The notes below the pieces were generated by a model. It saw only the letters and a program-made list of their open reading frames with translations, was not told where the DNA came from and did no database searches. Of a DNA stretch of 64,000 nt, positions 1 through 64,000 are shown one piece after another. A program made the position numbers and the translations under genes. Within the stretch, counting starts at the first letter, position 1. The number at the start of each line of letters is the position of its first letter. The DNA lies in NCBI GenBank assembly GCA_003344405.1, contig NOWV01000118.1:62001-126000 (forward strand). Direction: 5' to 3'. The stretch is from Trichoplax sp. H2 (taxonomy: Eukaryota).

Positions 1-2596
1 AAGAAAAGTGTTTTAGCATCCATTAGAATATTGACACACAAATGCGCAGATACTGATTCTATTATGTTATAAATTAATTTATAAACGTGGTTATCACATT
101 GCAAGTAAACTATTTCAACTGGAATTATTGTCGGATCTTTTAGACTTTTGATTTTTGCATGACACGGTAAAAATACTTTTTTTTTCAAGACTACATTCTC
201 CTATGATTTGTGTACCGTATGCAGTTACTACAGAATGGAACATCGATACGGTAATTTCTTATATTAGAGCAGTTGCTTACCAAGATCATCACCATCGCGT
301 CGAGCTATGGTCAAAAATAAAATATGTATTAGTATTTTCTTGTATGATGAGAATCATAGTATCTCATTCATGATGAATAGATATCGCTATTTCCTCTTCG
401 GCAATGCATTGACTCAACGTACTATAGTACAGTATTGGCAAAGGTCTTTTGTAAATTTGTTGACGGAATACTTTAACAATGTTTAGGATGAAAAGTAACG
501 GATAGCTTTTGTATCTACTGTACTGTACAGTACAGCTACAGTGAATAATATCATTACAGGAGCAAATATAGCTTCATCAGAAAGACACGCTAAATTACAG
601 TAATAGATGAATCATTAATTATTACAGCGATTAATATTCAATTAGAAACATATTATTGAATGCTGTACTTACAGCGAGGAAGAGCTTTATATTTGGCCAT
701 AGCACAAGGCAATAAGGAGGCAAGGCAAGCTGCGTATATTGATAAGAAGTAAGAATTATACATATTGCCTATGTCCATTTGATGCAAAGAAGCCTACAAA
801 GTGGCGGAATCCAAATGGAAACTACAACTCTACAATGTGCTCGATGACGTTGAATTATGAATGGATGATACTACCCAAGATTGATTCATGTCTGAAATTA
901 AATATACTTGTACTTGTACTCGTAGGCATGTTGTCTGCTAACGACTTGAGCTCTCCATTGATCATGATCATTTGAGCGAGCGTCAGCAATCGCTATTGGC
1001 TAGCTAGTGCAAGGATTGCTTTCAAGGAGAATACAGACAGTATGCACTATCTTGGCTGATGTTTTACCTTTCCATTGGAGATGGTTCATCTTAGGATAGA
1101 GTCGTAACAATATTTGCTAGTATTAAAAGGACAAACCCATCCGCTGCAAGATCGACTGTTGTTGAAGTGCTTTTCCCTTAATCGTTGGCAAAACCAACTC
1201 ATTCCCATCACTACTATACGGTGTCCAGAACAGTCCGACCTGGCACTATCCTGTACTGCGCTGCAAGTGGAGAGAGTGCGCAAAATCGGTACGACTTACC
1301 GACTGGTACCGGCGCTAGTCTACTGCGATACTGTTCATTGGTCAAGCGTCCCATTGACTCGTCCACTACCAATGTTAACCTACTGTATGATGCGCGATAG
1401 TAGCCGTTGATAGGCAATCTTGGCCGCTTTGTTTTCATGTCTAAATATTTTTTTTTTTTTTGCATGACAGGCTGATCACTGAAGATTTTCTATTTACTTA
1501 TCACAATATCTTCCGTTAGGAAGATGGCAAGCAAGTTCAATATGTACTCCATTGATATTTACAGGTAGGGTTGTGCTGTCGTTGGAGTAGGCCAAGTAGT
1601 GCGTGTCTCTTGTTTCTTTCTACAAGTGCTACAGTATCCATATCCATTCAAGGTTACAAGGATGGCCGAATAGGCGTTTTTCTTGTAAATTGATCAATTG
1701 TCTGCATACTTGATCAAATTGCCGTAAAAAAGAAATACCGTGTGCTGTTGTAACCATGATAATCATGTGCAATGCAGTCTGTATCATTACTGAATTGGCT
1801 TTTGCTACGTGATTCTTGTAACAATAGTTTAATCAAGGCGTAGACTGGATTATCATTCTCATTCTTCTTCTTTTTTCTATTTCTGTACTCGTACTGGATA
1901 TCGTTTCTGCCGTTCAATCAATGCAATCGGTTTAAATCATCGGTTTAATGATGTTATGATGATTGGATGAAAATCATTTAAACTGCTCCTCTTGTGCACT
2001 TTACTCACTACAGTATAGCAAAAGACATGGTGCATTCAAGTATTTGCTTCTATCTTGGTCACCATGTCATGAACAAGTGAATAAAGTTGGACATGTTGGT
2101 CGAAGAAGCGATGACGAAAAAGAATTTTTGATTTGCAGACAATACCCCGCAGTACTATGGATATTTGTTACTGTTTGCAACAAGAGATCGACAGCGCTAT
2201 GGCGATACTTGTTCCTTACGTCCGATGACTACGATAGACTGTACTATGGCGTTGTGTATGCAAATAGAGCGGCAAAGGACATGCTCTCCATAGATCGGGT
2301 TCATCTTACTGTCAAGTAGGTCACATTGCTACAATATGCAACACTTACCGTAAGCAAATAACATTAGCTGTGAGTATGCCATAATTGTGGAATGTTGGAG
2401 TCAATTTTGCCACTGGCTCTGGTTGGTGTTTTGGCGTCAATAGGACGAGCGATCTAGTTATCCAATGGAGACAAAAGTAGCATTGATATTGACACTAGCA
2501 TAATTGTCCATTCAAGTCAAAAAGATGACAAAATAGAGCAGTAGACACAATATACATGGATAGTGGTTGCTTACCAGTTGGCTACTAGCTTGTGTG

Positions 2597-4722
2597 AGAA
2601 AGTTGGTTTATTTTGGCAAGTTTTTCCAGGCCTACATGAATCCAGATGAGTCCAATAACAACTAGCTGCAAGCCAGCGGCGACTATTTCTCGATGTCGGG
2701 TATGGGTGGATGTGGTCACTGCGATCAGCGTACTGTACTCTACAGTATATCGATTGATACTGTCCGTGTTGTGAAAACTTGCTCCAGTACAGTCCATTGT
2801 ACTGTACAGCGGCGACTCCTTGGATGTTCACTGTAGCGTGTACACTGTAAACGTACAGTACAGTACAGTATACTGTACTGCAAACGTGAGATCAGTTCGG
2901 TTCAATCTCTTTATGATCTACTGTACACTGTACAGTACAGTACAGTACGACAGTACAGTACAGTACAGTACAGTACAGCACTGTACCGTACTGTACACTC
3001 AATGCACTGTACTCTACTGTACTGTACTTTGCACTGATCATGAGCGTGCGCACTGTACTGTAACGGACAGGACAGAGAAGTGGTGGGGGAAAAAAGGCTT
3101 TACAGTACAGTATTTCCTTCAATGGATTGGATTGATTGACTGGGCAGCAACCTACTTGTAACAGGATAGTGTATGATGCCTGCCAAAGTGTTGTAAAATG
3201 CAGTATGCTGAATGAAGAATGCTGCTGATGATTGTATTCAATATATTTGTAATAAACCAAGGCAAAAATAAGAATTCAATTCTACTGGATATGATGATCA
3301 ACAACTTGAAATCAACAATACAGTACAGTACAGTACACAAAGGCACAACACCACCATCTCTCTTGACATTGTATTGTAGATGCCAAGATAAACACTGTAC
3401 AGTACAGTACAGTACTGTACTGTACTGTACTGGTCTGAGAAAGGTTCGGTTGGGTTCAATACCTTGATGGTCTAGACTCTAGATGTACTGTACACTGTAG
3501 TCCCTGTCCACATCCATGTCAGCACTACAGTATACTGTACAGTACATACTACGATCGTACTCTGTACAGTTGTCCGTCTGTTCGCTACTAGGTCCCAATC
3601 GTCATTTTACCCCTGAGAGAAAGTAAAATGGCAGTCAAAATGAGTGATGCACGACACACATTGACTGCTTTCATCATTTTTATTGACAGAGGATTGAATG
3701 GTTGNNNNNNNNNNNNNNNNNNNNAGAAAGTTGGTTTATTTTGGCAAGTTTTTCCAGGTCTACATGAATCCAGATGAGTCCAATAACAACTCGCTGCAAG
3801 CCAGCGGCGACTATTTCTCGATGTCGGGTATGGGTGGATGTGGTCACTGCGATCAGCGTACTGTACTCTATATCGATTGATACTGTCCGTGTTGTGAAAA
3901 CTTGCTGCAGTACAGTCCATTGTACTGTACAGCGGCGACTCCTTGGATGTTCACTGTAGGGTGTACTGTACACTGTAAACGTACAGTACAGTACGTACTG
4001 TATACAGTACAGTACGACAGTACAGCACTGTACTGTACACTCAATGCATTGTACTCTACTTTGCACTGATCATGAGCGTGCGCACTGTACTGTAACGGAC
4101 AGGACAGAGAAGTGGTGGGGGGAAAAAAGGCTTTACAGTACAGTGTACTGTACTAGTACAGTATTTCCTTCAAAGGATTGGATTGATTGACTGGGCAGCA
4201 ACCTACAGTACTTGTAACAGGATAGTATATGATGCCTGTCAAAGTGTTGTAAAATGCAGTATGCTGAATGAAGAATGCTGCTGATGATTGTATTCAATAT
4301 ATTTGTAATAAACCAAGGCAAAAATAAGAATTCAATTCTACTGGATATGATGATCAACAACTTGATATCAACAATACTGTACACAAAGGCACAACACCAC
4401 CATCTCTCTTGACATTGTATTGTAGATGCCAAGATAAACACACTGTACTGTACTGGTCTGAGAAAGGTTCGGTTGGGTTCAATACCTTGATGGTCTAGAC
4501 TCTAGATGTACACTGTAGTCCCTGTCCACATCCATGTCAGCACTACAGTACAGTATACTGTACATACTACGATCGTACTCTGTACAGTTGTCCGTCTGTT
4601 CGCTACTAGGTCCCAATCGTCATTTTACCCTTGAGAGAAAGTAAAATGGCAGTCAAAATGAGTGATGCACGACACACATTGACTGCTGTCATCATTTTTA
4701 TTGACAGAGGATTGAATGGTTG
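2597..4722. repeat. Direct duplication of ~1.0-1.1 kb (2597-3704 and 3725-4722) either side of a 20-N gap; probable uncollapsed haplotypes or recent tandem duplicate
   Basis: Both copies begin agaaagttggtttattttggcaag and end ggattgaatggttg. They differ by a few substitutions, by 5-bp CAGTA/CTGTA indels and by one larger deletion in copy 2. Confidence 0.9.
3705..3724. other. Assembly gap (20 N)
   Basis: Run of n characters. Confidence 0.99.
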
Positions 4723-5399
4723 GTTTAAAAGGTTTCTTTCATCTCAACGTCCTCTCTTTGGATTCATTAAAAGGGTCTCTGCCCATCGTGGAACCCCTCC
4801 CTGCGCTGGTGAAGATTCGGCGTCCTTGTTTACTACTGTACTGTACTGTACAGTATGGACAGTCCAGTGCTGTCTGCGGTACAGTACAGTACAACCACAA
4901 CACCGTCCTGTACTGTAGTAGTAAAATCATCAACATGATCGATCATCGATGCCACCCAGAGCGATTTGCTCTTTCCTCGAGTGTTGACTGTAAGGGCAAG
5001 GAAAAGAAAATAGGAATAATATTTTTTCTAGCGCTTTCAATCATAGACTGCATCATGTGTAGTGTAGCGCCAACAGTGCTTAAACGGAGCAGTATCGGTC
5101 AGTATGGTGAAGAAGAAACGGTCAGAGCAGAACTGATGTCAGCGAACTCGAAGCCATTGCATGGCTTTACGGTAACTACATGACCGGTGTCCGCTGTATC
5201 ACTGTACTGTACAGTGTACAGTGTACAGTACGTAGCCTAGTCCACTCTGACTACCTATCGTATCATCATGCTACCGGACCGGACCGGAACGGCCAGTCTC
5301 GTCCGCAGTACGTTACGGTACCATTTGGCTCCGTTGATTGACTGTAGGAGTGTAGGCTGACCGTTACCGTTGGTCAACTCACCACGGCGTGGAGGACCG

Positions 5400-5860
5400 T
5401 TGACGCATTTGCAGTACTAGACGTTGGTATTGTACACTGTACTGTAGAGTCCACTGTCTTACAGTACTGTACTGTAACGCATTTGTACTAGACGTTGGTA
5501 TTGTACAGTATGTACTGTACAGTACTGTAGAGTCCACTGTCTTACAGTACAGTACTGTACTGTACTAGAGTCCCTGTCTTATAGTACTGTACTGTACTGT
5601 ACTGTAACGCATTTGAAGTACAGTACTGTACTGTACAGTACAGTACTAGACGTTGGTATTGTACAGTGTACTGTAGAGTCCACTGTCTTACAGTACTGTA
5701 CTACAGTCCCTGTCTTACAGTACAGTACAGTGTACTGTACTAGAGTCCCCTGTCGTGTCGTACTGTACTGTACTGTACAGTACGAGAGTCCCCCGACGTT
5801 GGTACTGTACAGTACTACAATCCCCTGTACTGTAGAGTCCCTGTCTTACAGTACTGTACT
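5400..5860. repeat. Minisatellite of two alternating units (tagagtcc(a/c)ctgtct and aacgcatttg..tagacgttggtattg) interleaved with TACAG/TACTG runs
   Basis: agagtcc units recur about 7 times (near 5446, 5529, 5567, 5675, 5742, 5785, 5834). gacgttggta recurs about 4 times (near 5420, 5491, 5649, 5795). Confidence 0.8.
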
Positions 5861-8071
5861 GTACAGTACTGTATTGTACTGTACCAGGGTCGACTGTCAT
5901 GCCCTACAGTACAGTACAGTACAGTCCCCCCCCCAAGTTGGTACTGTACTACAGTGCGATCGCCGCCTACAACCACTGGCTATCCAGGCACCAAAGCAAG
6001 CGCGTCAAGCGATACTGGTGGGTGAAGCGAGTGACGTTGAGTCTTCTTTCTTCCAAGCTCTTCAAGCTCTTAATTGATTTCCAATTCAATTCCGCCGTGG
6101 CAACCATCGCAAAAATCAATTCTTCCATCTTTCTTGGTGTCTATTTGCTGGGAAAAATTGCATCGATTTTATCGTTGATGATCCAGTGGTGAGTGATTGC
6201 ACTAATATAGTATCCATTGATTGGCCAGGCCAAGAGGAACTATCCTAAGCATCATAGCCATCATCCAATCTGCAGGCCTACGTCTTGGTCCTGCTTGTTT
6301 GTTTGCAAGAGGATCATTTTCAATCCAAAGTCAATCAAACACATTTGGATTAAGCGATCGAGGTATCCAATCGTTCAGCTTGACATCATCTTCATCTTTT
6401 TCAATTTCCACTTGGCTAAGGTAATACAGGAAGAAGAGAGACAGATAAAATTGACCAAAGTCTGCTTGGGAGAATCTTCCATTACCGTCGTTGGAGAAAC
6501 CATCGATCCAGTTCCATTTACAACGTTCTACTCCACTTGTAGGATACGGTAATCCATTGCAGAGTAGACTTCTTTTTTCTTTTTTTTTCTACTGTACTCG
6601 ATCCTTTTGCCAGGAGAATATATTATTCCCTCCCCATGCCTACTTCCAATTCATGTTGATACAAGACCATCATCAATTTTTTCTCCCCTTCTTGATGGTC
6701 ATTGCAACATCATTCAATTCACCAACATCCAATCATCATCAACTTCCTTTCGCTTTTTATGTCGCTACGCTAAAAGATCATCCTAACCAGTGGAATGGAA
6801 GAAAATCAACAACTGCCATCAGACTGGCGATGCTTTCACTCATCAAGTCATCACTGCAATCACTTTGTCTTGTCTTGATTTGATCATCAAGCATTGACTC
6901 AGTGCAACCACAAATCTTCCAATACTTGTTCAATTTAATAGCATCCAGCAAGAACGGATCGTTTCCCCTTCTCCAATTCTACCTTTTCAATATTCCAATC
7001 ATCCATGGAGAAGTTAGTCTAGGTGTAAAATACTCGTAGCATTGCAACAAATCATCCCATTTCTCATCACCACAGGCCACCAACTTGCCTTACCTGTAGA
7101 TCCATTTCCATACTTGCTTGATCATTGAATCAGCTTCGATCAGCCTTATTATACGCCACCAATGACAATGAGTCTAACCTAAGCTATAGTAAGTTTGGGG
7201 GAAAAGCCATTTTCTCATTTCTTGTATTTTAAGACACTTTTTGAATTCAACTGATCGATACAGTCGATCAATAAGTTCATGCCATTGAAGAACGGCTGTA
7301 CTTTATTTTTTCCTGTTCTTACCGCATTATTTTCACAAAAAGAATCGGAAGGAAAGTCGAGTAGACTACAGCTTTACCGGTAGGATGAGTAGTCAGTGAG
7401 TGGCTATCCTTTTCATTTTGTCAATCATTTTATCATATCGTTGAAGAATGAAAAATAGCCATGGCTATTTTCCATCACCCTACAAACGTCTTGTTAATCA
7501 TACCCAACCAACCAGTAGAGAGATGATCGCTTTGCAAATTGCAACAAACTAATTCAAGTTCTCATCGTGCCGACAGGATGATGTACAGTGTTAATCGCTA
7601 GAGTAATACTATGGCCAGTATTACTCTAGCGTTGTATAATGAACTTTCTAGCTTCATTAAAATATCCTAATCCGGTATTATGGCCTTTCGTAATGCGCCA
7701 TCGATGGACAGTCATTCAGCCATCGCATATGTTGCTATAGGCTTGCGATCAATACATTGGGGATAGTGTTTTCAACGTGGATCGTCTACAGCAAGAATCA
7801 AGCTAGAATGTAGACTATTCCAACATGCAAAAGTAATCTTGTCCACCTAGTAATCACCATGTTGCATACAGTTGAATAAACGGCTACATTGGTCAACATC
7901 TGTGCCTCCTAGTCGATGCTACTTAAATCCATTGAAAACTACCCTACATCATTCTAGACTTAATAATTTATTGATGCTTTCTATTCCGTTGTAAAGTCAA
8001 GAGGACAATGTAAACTGATGTTAATGCTATATCAATAATAATAATACTTTATATTATTACAGGCAGCCAAA

Positions 8072-15525
<7,454 letters not shown>

Positions 15526-18500
15526 GAAAGGAATTCAATTTTATTTTACTTTTGACTATAAGAAGCAAACATGGATAGATTTTAATTAAAGACAGTAAGC
15601 AATGTATAAAAAGATGCCTGGTAGACTTTAATATGTACTGTTGTGCACAATATTTATGTACAAAGTTATGTTCTTGTATCGCTATGTATAGGAAGCGATA
15701 AATAATTTTTAGGTAATTAAAATAGTTTGTCGTAAACTGTGTTAGTTTTCACTATAAACAAAATCATTGTTGTCATACCTAAGATTTATATCCATCCATA
15801 AATGCATCAATCTGACACAAGAGCATTTTGACCATGGTCGTATCGCGATTTATATTGGAGAAATAATTAGGATATAGTTTCTAAAATTATAATGAGCACC
15901 TTTGCACATTATTTGAAATTACAAATTATCTAAATTTTAAATTTTTGATGCCTAGATAGATGGCTTGTACAGAATGTGACTTTTATCGTGACTTTTTATT
16001 GTATGAAGTCTTTTTAGAACTTACAGTTTGTGAACTAGGCATACGAACTCAATACTGTAAAAAAACGCATGCCAGGTGTGTGCGCTTTTAGTTGTTATTT
16101 CTTGCAGTGTAAAGTATAACCGAATGCCAACGATATTTTGGCTTTTTCAGACTTTTGTTCTTATTGAGTTTTTGTGTTATATTAGTTATGAGAGATGTTT
16201 ACAGAATGAATTTGTTGTAATATTAATATTCATGAAGTGTCGCTATGGTTATCAAAGATGTAGTTAAGCAATTGCTATACTACGGTTATGCATAATTTCC
16301 ATACCGGAATATTTTTATATTAATAGGATGTACTATATTTATTTGATGACAGCAACACTCTTTAAGGCAGAAGATAGTAATCGTAACTGATAATAGAAAA
16401 TTTAAAATAAAAATACAATTCTAAGCGGTATAAAAATGTTAATGATTTATATAGTACTATTAAGGTAATGCTAGTGTAACTAAGAATATTGTATACGTTA
16501 TCGTTAAACCTTAATTATTTAATCGATTAACTGCATCATTATATATTGAAAGTAACTTTACTGTTCAATTGAGATGATAAATCTAACTTGTTATAAACTG
16601 TTACGTAGTATTAATTGGTTGGATATGTACTAATCGCTATTATGGACATTATTTTTTTTAATAAAAAATACAAATTTTATCGATATATCAACTATGCCGA
16701 GCTTGGAGATATACCGGTGATGAATAAGTACTTTAACATTTATCCAAATTCATGCTCAAAGTTGTAACATAGGGAAAATTAATGCAGCTTTCTATGCCAA
16801 ATAGCATTAATTATAATTGAGGAAATTGTGTATAGGGTCAGTTTAAAAATTTCATCATGTAGCATTTTCTATTATACTCCATAATCAGTACGTGGATAAA
16901 CATCACCATAACCGCGTTAATTATCATAACAGGCTCAATAAAGTTAATAGCATCATCTAATTGAAGCTAAGGCTTTGCTATTAACCTCTAACAAAGATAA
17001 ATGGGCAATCACGCAGATATATTTATCAATCGTGATAAATCTGAAGTACACCGACAGCAACAAGATATGTTTGCTTCAAAAATAGAGTAAAAGTTAAAGG
17101 TGTATCCCGTAATAAGCGATATATGATATCTTAGTTCCCGATCTAGAACCTTTTAATTTTACTAATTAAACGAAATTCTGCATTATCTATTAATAGCTTT
17201 GCTACATTTTACTTAAGTACAAGCACATATATCTAATAGAATCGAATCAAGAATAGAAACGATTAATATGCAGTTACATCACGAAGCTATTCTTACTTTA
17301 TCGAAGTTATTAATAAAGAATTCAAGGCTGTGACGGATTTACTACCTTTTAAATGTCTATTCTGTAGAAAATAATGCTGACTTACTGCATTTCTAAGTAC
17401 TTTAGGGCTTAGATTTTGGAATTATTCCTGATAACCTATTCAATTGCTTCAGTCATTCATTTAGCTGCAGAAAAATTTCCAGTTTATTAATTCCATGCAG
17501 TTTAAATATTATACAGGATCGTATTGATTACGAACGTTATAATATCTAAATCGCAATTTCTAGATGTAGCTATTGCCGTTGTATTTTTCAATTATGACTC
17601 ATTAATATTGCCTATTGTACTTAATTGCTTAGTTAAACTTTGTTATTATTATGGTTACTATTTTTCTTCTCCTTTTCTACCTTTCAATGAATGTATTCCT
17701 CATTCTATTACTTTTTACTTCGTTCATATATTAGTAGATTTTATTCTTTTTCTCTTACCCGATTTATAAATATCACCATTTCAGATATGAATAGCTATAA
17801 ACATAGATGCATAACATAAATTCTGGCAATAGCCATCGATTAAATGAAATGGTAAGAATAACATATTTTTTAAGAAATGAAAAATCTCAGTTAACATTCA
17901 ATTAAATAGGATTTAGTAAGCCACAGATTTATTTGATTAAAGAATAAAATTTCTAAAGAAGAACAGCAGTATTGTGCGATATCTGTGTGAATTGCAATTA
18001 ATAACATATGCCAGGTTTCCACATTATCAAGATAAAATTTTTCACCTTGGTAGTAAGATATTAATTTCGTTTGATAGGTTGTATCTTTGAAGAAATGATT
18101 GTTGAAATATAACGAAGATATAATTAATAATATGAGATGAAAGTGCGGCACTGATTGCCAATTATTCGAATGCATCTATCACTTCGATATAGTTTATGCG
18201 ATTAATTGAATAATAAAATTATCGAAACAAAGCATAAACTTAAATTTAATTCCATTTAATTTTAACATGAAAAGATAGCTGCAATGCAGCGGATTGGTGA
18301 AATTGTAATAACCTTTACTTATTTCATAATGCAACTTCCTATTAATCAGTGATGCATACGAAGATTATTATTAATTTTCTTTATATGATATACTGAGAAA
18401 TTGTATTTTATATTGACATTTTATGCATTATGTTTTATCGTAAATTGTTACAGTAATTTGGATCGAAAAAAATGATAGTCTTGACGTTATAGAAGGAGAT

Positions 18501-21500
18501 CATTTCGTAAAGTAATAAAGGTTTATGCTTTAGAGTAGATAAAATGCTGTTGTATTTTAATTTACGGTTATGTTTTGTTGATAAGTTAAATAAATCGAAT
18601 TTAATATATTCCTTCACTATCTTGCGTTATTCGTTACAACAGAGAGTAGAAATAAATAGATAGATTTCTATCATGATTATTAGAATTAAAAGTAATTTTT
18701 TAATTAGTAGATAATTGCTAACAATAGTGTCTGGATAATTTAATTAGTATGTCATACTGTACTAAAGTCATGTAAATAGTGAAGGAGAAAGGCTATTGAT
18801 TTTCTATCGATTCTTTAGAGTGACATAAATAAAAACCAATTTTGACTTTTAAAATCGAAATTAAATCGGCTCCATTTGTTTATTCTATGCGATTTCTGCA
18901 AATAATGTAAACTTTATTAATTTGATATATTAAGAAATTGAAATCTAGTAAATATCTGTGGAATTTAATTAGAGATGAGAAAGTTAACATTTTTATAACA
19001 ATATTTAATACTGCAAAAATATAGTGCTAACATTGGATATCCTAATAGTTCATATCACATTGGTAATACACTATACTAATAAATGTTCTAGTAAAGACTT
19101 CAAGAATTAATTTATGAAAGCAAACCATAAGTTTTTAAAAAAGTTTCAAGCATCTTTAAGCTTACTAGTATCGAATACGATAATAATTATAATATACGTG
19201 ATTGTGAAAGAATAGACGAGAAATAGAGTTTTACTTCTGACATCGATAGTGTAAATTAAGGTCATTCTATTCAAGAGTGTTAATGCAAAGTAGTTCAGCA
19301 CCAGTAGTTAAGGAAGATAAAGCTACGTAGAAAAATGTACTTAAATTTATCATTTTGTCACGAATACACTAATGACATGAGATGATATTTTTCTGTTGTA
19401 TTTCCGATTAATTTTTCAACATAATATCTTTAATTATATCTTCTTCCATTGATTATATCTTCTTCCATTGATTCAGTCATCTTGTTCATCACAACGATCC
19501 TTATTTCATCAATAATTGAATATCTCAACTGGGAAAAATTATTGATAGTTTTCTTTCAAATTCAATTCTTTTATGAAAGCTGAAATTATCTACTGCAAAT
19601 GCTGACCATAAAATTCAATTTATTTAATTATGACGACTTTCTTTATTATTATATTCGTTTTCTTCCCCTATTAATAATATATAACTAACAAAGGTTGATA
19701 TCTATCTCGAATGTATTTATTAATAAATTCAAGTTTTTATTTTCATTTATTATTAATATATTTTTAATTAATATCTATCAAGATGTTATTTTAACGTTCT
19801 ATGCAAATGTTGTTATCTAATTAAAGTGATTAATAGAAAACATTTTTTTTATTTTAATTAGATAATGAAAGAATGAAATTATTTTTTTTAGTCTTTCATC
19901 TTGAGTATAATACAAGGTTAAAATCTAATTCACATATTTATTAACATTAGGAATTGAGAAATGATTAATATCCATTCGGCAGATATTGTTGTTGATATTG
20001 AAACAATAGTTTAATTACCGTTAATGTCGATGGAATCTATTGAAATTTTACTTTAATTAATTTCGATAATTATTCAACGCTTGAAACATGATATTATACC
20101 TATTGATTCTCACTTTTTATACTTCCACGTATTTTAGTTGATGATATTCTACTTGTAAAGATTGACAATCCAATCTCTTACGTCAATTCAACATTGCAAT
20201 TAAACTATTATGTAGGTTTTTCCATTCATTCGCTTAACTTGATATATCGATAGCAATAGTGATGCAGAATTCATTATCTATTTAATCTACATGTAGATAT
20301 ACGACGTCTAAGCTTCTGTAGTCGAAGGGTATCGAACTAATACGATTTTAAATCATCAGCACAATCGTTGGATAAAAATACTAGTTTAATTGAGCAATTG
20401 AATAAATTTTGATGCTTTGCTCAAGCCATAACGGACTAGCTGAATAATTTCAATCATAAGTTGGATTTGAATTAAAATCTGTTATTTCTTCACGTCTACA
20501 TCCAATCATTTGAAGGTAAGTTGAAGAAATAAATAAATAATCTTGTCATAAAATTCTGTTTGAAAATGTTGTAGTCATGATATCAATATTGACCAAATCG
20601 GAGTCCTTTTTCTTGACGAAATGGTCCCTCTAGTACACTTTTTCGGATATGGTTGTTTGGTATTTCTACCTTTTTACTTTAAAATTTTGATATATAGCTC
20701 TGCATGGTAAATTCCCTTGTAGATACACATTTTGTTGTGAGACTAAAGCTGAATGGATATTTTCCTAGAATTATCATATCATAAGTTGTACAAAACTTAT
20801 TGCTAGCAACAAAAATTAATTTTTGCCTTCGATAGGGTTGATTTTATTAGTATTCTCTTGCCAATCAATAATTTTTTCTTACTTTTTTTTTACCGGCAAT
20901 CAGTGATGTTCTGCGGCTAGTCTTTAGTTGAAATGTTCCTTAAAGCATAATGTCGATATTTGATCGGGAGCCTAACCATTATAGTTGTAGTTGTAACATG
21001 CAATTCATTAATTGTTCTTGTCTTAGCAAAGTTAGAGGTGAATATATTTAACAAACTAGACATAGCAACCTATTTTTCACTTGCCTCAATTATCAAACAT
21101 TCAACTATTGTTATCTAAAAGAATTTAAGACCACATTTATGATGTATCCTGTTTTGATTGTATTCTACGTATTATTTGCTTTTTTTCTTCCTTTTTTCTT
21201 GTTTTGTTTGATTGCATGTAATGATAATGTACTATAGTTTAGAGTAATAAGATTTTTTATTTTACTCTTGGTCTTCATTATTTCCTCTAATTGTGGTACA
21301 ATAACTATTCTTGGCTGATATGACTGTTTTATATCCACATTTTATTCAATTTTCCCTGCTTATAATACCGGTAAGCTCCATTTAATGGATACCAATTCGA
21401 CGAATTGACTGTACTCTGTAGCGATTATAGTCATCTTAGTCTATATGAATCAAGATTGGATAATGATCATTTACAGTAATTAGTATCGATGAAAGTTGTC

Positions 21501-21859
21501 ATGAGATGTAGATTAATAAGCAGTTGTAATTAACAGAATAATAATTTGCCAAATACAAACAAGGTAACGATACAGGCATACATGTATATTTAATATGGGC
21601 CTAACTGAATTGTAATCAAAGACTACAAAAAGATCACCATGGCAAAGCTACGTACGAGCTATTTTGATGCGATCAACATATTTAGATATTGCTTTTGAAT
21701 TATTCATGAATCACTATCGTCCAATTTGCCAACCATTTATAAATATCCAAGAGGACTATTATACCGTAATAATAGAATAGTATACCTCTAAACTTAATTC
21801 TAGCTGTCGTATTATTGTTGTAGTTGTGTTATTTATAATTGATTCAGGTTGAACTGTAG

Positions 21860-22330
21860 ACTATGGCATAATATTGATGTTAATTATAGCGGAAGTAGAA
21901 TGAGATGAATACACGTAAATCTATACGTTCGTAGACTCGTGTTTTACATTCTAGATTTTAAATTTATGTCGATATAGTGATCTTCTACTCCACGCTATCA
22001 TAATATCGATATTCATTGGAAGGGAACTAGAGTGAGATTAATCACCGTAAACCTATAAGTTCATAGATCAGTATTTTCGATTGTGGATAGGAAGATTAAG
22101 TTTAGGGCGACAGCGATCTTTCACTCTATTTTATATTTTAATGTTGGCATAATATCGATGTTTACCAATATCCTTGAATCTACACATACGTAGATTGGTA
22201 ATTTAGATTACATTGAGTGAGATTAATTTGATGGCAACGGTAATCTTCCACTCTACTTCATATTTTAACCATAGCATAATAAGAGTAGTTAGTTGATGAC
22301 GAAAGAGATCTTCTACTCTACTTCATAACT
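21860..22330. repeat. Highly degenerate tandem repeat
   Basis: Recurring ggcataatat (near 21865, 22146), (g/a)atcttc(t/c)actc-like motifs (near 21979, 22115, 22242, 22307) and gagtgagattaat (near 22030, 22214). Confidence 0.5.
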
Positions 22331-23329
22331 AATTACAGTAGGCTGCAGACATAATAACAAATAGAGTACTGCCCTACTAAGCCTAAATATTGATGAATAG
22401 GCATTGCTGAAAGCTCAATGCCATAATGTTTCAAATGTGGAATAGAGAAGATTGATTCCTGCTACAGACTTTCGAATAAGCATAAACGCCGCTAATAAAA
22501 GACCCTAATGCCAGTAATATTGATCCAGATGATCCATTGATTGTATCATTCATTAATCAACTTTTATTCAATATCATTGATTGTCTTAACCATCCTGTTT
22601 TCTTCTTGAATGGTCTAACTTTTCCTTTTCGCTTTCCAATCCGATTGAATTCAATTTCTATATCATACTTTTACTTCATTAAATGTAAATCAATGAAACG
22701 GTACGATAACACAGTAGTATAATTGACTTGGGATTCCTATAAAGGCCGCTGGCATCACTAGCTCATTAATATGATAGCTATGTTGCTTGTAGCTTGAAGA
22801 ACTACAATGAAGAACATCATCTTTTGTAAGCCAGATAAATCAAATATCGAGCGCTAGATCCGAATACTAATAGCTCCATTTTTGTTTGCTTTCGTTTTAT
22901 TCCCGATTAGAAGCACAATGAAGTGTTCCGTTATACCTATGGAGTAGGAATTGAGTAATAGGACTGAATGGTGCGCTACTCTGCATAGCACGCTACCTCG
23001 CTATATATTATCTGATAATGCTATACTGAATACCAACGAGGAAAATTCCAGTTTTGAGATCATTTTCTATTCAAAGTTCAGAGTACAATGCTCAAAATGG
23101 TTAGAAAAGATACTGAAATACTACTACAGTATGTTGAAGAGAGATATTTCAGTTCAGAGATGATGGTAAAGTGCTATTGATGATAAATGTAGTATAGAAG
23201 AGCAGAGACTACTAGAAAAGTGCAAACAGATTTTTTGCTAGTAGTTTCATATTACAGAGTATAGTAGCAGAAAGAAAACCATTAGTGTATAAATATCCAT
23301 GAAAGAAGGTTGAGGGTGCTGGAGGCGAG

Positions 23330-23930
23330 GAGAGTAACATCGATAAAACACAGACCTAGTACTTGGTCAAGAAAGCTTTCTTAATAGCCTGTATATATTT
23401 ATGGGTCTATATGCCTATTACTAAACGAAAGAAAAGTATTCAATATGCAAGTAGAGGTGTAGCAACGATTAATGGGCGCTAAAGGTAACGCAGAGGAATG
23501 GAAAGTAACTCAGATAAACATAAACCTAGTAGTACTATGCTAGTGCTGTGATTAATCAAGAAAGCTTTCTTAGCTGTATAGTAATAGAAGTAAAGTATTT
23601 AGTGTGTATAAGTAGACTTGGAGCAGGAACTTTTAAGAGAAAATCTTTGAAATTCTCTGAAGTGGAGTAATGGCCTATGAGTGCTAAAATTAACGCAAGG
23701 GAGTGGAGAGCAATTCAGATAAACACTGGCCTAGTGCTATGCTCGATCAGGAAAGCATTTTTAGCTGTATGGCAATAAGAAGAAAACTATTTAGTGTGCA
23801 AGTAGAAGTGTGGGGAGGTGGAAGGATTTATGAGCTGCCAAAGGTAAACACAGACCTAGTGCTGTAGGGAATTAAGAAAGCTCTCTAAGATGTCTAGTAA
23901 ACTAGCAATAAGAAGGAAACAATTTTGGGC
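23330..23930. repeat. Degenerate tandem repeat, ~4 copies of 125-205 bp
   Basis: The series aaacacagacctagt ... aagaaagctttctta ... aagtattt ... caagtaga recurs from about 23346, 23516, 23721 and 23845. Confidence 0.7.
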
Positions 23931-24039
23931 GCAAGAATATGGCAAGGGACGGTTAATGTCACTTTATATTTCACTGTATAAAGAATCCCTGAAATAAACT
24001 CTATAGTTTGGATTGCTCTGACAATATGCTAGAATCTTC

Positions 24040-24450
24040 TAAATTGGGCTAATAACGCTACAATTGCATCACTGATTTGAAATTGCTATCGTAAAACCAA
24101 GCTATTGAGGAAGGACGTTATCACGAAAAATGGATATAGAATGGAGGATAGTTTAGCTTAAATCTATTTAATCTTATATTACAAATTAGGTTAATATCGC
24201 TACGTTTCATCGCTAACTTGAGATTGCTATCCTAAACTATAGAGAATGGATATTGGTATCTAGAATAGATATGAATGGAGGATGATTTAGCTTAAATCTA
24301 TTTAATCTAATAATACAAACTAGGCTAATAGCGCTACATTTCATCTCTGATTTAGAATTGCTATCGTAGACTAGCGAGAAGGGAAGTTTTCATGTAGGTT
24401 GAATAAAGAATGGAGGATTGTTTAACTTATTAAATCTATTTAATCTGATA
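24040..24450. repeat. Tandem repeat, 3 copies of ~135 bp
   Basis: gaatggaggat...tttagcttaaatctatttaatct near 24139, 24273 and 24408, each preceded by attgctatc. Confidence 0.8.
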
Positions 24451-26277
24451 ACACAAACAGTTTAATTGTCATCATCAATGAGTCCTGCAGTATTTGACTT
24501 TGATGAAATAACCCACTTAGGCCTAGTATAGATTTGAGCATGATCAAAGAGCGATTATATCATTAATTAAATTATAGATAGAGAATTAATCGACCACCCA
24601 GCTCATGCTATTTGGCCTACTTGTTTACTGACTTGGAGAATAGTTCACCGTGTTCTATCAGTTTGTGGTACTTACTAGCTGTAAACGAAATCATGATTGA
24701 GCGTTCCATCATGTTGCTTAATGCACTAATAAGTTGGAAACTGGCTTTTCGGGAGGGCAAGTTTAAAAAATATAAGTACAGTTAATTAATAGTTCCTGGA
24801 AAAGGATGCAACAGTTTAAACTAGTCCATCTATATTAACTTACTCATAGACTATAAGTGGAAAGCAGAATCTTGTTAAACAAGTTAAATGGAAGCTATCC
24901 CCCTCCACTTAGTGCAGAAAATAATCGCAGCGGGTTCAAAGTTCAACCATGCAATCGTTCAAGGATAATCTCAAGTAGAGCATTTAATAGCCATCCTTTA
25001 AGTTCGACATTGTTAAATGATGGAATCAAGACAGGAAAGTAGCAAATACTAACTTGTAATATCTAGCCAATGCTGATTAATTTATTGCTTTCATTATTTG
25101 TTAGCAAACGCTTAGTCAGAATTGAGTCAATTCTGACTCCATCAACGAAAACTGATCCATGGAATTCTGGTCAATTCCTATCAGTTAGGACTAGCAATTA
25201 TGATCACTTTAATAATCCTACTTTGCATTACTAATGATGATATGATCGCTGCTGCTATTTATAAAGTATAAAATCTCATATGCAATAAACTCGTGGATGA
25301 TTAATTATCCAAAATATCAAAAAAGAGGATCAAAAGTAAGAAAATTAGCGTGAAGGAGGACAATAATAATGCACCTAGCCAGCCGACTTTCAGCTTCGAA
25401 TTCCAGGATTAAACCTTACCTTCATAAAAAAAATAGTAATTCACATAGTGACAATGAAGAATTGTAGATCCAATTCGAACAATTTAGCGAGTGCAAGTCA
25501 TGAGAATTACTTGAATGAAGTTACCTTAACAAATAAGATGGATAACGGTTAAAGGATAACGATGAAAAACTATTGACTAATAACTAGTAAACAGTAATGA
25601 GTCACTATTGACTAATGCATAACTCAATAAGAAATCATAAATTATAATTTATGACCAATTAAAATCTTAAAATGAATTACAAATGGCGATGAACAGTTAA
25701 TTTTAATGAAAAGGCATGGTGAACAATCCAATTATCCGTGAGGATAGTTCCTATTCCTGGAAAACTAGAAATTGCTGTACTTCATAATAGATTTAAGTGT
25801 ATAAATAACAACTGTCGTATTGAAAAGCTGCCCTATCTGTTCTACTATAAGCTCTTCGTTAATAATGATCCATTTCAGTTTGTCGACCTAATCAATGAAA
25901 ATATTAGGCTTCGTAGTGTCTCATTCTTTTTTTCTAATATCAATTTTATATACAGCAGCTTGCACACTCATTTCTATGCACAAGGCGTTATTGTTTGCTA
26001 AATTAAATTGAATTCATTTTCAACCATTACTTATCCTCTTACCATTTACGATCAGAGTAAACTATCTTTAGAATAGAAAAAAGATGAATGATATTAATTA
26101 TCAATTTATAATGAATTGTCCTAGAATAATTTTGAATCTTGCTATTCCAGCAGGATAGGTCTCACTATCCCCAATCCGTCTTCTATCACTTATACCATGT
26201 ATTATCCAAGCCATGAAACATAAACCCATCTCTCCTCCACCTGCCCATAACTCCATGTCATAGCAAGAATTTCAATC

Positions 26278-26521
26278 AATTAATTAATTAATTAATTGTA
26301 AACTTCTGACAGCATGGTCATTATAATATAATTAATTTATACTATAAATTAGATTATTCATGTTATAAAATAATTTGAACCAATCAATATGGTGGGAAAT
26401 GTATTAAGTTGTGTCTTGTAAAATCACATGATTGCCGCCATTATCATGATTGGATAGGTTTTAGCACGAGCTGATGATTTGATTTCAAAAGAAAATCTCA
26501 TTAAGCTATTCTATATATAAG
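26278..26521 (+). promoter_or_regulatory. Candidate LMO promoter region
   Basis: (AATT)5 run at 26278-26297, CCAAT/ATTGG boxes near 26380 and 26449, and TATA-like ctatatataag at 26511-26521. A plausible 5' UTR intron follows at 26813-27133 (CG|gtgagc ... ttattttag|G). Motif evidence only, in an AT-rich genome. Confidence 0.3.
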
Positions 26522-27375
26522 CCCGTAGTAAACGCAAACCTTCTAATATTGATAATAAAAAACAAGAGCTAAATTATTAACACACATAATTCAATACAGT
26601 CAGTCCCCTTGTGGAATGCAATCCATGTTATTACCATCAGAATTTTATCCAATAATTAGCTTGACTGATACTCATCCAACTCTCTATCACCTTTGACTTG
26701 TCATGCCAATGCTTGCTTTCTTCCATTTAATGGCAAATTGACTATTACATCGATTATTCTCTCAGAATCTTATTCTTTCCATGTTAAAAAAAATCGATTG
26801 CCTATTCATTCGGTGAGCTATAATTGAAGATTAAAGTTTTCGGATTGCCCATGATGTAGAATAAGCATCATTCTTTCTTTCTTCCATCACCAGTCATCGA
26901 TGGTAACGATGAATTACTCATATCGAGTAATGGATATACTTTAAATGATGGAATTAGATTTGGAAGAAATTGATTTTAAGTGTTTTCTGTTTTACGGGTT
27001 TTTCATTAATTGCAATGGATAAACAATTGCAAATTGGATATAGAGTTGGAGCTTTCCAACTTGTACTATTATCGTAACGAAATTTTATCCTTCCTCTATT
27101 AATTTTTCTTATGTTCCAACTCTATTATTTTAGGTCGATCCATTTCTTGCCTAGACTGACCGCTGTCATTAATCAACCTAAGGCAGTTTTTTTCTTCTTA
27201 ATCACTATTCGACATTGATTACTTCCTCCTCTACTTTCAACTTCAATCTATCTATATATATATATATGAGTATATATATGAGTATATCCATAAAAAAAAC
27301 TATTTTATCCGATTTATCTCTTTCTTGGTGGCTCTTTTAAATTAATCATTTTAATTACTATTGACGAACATCACT

Positions 27376-30217
27376 ATGTATACATGTGCTGGTTGTGGAA
27401 CTGAAATTCGCGATAAACATCTTCTCTTGTCGATGGATAGGCATTGGCATGTTAACTGTTTAAAATGTTCTTGCTGTGGCATAAGATTAGATGACGTAGC
27501 AACAAAATGCTATTACAAATCTGGCTTGATTTTATGTCAACGAGATTATATCAGGTGTGTTATTACTTCCATATTAATTGTTATTCTTTTAAACTTATGT
27601 ATCTATTTCTTTGATGATGAGATTTAATTTACCCAACTCAGATCACAAACTCAGACACTAAAATAAATCCGTAGTTTCTATAGTTACTATTTGTTAAACC
27701 AGGGCATGATCGAATAATATTTTTTAAATTAATCTCTTTTTATGAATTAGTTTAATTGCGTAATATTTTTTGTAAGTGCTTACCGGTACTTTTTTTCTTT
27801 TTTCGTTATCAAATTAAACCTACCTTCTATTTGATGTTATGTTTTAATATCATGGATAGTAAGCCATTTATTTTTACAAATTAGCTATTACTAGAATATT
27901 AACCCAATTTTTAAGGCAGTTCTCCGTCAGTTATAATTTTTTTTTACCTTGATCCATTTTATTAGCAATTGTTGAAAAAAAGAGGTTATAGCCGACTTAG
28001 TCGCTCTGATTGACTACAGCGTCATCTAAGTAAATGATTGGCTTCTATTTTCTTCTTGAATATATATTACAAGGTATCATTTTGACACGAAATGGTTGAA
28101 AGGATTCAGTTTAGCAATATCAGATAGAATTTATCATGACATCGATAGCACTTTTTTTAGTTATATTAAGGTTTATGTACTTATATGATTAGACTATGTT
28201 ACAGTAAATTACCATCAGATCTTAGATGATCTAATAAGTTCTTTTTCGCTACTAAGACGTGCTCAATCGACATATTTTTATCGCAATGGACCTGATTTTG
28301 CGTAAGACAAACTTATTTGATCGTAAAAAATTAAAAATCTTCTTCAAGACAGCTGCCTTCAACGAAGATATCATACAGATTCAACATTAAGGCAGTAGTT
28401 CAGCAGTAGAATCTTGAAATTTCTATTTATGCTAGCATTACAGTTCGCATTAATTTTGGTGTTGTATATATATTTAATCAATCTATCTCTTATTTTAACA
28501 CCGATCATTAATATCAATAATGCTATTTTGATGTCGTTTAAGACCAGTTATCATTTTTTCGCCATGACTGCTGACTATCATGTCATCACTAATAAATTCC
28601 ATTTATTTTGATCTCTTTTATTGACACTTTTCTTTTCATTATATACAGCCACGTTAATTGATTTCCTTTCAGTCAATTTCTTCTTAAACTTGTTTATTCT
28701 TTTCTTTGCAATCCATTGATTTAAATTCCGATTTAATTAAACCATTACATGCTGTAGGGGAATACTTAAGGGGAAATGAGGCATGATTGTTTTCGTCATC
28801 GGTAACCAAACGATTGTTCAATGTTATTCAATAATAGTTGTGAAGGCCATAACACTATTGTCTATTAATTTTTTAATTCTCATGGTAGGGAAACTAATTT
28901 ATCATAGTAAAGCATGTTAGGATTGCTAATTGAATTGCGTGGTTTGAATAAATCAAGTAATTGTTTTCAGTTGGGTGAAAGTCGTTTACTTCAATATATG
29001 TAAACTTGCTATACATAACTACATCCTCCATAGACACCGATATTTTTATAGGGATTAAATATCCTACTATTTTCTAATTATCTTCACTTATTCAACTTGA
29101 AATCGTTCAACAAAATGAAATGAAATGATTCTCATTGTCATCATATTCAACCCTGTTAGACACCAGGTGTACAAGATAACTGTAGTTGAGCATTTAAGGT
29201 TAGCTCAATTTTTCTCATCAATCGCAATCTTTTTTTAACGAATAATATCTTCAAACAATATTATGAATTAAAGGTGAAGAAAAGCAATAAGCAAGAAGAA
29301 TACGGTGTGATTCTCTTTTTTCCCCCTTGTCATTAATAGAACTTATCAATTAGAATAATTCAATCATTTTCTATTCTATTCAACCATGAAATATTATCCC
29401 AAGGTTAAATTCGTTTTAACTTTTCAATCCAAAAGGAGAGAGAGAGAAAGAGGAAAAATCGATATTTAAAATTGTACAATGACTTACTATGAGTTGCCTA
29501 AGAGAAGAAAAGAGTATTAGGTTGGCAGAGGCTACTCATCAGTTGACAAGTTTTTTATGATTTAATAACATTATGATCTGTTTCCAATTAATTTTAATTA
29601 CACCTATTATCTTTTTTGATATCATTAAAAATGATTGCTTTTATAATTAGTATAGCTCATATCACAAGATTACATAATATTCTGATTCATTGGTTTACAC
29701 TTCTACAGTATAATCATAAACTGATCTTAGCAATAAATTGATTATACTTTATTACTTCGTCATTCTTATTATGATAATTATATTGATCATGATGATTACA
29801 TATATTGATTTTTATTACTCGTTATTGTTGTTATGATAATTAATATTTATAATAGCATGGTAGTATTCTTATTTGACTACAGTATGAAATGATGATTGTA
29901 TTCTTTCATCTTCAAAGTTTCTTTATAGATCATAAAACATGTCATAATATTAAATGCCACTATTACTATTCTACAGGCGCTTTGGTAGTGGTGGCAGCTG
30001 TGCAGGTTGTCTTCAGGCAATATCACCCGACGAGATGGTTCTCAAGTTAAATCAGAGAGCTTACCATCCCAATTGCTTTACCTGTGTAGTATGTACAAGT
30101 CGATTAACATCGGGTGATCGTTTCCGACTAGTTAACGGCCATATAGTATGTGAACATCACAGTAATACATCGTTGGCTACAAAGAAGACGATGAATAATT
30201 CTTTATGCCGGAGCTAA
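27376..30217 (+). CDS. LMO4: LIM-only protein, LMO4-like, 2 coding exons, ~139 aa
   Basis: Exons 27376-27554 (AG|gtgtgt) and 29977-30217 (ctacag|G). LIM1 CAGC...WHVNCLKCSCC...CYYKSGLILCQRDYIR and LIM2 FGSGGSCAGC...YHPNCFTCVVC...GDRFRLVNGHIVCEHH. The motifs CLKCSCC, KSGxILC, GDRFxxxNG and CEH are characteristic of LMO4. Stop codon shortly after LIM2. An in-frame TAA at 27352 and no acceptor in between support the ATG at 27376. Confidence 0.93.
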
Positions 30218-33200
30218 AAATTCCGATCATTAGCTATCAATAATAATATGAATTTGAAGTCAATCTTAGTCTTACATAACATTTTATGTCGAACTGAATT
30301 TCGACAAAAAAGATACATGAAGGAGAGAAAAATTTTATTAACATTACAAGTGTTCTGATTTTAAAATTATCATCACCCACATTGCAAATGTAATAAGATC
30401 TTGAATTATTAAAATATGAAGGAAATTAAGTTGTTGAGTAAGAAATTATTAACGATTATGATAGTATTACATAATACGTATTTCTTGATTTTCCTTAAAA
30501 CCGATAGAAATTTTAAATTCGATTTGCATTTAATACAGAGTCTAGGTAATTTGGCTTTTATCCCTTAGCTACTTATTTTATAAATATAGGGCGTAATTTT
30601 GTAGTATAAAATTGTAGTGTCCTATTACAGCGATGTAAATTTCCCTATTCATAATTTTAACTTCAATCACGAAGAAAAGCACTTTTCCTTTTTATTCTCA
30701 ATTTAAAGTATATTATTCCATACTATCAAAGCTTGAGAGCATCTAAAGACGAACTAATTGACGCATATATATTCGTATATACAATAAATAAGTTGTAATA
30801 AAATGCCAACTAATTATGAACTAGTAGGTATCTCTATATAAAAATGAAAAACAGTGCTAATATAATTGCAATACTGTATATGTAATGATATTATCATTAT
30901 CACTTTTATTATATACCGTATCGTTAGACACGTATGTTCATGCTTAGAATAGCTTCTTTCGGTACAAGAATATATTGTAGTGAACGTAAAGTTCTATCTA
31001 CGGTATAGTACTTATGCAAGCGTAACATGGATAACTATTTGTCCAGGATGCAGTAGAAGGCTGACAAGCACTTTCCAACTTTATCTCATTAAAGCTATAG
31101 GCAACTATATTCGAGATGTTGTACAGCTTTGATATCGCAATAAAATTATAAAATCTAATAATGTAATCATCTCATATAAAATGTCATCAGAAATATACAA
31201 TTATCAATATTATCTTCTTGACCTTAAAACGGTAAAAACCCAAGATCAAATACTAAATTATTTGATTATCAAAACGCATTTCTGTAATCACTTATAAATA
31301 AAATTATGCATAAATTATGACAGGCTAAAGGGGATCTGGTAAATTAATCTAATGGTATCCATTTACTTTTACCTATTTTGTAAATTAAAGAACAACAAAT
31401 TCTTATTTATTATATTGGCAGTTTAATGATTATATATATATATATATGCACCTTAGCAGTTTATATCGTTCAGTACACATGGGATGACCTTTTATATTCA
31501 TGATGAAATCAATTAACTAATTAGTATTGTGTAAACAAATAGGTATATTTACTTTATGTCTTCTTAACATTGTAGTCAATTACTGGAAATAAGATAATAA
31601 TATATTATTATACTTGGCAAGTAAAGAAGCGATTAACTAATTTGTTCAAAGAAATCATTACAGAGTCGATTTGCCAAAGCAACCGATTTAAAGCTTTTTT
31701 TAAACTATCACCTGATAGGCCGTATCAATTTTTCTAATTAGTCCATGAACAGATTTATTATTAGAATATACAGTGACGTATCTAAGATACTGGGATTCTT
31801 CCGTTGGTATATCGTTATATTAAGTTATTTACTAGAATAAAAGATATAGGGATTGCTTATTTTTCGCTTACAAAATAAATAACAATAATTTATAATTGGA
31901 AAGAGATTGTTGACTGGCAGCAGAATCGTAAAATTAATATAAAATTAAGTTCATCTGCACATGTTTTCAATGATGATTAAACAATCAACTTGAAGTGATC
32001 GGTAATTAATTTTGCGATATAGCTTCAGTATCATATGCAGCTTGATGACCTATTTGCACTACCAACTGGAAGAAGCTACCATATCAGATTATGTTTCTTA
32101 CTATTATACGCGTAGTTTGTTTGATGTATCGGTAATATTATTTGTATTATTAGATACTCTACTTTAATTCTCCATAGAATAACACAAGAAAGCCTACAAC
32201 CATATATTCTACTTTTCAAATCATCTACCTCAAAGACACCATACGAGATTTTAAAATAAAGTTGATCGATAAACTTATAAACATTTTTTAAAGATGTAGT
32301 TTAGATATTTATTGCTGTAAGAGTATAACCTTAACTTTTAATTGATGATTAACTTTTTTTATGTTTTCAATACTTTAATGTAAAGAACTAAGAATAGGAT
32401 AGCTTTACTGTAAATATTGATCAAGTAGAGTAGATAGTGCTCGTACTCAATGTATGCAATATTTTGCATTTGTTTATGTTGCATGGTACCGTATTATTGC
32501 TATAAGTAGTTAGCTATATCGATTTACTATTGCATTATACTATCTTCTAATATTCGGCTATAATCAACAGAGCGCTAACTTAACAGTAGTCAATCGCCTA
32601 AACTATTACCTAATGTTACTGAATAGGATTTTTGTTAATTGATTATACTATATAATATTCGTAATATCAGTTCCATTGATCTTAATAATAAATTCATTTG
32701 AGAGCCTACAAATGATCAACTACTAGGTTGTTCTAATGTACCCGAGTCATTAAAGCTGCAACTTCTTATATCGATTCACAAGAAGAATTGAAATAAAGGT
32801 ATACTGTACCAATTCATTTTGTTAACCGTTTACAGATGTGTGTTTTATTCCGTTTATTACTGATATATCGCATACTTTATTAATCATAGAAGTCTGTTTT
32901 CATCCAAAATATATTAGAGTGTATGGTTATCTTCCCGAGTATTATCTTAATCTAGACCAAATACTTTGGAGTTGATGGTAATATCAACCATCAGACTTCT
33001 CATTATATGAGATTTCAACTGTTTAGATTTAATAGTAGTACATAATCCGATATTAGAGTAGTAATTTTTAGCTATTCTGCATCATCAATTTTAAGATAAG
33101 AAATAAATATATGCAGCAATTTCTTTCAGAACTATGATAGTAGAATTTATAGTAAAATGATAAGATCGAGCTTATTATAAACTCTATTTAACAGGGAAGA

Positions 33201-35779
33201 AATCAGCTGCTTTCACGGACTACTTAAAACTTCCCTTTAAAAATTCGATCATATCGATTTAGTGTGGAGTAAATCGTATACAGATGATATGGTGTAATGA
33301 CCATTTTAACCGCTAACTATGAGTAGAAACACATCAAAATTGTTATCAATGAAAACGATATCACGCGAATTTAGTGCACTGTACTGAAGTATAACTTTGC
33401 ATTCAATTACGAAAATTGAGAAGAGTCTGGAGCTAGAAATACCGTCCAGGACTCAATATATCTAGCTACTAAAATTGGAGACCCTATGAAAAGCAAGCTT
33501 ATAGTTTTATACCTTACCGCTAGATAGACCAGCATACTTGTTTACGATATACTCGTATCATAAAGTAGAGATAGTATGGTTTATAGCAGGCTATCATAAT
33601 TTGTCGTGAACTGTATCATCCTGCCCGGTTTAGTCATGGACTACTAATATGTTCCCAAGGAAACATGTTAGTAGTCCAAGGTTAAGTACAGCAAGTAGGA
33701 GAAGTAATCTAGCATCGGTGGATTTGGTCGCTGAGAATTTACTGTATTTACTTTATTTTTACCGCAACATTGATTTCATTTCGTCTGCCAAAAATAATGA
33801 AGGCTACACAAGTTGCTAAGACAGCTTCCCCTGTCTAAGTTCACGAAATCCGGCTGCTCAAAGCTACTCATGATGAGGCTGTGATTAAGGTGAATGATGT
33901 AGACTTTTGCCATAGTGATCTGTACTTATAGGATGGTGACTACGAATTTAGTGAAGGAGGATTCATGAAATTTGCAGAGAGAGGAGTCAATTATCATTCG
34001 ACAACACCTGGCCATAAAGTTGTTGGTAGTGTCTATCAGATAGGTTATGAAGTAGTTGACTTGGCTATTGGGATAATTTACTTGTATTTTAGGTGTCCAA
34101 ATTTTCTTCTTGTGACTTATTTTAAACCATATCTAAGATGTTTAGCACTATTAGAACTGATCTTTCACTGACAGTCAAATATACTATACATGCATGTGTT
34201 AACGAATCTTATAGTTGTCGTCAAAGATGGCAAATGCAAGAATATTTATGGCATAGATCATAATAGCATCGCTCAGTAAGATTGTTAAACACGTAGGATC
34301 TGTATTTCGTTTTTACTGATTAATATCTATCAATCTTTCTAATTTTTAATTTAACTAGCTATTAGTACTGCATGCAGGAAATTTTTACGATTTCTATTTC
34401 TTAATAGGCTATTGCTGGATGATAGCAAGCCCACTATACTGTTTGTAGTATTCATTTTCGAGCCTAACTGTACTGTTGATTCCATTTGAAAGCGAATTAA
34501 TGCATGCGTCGTCTATTGCAGAATAAATTTTTATATCAAATATTTATTTCGATACTTTCAAATTAGTTACATTTGCTACTGTTTTGAAAAACAACAATCC
34601 ACATCAAATAATTTACGAGATATTTCGTGCCGTATACACCTATGTGTAGAAACGAGTATAAATTTATAGGCAGGATAAAACTGGATGACGATTATGGTAT
34701 AAAATAGAATGTTTAATTATCCTACTCGTATGAGTATGATGCACGATTTAATATTTCTACATAACAATAAATGAACAAGAACTGGCTTTGATAAAGCTAG
34801 AATGGACCTGTAATTAGTTCTAAAATAATGCAGATATGCTCTCTATATAGTAGGAAAGCTACTAAAACATCAGCGGCATATTATTAATTGATGATAGTAT
34901 TTCATATTAACGTAGTATACTTACATATCTATTTTGTTACTGCCAAGTAGCTACAGGTGAGCGCTAGTAAGAATTAGTTAGACATAATTTTAAAATCGCT
35001 AAAGGGTATATCGTAATTTATATTGCCACGCTATACGTAAGATCAATTCCAATCATAACATTGATATTTTCTAATTGGAGGGTATATCCAGACAATCACC
35101 AACCTTAGCAATGAGAGACAATTGTTAATTCATGTTTACTAATACTGAGGAATTCAAAATTTTTGTAAGATAAGGTTCAAAGGCTTTTGGGCAATGTACC
35201 CTCACCAACGGACGTCAGGCATCTAACATATTATGCAAAGGTTTCTTTTGATATGATTTTAGTGATGATAATCTAAACTACAATGCCAGATTGAATTAGA
35301 GTTGAGAATTATAGCACAATCCCAGTAATAAAATGCTATTTAATTACTAGTGTTCCCATACATACAAGTTTTTTATATAATATAGATTAGTAAAATCCAT
35401 ACTGCTGTAATAAGGTTGAGTTAATTACATTGAGATTGTTATGGTAGAATAAATGCTAGAAAAGAATGTAATTTTGTGACAGCATATGCATGTTTGATAC
35501 TCGCTTATTTATCATTTTTCGCAACCGCAATCTTGCTAATTAGTGATGGGAGTCGTAAACATAACAATTGAGCATATAGTAAATTCGGTACGGCAATTAG
35601 GGGTAACAATATTAAAAGTATAGATCTCAGTACAAAGACTGCATCCAGTATCAACACATCGAACCAATATTCTAAGTCTGGTTAATTCTTCCATTAACTT
35701 CAATTTTATTAAGAGTATGAATTTGAATTAATGAATTATAATTTTAATAACTGGCTGAAATAATTCAGATCATTATACA

Positions 35780-36060
35780 AACAAGTAAACATTTAGTATT
35801 ATATCCAATCCGATATAGATAATCAAGTAATATTACGGTGGTAATATCTACCTTAAAAATGCTTAATTAGCTCTCTTACTAACAAGCGCATAGGAACTTA
35901 CATATTTACAGCGTAAAGATTTCTATAACTGGCCATAATAATCCAAATTGCTACACATACAAGTAAATATCTAGTATTGTAGCCAATTTAACATAGATTA
36001 TCAAGTACTGTAATACTGCGGTAGCAGTATCTACTTTAAAAAATGCTTTAATTAGCTCCC
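35780..36060. repeat. Two-copy ~178 bp direct repeat 3' of Lhx3/4
   Basis: acaagtaaa.at.tagtatt ... atcaagta ... cggt ... atctac.ttaaaaa..tgctt.aattagctc at about 35781 and 35959. Confidence 0.7.
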
Positions 36061-36260
36061 TCGTTAGCTCGTTGAATTGAAACTATTAATGTTAGAATCA
36101 TGGCTAATCATCCTTAACACAGGTAAGTAAAGTTTTTAATTAATCGCAAAGCGAATACGGGCATAAATTACTGCCAATATCCGATAATATTTGTCATAAT
36201 GGGAGCCGGTCGTCTAATGCATATGCTTGGTCTACAATTAAGTTATTTCAATAGAATCAA

Positions 36261-37397
36261 TTATTCAGTTATGATTGAATGGGCTGAAGTAATTGATCTC
36301 TTATCTTTAGCACGTTTATTCTGAAACCAAACTTGGACGACCCTTAAATCTAAACCAACCTTGGTAGCAATCATTTCTCTGGTAATTCTACTTGGTCTCG
36401 GTTTAATTCGATAGACCGAATTAAGCATTTTTAACTGCTGTTGTGTTATAGATGTTCGAGGTCGTTTAAGATTGGGATGATGTAGCTGAAAATCTACAAA
36501 AAAAATTGTGATAAATTGGGTAATCCATATCTAATCAATATGTAGAAAATCTTTAGATCAGGCAATATTTTCAACATTTTAGCAGCTACTTAGCTTACCA
36601 TCGCTACACATTATGGCGACATCATAATCTTCTTTACAAATTGGTTTACCTTCATCCGAAATGTAATATTTATCGCCTACTTTAAATTGTCTACTACATA
36701 CTATACAAAGGAGGCAGTTAATATGATAGCAAGAGCCATGAAGTCGGTAAACCATCTCATCCGGTAAGATACCAAGATTGCAACCTTGACATTTACGTCC
36801 AAATCGTCTATTGCAATTTCGTGTACCAGTTGATACCAAGATAGTATGGGAGGGTTACGAATAGCATCATAGTTCCAATGGGAGTATTTAAAAAATTATT
36901 TAATATATTAAATTCTTCAAGAAATCTTCATATAATTACGTAAATATTTTTCTTGGAAATACAGCTAATCTTGCTTTGAGTGTTAAAAATAATCAACCAT
37001 CTAAAGTTGTATGAGTATAATCTAGCATGACATCATTATTGGGTACTAGGAATTTAAAATTCATGCTATACTAATCGACGCAGTATCAGGAAGAGGATGA
37101 TAGTTTACAGGTAAAAGTTGTAGTCTCTCATGAAATAAATTACTAAGTAGGGATATCATAGTATCAATTATTTCAAAATGAATCAATATCCCTCTATTTA
37201 TAGAGAATGACTGGTTAGTTTACGTTACCTGTAGTAATGCATGCTGCAATAGATTGACTCTTCCTTTACAAAACATTTTCCTTCGAGGTTTTTACCGCAA
37301 TCTATACATGAAATGCATTTGCCGTGCCATAATTGATTATCCATTTCGTAAATGTTCCTATCGCGAATTTCTTCTTGGCATTTAAAACACAGCAATT
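36261..37397 (-). CDS. Lhx3/4: LIM-homeobox transcription factor, Lhx3/4-like (core exons; 5' exons uncertain, possibly extending to ATG at 38639)
   Basis: Exons 37397-37229 (LIM1 CFKC...WHGKCISCIDC...CSMHY), 36807-36599 (LIM2 RFGRKCQGCNLGILP...YHINCLLCIVC...CKEDY) and 36493-36261 (homeodomain [57 protein letters not shown], stop TAA at 36261-36263). KRPRTxIT, [13 protein letters not shown] and the short LIM2-homeodomain linker favour Lhx3/4 over Lhx1/5. Confidence 0.88.
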
Positions 37398-38944
37398 CTA
37401 AAATAAAAATTACATACGATAGCAATGTTAGTCATTAGAAATTTACGGTATTGCCAGAATTTTACGAGATTAGCATTGAGATTAAATTCCTTATTATTAT
37501 CGAAATGACTCAAATGCGCTAGAGTAACGCGTAAAAGCGTGGCGATATCCTTTAGGCGTAGTGATAATGTTACTGCCACGATTTAATAAATCATGCTTAG
37601 AGTACATAACTGGAATACGGAGTAAATCAAGAGTTCTTCTTGTCGATAGTTTATCGTAGATACTATTATAATTTGAATTTTTTTGTCCTAAAGATTAATT
37701 CGGCTATAACAATCCCGTTATTCGGATTTATTTGAACCCTGAGAATTAGTTTCATAACAATTACTAACGACGTAAAGTAGGACTATGAAGCGACTTGATC
37801 CAGAATGATTAGATCGAAAGTGATTCATTTCCTTAAAAGCAATGGTCAATAATTCTGTATCAAATCTACTATACATATTAGATGAGAATACCTTCAAGAT
37901 AATTGACTTCGTTGACTTCTGTTTGAAGATTTTGCTGTAACTTGGGTCTAAGTTCGATACGTGAATCCTTTATATTAATAAAATTTCATTACTCGTCGTT
38001 ATGTAAACCATCATGCAGGTAATAACGACTAAGAAACCTAGTCTAAAAGCTCAACTCAATTACTGCTGTAATAAAAACGATAAAACATACGTAATCTATC
38101 TGATAAGCATATAATTATTATTTAATTCTCTAGTTTATACAAATTAAATAACATGGAAATCACAAATTCAACGCTGATGGCTATACTGAAATCTTACCAT
38201 TTCGGCGACTATCTAATTCCAAAAGCTTCAAATCTTTTCTGCAAGACTTAAATCTACCATGCAAAACAAAGAATGAATACTTATATCATAAAATAAGTTG
38301 AGACAGTATGAGAAGATTTTAAGAATATCTAAATGGCTGCATCAGAATAATTAGAAAAATTAATCCAGTAACTTGAGCAAGAAATTTCTGATATAATTTT
38401 AATTTAACTAACAGGAACGAGTTCGGAATTTTAATTGATTAATATTTTGGTTATTAGATTGCTTACCTTTGAGGTATATTTCTTACTCTAGTTGCTACTC
38501 CCTGTGCTTGCATGCAATAACCCCTAGATGAACAGTTTACAGTATTTCCGAAGATTGAGCATTTAAAAGTGCTTAGCAGGGTGTATAATGCTGTAATTAC
38601 AAAATCAGGAACTTTATAATCTATGTTACCAATAGCCATATCGTTGCTCTTGGATTATAAGTTCATTTGTAATTTCCTCGACGATTGTTTAAATCCGGTT
38701 TATTTTACATTATTTGTGAACATATACATACATAATAGCACTCGCTGCCATATTCTAGCCATTGGCTGAAAATGGATTAATATCAAGTAACAGATGGTAA
38801 GCTTAATTTGATTAACTTTGGTGATCAAAGGGTAAATTTCAACAATATATATGACTTTCTGCGTGATATGAATAGCGCCTGGTTGATAAAATCGTCTAAT
38901 CAAATTATTTTTGTTGAAGATATGCCAAACTAAGTAAGACTAAC

Positions 38945-40025
38945 TGTTAAAGTCTACGATCCTAGTTCACAAAAGTTGCCAAAACTTTAAATACACTAGA
39001 AGAAGCAAATAGCTTTCAGAAAATTAAATATTAGCCACTACAGCTATTTTAAAAGATTAAGAATTCTAAAAATTGCCAAATTCTTAATAGACTAAAATGA
39101 GGAGTATGTAGCTTTCAGAAAACTAAATATTAGGTATCAAAACTGTTTTTAAAGTCTTTGATCTTAGTTTTCAAAATTGCTAAACTTTGATGGACTAGAA
39201 AAAGATGTAAGCAATATTCAGGAAGCTAAATATTAGCTACTATAACTGGTTTAAAAGTCACTAATTCTGCAGCTGTTCTCAAAATTACCAATCTCTTAAT
39301 GGACTAGAAGGAGTATGTAGCTTTCAGAAAGTAGAATTTAGCTACTACAATTGATTTTAAAGTCATCAATCCTAGTTTCTAATAGCGTCAAACTATGAAT
39401 GGACTAGAAGAAGTATTTAGCTTTCATAAAACCAAGTATTCGCTACCACAGCTGTAATTAAAAAGTCTTTGATTCTAGTTATCAAAATTACCAAACATTT
39501 AATGGACTAGATGAAGTACGTAGCTTTCAGAAAATTAAATGTTAGCTTCTGCAATTGCTTTGAAGTCTTCGATTTTAACTATCGAGTTATCAAACTTTTA
39601 AAGGCCTAGAAAAGGAAGTGCTGTACGCTCATTTTGTCTTTAGATATATAGAAAAAGAAAAATATGACTTAAACTAACGTGTAAATACTCTACTTTATAC
39701 CAACATACAAGAATTATCAAAGCACGTGGTAATAATTCTTATATAATTTGCCATCTAAAAACTTAAAGCATTAATAAACATACCATATGTAGCTTTCAGA
39801 AAACTAAATAATAGCTACTATAATTGCAATACAATGTCTTCGATTCTAGTTCTCAAAATTATCATATTTCTAACGGACTTAAAAAAGCATATAGCTTTCA
39901 GAAAACTAAATTATTGCTATTACAGCTGATTTAAAAATCATCGATTCTAGTTCTCAAAATTGTCCAAAAAACTTTAATGGACTAGAAGAAGCACGCAGCT
40001 TTCTGAAAACTAAACTTTAGCTACT
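38945..40025. repeat. Tandem repeat array, ~100-105 bp unit, ~9-10 diverged copies, upstream of Lhx3/4
   Basis: The unit tagctttcagaaaactaaatattagctacta ... gattctagttctcaaaatt ... aatggactagaag recurs near 39010, 39109, 39212, 39318, 39418, 39521, 39790, 39892 and 39996, with an interruption at about 39620-39780. Confidence 0.88.
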
Positions 40026-41109
40026 AGTCGCAATGTTTACAAGATTATTAGATTTTCTACTAGATAGCTCTAATTCTCTAATCTGATGCATGTTATTGGC
40101 GGTAAATTGAGTTATCCTAATCATATTATTGGATACAATGGATGGCATGCCACACGATTTACATATTCATATTGACGGATGAGTAATACCCCACTGTTGT
40201 CTATTTCTGGTGTAAGGTGCTCAATAATAACTGCAGGGATGCTACTATCTCATCACGTTCCATTTTGATCTAGCTATAGCTCTCTCATCGATTTTCTATC
40301 TCATCATGCTTATTCAAATCATTTATTACTAGTAGCAAATCGTCTATTTAAATATGGAGTAGATAATCATATCAAAGTTATCTAATATCAAACGGCACCT
40401 TCATCCTTATTAAATATCTGGCCCAATCAATGTTCTATTCCATCATTGTAGGGGATACCCTTGATTCAATCCTATAATTGTTTTGCGATGCAAAAATACA
40501 TTTCGTCTACGTTAAGATTGTAATAAGTTCGTAATCAATGGATAATTCATCTCATTGCATTCACATTAAAGTTAGTGTAGATTCTGTTCTTATAGTATGA
40601 AAAATACAGCAAAATCAACTGCCTTGAAATAACTATTATACCCTATATAAACACGGCATGCAAGATGCTTATGAGGAAACGTTATGAAATCTAGGATCCT
40701 TGTAGGAACATGAGCTTTTCTATACGAATACCAGTATATTTATAAATTATTATCTGCTCTTGTCATCTTCTCTCATTGTCTTGTCTCCGATTCAAGACAA
40801 ATTTTAGTTATTAGTTATTAGAGTTTCGCATTTGTGTTGTGCATTTCCTTAGGCAATCTTATTTCATTTCTGGAATACTTATACAGCTTTAGAACTAAGG
40901 CAACAAGTCTTAAGAGCTAAAGTTGTACATTTGAAAATTATGAATTTTTAAGGCATACCAATACATGTGACTCGATTATAGAGTTTCAACAATGATGTAA
41001 TAGCAGCCATTAATCAAGGCGAGCATCTGGCTAAGCAAATGAAAAATATCGCAATTTTTCTACTGCCTTTACAAAATGCAAAATAAATTGGCAGGAAGCC
41101 TAATGGCAA

Positions 41110-41790
41110 AAATTAAAAATATGATCTTCCTTCCAGTTCTTCAAGATTTAAGTTCTATTGGCATAAGATCTAACAAGTGAAATTCATTACCTTGAAAAAA
41201 TATGCTGAACTTGTACATATTGTAATCACAAATAGCTTAAGTTTGAAGATGGAATTAAGGTTAGAATTAAGTTAGATTAGAAATTTTTACAAGTACTTAT
41301 TCTTCCACATTCATAAAGTCTAGATTACAAAGAAAAGCAAAATTTATAAAATCTAGTTTTACTTATTCATAGAAGAGGCTTACAATCCATTAAGTCATTT
41401 TCTACATTCACCAAGTCAGATTTCACGAAGAAAAGCGAAATTTATAAGTCTGGTCTATTTTTGCATATTCTTGGAAGAGGCTTACAGCGGAATATATTGA
41501 CTCAAATGCAAATGTCTAAAATTTGAAACGTGATCTCTTACCAGTTTTATAAGATCTAGTGAATGAAATCCATTGCCTTGAAATATATACTGTATGTATT
41601 GCAGTCCCCAAATAGCTCGAGTTAGAGGTTAGATTAGAAGCTTTTAAAAGTAGTTCTTCATGGAAAAGGCTCACAGTTCATTCTATATTCGTAAAATCTA
41701 GTCTAGTTTTACGTATTCATGGAAGAGGCTTACAGTTAATTTAAACAATTTCTTTATGCATTTATAAAGTCTAGCATTAAAAAGGAAAGT
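41110..41790. repeat. Degenerate duplication (~385 bp period) with internal subrepeats
   Basis: gaaat(t/c)catt(a/g)ccttgaaa near 41179 and 41564; caaatagct near 41229 and 41609; gaagaggcttaca near 41371, 41474 and 41722. Confidence 0.65.
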
Positions 41791-44700
41791 GGAATTCTTG
41801 TTGCATTATCTTCAGGTAATTTATCATAGTACTTAGCATACTGCCATAATAGAACAGTTGGGGTTGTATCTAGTGAAACGGTAGTATCATAGTATGGCAA
41901 TTAGGTTAGCAATAACGCAAAATAGATCTGACGATAGCAAATAGCTTCTACAATTTGCAATTCTAGAATTTTGAGGATCTCTTTTAGTTAATTTAATCCA
42001 TCTAGTTATAAATTATCATCCTATTCAATAGCAGAAAACTATAAATTTTATGGGTTAAACCCTTTTAGTGTTGCAAATTATATCGTAAGCTACGTCAATC
42101 GGAGAAAGCTTAAAAATTACTTTTGAGTATGTAGGTGAATAGAAATTTGCAGGGAGGATAAATATGGTGTATTTGACTATTTTAATCTAGCTAATAGCAA
42201 TCTAAACGACTCTATTCTTTCAATATTTTTAGGAAGATGTACAAAGTATAATTTCTGGTCACAGCGGATCCTGGCTATGGACTAAAAATCATATGCATCT
42301 TACATTACGGAGATACGAGTACTTATGCTAGTGTAAAACAAAATAAGTTATCACAATACCATGATGGATGACGAATCTAATGCTCTAAATTAGCATGCTC
42401 TGCATTATTGGCTATATTGAAAAGCAGGAATTAAATATATTAGTTAGCCTTGTTGTATATCAATGCTGAAATATCATTTGATTAGTTGAGTAAAGTTAAT
42501 CTACAGTATTGACATAGTTACTTATTTCGTATATCTATGTATAAAGACCAAAAAGTATAGAATTGGTACATATTAATCTTCTTTTAAATTTCTAATGGAT
42601 TAGGAGATATCTGCTTTGAAATTGTAATTTTACCAATAGATGTAGCTTCCAGCTTAACTAATGCCGCCATCAGAGCTAGTAGAATAGAGATTACTACGAG
42701 TTTGAGTATAATTAAATGAGTAGTACTCGTAGAGTAGTATATCATAAATGATTTTCTACGACAGGAATTAGAAGCAAGTTGCAACCAGCTGAAATGGACG
42801 ATGTTACGGCTCATTTCAAATAATATTGCTGAAGCTGCCAGCGATTAAAATAATAAATAGAAAATTTAGCCTTTTATCTTTAAAGTAATGGCTAGTTATT
42901 TTCGGCAAGATAGTACTGCAAATTTAAACTTAACTTTAAGAACTTGTGAGAGTCTTCTGTTTTGTAACCTATAAAGCATGTAGTTTTATCATCTGAAAAT
43001 AGTATCACTAGTCCGATGGTATTTATATGCAAGATTAATTATTATCTACCTTATGTTAGCTTATTTTTTCTCTATCTAAATATACTTGTATTAGCACGTG
43101 GAATTGAAATCTATAATTATCAGTAAGGATTTCCGTAGACCATTCTAAATAGATGAGCTTGCCGTCATAAATCGATTATTGAATAATCCAAAGTCAAAAA
43201 TAATATTGACCATGGCGTACTATCTAAGAGTTCCTTCGATCAAGACTCTTGATATCGATGAAAAAATGCTTAAAAAGCTAGATTGCGATTACAAAACACC
43301 TCTATCTAAATAGAGGTTTTTATACTGTAGTTCATGAAGACATCGATAAAAGTAGCTAAATAGATATATTTTACCCTGAATTGTCGCTTTCTTGCTTAAG
43401 TTTGCATTAAAATATTGTAAAGTTGCTTCAGATTTTGCTATTCATAGCTATAAAAATGTTGCAGTATATAATTTATATCTTGTGTGGCATAAGGTTTAAT
43501 ATAATCTTAATGGAAAATGATGTTGAAGTGTAGATCTCTTCCCAATCTGGCACGATAACTGTTTCCCTACTCTATCGAAGCGTTGAAAGTAAATTTGTCA
43601 TGTCAGAACTTTGCTTAGGATTAATCTTGATCAAGAAAAGATCACTGTGACGATAATTGTAGTTTTTGGCGGTCGACCTAATGTTGACATGTGTCAGATT
43701 TCGTGTAGAGTCTATCATGGACTTAATGTTTCACCAATGTTAAAAGCAAAGCGTGGGATGAAAAATAAAGTTAAAGGTGGTGTATTGAATAAACTATAGA
43801 CTGCATATGGTGTTTGGCTGCATTTAATGTTAACAAGCAATAGAAAGAATTGATTTATGTTTACATTCAGTTGTGAAGTGGATTATTATAGATATCAGCT
43901 TGGTACGCTTTTTGTTTGCATTAATTTCATGAAAAAGTACTAATGAGATCCATCAATAACGGTCAAATTAGCGATCAATTTCGAGCTATCGACACAACTT
44001 TGATGGCAGGACAGTAGCTAGTGAAAGAAGACAATATACAAATATTACTCTTATTATAACGGCCAGATTTTCCTTTTTTTTTCAATTGATTACAATTGAT
44101 AAACTTTATTTCATTTGTATGGAAGTTATCAACTCCATATCATATCGAATCGTTGTGTATCTATTATAATGATTGCTTATATTTATAATTTAACATAAAC
44201 GTGCTGACAACTTTGATTGTACAACACCAATAGGGAAATCAAGAATAAAGGCTCATGGTAGGATTGAGCTTAATTTTTCTATCCATTCGTTACTCTTTCT
44301 TCTAACTAGTCTGCAACTGTAAAAGTATGCAGTCGATGCAAAACAAAAGAAAAATAGCTTACTGCAGACTTTCCTTCTTCTTACTGTAGTTGTTGATTCC
44401 ATCAAGGCGCCATTTAGCCACACCTTATTCATTGTTAGTTAATGGCTAAGAGATCCATAATGTGAATAGATTTGATTGACATTTAATCCTCTAAAATTGT
44501 TGCCTAATGGATTGATTGGTGGGCTGATTAATGTAACATTAAGCTCCATGATTATACCAACTGATCAATTGCTAGACCGCAACATCATTGTATAGTACAG
44601 TAATATAGCGCTAAAGTACACATAATGATAACGTTGCAATCGTAGTTATCGTAACTGTAATTCCTTAAACGCCCTTCCACTTTTTTCTACTTTCAAGTAC

Positions 44701-47300
44701 GATATAAAACGCTATTGCCATCGAATAACTTCAGTTTAATTAATCCTTGACTATTGGCACTGTTATATATTGTATATTGATACACGATAGAATCATTTTT
44801 AGCATCGTTATTGACTTATCTTTCGGTAAACACGCTAAATGAGGTTAGAGCTAGACGACCACGCAATATTTCAACTTTTCTTGCTATCTTGATGAGAAAA
44901 TTGCGATTGACTGCAACTCGATCTAGTTATTATTGAGTTCCCTATCATCGATTTGAATACTCTTCAACTTGTGATCATCATTATTATCCTTGGTCGATAT
45001 CATCGTTTTCTTATTCAACGTAATTATCATCACCATTGACTATCAGCAAATTTCTTGTCCTACAATAAGACTACGCTTGGTTATCATCATTTTTTACTAT
45101 CTTTCTACTAACTACTACGTACGATAATCTTGAGGAATTTTTTTAATAATTAATTGATTGTACTAGATTGTATTCAATAACTTGACAAGGTAACCGTCGA
45201 TCAATATCCTTGGGCTTGTTTTATATTCTCCAATCCAATTGTAAAGTCAATATCTTTAACTTAAATTACCTCTAAGCTAGTAACACTGAATGTCTAACCA
45301 CATTTTGTAAAAAAGTAGATACATTGAGGCTAGTCTATTTTTATCTATTCATCATTTACTTAACTCTAATACTTTATAACAACTATATCAGCTATTACAA
45401 CTTATCCATACTTGCTTCCATCCAACCCACGCAAAAATACTTATTGATCATCTTATCCATTATTCTACTATCTGTAACTATTTTATTTTTTTCAAATCGA
45501 GTTAGCACCAAGTTAGCTATTGTCCACTGCATATTTCATGACAGTGTCTCCAGTTATTCAAAATTTTATGACGATATTACCTCGAGATTGATGAAAGAAG
45601 ATTATTTTTTACTATAACTGGATAAAATGCAGTTTACTTGGCAAGATTAAAAAGAGTCTGGAAAGTAGTGGCTAGATGGATTCCGATCAAAGAAATTATC
45701 CCAATCCAGCAAGTCAACAAGATGTAAATATCACGACATTGCATGCTATTTAGGCTAATATTTTACAAAAATGGATAGGTCAATCGTATTGATATTGTTG
45801 GTGCCAATTACTGCAACAATGAGTTTCAAAAATGCTTCTCAACGTGATCCATGTTGTTTTGTATATCGTTTTATACAAATTTTATTTCTGTCCCAATCTA
45901 AATATGATTAATACGACGTTATCACTTAAATATTTGGCATTCAGTTCTTAATGCATTCTATTCATCAAATTGTATCATACTGACCCAATGTATAAGCTAA
46001 TTTTATAATGATCTGATATTTAGATATTATCTAGTATTTATCTATATATCCTACCATACTGTATTATCTTCTTATAAATTGAACTAAAGATGGTACTGAA
46101 GTGACTGTCATCGAGAGTTACAACTTTAATTGAATATCAATAGATTACTTTATCAATATACAACAGTCAACAACAAGTTCAACTAACTAAACTTCTGACT
46201 CGTATCATTGAGCCTGGGAAAGATAAACTGATAATCAAAAATCACAATGTTTGTAAATTGTAGAGTTATCATTAGTTTTAAAGGTGATTAAAATTAAGTA
46301 TTGCAACCCTTGTAGTAACTGTATTTAACATCCACTAGAATGCATATCATCTCCAAATAGAAGCGCTTACGTTATACTAAATCTCTTCATGCTCGTCATT
46401 TTTATTTCTAAAATTTCCTTCCTAATTATTCCTTAGTAAAGTATTAAATCTTAATAGTATTATATAATTATAGCCCACGTGCATTTAAAAACGCCAATTG
46501 CCTAATCTAAGCACCATAAATTTATTTCATCAATTTGCTAGCTTCATAATTATAATGAATATTTAATTAAAAAATACTTCAAAAAAGATATTCATAGCTA
46601 CTTTATAATAAGTTTTTTGATCACATATAGCATAATCTAATAAAAGTGAGTGACTTATCCAGCATTTTAGAAGCCTTGTCATGATCCTACATTCTGTATA
46701 TACTTAAAAGATAAATAGAGAAATCTATGACTGTTTTCCTCTACAGTATACTAATAGTTAAAATCAATCTCCATGAAGGCAAAGTCTTATCAGTGGTAAT
46801 AAATACCCACAATTGTAGATACATATACTGAAAAATATAGTATGTGAATTAAGATGAAAGTGCGGCAATCATTTGCAGACAAAAATAATCCTATTTTATT
46901 TTGGTTATACTGTTTATCTGATTATCAAATAGTTGGGATTAGTGTAGGAGACAAGGGATAATAGAATATAAAAGAAAATTAGAATCATGGAGAAAGATAA
47001 ATAGCGACTATCCTAGATAAGGGAATGAGTGATATATTGATTGAATTTATTATTCACGATCTCTTTTTTAAATCTTCACTCCGCTAATTTATTATCGCGA
47101 ACTAATAGTGATTTCCTTTTTACTTCTGGATTAATCTACGATAGGGATAACGATTTTGTGATTTATATTTTACTGTCTTGTTTCTAACTATGCTATATTT
47201 CGATTACTCATCTTTTCGCCGTTTGAATAGATAAAAATATATACTTATAAAATATTCTACTAAAGTTAAACTGATAATATTATCTTTTTAATCATTTTAG

Positions 47301-50015
47301 ATAACAGTTGACCCTCTTTGTTCAGCTTGTCATCAAGTGATTTATGATCGTCATATTTGGCGTGTAGATAATTGTTCTTGGCATCCTAATTGTCTAAAGT
47401 GTTTCAAATGTAATATGTCACTTCAAGGATCTACCTCATGCTTCATCAAAAACAATCATCTGTATTGCAAATCCGACTATTTTAAGTAAGTGAAAAGTCA
47501 CTACATTTAGTACATTAATACTTATATCATAGATTTATCTATCGCTCTTTCTATAGGCAGTAGATTTGCAGATGTACAGTATATTATACAAATCACTAGT
47601 CCTGCAACCCGTTGCGCTGCTGACGGACTATGGCTAATAACGCTATCTATATTACACTTGCAAATACCTATATTGTTGATATGAAACAATTGTCCATTGC
47701 ACTCTTGATAGACCATTGCTATCGAAAGTTCAGTTGACGATTCTTCGACATTCCCATATCCATTTAAGAATTTTAGCATTTTGAAAATTTTTATTTACGC
47801 ATACAATGCTGCATACTTAGTGTCATTTTATAATGATGATACGAGATGTATTCATCTGGAAATGAGTCACGATCACTAGCGCCAAGAACATTAAATAGGC
47901 TTCAATAATATTCTTAATACTGCAAGATTACTAGTAAATTAGGTAGCTGACTATAGTATGATGGGAAGTAAAATTATCTCATAAATATCACAATGCGAGT
48001 AATATTTTATAGAATGGAATATCTCAATCACGCACATGTTTATATTAACAGAGATTGTATTGATGATATTTCGTTGTAAACGCGGTCACAATAAGTTCGC
48101 AATTTGCAGTATTTTACGATAATACGTCGCCCAACCATACAAGTATATTATCCTACAATAATCTTAAAGTATACGTATATAGTTTTACTACCGTATAAAT
48201 GAGGTACAAATATGTTGATTACTAACGTTAGACTTATTCAATGGTCATAATTCAAATTACCGATGATATTTACCGATAGAAAACTAAAACTTAAGATGCA
48301 AAGCAGAAGCAATTTGAAATACATAGAACTACTATGAATCCAAATAGCATTATTTTATTAATTTCGAAATTAATCTGTCAGTGATTTTAATGGTAAAACT
48401 AAAAGTTATCCTTATAAGATTAGACAACCTTAATTTAGGTCATAAAATATGAAAAATTCTAGTGCTAACAGGTTCATTTAGATGGAAATCTTCACTGGCT
48501 GCACAGGGTATAATCTAGCATTACTTTTTCAGATGAGAGTTATCACAATAGAGAAAATATCTAGTGCTTATATAGTCACTAACAATTGAATTTTTAAGGC
48601 TAGAAGAGTCTTTAAGTGAATGAGGTATATTTTTATACATAAACTACTTCAACTACATCATAAGGCATTTGGAATAATGACTATTAATGAATGATTATTA
48701 ATAATCATGCTTTTCTGTAGAATACCTTCGTTCAGTAGATTTGTATTGAAAATCACCGTTTCTGGTCGAACTTACTCGTTTAACTATTGACATGCGCTTT
48801 TATAATTAGGAGTACTTATTTACTATTATCGTATATCTATTATCTGCATTAAATAATTTATCAAATATCTATAAAAAATATTAGAATTACGTATTATATT
48901 TACGATTGATAATAGATATACTTGTCGTTATACCGTACATTTCCTTATTAATTGCTTATATACAAGTTATCAAAGAAATCTCGAAACTTTTCTCTTTCGT
49001 AGTGCATTAACTACGGTTAACGTCTTGTAACATTTTTTAAGTGACACAATTTACTCCAGATGTTTTGCGGTATTAATTTCCTAGTGCTGTATTACAATAA
49101 CAAAGTTATTTGTTTCTACATTTGATCATTTTCACATGTATAAATCTATAAAGTATTTTAGTATCATAATATGAGTCGGGCTACCATGAAAAGCATGGCG
49201 CCTACACTAGTTGTTGATAATACTGCAGTGGATACATTCTCTGATGTCGTGCGAATGCAGTGATCGGAATAATATTGTAAAATCTTAGAGCTATAACCTA
49301 ACATAGCGCTGCTATTGAACATTACCGATAATTTACTGGAGAATTATGCAAGAAATTTTGCAATCTGTTTATCAGTGATAATAACATTGAATAAACGATT
49401 ACTAGTTAGTGACTTTCAGGGGGATAGATGCTAAGCTTATTTTCGTTAGATAACATAATTTGATGGTTGTTGTTAATACCGTTATCTATGGCGTATAGGT
49501 AGTTTTATAGAAAGGCATGGTTTTATAATATTATCCATGTACTATTGACTGAAATTATTACAACTGTACTACAAAATGATTGATTTTTCAAAATAAAGTT
49601 AGGTTTAGTTTTGTCATAGATAATCTAGAACTTTACCTTAACCTTCTGACGATGGGAATGTTGTCAGTATATAGTATCATTTCGTAGATAGATACGAAGG
49701 AGGATAAACATGCCAGTAGACTCGCTGTGTTGTAGCTTTTCAATCTATAGCAAACACATTGTAAAATCTTGTCCATTTGCTATCGATAGGGAGTTTGGCG
49801 TTAAATGCTCTCGCTGTAAACGTTACATAACATCGGATGATTGGATTAGGCGCGCTAAAGATAATGTGTACCATTTGGCTTGCTTCGCTTGCGATGATTG
49901 CAAACGGCAACTATCAACTGGTGAAGAATTTGTTTTGAAAAATAATCGTTTGTTATGTCGATTACATTATGTCGAACAAGAAAATTCGGGCGAAGATAGT
50001 ATTCCATTAGAATAG
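47301..50015 (+). CDS. Lhx6/8: Lhx6/8 (arrowhead)-like two-LIM gene, apparently lacking a homeodomain; start exon not identified; could be a pseudogene
   Basis: Exon 47301-47485 (ttttag|ATA...AA|gtaagt) encodes CSACHQVIYDRHIWRVDNCSWHPNCLKCFKC...SCFIKNNHLYCKSDYF. Exon 49790-50015 encodes EFGVKCSRCKRYITSDDWIRRAKDNVYHLACFACDDCKRQLSTGEEF...LCRLHY, matching the Lhx6/8 signature DWxRRA...YHLACFAC..CKRQLSTGEEF. In-frame TAG at 50013-50015. I found no WFQN-coding sequence on + before the Lmx 3' end. Confidence 0.82.
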
Positions 50016-51774
50016 AACAACGGCTACTGATATAGGTAAGCATCAAGCTGATTTAATGAGTCATTTAATAAAATTTATAATCTTGATAAATCAAATTACA
50101 AATTTTTATTTGGATCTAACCTAAGAGGGGTATGAATATTATAGCCACAAATTGGAATATAATATTCTCATTAAATAATGCATAGTACTTTTTTTGAATA
50201 GCATAAACCGAATGGAATCACAGTGCCGCTGAAAGTAAGAAAATTGGCGTGTTCCATAAGTATAAGCTTCTCATGGTATCCAGCTTATACGAGTATAATT
50301 ATTCTCCGAAGAGGGGGCTGTCTTTTAAGACAATTAATATGTTGATATTTCGTAATAAAGTGTACTTTTTACGTTGAATCTAACCATGGCATCTTTAATA
50401 TATATTATTTTAAATTATCATATGAGCGATGCATTAGCAACTTTGGATTTTATGAGCGTGGCAAATGACATCGTCATAATTTTTTGTTAGTCTGTGACAT
50501 GTTATGCTATTGATAAATTATTAATTGTCTAGTGCTACATGCAGACTTGTTGCAATTGCGTACCATATTGTCCAAATACAACAGCTATTAAAATATTCTC
50601 TTAAAATGTAACTATGCATGATTCCATGCATTAGGTATACACACATCTGGGCCAAGTATTATGTAATTACCTATAAATATTAGGTAATGCCTCACTGTGT
50701 AGATTGCATGCAGCTAGATGTTACGTATATTAAAAAGCTGCTTATCTTTTAGATTTATTAATAATTATTAAAGGTAATCATTAACGAATTAATATAATTT
50801 AATCAAGATATTTGATATTGCAATTTGAAGATGGCATTGGTGATAATAACAAATCTAATCTTGAACCAAAGTTACTTTTTTTATAAAATTGTTACAAATA
50901 CCATTCAACATTTATCCGCTATTAGTTCCACTATAACTTATCTTTGATTACCCATTTCTACTAATGTTATTGCTGAAGGATCTTAAAATATTAATTCATT
51001 TTCTGTATAATATTCCTTAACTTATTATTATTAATTGAGCAAAATTGATCACAGAAAGTTGTTGAAAGATATCATCTCAAGGCTCCATAATTTCAAGTGG
51101 TATCAATTCATCTCATTAAAATATGGTTTAATATGTTCGTGCTTGTATATTAATATCATTTCACATTGTCAATATTTTACTCACTCTATTTGCCTAATTT
51201 GCTTCTTTATCTGCGTGTATGTTGTAATTTTATGCTAGAAGACGTTCAACTTTTAGTTTTTTATACAGTGTAAAATCGACGAGTATTGTTCCTCTCCATT
51301 AGTCTTTTGAATACTCGTATTTATGCAGTTGTACTTATGAATGAAACAAGTTAATAACATTTCGTTGACACTGTCGTTTTTTCAATCAATAAAACGACGG
51401 ATTATCTGATATATGCGCGGTATGGAAATCTCTTTATGCACTACATGAGCTCATATCAGTTACGATTAGCTAACCCCTATTGAAGAATCATATATTTCCA
51501 CATTACTTGACTACAATCTCAAATAGGTGTTGTGCCTTGAATAATAACAAAAATCATCAGGAAGGTGCCGTACCAGTAGGCATCTTTGCATAGTATGAGG
51601 TAAGTAGCGGATAATAGAGAGCAGGACTACATCTAATAAGTAAAAGATGCACATAGTCATAGTTTAATGTGCTTTATAGTTTGCATAGTAGTGGTATACT
51701 AGTACATTAGAGGTCCTATATCCAGTAGATATTTACGTATACTGTCTATCTGTGTATCTTTATGTAGAATCGCA

Positions 51775-52300
51775 AACGTAAATTAGAAATTTTACTGGTG
51801 CTAATTGATGTAGGGTACATGTCTTTAGTAGCTCTGGCATATTGCTCCTTTAGCCATAATGGGTGCTATTAGTGTTTTTGACATTTACCTACTTGATATA
51901 CGGTAAGGTATCTCTAGAGTAAATTAGAAATTATACTAGTGCTAACTGATATAGAGTACATGTCTTTACTAGCTCTAGCATATTGCTCTATTAGCCATGA
52001 TAGTGTTAATAGTATTAATAGTGTTTTAACATTTATATCTTTGATATAAAGGATCTCTAGTATAAATGAAGAATCATACCGGTGCTAACTGATATAGAGC
52101 ACATGTCTTCACTAGCTCTAGTATATTGTCTTGTTAGCCATGATGGATGTGAGGAGTGTTATTGACGTTTTATGACGTTTATCCATTAAATTAAAGATCT
52201 TTAGTGTAAATTAGAAACTGTACCGGCGCTCCCTCATGCCCAGCACATATCATCAGTAGCTCCAACAGATTGTATCATTACCATAGTGCTGTAAGCGTTA
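51775..52300. repeat. Tandem repeat, ~4 copies of ~143 bp
   Basis: taaattagaaat ... ggtgctaactgatatagagtacatgtcttt ... tagctct ... atattg ... tagccat recurs near 51779, 51920, 52063 and 52207. Confidence 0.85.
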
Positions 52301-53088
52301 ATAGTATAGTTAGAATTTAGATACCTGGATAAAAGTGATCTTTCGTCCTCTACATTAAATGTGTAGTTCGATATAGATTTCGATCACAGAAAACGCTAGG
52401 TAAACTCCTAAACACTTCAATAATAATTATTAGTATTCTACGATAAACAATTATTAAATTGAGTTTCATTGCCAGCGAATCGCCTCGTGTAAGATAATAA
52501 GAACAAAGTTGTACTGTGAATACCAACAACGGCGTTACTATATATTAAAGTANNNNNNNNNNNNNNNNNNNNAGGAGTGTTATTGACGTTTTATGACGTT
52601 TATCCAATAAATTAAAGATCTTTAGTGTAAATTAGGAACTGTACCGGCGCTCCCTCATGTCCTGCACATATCATCAGTAGCTCCAACAGATTGTATCATT
52701 ACCATAGTGCTGTAAGCGTTAATAGTATAGTTAAAATTTAGATACCTGGGTAAAAAGTGATCTTTCGTCCTCTACATTAAATGTGTAGTTCGATATAGAA
52801 CAGTTTAAGCATATGGGCTTGGATCAATAAATTCCCGAATTCTCTATACTAAATTTTTATAGACCTTAACCGGAAAAGCTCGCAGATCCTGTACTAAGTT
52901 CGTGGAGATATTTCAACAATCACAGAAAACGCTAGGTTAACTCCTAGACACTTCAATAATAATTATTAGTATTCTACGATAAACAATTATTAAATTGAGT
53001 TTCATTGCCAGCGAATCGCCTCGTGTAAGATAATAAGAACAAAGTTGTACTGTGAATACCAACAACGGCGTTACTATATATTAAAGTA
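52152..53088. repeat. Duplication across a 20-N gap (52152-52552 vs 52573-53088); probable uncollapsed haplotypes differing by a ~115 bp indel
   Basis: Both copies start aggagtgttattgacg and end atatattaaagta. About 52800-52915 is present only in the second copy. Confidence 0.88.
52553..52572. other. Assembly gap (20 N)
   Basis: Run of n characters. Confidence 0.99.
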
Positions 53089-55728
53089 TACATTAATTAG
53101 AGGCAATCATTTGTAAAATTGCCTGTAAATCAATACTACTAGACTTGCTTTGCTGTAATATAACTGGAATCAAATTAGAAATATTCTCTTGGAAGTATTT
53201 ACAGAAGAAGCCCACGGTCGTAGATTACGATATGCTCCCATACCCATTAATTTGCCACGCAGCGATGATTCATTACTACATTCTTAGACAGGAAAGCGAA
53301 AAAAGCCCTTAGCATTAAATAGCTTAGATTATATTTCCTAGTACATCGCTTACATTGTGTAAAAATGTTTCTGCTTCGAAAACGCCTATAAAAGTATACG
53401 TGCAGTATGTATCTAGTCATACATGGTTGCATTCTAGGCGGATTAATCCGATTGTTGTCTAGCCCCCACGGTCTGAAATATCAGCATAAAGATTGCTTGC
53501 ATGACATTTAGAATCTCAAGTATTTACGTAGTATGAAAGTACAGTAAAGATCAGTAAGCACTATCAAAGTAACTGTGTTTGATAGTTGGATTTCTCGTGG
53601 TGGTGTAAATTTTCGTGAATAAGTTTATGTGACTTGAAAGCCTTATGTTTCTAGTTCCGAACCATGTATTAACTATAAATATTAATTTTTAGACATCGAA
53701 AATATCTCACTATGAAATTGATTATTTTAAATAGTCGCTTGTTCACTATTGATTCGATCTGCTTCTAACTACGTTTAGTAACGAAATTCTGAAAACAGGA
53801 ATGCCAAATTGGATGTTAAATTTTTCCTTGAAGATTGATATATCGATAATCACCGTTAGTAATACAACAACGTCTCGTCGTCCGCATGTCTTCGTACTGA
53901 TTACTGTTAATGACACATCACAGTAATTAATCAGTTGTATTTCGTTCAGCTGATTTTCTTGGTAGTTTCGAAGATTATACACTTAATAGCAAGGGTAATA
54001 ATCAATTCGTGAAGGTGTGAAGAATAACACCGGATAACTAGTTTACGAAAATATAACCATTCATTTAGAATTTACTGACGATGCTTTCATACCTTAAATT
54101 ATTCTTAACGAAAAAATTGATTTCGTATTGCTATAAATGGTACGGTAAGATAGTCCTAACAGAAACTATCGTATCATCAGTTCCGATCTTCTACCTGAGT
54201 TCTACATATTAGTTGGATGTACTGTAGCTTAACTCATTTTAAATGCGTCGTTTTCCCGATTATAATTCATTTCACGGAGATAAAGTTCATGAAGACAAAG
54301 TTAAAACTGTGATGTTCAAATATTTATAGAATATTTTAATCAATGATTAGGATTGTATATATATATATATACTGATTCAATCAATTACATATTTTATAAT
54401 TCTTCACAGATATTGTTATTTGTAATAATACTTCAGAATCTGTACATTTAAAGATACAATCACCAACTGAAAGGTGAATCACGAATGTTAAAGCTAACTT
54501 GGGCTTTTAAATTTGGAAATGAAAAGATAACGTCTAAAGTTCACACTTTACAACATTAGTGGAGAAATTCAGCAATCTGACAAATCCTTAAGCGTGTAAA
54601 AAGTTAGAGTTAAGCACCCCTAGAATACACGTGATGCAATTGCAGGTGTTGTCATAAGATCATAAGAAAAAGTACAGTACAAGTTATAAATATACATTAG
54701 AGTGGAGTATTATTCCATGTATCTACTAATAGTACCAGCTATGCAGAAAAGGATGTATTATGGCATGCCTACTTATATCAGTTATATGACCTGCTAAAGG
54801 ATCATAAGTATCAATAGCAAATCACAACTTCAGAAAGTTATGGGCATGGTTTGTTATCTTCGGTTTTCTAGCATTAAAACTGTTGTACATTGAGCATAAT
54901 ACTATTCTGGAAGTTATGCTACATTAAATGCAATGTAAAAGCTATCCATTGATAATATAATTGAACACTATCGCACAATGCAGCAACGATCTAAGTGATT
55001 TATGTTAAAAGTGCTAAACGGTAATGATCCTGGAATACATTACTGTCTAACTTATGTCTAGAAACATTCTCGGTAATAATTGCTGATCGCCATAAGATGA
55101 GATTGATGTAGTTCAAAATAATTATACAAAGAGATTTGGTTAATTTTAAGTAATTTCGTCAGTTATGGAAATACATATTTATATTTTGAATCACCATAAA
55201 TTATAGGTACTATTACTTCAAAATTAAAAAATTAAAAAATTTTTCCGATAATGTGTATGATTATGGGCCTTTAAAAAAAGCCAATCGATGTCCTAGTATA
55301 AATTCTCACACTTATAATAGTCTTGAAATGCTGCTGTATTAATTCCGTTATAATAGAAATAACACGGTGATTTGGGCTAGTTAATTTAGAAATTGTAGAC
55401 GGTCTGTTTTAAGTTGAAAAACAAGATATTTCTTTCCAATCGCTTGGCTGCGTAGATCAAAGCATTCCTTTCTTCACCATAATCGATAGACTGTAAATAG
55501 AATTGATCATGAATTAGCAATTGCGTTTATTCAATTCACCTTACAGAAGTAATGGGTCAAAATAAAAAAAGGAACCATTTATCAAATATTGCTAAAGCTG
55601 CTTTTGAGCATTTTTATGATGGAAATGAAAATGAAAAATCTGTAATTAAGAAAGACATCTAGTATATTATACGCTCATTGATTTACAATTTTTACGACTC
55701 ATTTTGAATCAGTGTTAAGCTAGTCTAC

Positions 55729-56422
55729 CTAGTCTTGTTTATTTCCTGAATATTCTCCAGCGTCTGAGCTATCGGAATCTTTCATGTCACCTAGTAAATT
55801 GGTATTAGGAGAAATACAGCAATAGTATTACTACAACAACGATAAAAAATATCATACTGTATGCCTGCAATAGTTTACTAAGGGGCCTCAGATCCTTTAT
55901 GATACTCTAATTTAAGACACCTACTTTGACTGGAATTTTCATCACGATAAGAATATTTTCGATATCCTTTATGACTTCTAGTTCCTTTCGTTTCCTGATT
56001 TTCTTTTTTCAACTACAGGAATTGACAGGTAATGTTATAATAATACAGTCATGATAACTAAATTCTGAAATTGCAATACAGGCTATTTACTTTTGCTCGT
56101 TGATTTTGAAACCAGACTTGAACTACTCGAGCGCTTAGTCCTGTTTTACGTGATAATTCATCTCTAACCTATTGGAGCGAAGGTAAGAAGCATATCAAGC
56201 AAAATGGTCTGAACCTTGACTACTAAACTAGGCGGACCAATTATTAAGTTACTGTGCTTGTTTAATGTAAAGTAACCTCTTTGCCAGGTTTAGAACTTTT
56301 CTCAAAAGAATCATGAAATAATTTTCTCTGTTGAGGGTTTAATACAGTTCTTTGCCTTTTGGCATTATTGGATTGGTCTTCGTAACTATCTGTTTTCCTT
56401 TTATTATCCATTGATGGAGAAC

Positions 56423-56453
<31 letters not shown>

Positions 56454-59400
56454 TTCTAATATAGCCAGCGATAAATCAGCATTTACTAATATAAAAATAT
56501 TAATCAATGATGGCAACCCATTCTATAGACTTTCTATCGATGCTACGTTGACCATTCTTTAACATACCTATGTCTTCTTCATTCCATGCTACGTTAGCAA
56601 AGGAGGGATTGGTAATTTTGTCATAATCAGCTCTACAATACAACTTTGTATCTTTTAATATATATTCATCACCACGCTTAAGTTGTCGTTTACAAATTTG
56701 GCAGAAAAAACATGTAACATGATAAACTTTCTTGAGAGCTTTCATGACTAATTCTTGCTTCGAAGCAATAATGCGACCACAGCCATCGCATCGAGTACCA
56801 AACAGCCTACAGTGCAATATTCGATAATTTGAAACGTGTATTACAAGCAAGGAAAAAATAACCTTAAAATAGTAAATTAGAGTATTATTGCTCGCTCATT
56901 TTCAAGGAATAGCTTTTAGCTGATGTTAAAATTAACAAATTCAATTATATGGCATGAACGGTAATGCTTAAATGATTTACTTCTACAGTGAAATGGAAAC
57001 AATAATTTCAACCTAATATTTTAGACGTGAATAAGTTATTCTATAATCTTGTAACAACGTCCGTGAGCAATTTTGTAGTTTATGGCGTAAATTCAAAACG
57101 AATTTCATTGATAGAGAAACATATCAGGGGATACTGTGAGGACTAAGTGGGTAAATTACTAAAAAAGGTTTCCAGACTGAGTTGCTTATAGAATAAGGAA
57201 AATAGCAATAAGATTATACGTTAAGGATGGTCTCGAAAGTGGTTATATAAATAAATGATTAGAATTTTACTAACTTTCATCAATTACGGTTCGTTTCTAT
57301 CCACAAAATCTTTCATTATTACGTAATACTGTAGGAATATATGCAAATTCTTAGAATATGCTATCATTGTTCCATCATCCTATCCATTTTCAATATACAG
57401 AACAGGTATTGCAGGATGGAGAATGTTTATCGTTTCAATGAAGAAATAACTGTAGCTGTCTGAATACCGATAATAGACAGTATTAATTGAATTGCTTTAA
57501 GTCTTATTTCAATTTTCTGGTTGAATGTTTCTGAATCACTAATGATGGCTACGATATTGAATTTAAAAGATTGACAGATATTGTTAAATAGTCTACTTGA
57601 CAAGATGTTGCCAAATAGACCAGTAATCTGTCAAAGTAAATATATTTATGTAGATTATGAAATGGAAATGATAAAGAGAATGAATTGAAAGGCTAAATTT
57701 AAATATCACCTGGAGTAGACCATCGCCTCTCCAATTAATTGTGGTTTACAGTGAATGGGGTAGCTAGATGATTTATAATCGTTTCAGTAAACACTGACTG
57801 AATATTTCAATGTACACTAGCCACAGTATTTTTTTATACCCTACTAATTTGTCTGGTATTATTCTTCTCCAGTAGATCTAATAAATTATTACATTATATG
57901 TCCAATAATTATAATAAGTACATTATTATCCCAGACGACAAAAATTAAAATATTGGAGTCTTATTATGATCCGTTTGTTACGGCTAATTAGAATTATCGG
58001 TTATTAGTTTATATTAAAAAATAGATAGGAGACGCAAGTGATGATATGAAGATTCAGGCTTAAGCAGGGGTGTTAATTTCATCGCGTGACAAAATTTAAG
58101 CGATATCACTATTAGAATATTAGATAAACTAAAGCTAAGTTGGTTTTATATTTTTTTTAGCATATGCTATTTGAAATAGTCAATTTTATAGTTTGAAGGG
58201 ATCACTAATGGCTTACATGATTTCATATTGACGATGCTAATGATTCAGTTTCGAAACTTAAATAAATTTTAAGAGTTACCTTTATTTGTGAGCAAAAATA
58301 AATAAGCTGTAAATGATGATGACGATAACGAAGAAGGTAATTGCGATCAATATTGCAATTCCATACTAGCGAGTATTGTCACATATTGTAATGCCCGTAA
58401 AAGCAGCCAGTTTTAATATAACGATGAATATTGTAAGAACGATCTAGGAACCATAGTATTATGTTCTTAATGTTTTAAGTACACAATAAAAACTGATCGA
58501 TAGTTTTCTTTCAGTAGGTAGGCATAATTATCCTATTATCGATATCTACGTGTTTGATGAAATATAGATATTGTATGTTTTGATAATTTTAAAAGTATAA
58601 GTGATGCAGATGATCAAATTTGCACCTCCTTTCGAAAAGGTTGATCAATGTAGAATGTAGTGTAGTTGTCGTCAATGGCTTACCAGTAAATGGAACAATA
58701 AAAAGACAACCAATGAAACGGATAAAAGAAGTTATTTAAAAGAATTGTTAATAGCAAGCATACTGTACGTTGGTATAGTAATGTTCTATCTAACTAGAAT
58801 AGTGAAACTGTATTATCTTGCCAACAAGAGCAACCATGATCGATGATGGAAGTATATTGAAAAATGAATGAAAACGAATTGAAAGGAAGCAAAATGGACT
58901 AAAATAATTTAGGAAATATCAACCTCGTCATAAGAAGTCTATTCGATGTCTGTGTATGCATATCAACATCTAGAAGTGAGTTAGTTACCATGACATAGCC
59001 ATTATGTACCTAGTAAATAGTGAGTTATTCTTTATAATACTTAGATAATATATTATAGAATTGGACTTCCTAAAAATTACTACAGGACATCCACTTATTA
59101 GGAAACTATACATTACACCATTATTGATATGTAGTTGTTAGAGTAGTGATCATATGATTGAGTTAACCAAAATAAATAGTGAAAAATTGGCTTAGAAAAT
59201 ATGCTTTTATCGCCGGTTCAGTAATGCTAATTATCAAGATCTATATGAGAGACGTGGTATGATTGATGAGATTTTACCTTTCTCAATACTTTATAATCAT
59301 TACTGCAGTATTGATCACAAACAGAAAATATCTTATTGTTTAGGCAGCAGTATATATATATAAATTACATTATCATTGGACATAAAAATGCTCATGTAGA

Positions 59401-61316
59401 GCACTTTCTGATACTTCTATACGTTGCTGTTGAAATATTATTTCAAAATTCTCATATCAGGAAAATTTACTGTATTCGCCTATTTAATAACTAAAACTAA
59501 ATACTTAAAACTTCTGAATCGTCATATTAATTTTTATTTTTGATTTACATGATATACAGTAATTCCACGCAATCCAAAACAAGTGCTTTAGATATACTCC
59601 TATTTATCGTCTCAATTGCATGTACTTCCATTAGCTATTTTATTATTGATAGCGTTATGTGAATCTATATTTATAGATTATATGTGATATAGTTCATAAA
59701 GATAAGGATAAGAGAGGTTGTTACGTAAAGGTATATTCTGAATGGAACATTTAGCAATTTACCAAATTGATCATGTCACGACAGCAGCGCTACAGAGATT
59801 GTAGATACAAGCAGTAAGATATTAGCTTTAAACTAAGAGTACATTATCTTAATTTATTCCATTAACCAATCGTTAAGTAATCGCCTCAACTGGCGATTAC
59901 GTGACTGCACTACTACTATTAAAAAACTCAACTTTTCCATAATGCATCACTGGAATGCACGAAATTAAAAATTGATTCCTAAATTTTTAATCAACTTCGT
60001 TTTTATGATACTTAGAGGGGTTGGCATATCTTTAAAGTGAGGGAAAAACTCCAATAACAATAATCACTATTATAGCCCTAACAAAAGGCAATAATACAAA
60101 AAAATTGAAGACGAAATCAAGATTTTCCATTTTATATAATGGTGGACTGACTAATATGAATACCCTGGCATAAAAGTGGCTCCACACTCGAGGAGCATGT
60201 TAAAATGTTGTAATGACAATCGTACAATGTCCTAACCTTTCAAAATCTGTAGCTACTAAACTATACTATTATAAGACTAGAAAAATATTGAACAACGATA
60301 GATGATGGTCATCGTACGATTCCTTACCATAAAAATCGTTCAAACCTACATTAAATACCTTATTTGACTAAAATTGTGTGCATTGTTCATTACAGCAAAG
60401 TTTCTTACTTATCGTAGTCTTCTTTACAGTATAACTTGTGATCCTTGATATAACAACTTTTAGACAACGGCTGAGTACATTTATAACATCTTAGGCAATC
60501 TTCATGCCATAAATCGTCGGCTACTTTTAATAGAAATTTATCTTGAATGAGTTGATTGCAGCCAGTGCACTTCTGCTTAATTGCTAATAAAGAGTGTGGC
60601 ATAGCAGTACGATTGTCAACTATAACAGAAACAGAATAAGTTATAGCTGAGTTTTAATACAGTATTGAGAAATAGCCAAACAAAATCATCCGGTCAGATA
60701 GAACAAGTAATTATTTACGATTTTTAAATGAGAAAGACGGATTAAAATTAATTCTAAACCAGTAGTATAACTTTAAAACTTGGTAGTACATTATTCCTAG
60801 TCAGTATATTTGACTAATCGCAATTATTGATAGAAGAATAGTGTCTACAGCTTGTGTATACATTGATAACATGTAGAAAGGGTGCAACAATTGATTCTGA
60901 GATGTAAATGGAAAGTAGCAAGATCCTGACGTGAAAAATTAGAGGTCAAAACTGTGATCTAGATGTAATCTATGTATGGATAATCCTCAGCTATGATTTA
61001 ACACTAAACGCCTTAGAAGGCAGACAGTTGATGTAGCCTTTTGAGCTCATCTGTAAACTAAATTCTTTTAACTGCATAGATGCAATACGTCAATAATATC
61101 CATTCATCTACAAACTGAGCTAATCGTAATGATGTAATAGATGCTTTAATGTTGAATCGATTTGGTAAATAGATAGCGATGTATGATTAAATCTTTTCGA
61201 TCTTATCGAATGATTTTTAATTAGTTCATCAATGTCCTATTTCTTTTACATAGCCTAAAAATAATTTTCAACATTTTCAAGATATTGCTCTTACCTGATG
61301 CCATAGTAGAAGTCAT
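55729..61316 (-). CDS. Lmx1: LIM-homeobox transcription factor, Lmx1-like, 7 predicted coding exons, ~292 aa
   Basis: Exons 61316-61295 (MTSTMAS, G|gtaaga), 60619-60409 (LIM1), 56806-56568 (LIM2), 56455-56277, 56168-56091, 56012-55925, 55790-55729 (sum 879 nt). Homeodomain [58 protein letters not shown] has the Lmx-diagnostic QQR, SFExSSKP and WFQNQRAK. The first and last exons are less certain than the core. Confidence 0.92.
56422..56456 (-). repeat. (GAA)n coding microsatellite encoding a poly-glutamate tract in Lmx
   Basis: (ttc)n on + strand; translates as 12 consecutive E at the start of the exon before the homeodomain. Confidence 0.85.
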
Positions 61317-64000
61317 GGATAAAATAATAATTTACCAGTTTGCCAAGCTTTATGACCGGATAACTAACGTTGTCCAAAAAGTAATAATCTGCAGTGAATA
61401 ATCTTCTTGATCTCTTTTAGATGGGTTCTTCTGCAATTTCTGCTCGTTTTTACCAAAACCTATGAAAGGAGACCGGTAATCTGTGATCTCTGTCTAGGTT
61501 GTATAGTTGAGATTTTAAATCATTCATAAGAACTTTTTTAATATTACAACAGAATTATAAGATTAGATGATGGCGATGGAAGCATAGCAATCTAACTGTT
61601 CGTAAAGTTGGCTGTTGGCTAATTTTTATGATATCAATCGGGTAGCTTTCTTTAATGCTGACTACTTCTCAACTACACCAGCACTGTAGCTGATGGTAAC
61701 ACAGTTACTTAGTTTAGCAACTAGATTAAATAAGAAAATATAGTATGGTTGTCGATAGATTGATGAATACAAAAGAAACAGCCGCCACGGAAAATAGGAT
61801 GGTAAAGAAAAAGGAGACAAATCTCGATAATGTGTGGACAGCAAAATACACATATATGTACATTCAATAGATTGTGTAATGGCCCATAGACAGGATGATA
61901 CAATCATGCATACGGCTGCAATGAGAATAAAACTTTCCAAATTATAGTAATGGAATAGAAAAAAAAAAACGACGATGAATTGAACACTTATTGTATTTAC
62001 AGTTAAGTATGTATTATACAGTAGATAAATATAATTTTGATGATGTCAAAAAATAATACTTGTCATCGATATCAATATATTACTTCGATTGACTATTTAA
62101 AAAAAAATAAAAAAATATACAGTCCAACGATCATGTCAGCATAGAAGGAAGTGATGATGATCCAATTCTTCAACTTAAAAATAGAATAGAGTAAAATTTT
62201 GACAATAGATTGATATAGGGTTTTGTCGGTGGAAATGAAAGGTAGGTTGGAGGGAGGGGTAAAGGTGATTCATCATGACTTTGAATGCGTACTAATAATT
62301 AATACTGTTAATATATAAGAATAATAGTCGTCAATGGAGATGATAGAATAAAGATGATGAGCATCAATGCATAGAGAGAAGGAGAGAAGAATAGCTGACT
62401 ACTAGAAGACAATTGCAAGCCTACTGTACTTGGCAATATTCCATACAAAATGGGGTCGTCCACTATAATGCTGTATTATAATAGTTTCTATAGCTAATAC
62501 AGTAAAAGGTAAAATTATGTTTTATTGCATTCAGTTGATAGATAGATCATTTTGCGTTGGAGGAATAGATACCATTTGAGTTAGTACAATGTGTCCATGA
62601 AGGTTTATTAATCGATATCGCTATATATAAAACTATTAAAATCGTCGTAAATCATAAATATTATAATAGACTGATTTCTCCAGGAAAAAATAAAATTTAA
62701 TGGCAATCTTTATTAGTCGGGCTGAAGTTAGCGATTAATCTTAGATGATTATTATGTACTGTAGACATTAAATACGTGGGTAGCTATTGATACCTGAATA
62801 GCATATATAGTATTTTCTTGAATTCATTATTCGACTGCATATAACGTCCATTAATTTGGGCCTTCTTTGGTAAATTTGACATTTCATCCATATATCGGAT
62901 GTAAAATTGTACAGTATAATGTCTTGAAGAAGTGCAATCTAACTCATAACTTCTGCCTTACAGTATGCTGCAGTTACCTTGTGTTATACAGTAAATGTGA
63001 TTTTAATAATTTTAGTCTTATATGAGAGGATAACATTAGTTATTACCAATAGTCGTTACTCTGCTGTTTTTTTAGTTCATATATTACTGACACTCTATGG
63101 ATATGATGCCCCCAAATGATACCTATGGTTGAGCTTGTGTCTAACAGATGTAATTATTTAGTTACATTGCTCCTGTGTGTATATTCACACGAACAATTAA
63201 TACTGTATATAGCGTACATACTACCGTGTCATAACTTTACAATGAATTCTCGTAAAATACATATACAGTATATCCTAATTTTTTACAGAGTGCAATCGCC
63301 TTACTGTGCCCAATTAATCTGATTATGGCAGTATATTGCAATGTGCAATACTCATGATCCTAGAATTGTAATTATTGATATCGATAATTTTCGTTTATTG
63401 CTCGTAATCGACCGATTCTGAATGCATTTCAGTTTAATTTTACTTTCCCATTGCTTATTCTTGTGTATTTTCTTACCACTTAATAAATTTATTCATACAT
63501 ATTGCCCACGAGGGTATTATAAGCTCGACGCCAGCAATGATTGGAAATAGTCTAAAATTGCAGTAGTTCAGTAAGCTACCCAGGATGTTTCAACATGCTC
63601 ATACGAGATATATATATATAGTTTAAATGCTCACAGGTCGGCACAAATTTAGAATTATACCCTTTAGCATGCAGGATTTTAATCAGAGAATTGAAATTTA
63701 AAAAATAATAATTAACCATATCGCTTTTATGCACTGCTTTTAAATCAAATAGCATAAAAATGATTACCCTGAAGGCCATAATGGTGAACAGTAAAGAAAG
63801 TATCTATTTCTCTTACGTACTGAACTGTAATCTATGCTGTCATAATAATATATAACAGTTAAATTAATGTTAATTTAGGTTACTGCAATGATGGAGTCTT
63901 CTCTGAGTGGTCTGATGATATAATTATTGAATAATGATTTTGTAGTGAGGTTTCTTTCATGAATATTGTTTGAATCTCCATTACATAAACCTACGCTAAT

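What the first reader, a model, noticed from the sequence alone, without database searches (positions are those of the whole stretch)
2730..5955. A transposon-footprint record: nested TA-CAG-TA / TA-CTG-TA scars saturating a ~3 kb hotspot
Seen: the pentamer runs are bounded by TA, come in both orientations (CAG and its reverse complement CTG) freely mixed within a run, and are scattered singly through unique sequence. Known: Tc1/mariner elements with CAG termini (e.g. Sleeping Beauty) duplicate a TA target and on excision leave TA-CAG-TA or TA-CTG-TA. Inference: each scar creates a new TA target, so repeated insertion and excision builds a mixed-orientation pseudo-microsatellite that records many historical transposition events at one locus. 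Slippage probably amplified some pure runs afterwards. The remaining ~57 kb shows only sporadic copies, so targeting would be highly local. No intact element is visible in the window.
Basis: partly seen in the sequence, partly recalled or inferred. Interest (0 to 1): 0.85.

Follow-up and report, generated by a model that had tools for sequence, protein, structure and literature searches.

The report
Trichoplax ACAGT repeats as transposon scars
This stretch is a dense cluster of the already known five-base ACAGT repeat of the tiny animal Trichoplax, and comparing its two gene copies suggests that the repeat units are scars left by a cut-and-paste jumping gene, an origin I did not find proposed in the papers I searched.

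Summary
106 of the window's 165 TAC(A/T)GTA heptamers lie in 2731-5948. The object is not new: it is the (ACAGT)n microsatellite of Trichoplax (Wang et al. 2010), which this scan has filed twice before on other DNA of this genome. New here: 2597-3704 and 3725-4722 are two haplotypes of one locus. They differ mainly by 5-bp units at TA sites, including three sites that are empty in one allele and filled in the other within unique sequence. The unit's central base is A 43, T 44, G 2, C 1, while the units are otherwise barely decayed. In 198 (ACAGT)n loci from other organisms, arrays are almost all single-orientation (switch fraction 0.041, against 0.32 here). Outside the hotspot, isolated TACWGTA is the most over-represented heptamer pair (59 observed, 11.9 expected). 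This rejects plain slippage as the origin and matches the canonical Sleeping Beauty/Tc1-type excision footprint. However, no element with CAG ends could be shown, because no genome is held. Published surveys call Trichoplax transposons inactive. The indels are unpolarised. The extreme concentration at one locus is unexplained. Verdict: footprint origin about 0.5, and it is testable.

The parts
2731..3704 (.). Hotspot part 1, haplotype A: arrays and single TAC(A/T)GTA units at many TA sites
3705..3724 (.). 20-N assembly gap between the two haplotype copies
3725..4722 (.). Haplotype B of the same segment (allele of 2597-3704). It carries 19 heptamers, and 16 of 60 collapsed TA sites are occupied.
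   Evidence: A single contig (X1 record 3) with the A-type SNPs runs on into 4723-5228.
2741..2747 (.). Single TACAGTA in haplotype A at a TA that is empty in haplotype B (B: 3865-3875)
4204..4210 (.). Single TACAGTA in haplotype B at a unique TA (AACC|TACTTG) that is empty in haplotype A (A: 3147-3158)
3015..3026 (.). Two TACTG units in haplotype A at a TA that is empty in haplotype B (B: 4051-4064)
3319..3335 (.). Three CAG units in haplotype A where haplotype B (4375-4381) has one CTG unit
4723..5400 (.). Hotspot middle part, with arrays at 4834-4893 and 5200-5231 and GC-rich unique sequence between them
5400..5955 (.). Degenerate larger tandem repeat in which nearly every TA carries an array. 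Homologous TA sites of different units carry different A/T strings.
516..542 (.). Small separate array (tta) outside the hotspot
8045..12112 (+). Exons of an HR1-repeat gene downstream of the hotspot (8045-8332, 11186-11671, 11783-12112). The hotspot lies about 2 kb upstream of the first recognisable exon.
   Evidence: Pfam HR1, best E 2.8e-23

Best explanation
The region is a promoter-proximal cluster of the known Trichoplax (ACAGT)n repeat. Its elementary event is the insertion of five bases, C-A/T-G plus TA, at a TA dinucleotide. The best explanation is the canonical excision scar of a cut-and-paste DNA transposon that duplicates a TA target and has 5'-CAG ends (Tc1/mariner/pogo type).

Mechanism: on excision, each flank keeps TA plus a 3-base CAG overhang. 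The two overhangs pair with an A-A mismatch in the middle, and repair resolves it to A or T at random. Every scar adds one more TA, so repeated hits build arrays with random A/T strings, and replication slippage then lengthens the pure stretches.

Shown here: the TA-bounded unit, the A/T-only ambiguity at 1:1, allelic presence or absence at unique TA sites, isolated units all over ordinary sequence, and strong regional concentration.

Inferred: that a transposon is the agent, that the allelic differences are insertions and not deletions, and why this locus is hit about 35 times more often per TA site than the rest of the window.
For: 1. Unit structure. 87 of 215 TA-to-TA intervals in the hotspot are CAG or CTG, enriched 41- and 53-fold over the rest of the window.

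2. Central base. It is A 43, T 44, G 2, C 1, and inside GTAC-x-GTAC it is A 29, T 30, C 1, G 0. Every other single-base variant of the unit has at most 5 copies, apart from TACAGTG with 14. The units are therefore barely decayed yet sit at 1:1 A/T.

3. Control arrays. In 198 (ACAGT)n loci from other organisms, the switch fraction is 112 of 2712 (0.041) and the minor form is 6.8% of units. Central G/C variants number 176, against 278 A/T flips, of which 87 come from the two overlapping loci of one palindrome. Here the figures are 15 of 47 (0.32), 49%, and 3 against 43.

4. The two haplotypes. Of 20 unit-bearing TA sites, 4 are the same, 9 differ and 7 are occupied in one allele only; 3 of those 7 lie in cleanly aligned unique sequence. 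Collapsing the units cuts indel events from 11 to 4.

5. Outside the hotspot. TACAGTA/TACTGTA ranks 1 of 8192 heptamer pairs under Markov-1 (59 against 11.9, z 13.6) and 2 under Markov-3. T..A flanks hold 59 of 179 ACAGT cores. The bases outside the TAs are at background (G at -1 in 10 of 56, C at +1 in 6 of 56), so these are not decayed GTAC-phase repeats.

6. TA-site occupancy is 38 of 121 in the hotspot and 58 of 6779 elsewhere.

7. The runs are not carried by a common repeat. About 3700-4000 contigs per run (1690 in X8) land on them, with unrelated flanks (loose-end agreement about 0.4).

8. The SB canonical footprints are TACAGTA and TACTGTA (preprint 10.1101/659086, abstract and passages).

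9. Tc1-, Tigger- and mariner-like coding fragments exist in T. adhaerens: 11 rows in Wang et al. 2010, supplement 2.
Against: No element with TA-flanked CAG ends was shown. There is none in the window, and no genome is held.

Published surveys report few and apparently inactive transposons. Wang et al. 2010 give 0.13% TE content, and their three intact mariner/Tc1 ORFs lack inverted repeats. Kamm et al. 2018 state that transposons are not currently shaping the two genomes and that most DNA transposons are Ginger (passages).

Of the six minor SB footprints only TACTA is enriched (11 copies, 2.6-fold).

No target-site consensus appears around 56 isolated units, though power is low.

The roughly 35-fold regional preference and the published promoter association are not what I recall for Sleeping Beauty, whose integration is near random.

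Pure runs of up to 4-6 units need slippage as well.

The allelic differences are not polarised, so precise 5-bp deletions between the two TAs would look the same.

The 7-bp CAGTG/CACTG units (8 in the hotspot) have no firm derivation.
Confidence: 0.5

Rival explanations
1. It is an ordinary microsatellite. Under this reading (ACAGT)n grows and shrinks by replication slippage, A/T differences come from point mutation, and the repeats and isolated TACWGTA copies are kept near promoters by selection as binding sites for a dimeric factor.
For: Pure runs exist (aaaa, tttt). Several allelic differences are simple length changes. One base change flips a unit. Wang et al. 2010 report 54% of the loci within 1 kb upstream of genes and propose a binding site. 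A preprint finds ACAGT associated with chromatin-contact patterns (passages).
Against: 38 separate TA sites in 2.2 kb each carry their own array, and chance seeds cannot supply that many. Filled and empty alleles occur at unique TA sites. A/T is at 1:1 while G/C variants and all other substitutions are rare. Control arrays elsewhere stay single-orientation, with G/C variants about as common as flips. Selection on a binding site does not by itself produce exact 5-bp insertions.
Confidence: 0.15
2. It is break repair with templated insertion. Under this reading the palindromic arrays are fragile, and breaks are repaired by polymerase-theta-type end joining (a mechanism I recall, not tested here) that copies a few nearby bases in either orientation, so that arrays seed new units around themselves.
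For: It explains both orientations, the local self-reinforcement and the sharp hotspot. The clean allelic insertions lie within about 60 bp of other units.
Against: Isolated units far from any template form the most over-represented heptamer pair in 58 kb of ordinary sequence. Inserted pieces are almost always exactly one unit, bounded by TA, whereas templated insertions are expected to vary in length and register. After collapsing the units only 4 indels remain.
Confidence: 0.15
3. A host-encoded TA-specific activity without a mobile element is responsible, for example a domesticated Tc1/pogo-type transposase that still cuts at sequences resembling its old ends and leaves the same scars or duplicates units at open promoters.
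For: Published surveys find intact single-copy mariner/Tc1 ORFs without inverted repeats and very few transposons. It would explain the promoter concentration and the lack of elements.
Against: There is no direct evidence. Creating a scar at a unit-free TA needs element ends to supply the CAG bases. Only 5 transposon-derived transcription factors are predicted in Trichoplax (passages).
Confidence: 0.12

Closest known systems
(ACAGT)n microsatellite of Trichoplax adhaerens (Wang, Zhang, Meyer, Bao 2010, Biol Direct 5:18, PMC2871265)
   Same: It is the same motif and the same genome lineage. The paper reports 5,624 perfect loci, the commonest microsatellite, mostly upstream of genes. The hotspot here lies upstream of an HR1-repeat gene.
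   Different: The paper treats it as a simple repeat and possible binding site. The words excision, palindrom and slippage do not occur in it. It does not describe the TA-bounded unit, the A/T-only ambiguity, the isolated units or the allelic 5-bp insertions.
Canonical excision footprint of Sleeping Beauty and other Tc1-like transposons (TAC(A/T)GTA)
   Same: The 7-bp product is identical, with TA on both sides and A or T in the middle.
   Different: No donor element is known here. The scars are stacked into arrays at one locus. SB's minor footprints are mostly absent. Integration would have to be strongly regional.
Ordinary (ACAGT)n arrays in other organisms (198 loci from metagenome and genome collections)
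   Same: They have the same pentamer and the same tandem form.
   Different: Those arrays are single-orientation: switch fraction 0.041, and 6 of 105 loci with 10 or more units have a minor share of 0.3 or more, two of them being the two overlapping loci of one long palindrome. The Trichoplax locus is at 0.32 and 49%.

Membership tests
Trichoplax (ACAGT)n promoter microsatellite (Wang et al. 2010) | Tandem ACAGT/ACTGT pentamers in a Trichoplax genome | tested here: met
   TRF arrays of period 5. The organism comes from earlier scan notes. The motif and its abundance are in the paper.
Trichoplax (ACAGT)n promoter microsatellite (Wang et al. 2010) | Location within a few kb upstream of a gene | tested here: inconclusive
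   The first recognisable HR1 exon starts at 8045, 2.1 kb downstream. The transcription start was not mapped.
Tc1/mariner-type excision footprint | TA on both sides of a 3-base remnant of the element end | tested here: met
Tc1/mariner-type excision footprint | Central base ambiguous between A and T only, near 1:1 (mismatch repair of CAG/CAG overhangs) | tested here: met
   A 43, T 44, G 2, C 1. Controls elsewhere are not so.
Tc1/mariner-type excision footprint | Empty and scarred alleles of the same TA site | tested here: met
   Three clean sites. The direction of change is not polarised.
Tc1/mariner-type excision footprint | A source element with TA-flanked 5'-CAG ends and a DDE/D transposase in the genome | not testable with these tools
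   No genome is held. There is none in the window. Only coding fragments are listed in Wang et al., supplement 2.
Tc1/mariner-type excision footprint | Accompanying minor footprints (TACATA, TATGTA, TACGTA, TACTA, TAGTA, TATA) | tested here: not met
   Only TACTA is enriched (11 copies, 2.6-fold); the others are at or below background.
Slippage-only microsatellite | Length changes confined to existing runs, with one orientation per locus | tested here: not met

The most novel reading that the evidence does not exclude
A very low-copy or host-retained Tc1/pogo-type transposase has for a long time been writing TACWGTA scars preferentially into open promoter DNA of placozoans. On this reading the commonest microsatellite of this nearly transposon-free animal genome is a fossil record of transposition, and the scar arrays were then co-opted as promoter or chromatin-architecture elements.
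Probability: 0.2. Interest if true: 0.85.

Novelty: new variant of a known kind. Interest (0 to 1): 0.6.

Why it matters
The ACAGT repeat has been an unexplained oddity of the Trichoplax genome since 2010, and it is now being linked to chromatin organisation. If its units are excision scars, a genome said to have almost no active transposons would carry tens of thousands of records of transposition. Microsatellite birth from transposon footprints would be a new route to repeats. The arrays would also map where the element could land, in effect a natural chromatin-accessibility record. The idea is directly testable with existing placozoan assemblies.

Tried and rejected
Searches and tests that gave nothing:
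- A whole-genome search was not possible, because no genome is held.
- Inter-strain indels from laid contigs: the tables were swamped by thousands of contigs from other repeat loci and were cut short (90 indel rows not shown), so I could not list or polarise indels between the two organisms.
- A loose search for inverted repeats was dominated by the runs themselves (152 hits). The strict version gave 26 against 32 in a direct-arm control, so nothing.
- A target-site logo around 56 isolated units showed no clear consensus.

Ideas rejected:
- P-nucleotide or hairpin-type palindromic additions (hAT, Transib): the units inserted at unique sites are not reverse copies of their flanks.
- A 5-bp target duplication left behind after precise excision: it would copy the local sequence, not TACAG.
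- Arrays being part of a dispersed repeat: the flanks are unrelated.

Literature searches that found no footprint proposal:
- Trichoplax + transposon + footprint: 10 papers hold the terms, and none of the 9 listed is on this by title or abstract start.
- ACAGT + Trichoplax: 45 papers, 20 listed. I opened three of them: two concern the repeat and one holds the letters only in a primer. The other titles are unrelated.
- 'excision footprints' + microsatellite + Tc1: 0 papers.

Earlier scan notes by sequence gave nothing.
Full report
WHAT IS THERE

The window is AT-rich (about 30% GC; the first 8 kb are 37-45%) and has very few long ORFs (3 of 150 aa or more). No whole genome is held for it. Earlier notes of this scan place the genome in the placozoan Trichoplax.

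Between 2731 and 5948 lie 106 of the window's 165 TAC(A/T)GTA heptamers. TRF reports many period-5 arrays there. Among all 64 TA-NNN-TA heptamers only CAG and CTG are frequent in the region (52 and 54; the next has 4).

THE OBJECT IS KNOWN

- Wang et al. 2010 (PMC2871265). I read parts 1-2 of 4 of the main text, ran a term search over the whole text, searched supplement 2 and read all of supplement 4. They reported (ACAGT)n as the commonest microsatellite of T. adhaerens, with 5,624 perfect loci against 302 for the next pentamer. 54% of the loci lie within 1 kb and 85% within 5 kb upstream of genes. They proposed a transcription-factor site. The words excision, palindrom and slippage do not occur in the paper.
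- A 2025 preprint (10.1101/2024.11.14.623548, passages only) recovers ACAGT de novo as a motif associated with chromatin-contact patterns in Trichoplax.
- This scan found the same arrays twice before on other pieces of this genome and filed them as the known repeat (e1-7272261 and e1-7272381).
- Three searches found no paper that proposes a transposon-footprint origin.

A NATURAL EXPERIMENT IN THE WINDOW

Segments 2597-3704 and 3725-4722, separated by 20 N, are two copies of one segment. Laid contigs show that they are alleles and not a tandem duplication. One 1,158-base contig (X1 record 3) carries all seven A-type SNP variants and continues into the unique sequence 4723-5228. A contig of the other organism label is a mosaic of A- and B-type variants. 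This fits the shared, divergent alleles described for H1 and H2 by Kamm et al. 2018 (PMC6057997, passages). A second N gap at 52553-52572 likewise separates two haplotype copies.

The two alleles differ by 24 mismatches and 11 indel events. Collapsing TA(CAG|CTG)TA to TA removes 53 units and leaves 4 indel events. No control triplet pair removes more than 4 units.

Of 20 TA sites that carry units in either allele, 4 are identical, 9 differ in content and 7 are occupied in one allele only. Three of the seven lie in cleanly aligned unique sequence:
- 2741-2747, filled in A, against the empty site within 3865-3875 in B.
- 4204-4210, filled in B, against the empty site within 3147-3158 in A.
- 3015-3026, two units in A, against the empty site within 4051-4064 in B.

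The control haplotype pair at 52 kb (about 400 bp) has roughly ten SNPs, one 1-bp indel and one 114-bp indel, and no unit events.

GTAC is a palindrome, so the 'orientation' of a unit is only its central base. One A-to-T change flips it, and mixed orientation alone therefore proves little.

The sharper test is which bases occur at the central position. In the hotspot (one haplotype plus the rest) they are A 43, T 44, G 2, C 1. Inside GTAC-x-GTAC they are A 29, T 30, C 1, G 0. Every other single-base variant of the unit has at most 5 copies, except TACAGTG with 14. The units are therefore hardly decayed and yet sit at a 1:1 A/T ratio. Mutation cannot give that, so the ambiguity belongs to the generating process.

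AN EMPIRICAL CONTROL

Together 198 loci were stored.

| Measure | 198 control loci, pooled | Trichoplax hotspot |
|---|---|---|
| Orientation switches per adjacent unit pair | 112 of 2,712 (0.041) | 15 of 47 (0.32) |
| Share of the minor form | 6.8% | 49% |
| Central G/C variants against A/T flips | 176 against 278 | 3 against 43 |

The control figures are and the hotspot figures. Of the 278 control flips, 87 come from the two overlapping loci of one long palindrome. Of the 105 control loci with 10 or more units, only 6 have a minor share of 0.3 or more. Ordinary (ACAGT)n arrays therefore behave as slippage predicts, and the Trichoplax locus does not.

ISOLATED UNITS

In the 58 kb outside the hotspot, TACAGTA/TACTGTA is rank 1 of 8,192 heptamer pairs under a first-order model (59 observed, 11.9 expected, z 13.6) and rank 2 under a third-order model (26.2 expected). 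The T..A flanks are specific: 59 of 179 ACAGT cores, or 33%, against 11.7% from composition. The bases just outside the TAs are at background (G at -1 in 10 of 56, C at +1 in 6 of 56), so these are not eroded GTAC-phase repeats.

Per TA site, occupancy is 38 of 121 in the hotspot and 58 of 6,779 elsewhere, with sharp borders. The arrays are not carried by a dispersed element. About 3,700-4,000 contigs per run (1,690 in the fourth run) pile onto them, raising depth from about 60 to about 13,900, and their flanks are unrelated (loose-end agreement about 0.4).

MECHANISM

The elementary event is a 5-bp insertion of C-W-G plus TA at a TA. That is exactly the canonical footprint of Sleeping Beauty (TACAGTA/TACTGTA; preprint 10.1101/659086, abstract and passages). 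In that chemistry, 3-base CAG overhangs on both flanks pair with a central A-A mismatch that is resolved either way.

Each scar adds a TA, so repeated hits build arrays with random A/T strings, and slippage lengthens the pure stretches. The observed switch fraction of 0.32 lies between 0 (slippage only) and 0.5 (random scars only). In the 5.4-5.95 kb part, homologous TA sites of a larger degenerate repeat carry different strings, for example att, aatt, at, aaAt and attat after CTGTCTTA.

A rough calculation of my own (inference): a scar density of about 0.5% of TA sites at mutation-decay balance needs only about 1e-4 to 1e-3 scarring excisions per genome per generation. A single low-copy element could supply that.

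WHAT SPEAKS AGAINST IT

- No element with TA-flanked CAG ends was shown. There is no transposase domain in 58 of the 66 ORFs of 70 aa or more (I left out 8 that overlapped others), and no inverted repeats above control.
- Wang et al. list 11 Mariner/Tc1 rows (best hits to nematode and fish Tc1, Tigger1 and mariners), but these are coding fragments without ends. They call the three intact ORFs single-copy and without inverted repeats.
- Kamm et al. conclude that transposons are not currently shaping these genomes.
- Of SB's six minor footprints only TACTA is enriched.
- No target consensus was seen.
- The indels are not polarised.
- The roughly 35-fold regional preference is not what I recall for SB. 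Other TA-duplicating families cannot be excluded; from memory, ISL2EU has 2-bp duplications.
- The 7-bp CAGTG/CACTG units (8 in the hotspot, 1 outside) could be CAG plus a trimmed CTG, or a GT duplication. They hint at CAGTG ends only weakly.

RIVALS

- Slippage plus selection fails on the 38 independent arrays, the filled and empty alleles, and the A/T-only pattern.
- Templated break repair explains local growth in both orientations, but not the isolated units or the exact unit length.
- A host-retained transposase-like activity is possible but has no direct support.

VERDICT

The footprint origin is the best-supported mechanism, at about 0.5. I did not find it in print, and it can be tested directly on existing placozoan assemblies.

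Noticed in passing
window 3705-3724 and 52553-52572: Both 20-N gaps separate two haplotype copies of the same segment (2597-3704 against 3725-4722, and 52152-52552 against 52573-53088). These look like assembly artefacts of a heterozygous clone and inflate local repeat counts.
   Followed up: yes
window 52800-52918: A 114-bp stretch is present in one haplotype copy and absent from the other. It is not TA-flanked and has no obvious inverted ends.
   Followed up: partly
window 5270-5405: A cluster of ACCGG/ACGG/CCGT motifs: 10 ACGG|CCGT in kb 5001-6000 against 0-6 elsewhere. It may be the 'ACGG' motif that a preprint assigns to a transposable element, which Kim et al. 2025 describe as a Mutator terminal repeat at Trichoplax loop anchors. 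Identity not tested.
   Followed up: partly
window 2881-2919, 3432-3478, 4455-4501: A 39-bp block is present only in haplotype A, between two arrays. It loosely resembles a 47-bp block that both haplotypes share downstream. Meaning unknown.
   Followed up: partly
window 24129-24458 and 38966-39547: Two larger tandem repeats: a 134-bp unit x2.4 and a 103-bp unit x5.7 (TRF).
   Followed up: no
window 27355-60653: Seven LIM-domain exons on both strands, plus a homeodomain exon at 36264-36530 next to a LIM exon at 36582-36854 (minus strand). This suggests a LIM-homeobox gene and further LIM genes.
   Followed up: no
L115, L128, L129, L132, L133, L158, L180, L188, L189 (one MAG) and L119, L140, L143, L166, L173, L174, L185, L186 (another MAG): Two assemblies labelled as bacterial MAGs each contribute many contigs with long (ACAGT)n arrays. 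Probably eukaryotic host DNA was binned by mistake. L132/L133, two overlapping loci of one contig, hold a long palindrome of about 36 units followed by the opposite form.
   Followed up: no
L084 (287-512), L073 (1308-1526): Two metagenome contigs carry mixed A/T arrays with ACCGG-type neighbours, much like the Trichoplax hotspot. They could come from placozoans or from another organism with the same process.
   Followed up: partly

Follow-up and report, generated by a model that had tools for sequence, protein, structure and literature searches.

Inverted-repeat palindromes are a well-known form of unstable DNA and change by fold-back synthesis and by hairpin-mediated deletion. The dominant microsatellite of Trichoplax is the pentamer repeat (ACAGT)n, and the accessible part of its description (Wang, Zhang, Meyer, and Bao 2010, Biol Direct 5:18, PMC2871265) places 85% of the loci at most 5 kb upstream of genes, with kinases enriched, and 54% within 1 kb. 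The same part of that paper is silent on alleles, polymorphism, slippage, palindromes, footprints, and motif origin (0 occurrences each). Repeating ACAGT was also singled out in Trichoplax by a Hi-C machine-learning study (preprint 10.1101/2024.11.14.623548). A further system is suggested by the letters of the unit: the canonical footprint of the transposon Sleeping Beauty is 5'-TACAGTA-3' or 5'-TACTGTA-3', the fourth base being ambiguous by way of mismatch repair (PMC6943129; preprint 10.1101/659086).

We analyzed a window of 64,000 nucleotides from Trichoplax sp. H2 (contig NOWV01000118.1, positions 62,001 to 126,000 of the forward strand), in which positions are counted from the first letter. 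A PKN-type kinase gene, matching TRIADDRAFT_20881 of Trichoplax adhaerens with 95% identity, lies at 8087-15522 on the plus strand and has its first coding exon and start codon at 8087; the arrays (2850-5925) are situated 2.2 to 5.4 kb upstream of that start codon. The published catalogue lists ACAGT loci 2871 and 2914.5 bp upstream of gene 20881 (additional file 5, rows 1133-1134; PMC2871265). The repeat of this locus is the published (ACAGT)n promoter microsatellite and was therefore already known: it forms pentamer arrays longer than 12 bp, lies at most 5 kb upstream of a T. adhaerens gene, and has its own catalogue entry. Period-5 arrays reported by TRF include 2853-2870, 2930-2997, 3315-3337, 3394-3432, and 5905-5925, and further TA(CWGTA)n arrays with higher-order modules occupy the single-copy right flank of the same upstream region (4834-5925). 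ARAGORN found zero tRNAs. The 28 Rfam matches on positions 1-9000 were all to miRNA-hairpin models with scores far under the gathering thresholds (best 34.6 versus 110), and they reflect the palindromic arrays. An alternative genetic code (code 6) gave more open frames, as expected for an AT-rich genome, and was dismissed on the exon matches under the standard code.

The true unit of the repeat is the 7-bp word TAC(A/T)GTA, bounded by TA and with a strict A/T center; because this building block is bounded by TA, the array reads TA(CWGTA)n. The word occurred 165 times in the window, compared to 14.0 ± 3.7 in Markov-1 simulations, and 107 of these occurrences fell in 2000-6000. The 58 that remained outside this interval exceeded the 8 to 22 found for each of 23 palindromic 7-mers of matched composition. 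Its density was 27 per kb in the upstream region versus 1 per kb elsewhere, and single units, roughly four times as common as comparable words, are spread over introns and intergenic DNA throughout the window. T..A flanks surrounded 146 of 295 ACWGT cores (34 expected), and the center base of the unit was A in 76 and T in 70 cases (146 A/T), versus 8 G and 8 C (16 G/C). Neighboring units had the same orientation in 33 of 49 pairs and a different one in 16 (p = 0.021). Of the center-base differences between neighbors, A-to-T flips and changes to G or C stood at 16 to 1, and orientation flips are in general not ordinary substitutions. The array sizes (75 singles, then 7, 7, 5, 2, and 1; 22 arrays of at least two units with copy B masked) suggest that the singles have a source of their own. 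In the 15 arrays of at least three units, approximately 8 of the 30 ends ran into CWG without a closing TA. What is added to the 2010 description is the TA-bounded unit, its A/T-only center, the occurrence of both orientations, and the allelic gain and loss of whole units described below. Given the unit anatomy, the scattered singles, and the whole-unit variation between haplotypes, simple slippage with neutral substitution is not the whole story, and the anatomy of the motif points to a motif-specific mutation process or to selection on a palindromic site.

The allelic variation became visible at a 20-N scaffold gap (3705-3724). The stretch that ends exactly at this gap (A, 2597-3704, 1108 bp) contains 34 TACWGTA heptamers, and the one that begins exactly at it and continues into the unique right flank (B, 3725-4722, 998 bp) contains 19. 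We compared both with Logan contigs from four independent public runs of four studies (X1, X3, X4, and X8), among which X4 and X8 carry a second organism label. In these contigs, the left flank ran into B-type sequence, and the right flank was preceded by A-type sequence, as in 2000-2664 joined to 3793-3993 (X3), 3040-3332 joined to 4379-5228 (X1), and 3172-3393 joined to 4447-5229 (X3). Boundary 2597 was crossed without branching in all four runs and boundary 4722 in three of them. The X1 contig depth of the locus (53.7) corresponded to that of its flanks (62.5 and 53.8), and where the two forms were present as separate contigs each was near half depth (39.1 and 29.5 in X1; 24.4 and 14.4 in X3). 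Since the contigs join the flanks to a single copy at flank depth, A and B are two haplotypes of one single-copy locus and not a duplication. The read-depth comparison proposed in the initial annotation is thereby settled in favor of alleles, and its implied reading of paired copies that diverged after duplication is superseded. A true tandem duplication with subsequent divergence of paralogous copies would agree with the tandem placement of the stretches in the assembly, but it is very improbable in view of the straight links from the flanks to one copy in the contigs of four runs from four studies, the unbranched boundaries, the flank-level depth, and the exact abutment of both stretches on the gap, a pattern shared by the other gap of the window. 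At that gap (52553-52572, 20 N), the 401 bp to the left and 516 bp to the right (52152-53088) are likewise allelic versions of one sequence, with 8 SNPs, a 1-bp indel, a 115-bp indel, and zero CWGTA units. Because many indels separate A and B, the assembler could not merge them and set them in tandem across the gap. As Logan contigs may be mosaics of two haplotypes and carry one mean depth each, phase and zygosity are not firm. Stretches without contig cover (e.g., 4178-4298 in X1 and 2968-3209 in X4 and X8) were not taken as absence, and the many contig joints and loose ends that stem from other array loci of the genome were disregarded.

Global alignment of 2597-3704 with 3725-4722 yielded 963 aligned columns with 10 SNPs (1.04%) and 18 gap blocks, which were read as 14 indel loci: 13 composed of CWGTA units (CAGTA or CTGTA) and one G-run. 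Ten of the 13 were exact multiples of 5 bp; the rest were an 18-bp insert, a 23-bp difference (25 bp less an AC slip of 2 bp), and a complex block of 61 bp. Unit-sized indels were thus comparable in number to point differences, as had been claimed (14 loci versus 10 SNPs), whereas the repeat-free pair at the second gap had 2 indels versus 8 SNPs, and the accessible part of a genome-wide survey of Trichoplax gives 0.1% indels versus 1% SNPs (PMC6057997). The A/B region has an excess of indels. Contigs of independent runs reproduced both allelic states exactly, with 0 other letters in six contig records, so that the differences are not sequencing errors, an alternative that had been left standing earlier. 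The inference that the changes are recent does not follow from the pair, because its SNP divergence of about 1% is normal heterozygosity.

The variable sites quoted in the initial annotation were all present as described. TA(CAGTA)3 in A (3319-3335) corresponds to TA(CTGTA)1 in B (4375-4381), a two-unit difference with a flip of the center base, and contigs of the second organism label cross 4375-4381 without a gap or other letter. A single TACAGTA in A (2741-2747) faces a bare TA in B (3869-3870); it adjoins the degenerate array TA-CTG-TA-CTC-TA, is oppositely oriented, and does not duplicate the neighboring units in tandem. An isolated TACAGTA in B (4204-4210), roughly 40 bp from the nearest array, faces a bare TA in A (3153-3154); the contigs of X4 and X8 are without the five bases, and X3 has both states in separate contigs. 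At 3015-3024, (TACTG)2 in A faces only TACT in B (4057), where slippage across the 4-nt repeat TACT could have removed the extra sequence but duplication could not have added it. The assertion that slippage cannot account for such changes holds for two or three of the 14 loci (2741, 4204, and, in the gain direction only, 3015) and fails for the remainder. At 2837, 3484, 3526, and 3537, where the change is between one unit and two, a 5-mer is exactly duplicated in tandem, and allelic differences of several units consist of homogeneous blocks (AAAA, TT, and AAA+TT).

Larger blocks were palindromic or composite. The array at 3398-3429 in A is the perfect palindrome TA(CAGTA)3(CTGTA)3, which folds as a 15-bp hairpin, and its counterpart in B (4438-4459) consists of one unit and an extra AC; the folding energies are -15.1 and 0 kcal/mol, respectively. 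A contig of X3 implies a third state at this array (3396), with none of the six units and exactly the 30-bp palindrome missing, which is one hint of speed. The 18-nt insert found in B only (4137-4154) is made of units of 7, 5, and 6 nt and converts TACAGTACAGTA to a hairpin-forming near-palindrome with a folding energy of -6.6 kcal/mol versus -0.6 kcal/mol without the insert; judged by a gap total of 29, it is missing from the contigs of the second organism label. A complex block in A that is missing from B (2867-2935) has a 38-bp unique core flanked by units, and this core repeats the module at 3433-3480 in weaker form. The block was present in one contig of the second organism label, and the simplest reading is deletion or unequal exchange between the flanking arrays. 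The presence and absence of TGTAC at 4506 under both organism labels was considered as recurrent mutation and rejected, since it is simpler that both labels carry both alleles and that each contig picks one.

Contigs of the second organism label provide no root for these changes because they are nested within the A/B polymorphism. They are empty at 4204 and filled at 2741, yet carry linked A-type SNPs, and they are A-like at 4117-4239 and B-like at 4375-4630, sharing haplotype blocks with the reference. Allele sharing between two Trichoplax lineages has been published (PMC6057997, accessible part). Histories of the unit and bare-TA sites by deletion at both, by insertion at both, or by a mixture are all possible, and so is deletion between TA or TAC microhomologies as the source of all changes.

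We favor, with a probability of about 60%, the explanation that two haplotypes at one single-copy locus differ by gain and loss of units in the known (ACAGT)n repeat through ordinary processes. Replication slippage or unequal exchange would add and remove homogeneous blocks and duplicate single units, fold-back or hairpin events would create and erase perfect palindromes such as (CAGTA)3(CTGTA)3, and a single unit and a bare TA would be interconverted either by deletion at TA, TAC, or TACT microhomologies or by templated copying of a short stretch from an array close by; an active transposase would not be needed today. Judging from the form of the differences, these three processes probably make most of the changes. 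For slippage, this is consistent with the homogeneous multi-unit differences, the shared orientation of neighbors (33 of 49), and the exact 5-mer duplications; for palindromes, it is consistent with the hairpin at 3398-3429, the hairpin-creating insert, and the X3 contig that lacks exactly the 30-bp palindrome. Most A/B differences fit slippage or the gain and loss of hairpin-forming palindromes, and another route is needed for two or three changes in which a bare TA faces one or two units. Slippage can create neither the isolated unit at 4204 nor the opposite-orientation unit at 2741, and contraction across just 2-3 nt of homology ought to be rare, yet two or three such changes are found in 1 kb. 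No other microhomology deletions were seen in the approximately 700 non-repeat bases of the pair. Plain slippage with neutral substitution also does not explain the A/T center, the excess of A-to-T flips, the T..A flanks, or the scattered singles.

These residual features could be viewed as stacked transposon scars. Each unit would be the excision scar (TA-CAG-TA or TA-CTG-TA) of a Tc1/mariner element that has CAG...CTG ends and is cut with a stagger of 3 nt; because each scar offers two new TA targets, scars would pile into TA(CWGTA)n, and slippage would then amplify them. The unit is identical in every letter to the canonical footprint of Sleeping Beauty given in the accessible parts of PMC6943129 and preprint 10.1101/659086, and the TA bounds of the enriched word (146 of 295 cores versus 34 expected), its balanced A and T centers (76 and 70, versus 8 G and 8 C), the weak correlation of neighbor orientation (33 same, 16 different), the fourfold level of singles across the window, and the exact 5-bp differences at bare TA (2741/3869 and 4204/3153, each a TAC(A/T)GTA facing a bare TA on the other allele) are as such an origin would have them. 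Reproduction by fission would pass somatic scars on to descendants, and decayed Tc1-family fragments exist in the genome. The source itself is harder to find. No transposase domain was detected by Pfam in 150 of the window's 175 ORFs of at least 55 aa, and a scan for TACAG...CTGTA pairs revealed no Tc1-like ends, eight of its nine matches being array sequence. A pair of CAG-type ends at 56077/58311 (17/20) does not extend past 20 nt, spans a LIM exon, and is probably due to chance. No donor with TA|CAG...CTG|TA ends and a DDE transposase and no element-bearing allele was present in the window, and the literature offers only decayed fragments: a published census, in its accessible part, assigns 0.13% of the genome to transposable elements, finds none of them active, and counts 11 mariner/Tc1 fragments, and a later one lists 25 TcMar-Tc1 fragments totaling 1672 bp (supplement of PMC6057997, in part). 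So few decayed fragments are hard to reconcile with thousands of arrays and ongoing polymorphism. Non-canonical Sleeping Beauty scars were not enriched in the hot 4 kb (TACATA, TATGTA, and TACGTA once each versus 88 TACWGTA), and outside it TACATA, TATGTA, TACGTA, TACTA, and TAGTA were about as frequent as comparison words; the test is weak, as canonical scars predominate in some cell types. The concentration of the word upstream of the gene (27 versus 1 per kb) is also contrary to a scar origin, as Tc1-type elements are not known to target promoters. Homogeneous or perfectly palindromic multi-unit blocks would rarely arise from randomly oriented scars, and the array ends that continue into CWG without a closing TA (about 8 of 30) fit poorly as well. 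We therefore consider quite unlikely both this origin and its broader form, in which the dominant placozoan microsatellite would be a fossil or still-growing record of cut-and-paste transposition, with scars stacked at open promoters and then amplified by slippage or hairpin events. A literature search, bioRxiv supplements excepted, retrieved nothing relevant on a footprint origin of (ACAGT)n or of any microsatellite.

An alternative that can coexist with ordinary unit gain and loss is that promoters would need TACWGTA in numbers, either as a palindrome bound by a dimeric protein or as a CAGT element of initiator type, with selection acting on the number and not the position of units while they turn over. 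The 3+1+3 palindromic form of the word and its strict A/T center would suit such a site, as would its concentration upstream of genes (54% of loci within 1 kb; PMC2871265, accessible part) and the choice of repeating ACAGT in the Hi-C study (preprint 10.1101/2024.11.14.623548, accessible part). Selection supplies no mutational route to exact 5-bp units, however, and the strong allelic variation (34 versus 19 heptamers) shows weak constraint on any one unit; we regard this reading as doubtful.

In its present form, the observation amounts to a known repeat viewed through an assembly artifact. The N gaps of this assembly can conceal allelic duplicates, and tandem copies beside runs of N are not to be equated with paralogues; conversely, haplotype pairs at gaps are free, phased views of allelic variation. 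If a scar origin were true, it would show concretely how transposon activity can give rise to a lineage-specific microsatellite and to promoter sequence, and a nearly transposon-free genome would carry thousands of footprints, some co-opted as promoter sequence. In comparison with known systems, the gap structure matches haplotype duplication in heterozygous assemblies, in which versions about 99% alike abut a gap and each is continuous with one unique flank; it differs in no respect from that ordinary artifact and was set off here by indel-rich repeats. A Sleeping Beauty-type footprint has the same 7-bp word, the exact 5-bp gain at TA, and both center bases about equally frequent, but here there is no known or visible donor and no enrichment of companion scars, and the word clusters at promoters, in long arrays whose end units are partial. 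The (ACAGT)n microsatellite of the 2010 study agrees in organism, pentamer, and position upstream of a kinase gene (PMC2871265, accessible part). As in palindrome and hairpin instability, haplotypes and runs differ by entire perfect palindromes of 30 bp, and the shape of these differences suggests that mechanism for this locus.

Alignment of the paired copies A (2597-3704, 1108 bp) and B (3725-4722, 998 bp) gave 963 aligned columns containing 10 SNPs and 18 gap blocks; by our reading, these blocks represent 14 indel loci, 13 of them made of CAGTA/CTGTA units. Changes of 5 bp were found at 2741, 2983, 3153 (present in B), 3484, 3526 (present in B), and 3537, along with a TGTAC duplication plus SNP at 2837, a complex block of 61 bp at 2867-2935, 20 bp of (ACAGT)4 at 2950, 10 bp of (TACTG)2 at 3015, a 1-bp G-run change at 3085, 18 bp inserted in B at 3104, 10 bp with a flip of the centre base at 3322-3332, and 23 bp (five units minus a 2-bp AC slip) at 3396. 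The strings on which the initial annotation based its opposite-orientation insertions at shared TA dinucleotides were all recovered at their positions, and its expectation that such events rival point differences in number agrees with the count. The heptamer TAC[AT]GTA (TACWGTA) occurs 34 times in A versus 19 times in B, and 165 times in the window versus 14.0 ± 3.7 in Markov-1 simulations, with 107 of the 165 located within 2000-6000. The observation is real and far beyond chance.

The structure of the unit was characterized with copy B masked to avoid counting alleles twice. T and A flanked 146 of 295 ACWGT cores (34 expected), while all other flank pairs were at or below expectation, so the enriched word is the 7-mer TACWGTA and the arrays are TA(CWGTA)n. 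The centre base was A in 76 cases, T in 70, G in 8, and C in 8; arrays with n = 1 to 6 numbered 75, 7, 7, 5, 2, and 1, respectively. Neighbouring units shared orientation in 33 of 49 pairs and were opposed in 16 (binomial p = 0.021), whereas a G or C centre was present in only one pair; thus, flips lie far above the ordinary substitution rate at the centre, and orientation is still non-random. The 58 heptamers outside 2000-6000 were dispersed over introns and intergenic DNA, compared to 8-22 each for 23 comparison palindromic 7-mers. At 5412-5900, arrays are joined with the boxes GACGTTGGTATTGTACAG and TAGAGTCC(A)CTGTCTTACAG in higher-order repeats of ∼110-230 bp; the pair 5412-5473 and 5641-5702, for instance, shows 98% similarity (family D11).

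A and B are alleles of one locus; the duplication implied by the term paired copies was not borne out. A 20-N run (3705-3724) is all that separates the last base of A from the first base of B. We aligned contigs from four public runs (X1, X3, X4, and X8; four studies, two coded organism labels) to 2000-5600. Record 8 of X3 (996 nt) joins the left flank to B-type sequence (2000-2664, then 3793-3993), and A-type sequence is joined to the right flank in record 3 of X1 (1158 nt; 3040-3332, then 4379-5228) and in record 10 of X3 (3172-3393, then 4447-5229). Unbranched contigs cross the 2597 boundary in all four runs and the 4722 boundary in three of four, which argues against a real tandem repeat, since a 31-mer graph would branch there. 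The read depth, to which the initial annotation had left the choice between allele and tandem duplicate, likewise points to alleles: contig depth in X1 was equal at the locus (53.7) and its flanks (62.5 and 53.8). Both forms also appeared as separate contigs near half depth in X1 (39.1 at 2807-2916; 29.5 at 3930-4086) and X3 (24.4 at 4092-4257; 14.4 at 3060-3201), these values being single mean depths of Logan contigs that may be two-haplotype mosaics, making phase and zygosity tentative; the conclusion of a single copy is independent of both. Most of these contigs showed 0 other letters against the window. SNP divergence between A and B was 1.04%, and 1% SNPs with 0.1% indels are reported for Trichoplax genomes in PMC6057997. 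A second 20-N gap (52553-52572) also has allelic sequence on both sides (401 bp versus 516 bp; 52152-53088), differing by 8 SNPs and by two indels, of 1 bp and 115 bp (the latter at 52800-52918). Both pairs are the usual haplotype-splitting assembly artefact, and gaps of the present assembly seem regularly to hide unmerged haplotypes.

Most A/B differences are consistent with ordinary processes. At 2837, 3484, 3526, and 3537, a 5-mer is duplicated exactly in tandem, and duplication of GTACA beside a CTG unit creates a CAG unit because TGTACA is palindromic. Where several units differ, the block is homogeneous (AAAA, TT) or a perfect palindrome. In A, the array TA(CAGTA)3(CTGTA)3 at 3398-3429 has a predicted 15-bp DNA hairpin (-15.1 kcal/mol, z = -3.3; 0 for B), and the 18-nt insert of B creates one of -6.6 versus -0.6 kcal/mol. 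An otherwise haplotype-A-like X3 contig implied a third state at the array 3394-3432, where GATAAAC is joined to ACTGTACTGG and precisely the six palindromic units (30 bp) are missing, which points to recent gain or loss of a whole palindrome. In the 61-bp block of A, arrays enclose 38 bp that form a weaker version of the module 3433-3480; the lack of this block in B resembles the outcome of deletion or unequal exchange between arrays. This ∼40-bp module (TGAGA..GTTCGGTT..TTCAAT..TGATCTA) occurs twice (2885-2915, in haplotype A only and missing in B, and 3433-3480), each copy lying between TACTGTACTG and TACTGTACACTGTA and containing a short inverted repeat.

The contention that slippage cannot generate such differences accordingly fails for most loci, with their tandem duplications, homogeneous blocks, and palindromes, but holds for changes between bare TA and unit at 2741, at 4204, and, as a gain, at 3015. 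The 4204 unit is isolated, ∼40 bp from the nearest array; the CAG unit at 2741 adjoins TA-CTG-TA-CTC-TA and so is no duplicate of its neighbours; and duplication is unable to produce the 3015 change in the gain direction. Read as losses, each of the three would be a deletion spanning TA, TAC, or TACT microhomology. Contigs of the second organism label (X4 and X8) are empty at 4204, where the 5 bases are missing, and show the linked A-type states at 4117, 4174, 4227, and 4239; on the A side they contain the 61-bp block as well as the filled state (X8 record 23), and the B type is seen at 4375-4381 and in the 4442 array. All five linked differences run in the same direction, which places this lineage inside the polymorphism itself and leaves the comparison without a root, in agreement with the alleles common to both Trichoplax lineages described in PMC6057997. 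The histories of these sites may be both deletion, both insertion, or mixed, including the deletion-only course that the initial annotation had itself set against insertion.

We consider it unlikely that the units are stacked excision scars of a Tc1-type transposon. TACAGTA and TACTGTA are canonical Sleeping Beauty footprints, in which duplicated TAs enclose the element's terminal 3 bp and the fourth base is ambiguous (PMC6943129, 10.1101/659086), and the TA-bounded unit, its A/T-only centre with near-equal A and T numbers, the weakly correlated orientation of neighbours, the scattered single units, and changes of exactly 5 bp at TA would all suit such an origin. Against it, neither a transposase (150 of 175 ORFs of at least 55 aa scanned) nor Tc1-like ends (inverted-end scan) were found in the window, and published censuses give 0.13% transposable elements, none active, with 11 decayed mariner/Tc1 pieces, or later 25 TcMar-Tc1 fragments totalling 1672 bp (PMC6057997 supplement). 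Non-canonical companion scars are not enriched within 2000-6000 (TACATA, TATGTA, and TACGTA once each versus 88 TACWGTA), and each allelic block is either homogeneous or a palindrome. TACWGTA is concentrated 27-fold in the upstream region, which would be unlike Tc1 targeting. Among the 15 arrays of at least three units, ∼8 of 30 ends continue, by our reading, into CWG without a closing TA. No proposal of a footprint origin for the ACAGT repeat, or for microsatellites generally, was found in the literature searched, subscription journals and bioRxiv supplements being outside its scope. Ordinary dynamics of microsatellites and palindromes make up most A/B variation; what they leave over is the TA-bounded, A/T-centred unit, the scatter of single units, and two or three interconversions of bare TA and unit.

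The window is AT-rich eukaryotic DNA (G+C ∼30%), rising to 42-45% within 2000-6000. Exons for HR1 and kinase domains were identified at 8-15 kb by the same ORF scan, and exons with LIM domains and a homeodomain at 27-57 kb. The HR1 exon is 95% identical to 'uncharacterized protein TRIADDRAFT_20881 [Trichoplax adhaerens]', whose start codon aligns at 8087 (+ strand), placing the A/B stretch upstream of a PKN-type kinase gene, at a distance of 3.4-5.5 kb. Within 27355-57000, both strands carry LIM-domain exons (27355, 29954, 36582, 37228, 47301, 49692, and 56503), clustered with a homeodomain exon at 36264-36530 (-); this cluster looks like several adjacent LIM-homeobox genes. TA-CAGGCTATTTACTTTTGCTC and a near-complement (17/20) followed by TA, 2.2 kb apart at 56077-58311, probably match by chance, as the match ends at 20 nt and a LIM exon lies inside. 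The G+C-rich segment 5240-5420, with (ACCGG)3-4 at 5273-5292 and inverted ACCGTT/AACGG repeats, resembles both a repeating ACGG motif linked by a preprint to a Trichoplax transposon and a Mutator inverted-repeat motif reported from placozoan promoter hubs.

The A/B repeat is the already known Trichoplax ACAGT microsatellite of Wang et al. 2010 (PMC2871265), the dominant motif, comprising 78% of pentanucleotide repeats. That study lists 5624 ACAGT loci (additional file 4) and places 54% no more than 1 kb, and 85% no more than 5 kb, upstream of genes, with kinases enriched among the downstream genes, and assigns two loci to gene 20881 at distances of 2871 and 2914.5 bp (additional file 5); a word search of its main text returned no instance of polymorphi-, allel-, slippage, palindrom-, footprint, or excision. 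Hi-C-trained models also recovered the 'repeating motifs ACGG and ACAGT' for Trichoplax (2025 preprint, 10.1101/2024.11.14.623548).

Follow-up and report, generated by a model that had tools for sequence, protein, structure and literature searches.

The LIM-only (LMO) proteins are thought to have derived from an LHX-like gene after loss of its homeobox (PMC3305314), and they are described as antagonists of LIM-homeodomain factors (PMC3305314, PMC9310833). The closest described case is the Trichoplax Arrowhead gene itself, reported by Srivastava et al. (2010) as encoding two LIM domains and no homeodomain, lying in a tandem cluster and being expressed by RT-PCR (PMC2828406). Their model 20437 has two exons and the same TAG stop as the gene below, and is without start codon or 3' end; an L-L entry for the gene is repeated elsewhere (PMC3283466). 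Among the primers listed, the RT-PCR reverse primer stops just short of the stop codon and those for RACE are all for Hydra, which leaves the 3' end unmapped in that study (PMC2828406). A literature search returned no paper on the 3' end of the gene, on constraint on its LIM domains, on a homeobox relic or on other placozoans; most subscription journals, where placozoan cell-atlas work may treat the gene, were beyond its reach.

The core finding, an expressed homeodomain-less Arrowhead, has been known since 2010 (PMC2828406), and the gain made here is thus incremental; the first-pass annotation of this DNA had rightly suggested that the missing homeodomain may already have been noted in surveys of placozoan Lhx genes. 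The gene has stood in tables of early-animal LIM genes on the two-exon model, and the full transcript closes its 3' gap. The complete exon structure and a spliced 3' UTR intron are additions to the published record, together with evidence of constraint on the LIM domains and an unproven hint of a homeobox relic.

The window, by which we mean the whole 64,000-nucleotide stretch of Trichoplax sp. H2 DNA analyzed, holds four LIM genes, Lmo (+), Lhx3/4 (-), Arrowhead (+) and Lmx (-) (Table 1). Compared with model 20437 (PMC2828406), gene, cluster, LIM-LIM protein and stop are the same, and by eye the coding sequences differ in one tail residue (E/D) and one synonymous codon. The gene described here has four exons and a start codon (ATG 45676), and its 3' UTR holds a poly(A) signal and a spliced intron. 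Three side observations concern the neighbors. The Lhx3/4 homeobox (36294-36470, -) runs unbroken through helix 3, which the published model 53309, probably mis-spliced, does not reach; the Lmo LIM pair has a very long branch and an unstable tree position; and diverged repeats of about 120 nt, noted by eye, lie at 39000-40000 between Lhx3/4 and Arrowhead. Islet is also present in the genome.

Table 1. Features of the Trichoplax Arrowhead locus and its surroundings (positions in the window, except the Ldb exon, which lies on another sequence, L093).
Feature	Position	Strand	Description	Basis
Lmo	27376..30217	+	two LIM exons	class name from PMC2828406
Lhx3/4	36290..37400	-	LIM-LIM-homeodomain, limits approximate	
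Arrowhead exon 1	44660..45723	+	about 1 kb of 5' UTR, then ATG 45676 and 16 codons	RNA contigs, ORF scan
Arrowhead exon 2	47301..47485	+	LIM1	RNA contigs, Pfam
Arrowhead intron 2	47486..49789	+	phase 2, divides LIM1 from LIM2	GT..AG joint, 3 of 4 runs
Arrowhead exon 3	49790..50035	+	LIM2, 14-residue acidic tail, TAG 50013-50015, 20 nt of 3' UTR	RNA contigs, Pfam
Weak donor-like site	49999..50004	+	A/GTATTC, phase 1, codon 9 after LIM2	unused in RNA contigs
Arrowhead intron 3	50036..50201	+	166 nt, in 3' UTR, strong donor used	RNA contigs, 3 of 4 runs
Candidate relic B	50047..50220	+	ungapped match to Arrowhead homeodomain consensus, two stops, mostly within intron 3	
Repeat pair	50060..50385	+	degenerate, about 60 nt, copies 50060-50121 and 50320-50385, linking intron 3 and exon 4	
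Arrowhead exon 4	50202..51405	+	non-coding 3' UTR	contig ends; AATAAA at 51388
Candidate relic A	50207..50374	+	stop-free 56-codon frame, phase 1 after acceptor, weakly homeodomain-like, helix 2 missing	
Gap region	52152..53088	.	20-N gap (52553-52572) between two versions of one segment	alignment
Lmx	55790..60600	-	LIM-LIM-homeodomain, limits approximate	
Ldb exon	L093 1378-1845	-	well-conserved LID and KKRKRR	

Transcript structure of the Arrowhead gene

RNA contigs from 4 of the 21 listed runs (X5, X6, X8 and X13) were compared with positions 42000-51750. X8 consists of unspliced pieces only and is uninformative on splicing. The other three come from three separate studies, X13 being recorded as RNA and X5 and X6 guessed to be RNA, and their contigs have three identical GT..AG joints, 45723-47301, 47485-49790 and 50035-50202; the alignment placed the last at 50031-50198, with GT..AG at cut +4. 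These contigs start at 44660, 44681 and 44839 (exon 1 of X5 is split over two contigs), end at 51279, 51318 and 51405, adjoining AATAAA at 51388, and show no loose end or run-off past the compared stretch. Because rare isoforms are lost from contigs, a minor form could be missed. In these three of the four runs the gene spans four exons, about 44660-51405 (+), and its mRNA encodes 152 aa. The extent first proposed, 47301-50035, was too small: it lacked the first exon, with the start codon, and the last, non-coding one.

An ORF scan of the spliced form finds an in-frame TAG directly upstream of the ATG, and the next-longest ATG ORF across the whole mRNA has 38 aa. The leader of about 1 kb (44660-45675, +) holds 7 upstream ATGs, and translation may be limited by it. 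Loose ends of X8 contigs at 47595-47635 (192 and 25 nt) suggest an insertion polymorphism in intron 2. At 49997 the allele in X6 and X13 differs from that of the window and X5; their joints are identical, and no change is listed at the stop. Allelic differences amount to one in the coding sequence (D/E) versus 7 and 12 UTR substitutions in two runs, and are too few to serve as a test of selection.

The strong donor seen in the first-pass annotation 20 nt after the stop (50036, G/GTAAGC) is indeed spliced in the contigs of three of the four runs, and it opens an intron within the 3' UTR. According to the 50-55 nt junction rule, a stop codon this near the last exon junction escapes junction-dependent nonsense-mediated decay. 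With its stop 20 nt before that junction the Arrowhead mRNA should escape this decay if the rule extends to placozoans.

LIM domain constraint and the missing homeodomain

The reading of two LIM domains with all zinc ligands, followed after 14 residues by a stop, stands. Both LIM1 and LIM2 match Pfam PF00412 (E 1.1e-14 and 4.9e-17), eight ligands are complete in each, and the 14 residues are counted from the final LIM2 ligand motif (HY) to the TAG. The proposed Lhx6/8 orthology is also borne out by the LIM pair, which joins 13 of 13 Arrowhead rows with support 98/97 in a 36-row tree whose class labels were assigned by homeodomain motifs and whose bootstrap is not fully settled. This tree holds 13 of 63 Arrowhead rows, 11 of other classes, 5 unlabelled and 7 placozoan, and excludes the long-branch rows of a quick 77-row tree, in which the Arrowhead grouping has an SH-aLRT of 97. 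Wherever a source name is given, the 120 LIM2 matches listed are Awh, Lhx6/8, Lhx8 or unnamed/hypothetical, and a cnidarian Arrowhead query matches LIM2 here at 58%. The gene is an orthologue of Arrowhead by descent and not a LIM-homeodomain protein by architecture.

Among columns whose conservation across 63 Arrowhead proteins is 90% or higher, LIM1 keeps 15/15 and LIM2 33/35 (48/50 in total), the two altered LIM2 columns being V to I and K to R. Both domains are at the lower limit of the family in their identity to other Arrowheads, with 42% for LIM1 (others 40-60%) and 68% for LIM2 (others 69-81%). The end branch measures 0.84, compared with 0.60, 0.63, 0.81, 1.10 and 2.25 for five intact placozoan LIM-homeodomain genes. 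Being no longer than those of intact paralogues, it argues against a pseudogene, as far as sequence comparison can tell. Pairwise identity among Arrowheads is 89% for the homeodomain and 52% and 77% for the LIM domains. The homeodomain is thus normally the more conserved part, yet no homeobox is recognizable here, and the LIM domains have therefore outlasted it. We infer that purifying selection on the LIM pair continued for a long time after the loss of the homeobox. In the collections searched, where relatives of the gene's own genome are possibly absent, no orthologue from a second placozoan genus was recognized (best LIM1 identity 55%).

As first annotated, no intact homeobox follows LIM2. 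A profile of 89 Arrowhead homeodomains, run over six frames of the window, matches only the Lhx3/4 and Lmx homeoboxes, and its highest score in 50016-55780 is -3.0 bits, within the range of 30 shuffles. The contigs of three of the four runs show no homeobox exon spliced to LIM2, in line with the same annotation. With the cnidarian query, homeodomains are at most 45% identical among at least 27 genome matches, versus about 89% expected for Arrowhead. A displaced Arrowhead homeobox was also sought elsewhere in the genome, and none is present among at least 36 Pfam or at least 27 protein matches.

A homeobox hidden in the 20-N gap was rejected too, because the transcript ends at about 51405, upstream of the gap, and the gap is an overlap artefact. 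The segment versions flanking it (0.4-0.5 kb) are identical at 392 of 401 aligned bases (98%), with 115 nt of indels, and are probably two haplotypes in tandem. The loss of the homeodomain is real and not an annotation error. Just downstream of the transcript end, at 51763-52288, lies a diverged repeat family with a spacing of about 142 nt.

Sequence downstream of the stop codon

A short intron separates LIM2 from the homeobox exon in both Lhx3/4 and Lmx, so exon 4 of Arrowhead is by position likely the old homeobox exon. The same neighbors have phase-1 donor-like sites after LIM2, at 36598 (Lhx3/4) and 56567 (Lmx), on which a small frameshifting lesion in Arrowhead had been proposed. The used donor at 50036 is phase 2, at codon 21 after LIM2, and becomes phase 1 after a one-base shift; to this extent the proposal holds. 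The site at 49999, however, is already phase 1 and lies at codon 9, where Arrowhead genes of other animals carry their intron (codons 9-15). Among 61 distinct Arrowhead loci on metagenome contigs (80 loci minus duplicates), with many rows from related hosts, 30 have a phase-1 donor-like site, recognized by pattern, 9-15 codons past LIM2; eight Arrowhead rows run on past LIM2 without intron. A shift of donor and a frameshift are about even as explanations of the present state. With either history, the phase-1 frame of exon 4 hits TAA at 50204-50206. The suggestion that the 49999 donor could bypass the stop fails, as this joint is in no RNA contig and, if made to the used acceptor, would reach that TAA two codons later.

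Two candidate relics of the homeobox lie in this region (Table 1), and the tests and motifs that favor them were chosen after looking, once the first tests had failed. Against an Arrowhead homeodomain profile, relic A ranks among the top 3-21 of 1524 frames, and it is equalled by 46-151 of 5000 residue shuffles, by 3-9 of 174 natural open pieces and by 2-8 of 832 acceptor-anchored frames; its alignment has 9/47 identities and requires a 10-residue gap. Relic B has 11/58 ungapped identities, a level reached at 9 of 100,420 positions (protein level). Over the 400 nt past the stop, treated as one unit, 3-24 of 484 overlapping tiles do as well as the best frame. The similarity of the repeat pair is equalled by 1 of 490 random pairs, and a partial Arrowhead motif of NFxLDSN type lies in each copy (50101 and 50367): F-x-[LVIM]-[DE]-S-N occurs once in six frames of the window, inside one copy, and N-F-x-[LVIM]-D three times, one of them inside the other copy. 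The pair does not reconcile the registers of the two relics.

Other tests of the relics were negative. HMMER and Pfam gave no significant match and hhalign 0.2%. A frameshift-aware local test gave 109/490, and 21-144/382 over 500 nt. At the DNA level, a profile gave 212 and 275 of 410 for relic A and, with indels allowed, 45-296/410 for both relics, and nhmmer with 14 Arrowhead homeoboxes was also negative. A relic homeobox is not established, since HMMER, Pfam, hhalign and all frameshift-aware and indel-tolerant DNA-level tests are non-significant. That some of the traces past the stop are true homeobox residue is possible, in our judgment only slightly short of probable.

Likely function and relation to known LIM proteins

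One spliced mRNA encodes a protein with two intact LIM domains, short ends and no homeodomain. One Ldb-type LIM-interaction domain (LID; PF17916, E 2.3e-10), preceded by the basic stretch KKRKRR, was found in the genome, and the nearest solved relatives of LIM2 are the LIM domains of Lhx3, Lhx4, Isl1 and LMO proteins bound to LID-type peptides. From what is known of the family, the LIM pair would bind the LID of placozoan Ldb and the protein would enter the nucleus together with it. Having no DNA-binding domain, it would then take Ldb sites from LIM-homeodomain factors and dampen them, as LMO proteins do. We favor, with some reserve, a LIM-only gene that derives from Arrowhead (Lhx6/8), is functional and acts as a competitor for Ldb. 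That this is an expressed LIM-only gene is close to certain, and maintenance of the protein by selection is probable. By analogy, binding to Ldb is fairly likely, whereas a role mainly as competitor, the dominant-negative option of the first-pass annotation and the weakest step, is offered tentatively; a true Lmo gene already lies in the same cluster, and in one assay Lhx9a with a truncated homeodomain was not dominant negative (PMC9310833).

The same LIM conservation and branch length would also fit a functional bridging adaptor of LMO2/LMO4 type, which would link Ldb, or a factor with a LID such as Islet, to other proteins that bind DNA. In solved complexes, Lhx LIM pairs are bound to Islet peptides as well as to Ldb, Lhx9a is described as a binder of Isl1 that did not inhibit (PMC9310833), and Islet is at hand in this genome. 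A second surface would be limited to the 16 N-terminal and 14 C-terminal extra residues, and this role is rather unlikely. Decay of a transcribed gene, which the first-pass annotation kept as an option, would mean that the homeodomain was lost recently and the LIM domains have not yet drifted. The low-edge LIM identities and the long leader with upstream ATGs would agree with it. It is nevertheless improbable: the part usually most conserved has become unrecognizable while nearly all conserved LIM columns are intact, the branch resembles those of intact paralogues, and the gene is expressed and cleanly spliced, with a poly(A) signal at the contig end. The argument from timing would be weaker if the homeobox had been deleted in one step.

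Least probable by far is an ordinary LIM-homeodomain gene whose homeobox is absent from the assembly or confined to a minor isoform. An N gap does lie 2.5 kb downstream, rare isoforms are dropped from contigs, genome searches are lower bounds, and the 2010 primers stopped short of the region in question (PMC2828406). Against this, the transcript ends before the gap, the gap joins two versions of one segment, the best homeodomains in the genome fall far below the identity expected, and the same stop is present in the published model, which comes from another allele (PMC2828406).

If Ldb is bound by the LIM-only Arrowhead protein, the LIM code, which patterns neurons in other animals, would have two LIM-only brakes in an animal without nerves, and the gene would be a test case for the origin of LMO proteins. 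A bolder version is doubtful: that the gene is a second, independent LMO-type birth from a LIM-homeobox gene, of an age that makes it common to all Placozoa, and acts as an Ldb competitor, with faint traces of a dead (perhaps duplicated) Arrowhead homeobox in the last exon and the 3' UTR intron. If true, the proposed origin of the LMO class would be replayed in a living animal, 17 kb from the true Lmo gene.

Among known systems, the gene resembles Lhx6/8 (Arrowhead) in the clade of its LIM pair and differs in having no homeodomain and no DNA binding by itself. With the LMO class it shares two tandem LIM domains, short ends (152 aa here) and the absence of a homeodomain. Its origin appears separate, as a clade with the window's Lmo is rejected (p-AU 0.0199) in a tree where that row is a long branch and no named LMO of other species is included. 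Vertebrate Lhx9a/b and Lhx8 splice variants likewise keep the LIM pair and lose DNA binding (PMC9310833). Those variants, however, are alternative isoforms that accompany a full-length form and retain some of the homeodomain (PMC9310833), whereas the sole form seen of Trichoplax Arrowhead lacks it wholly.
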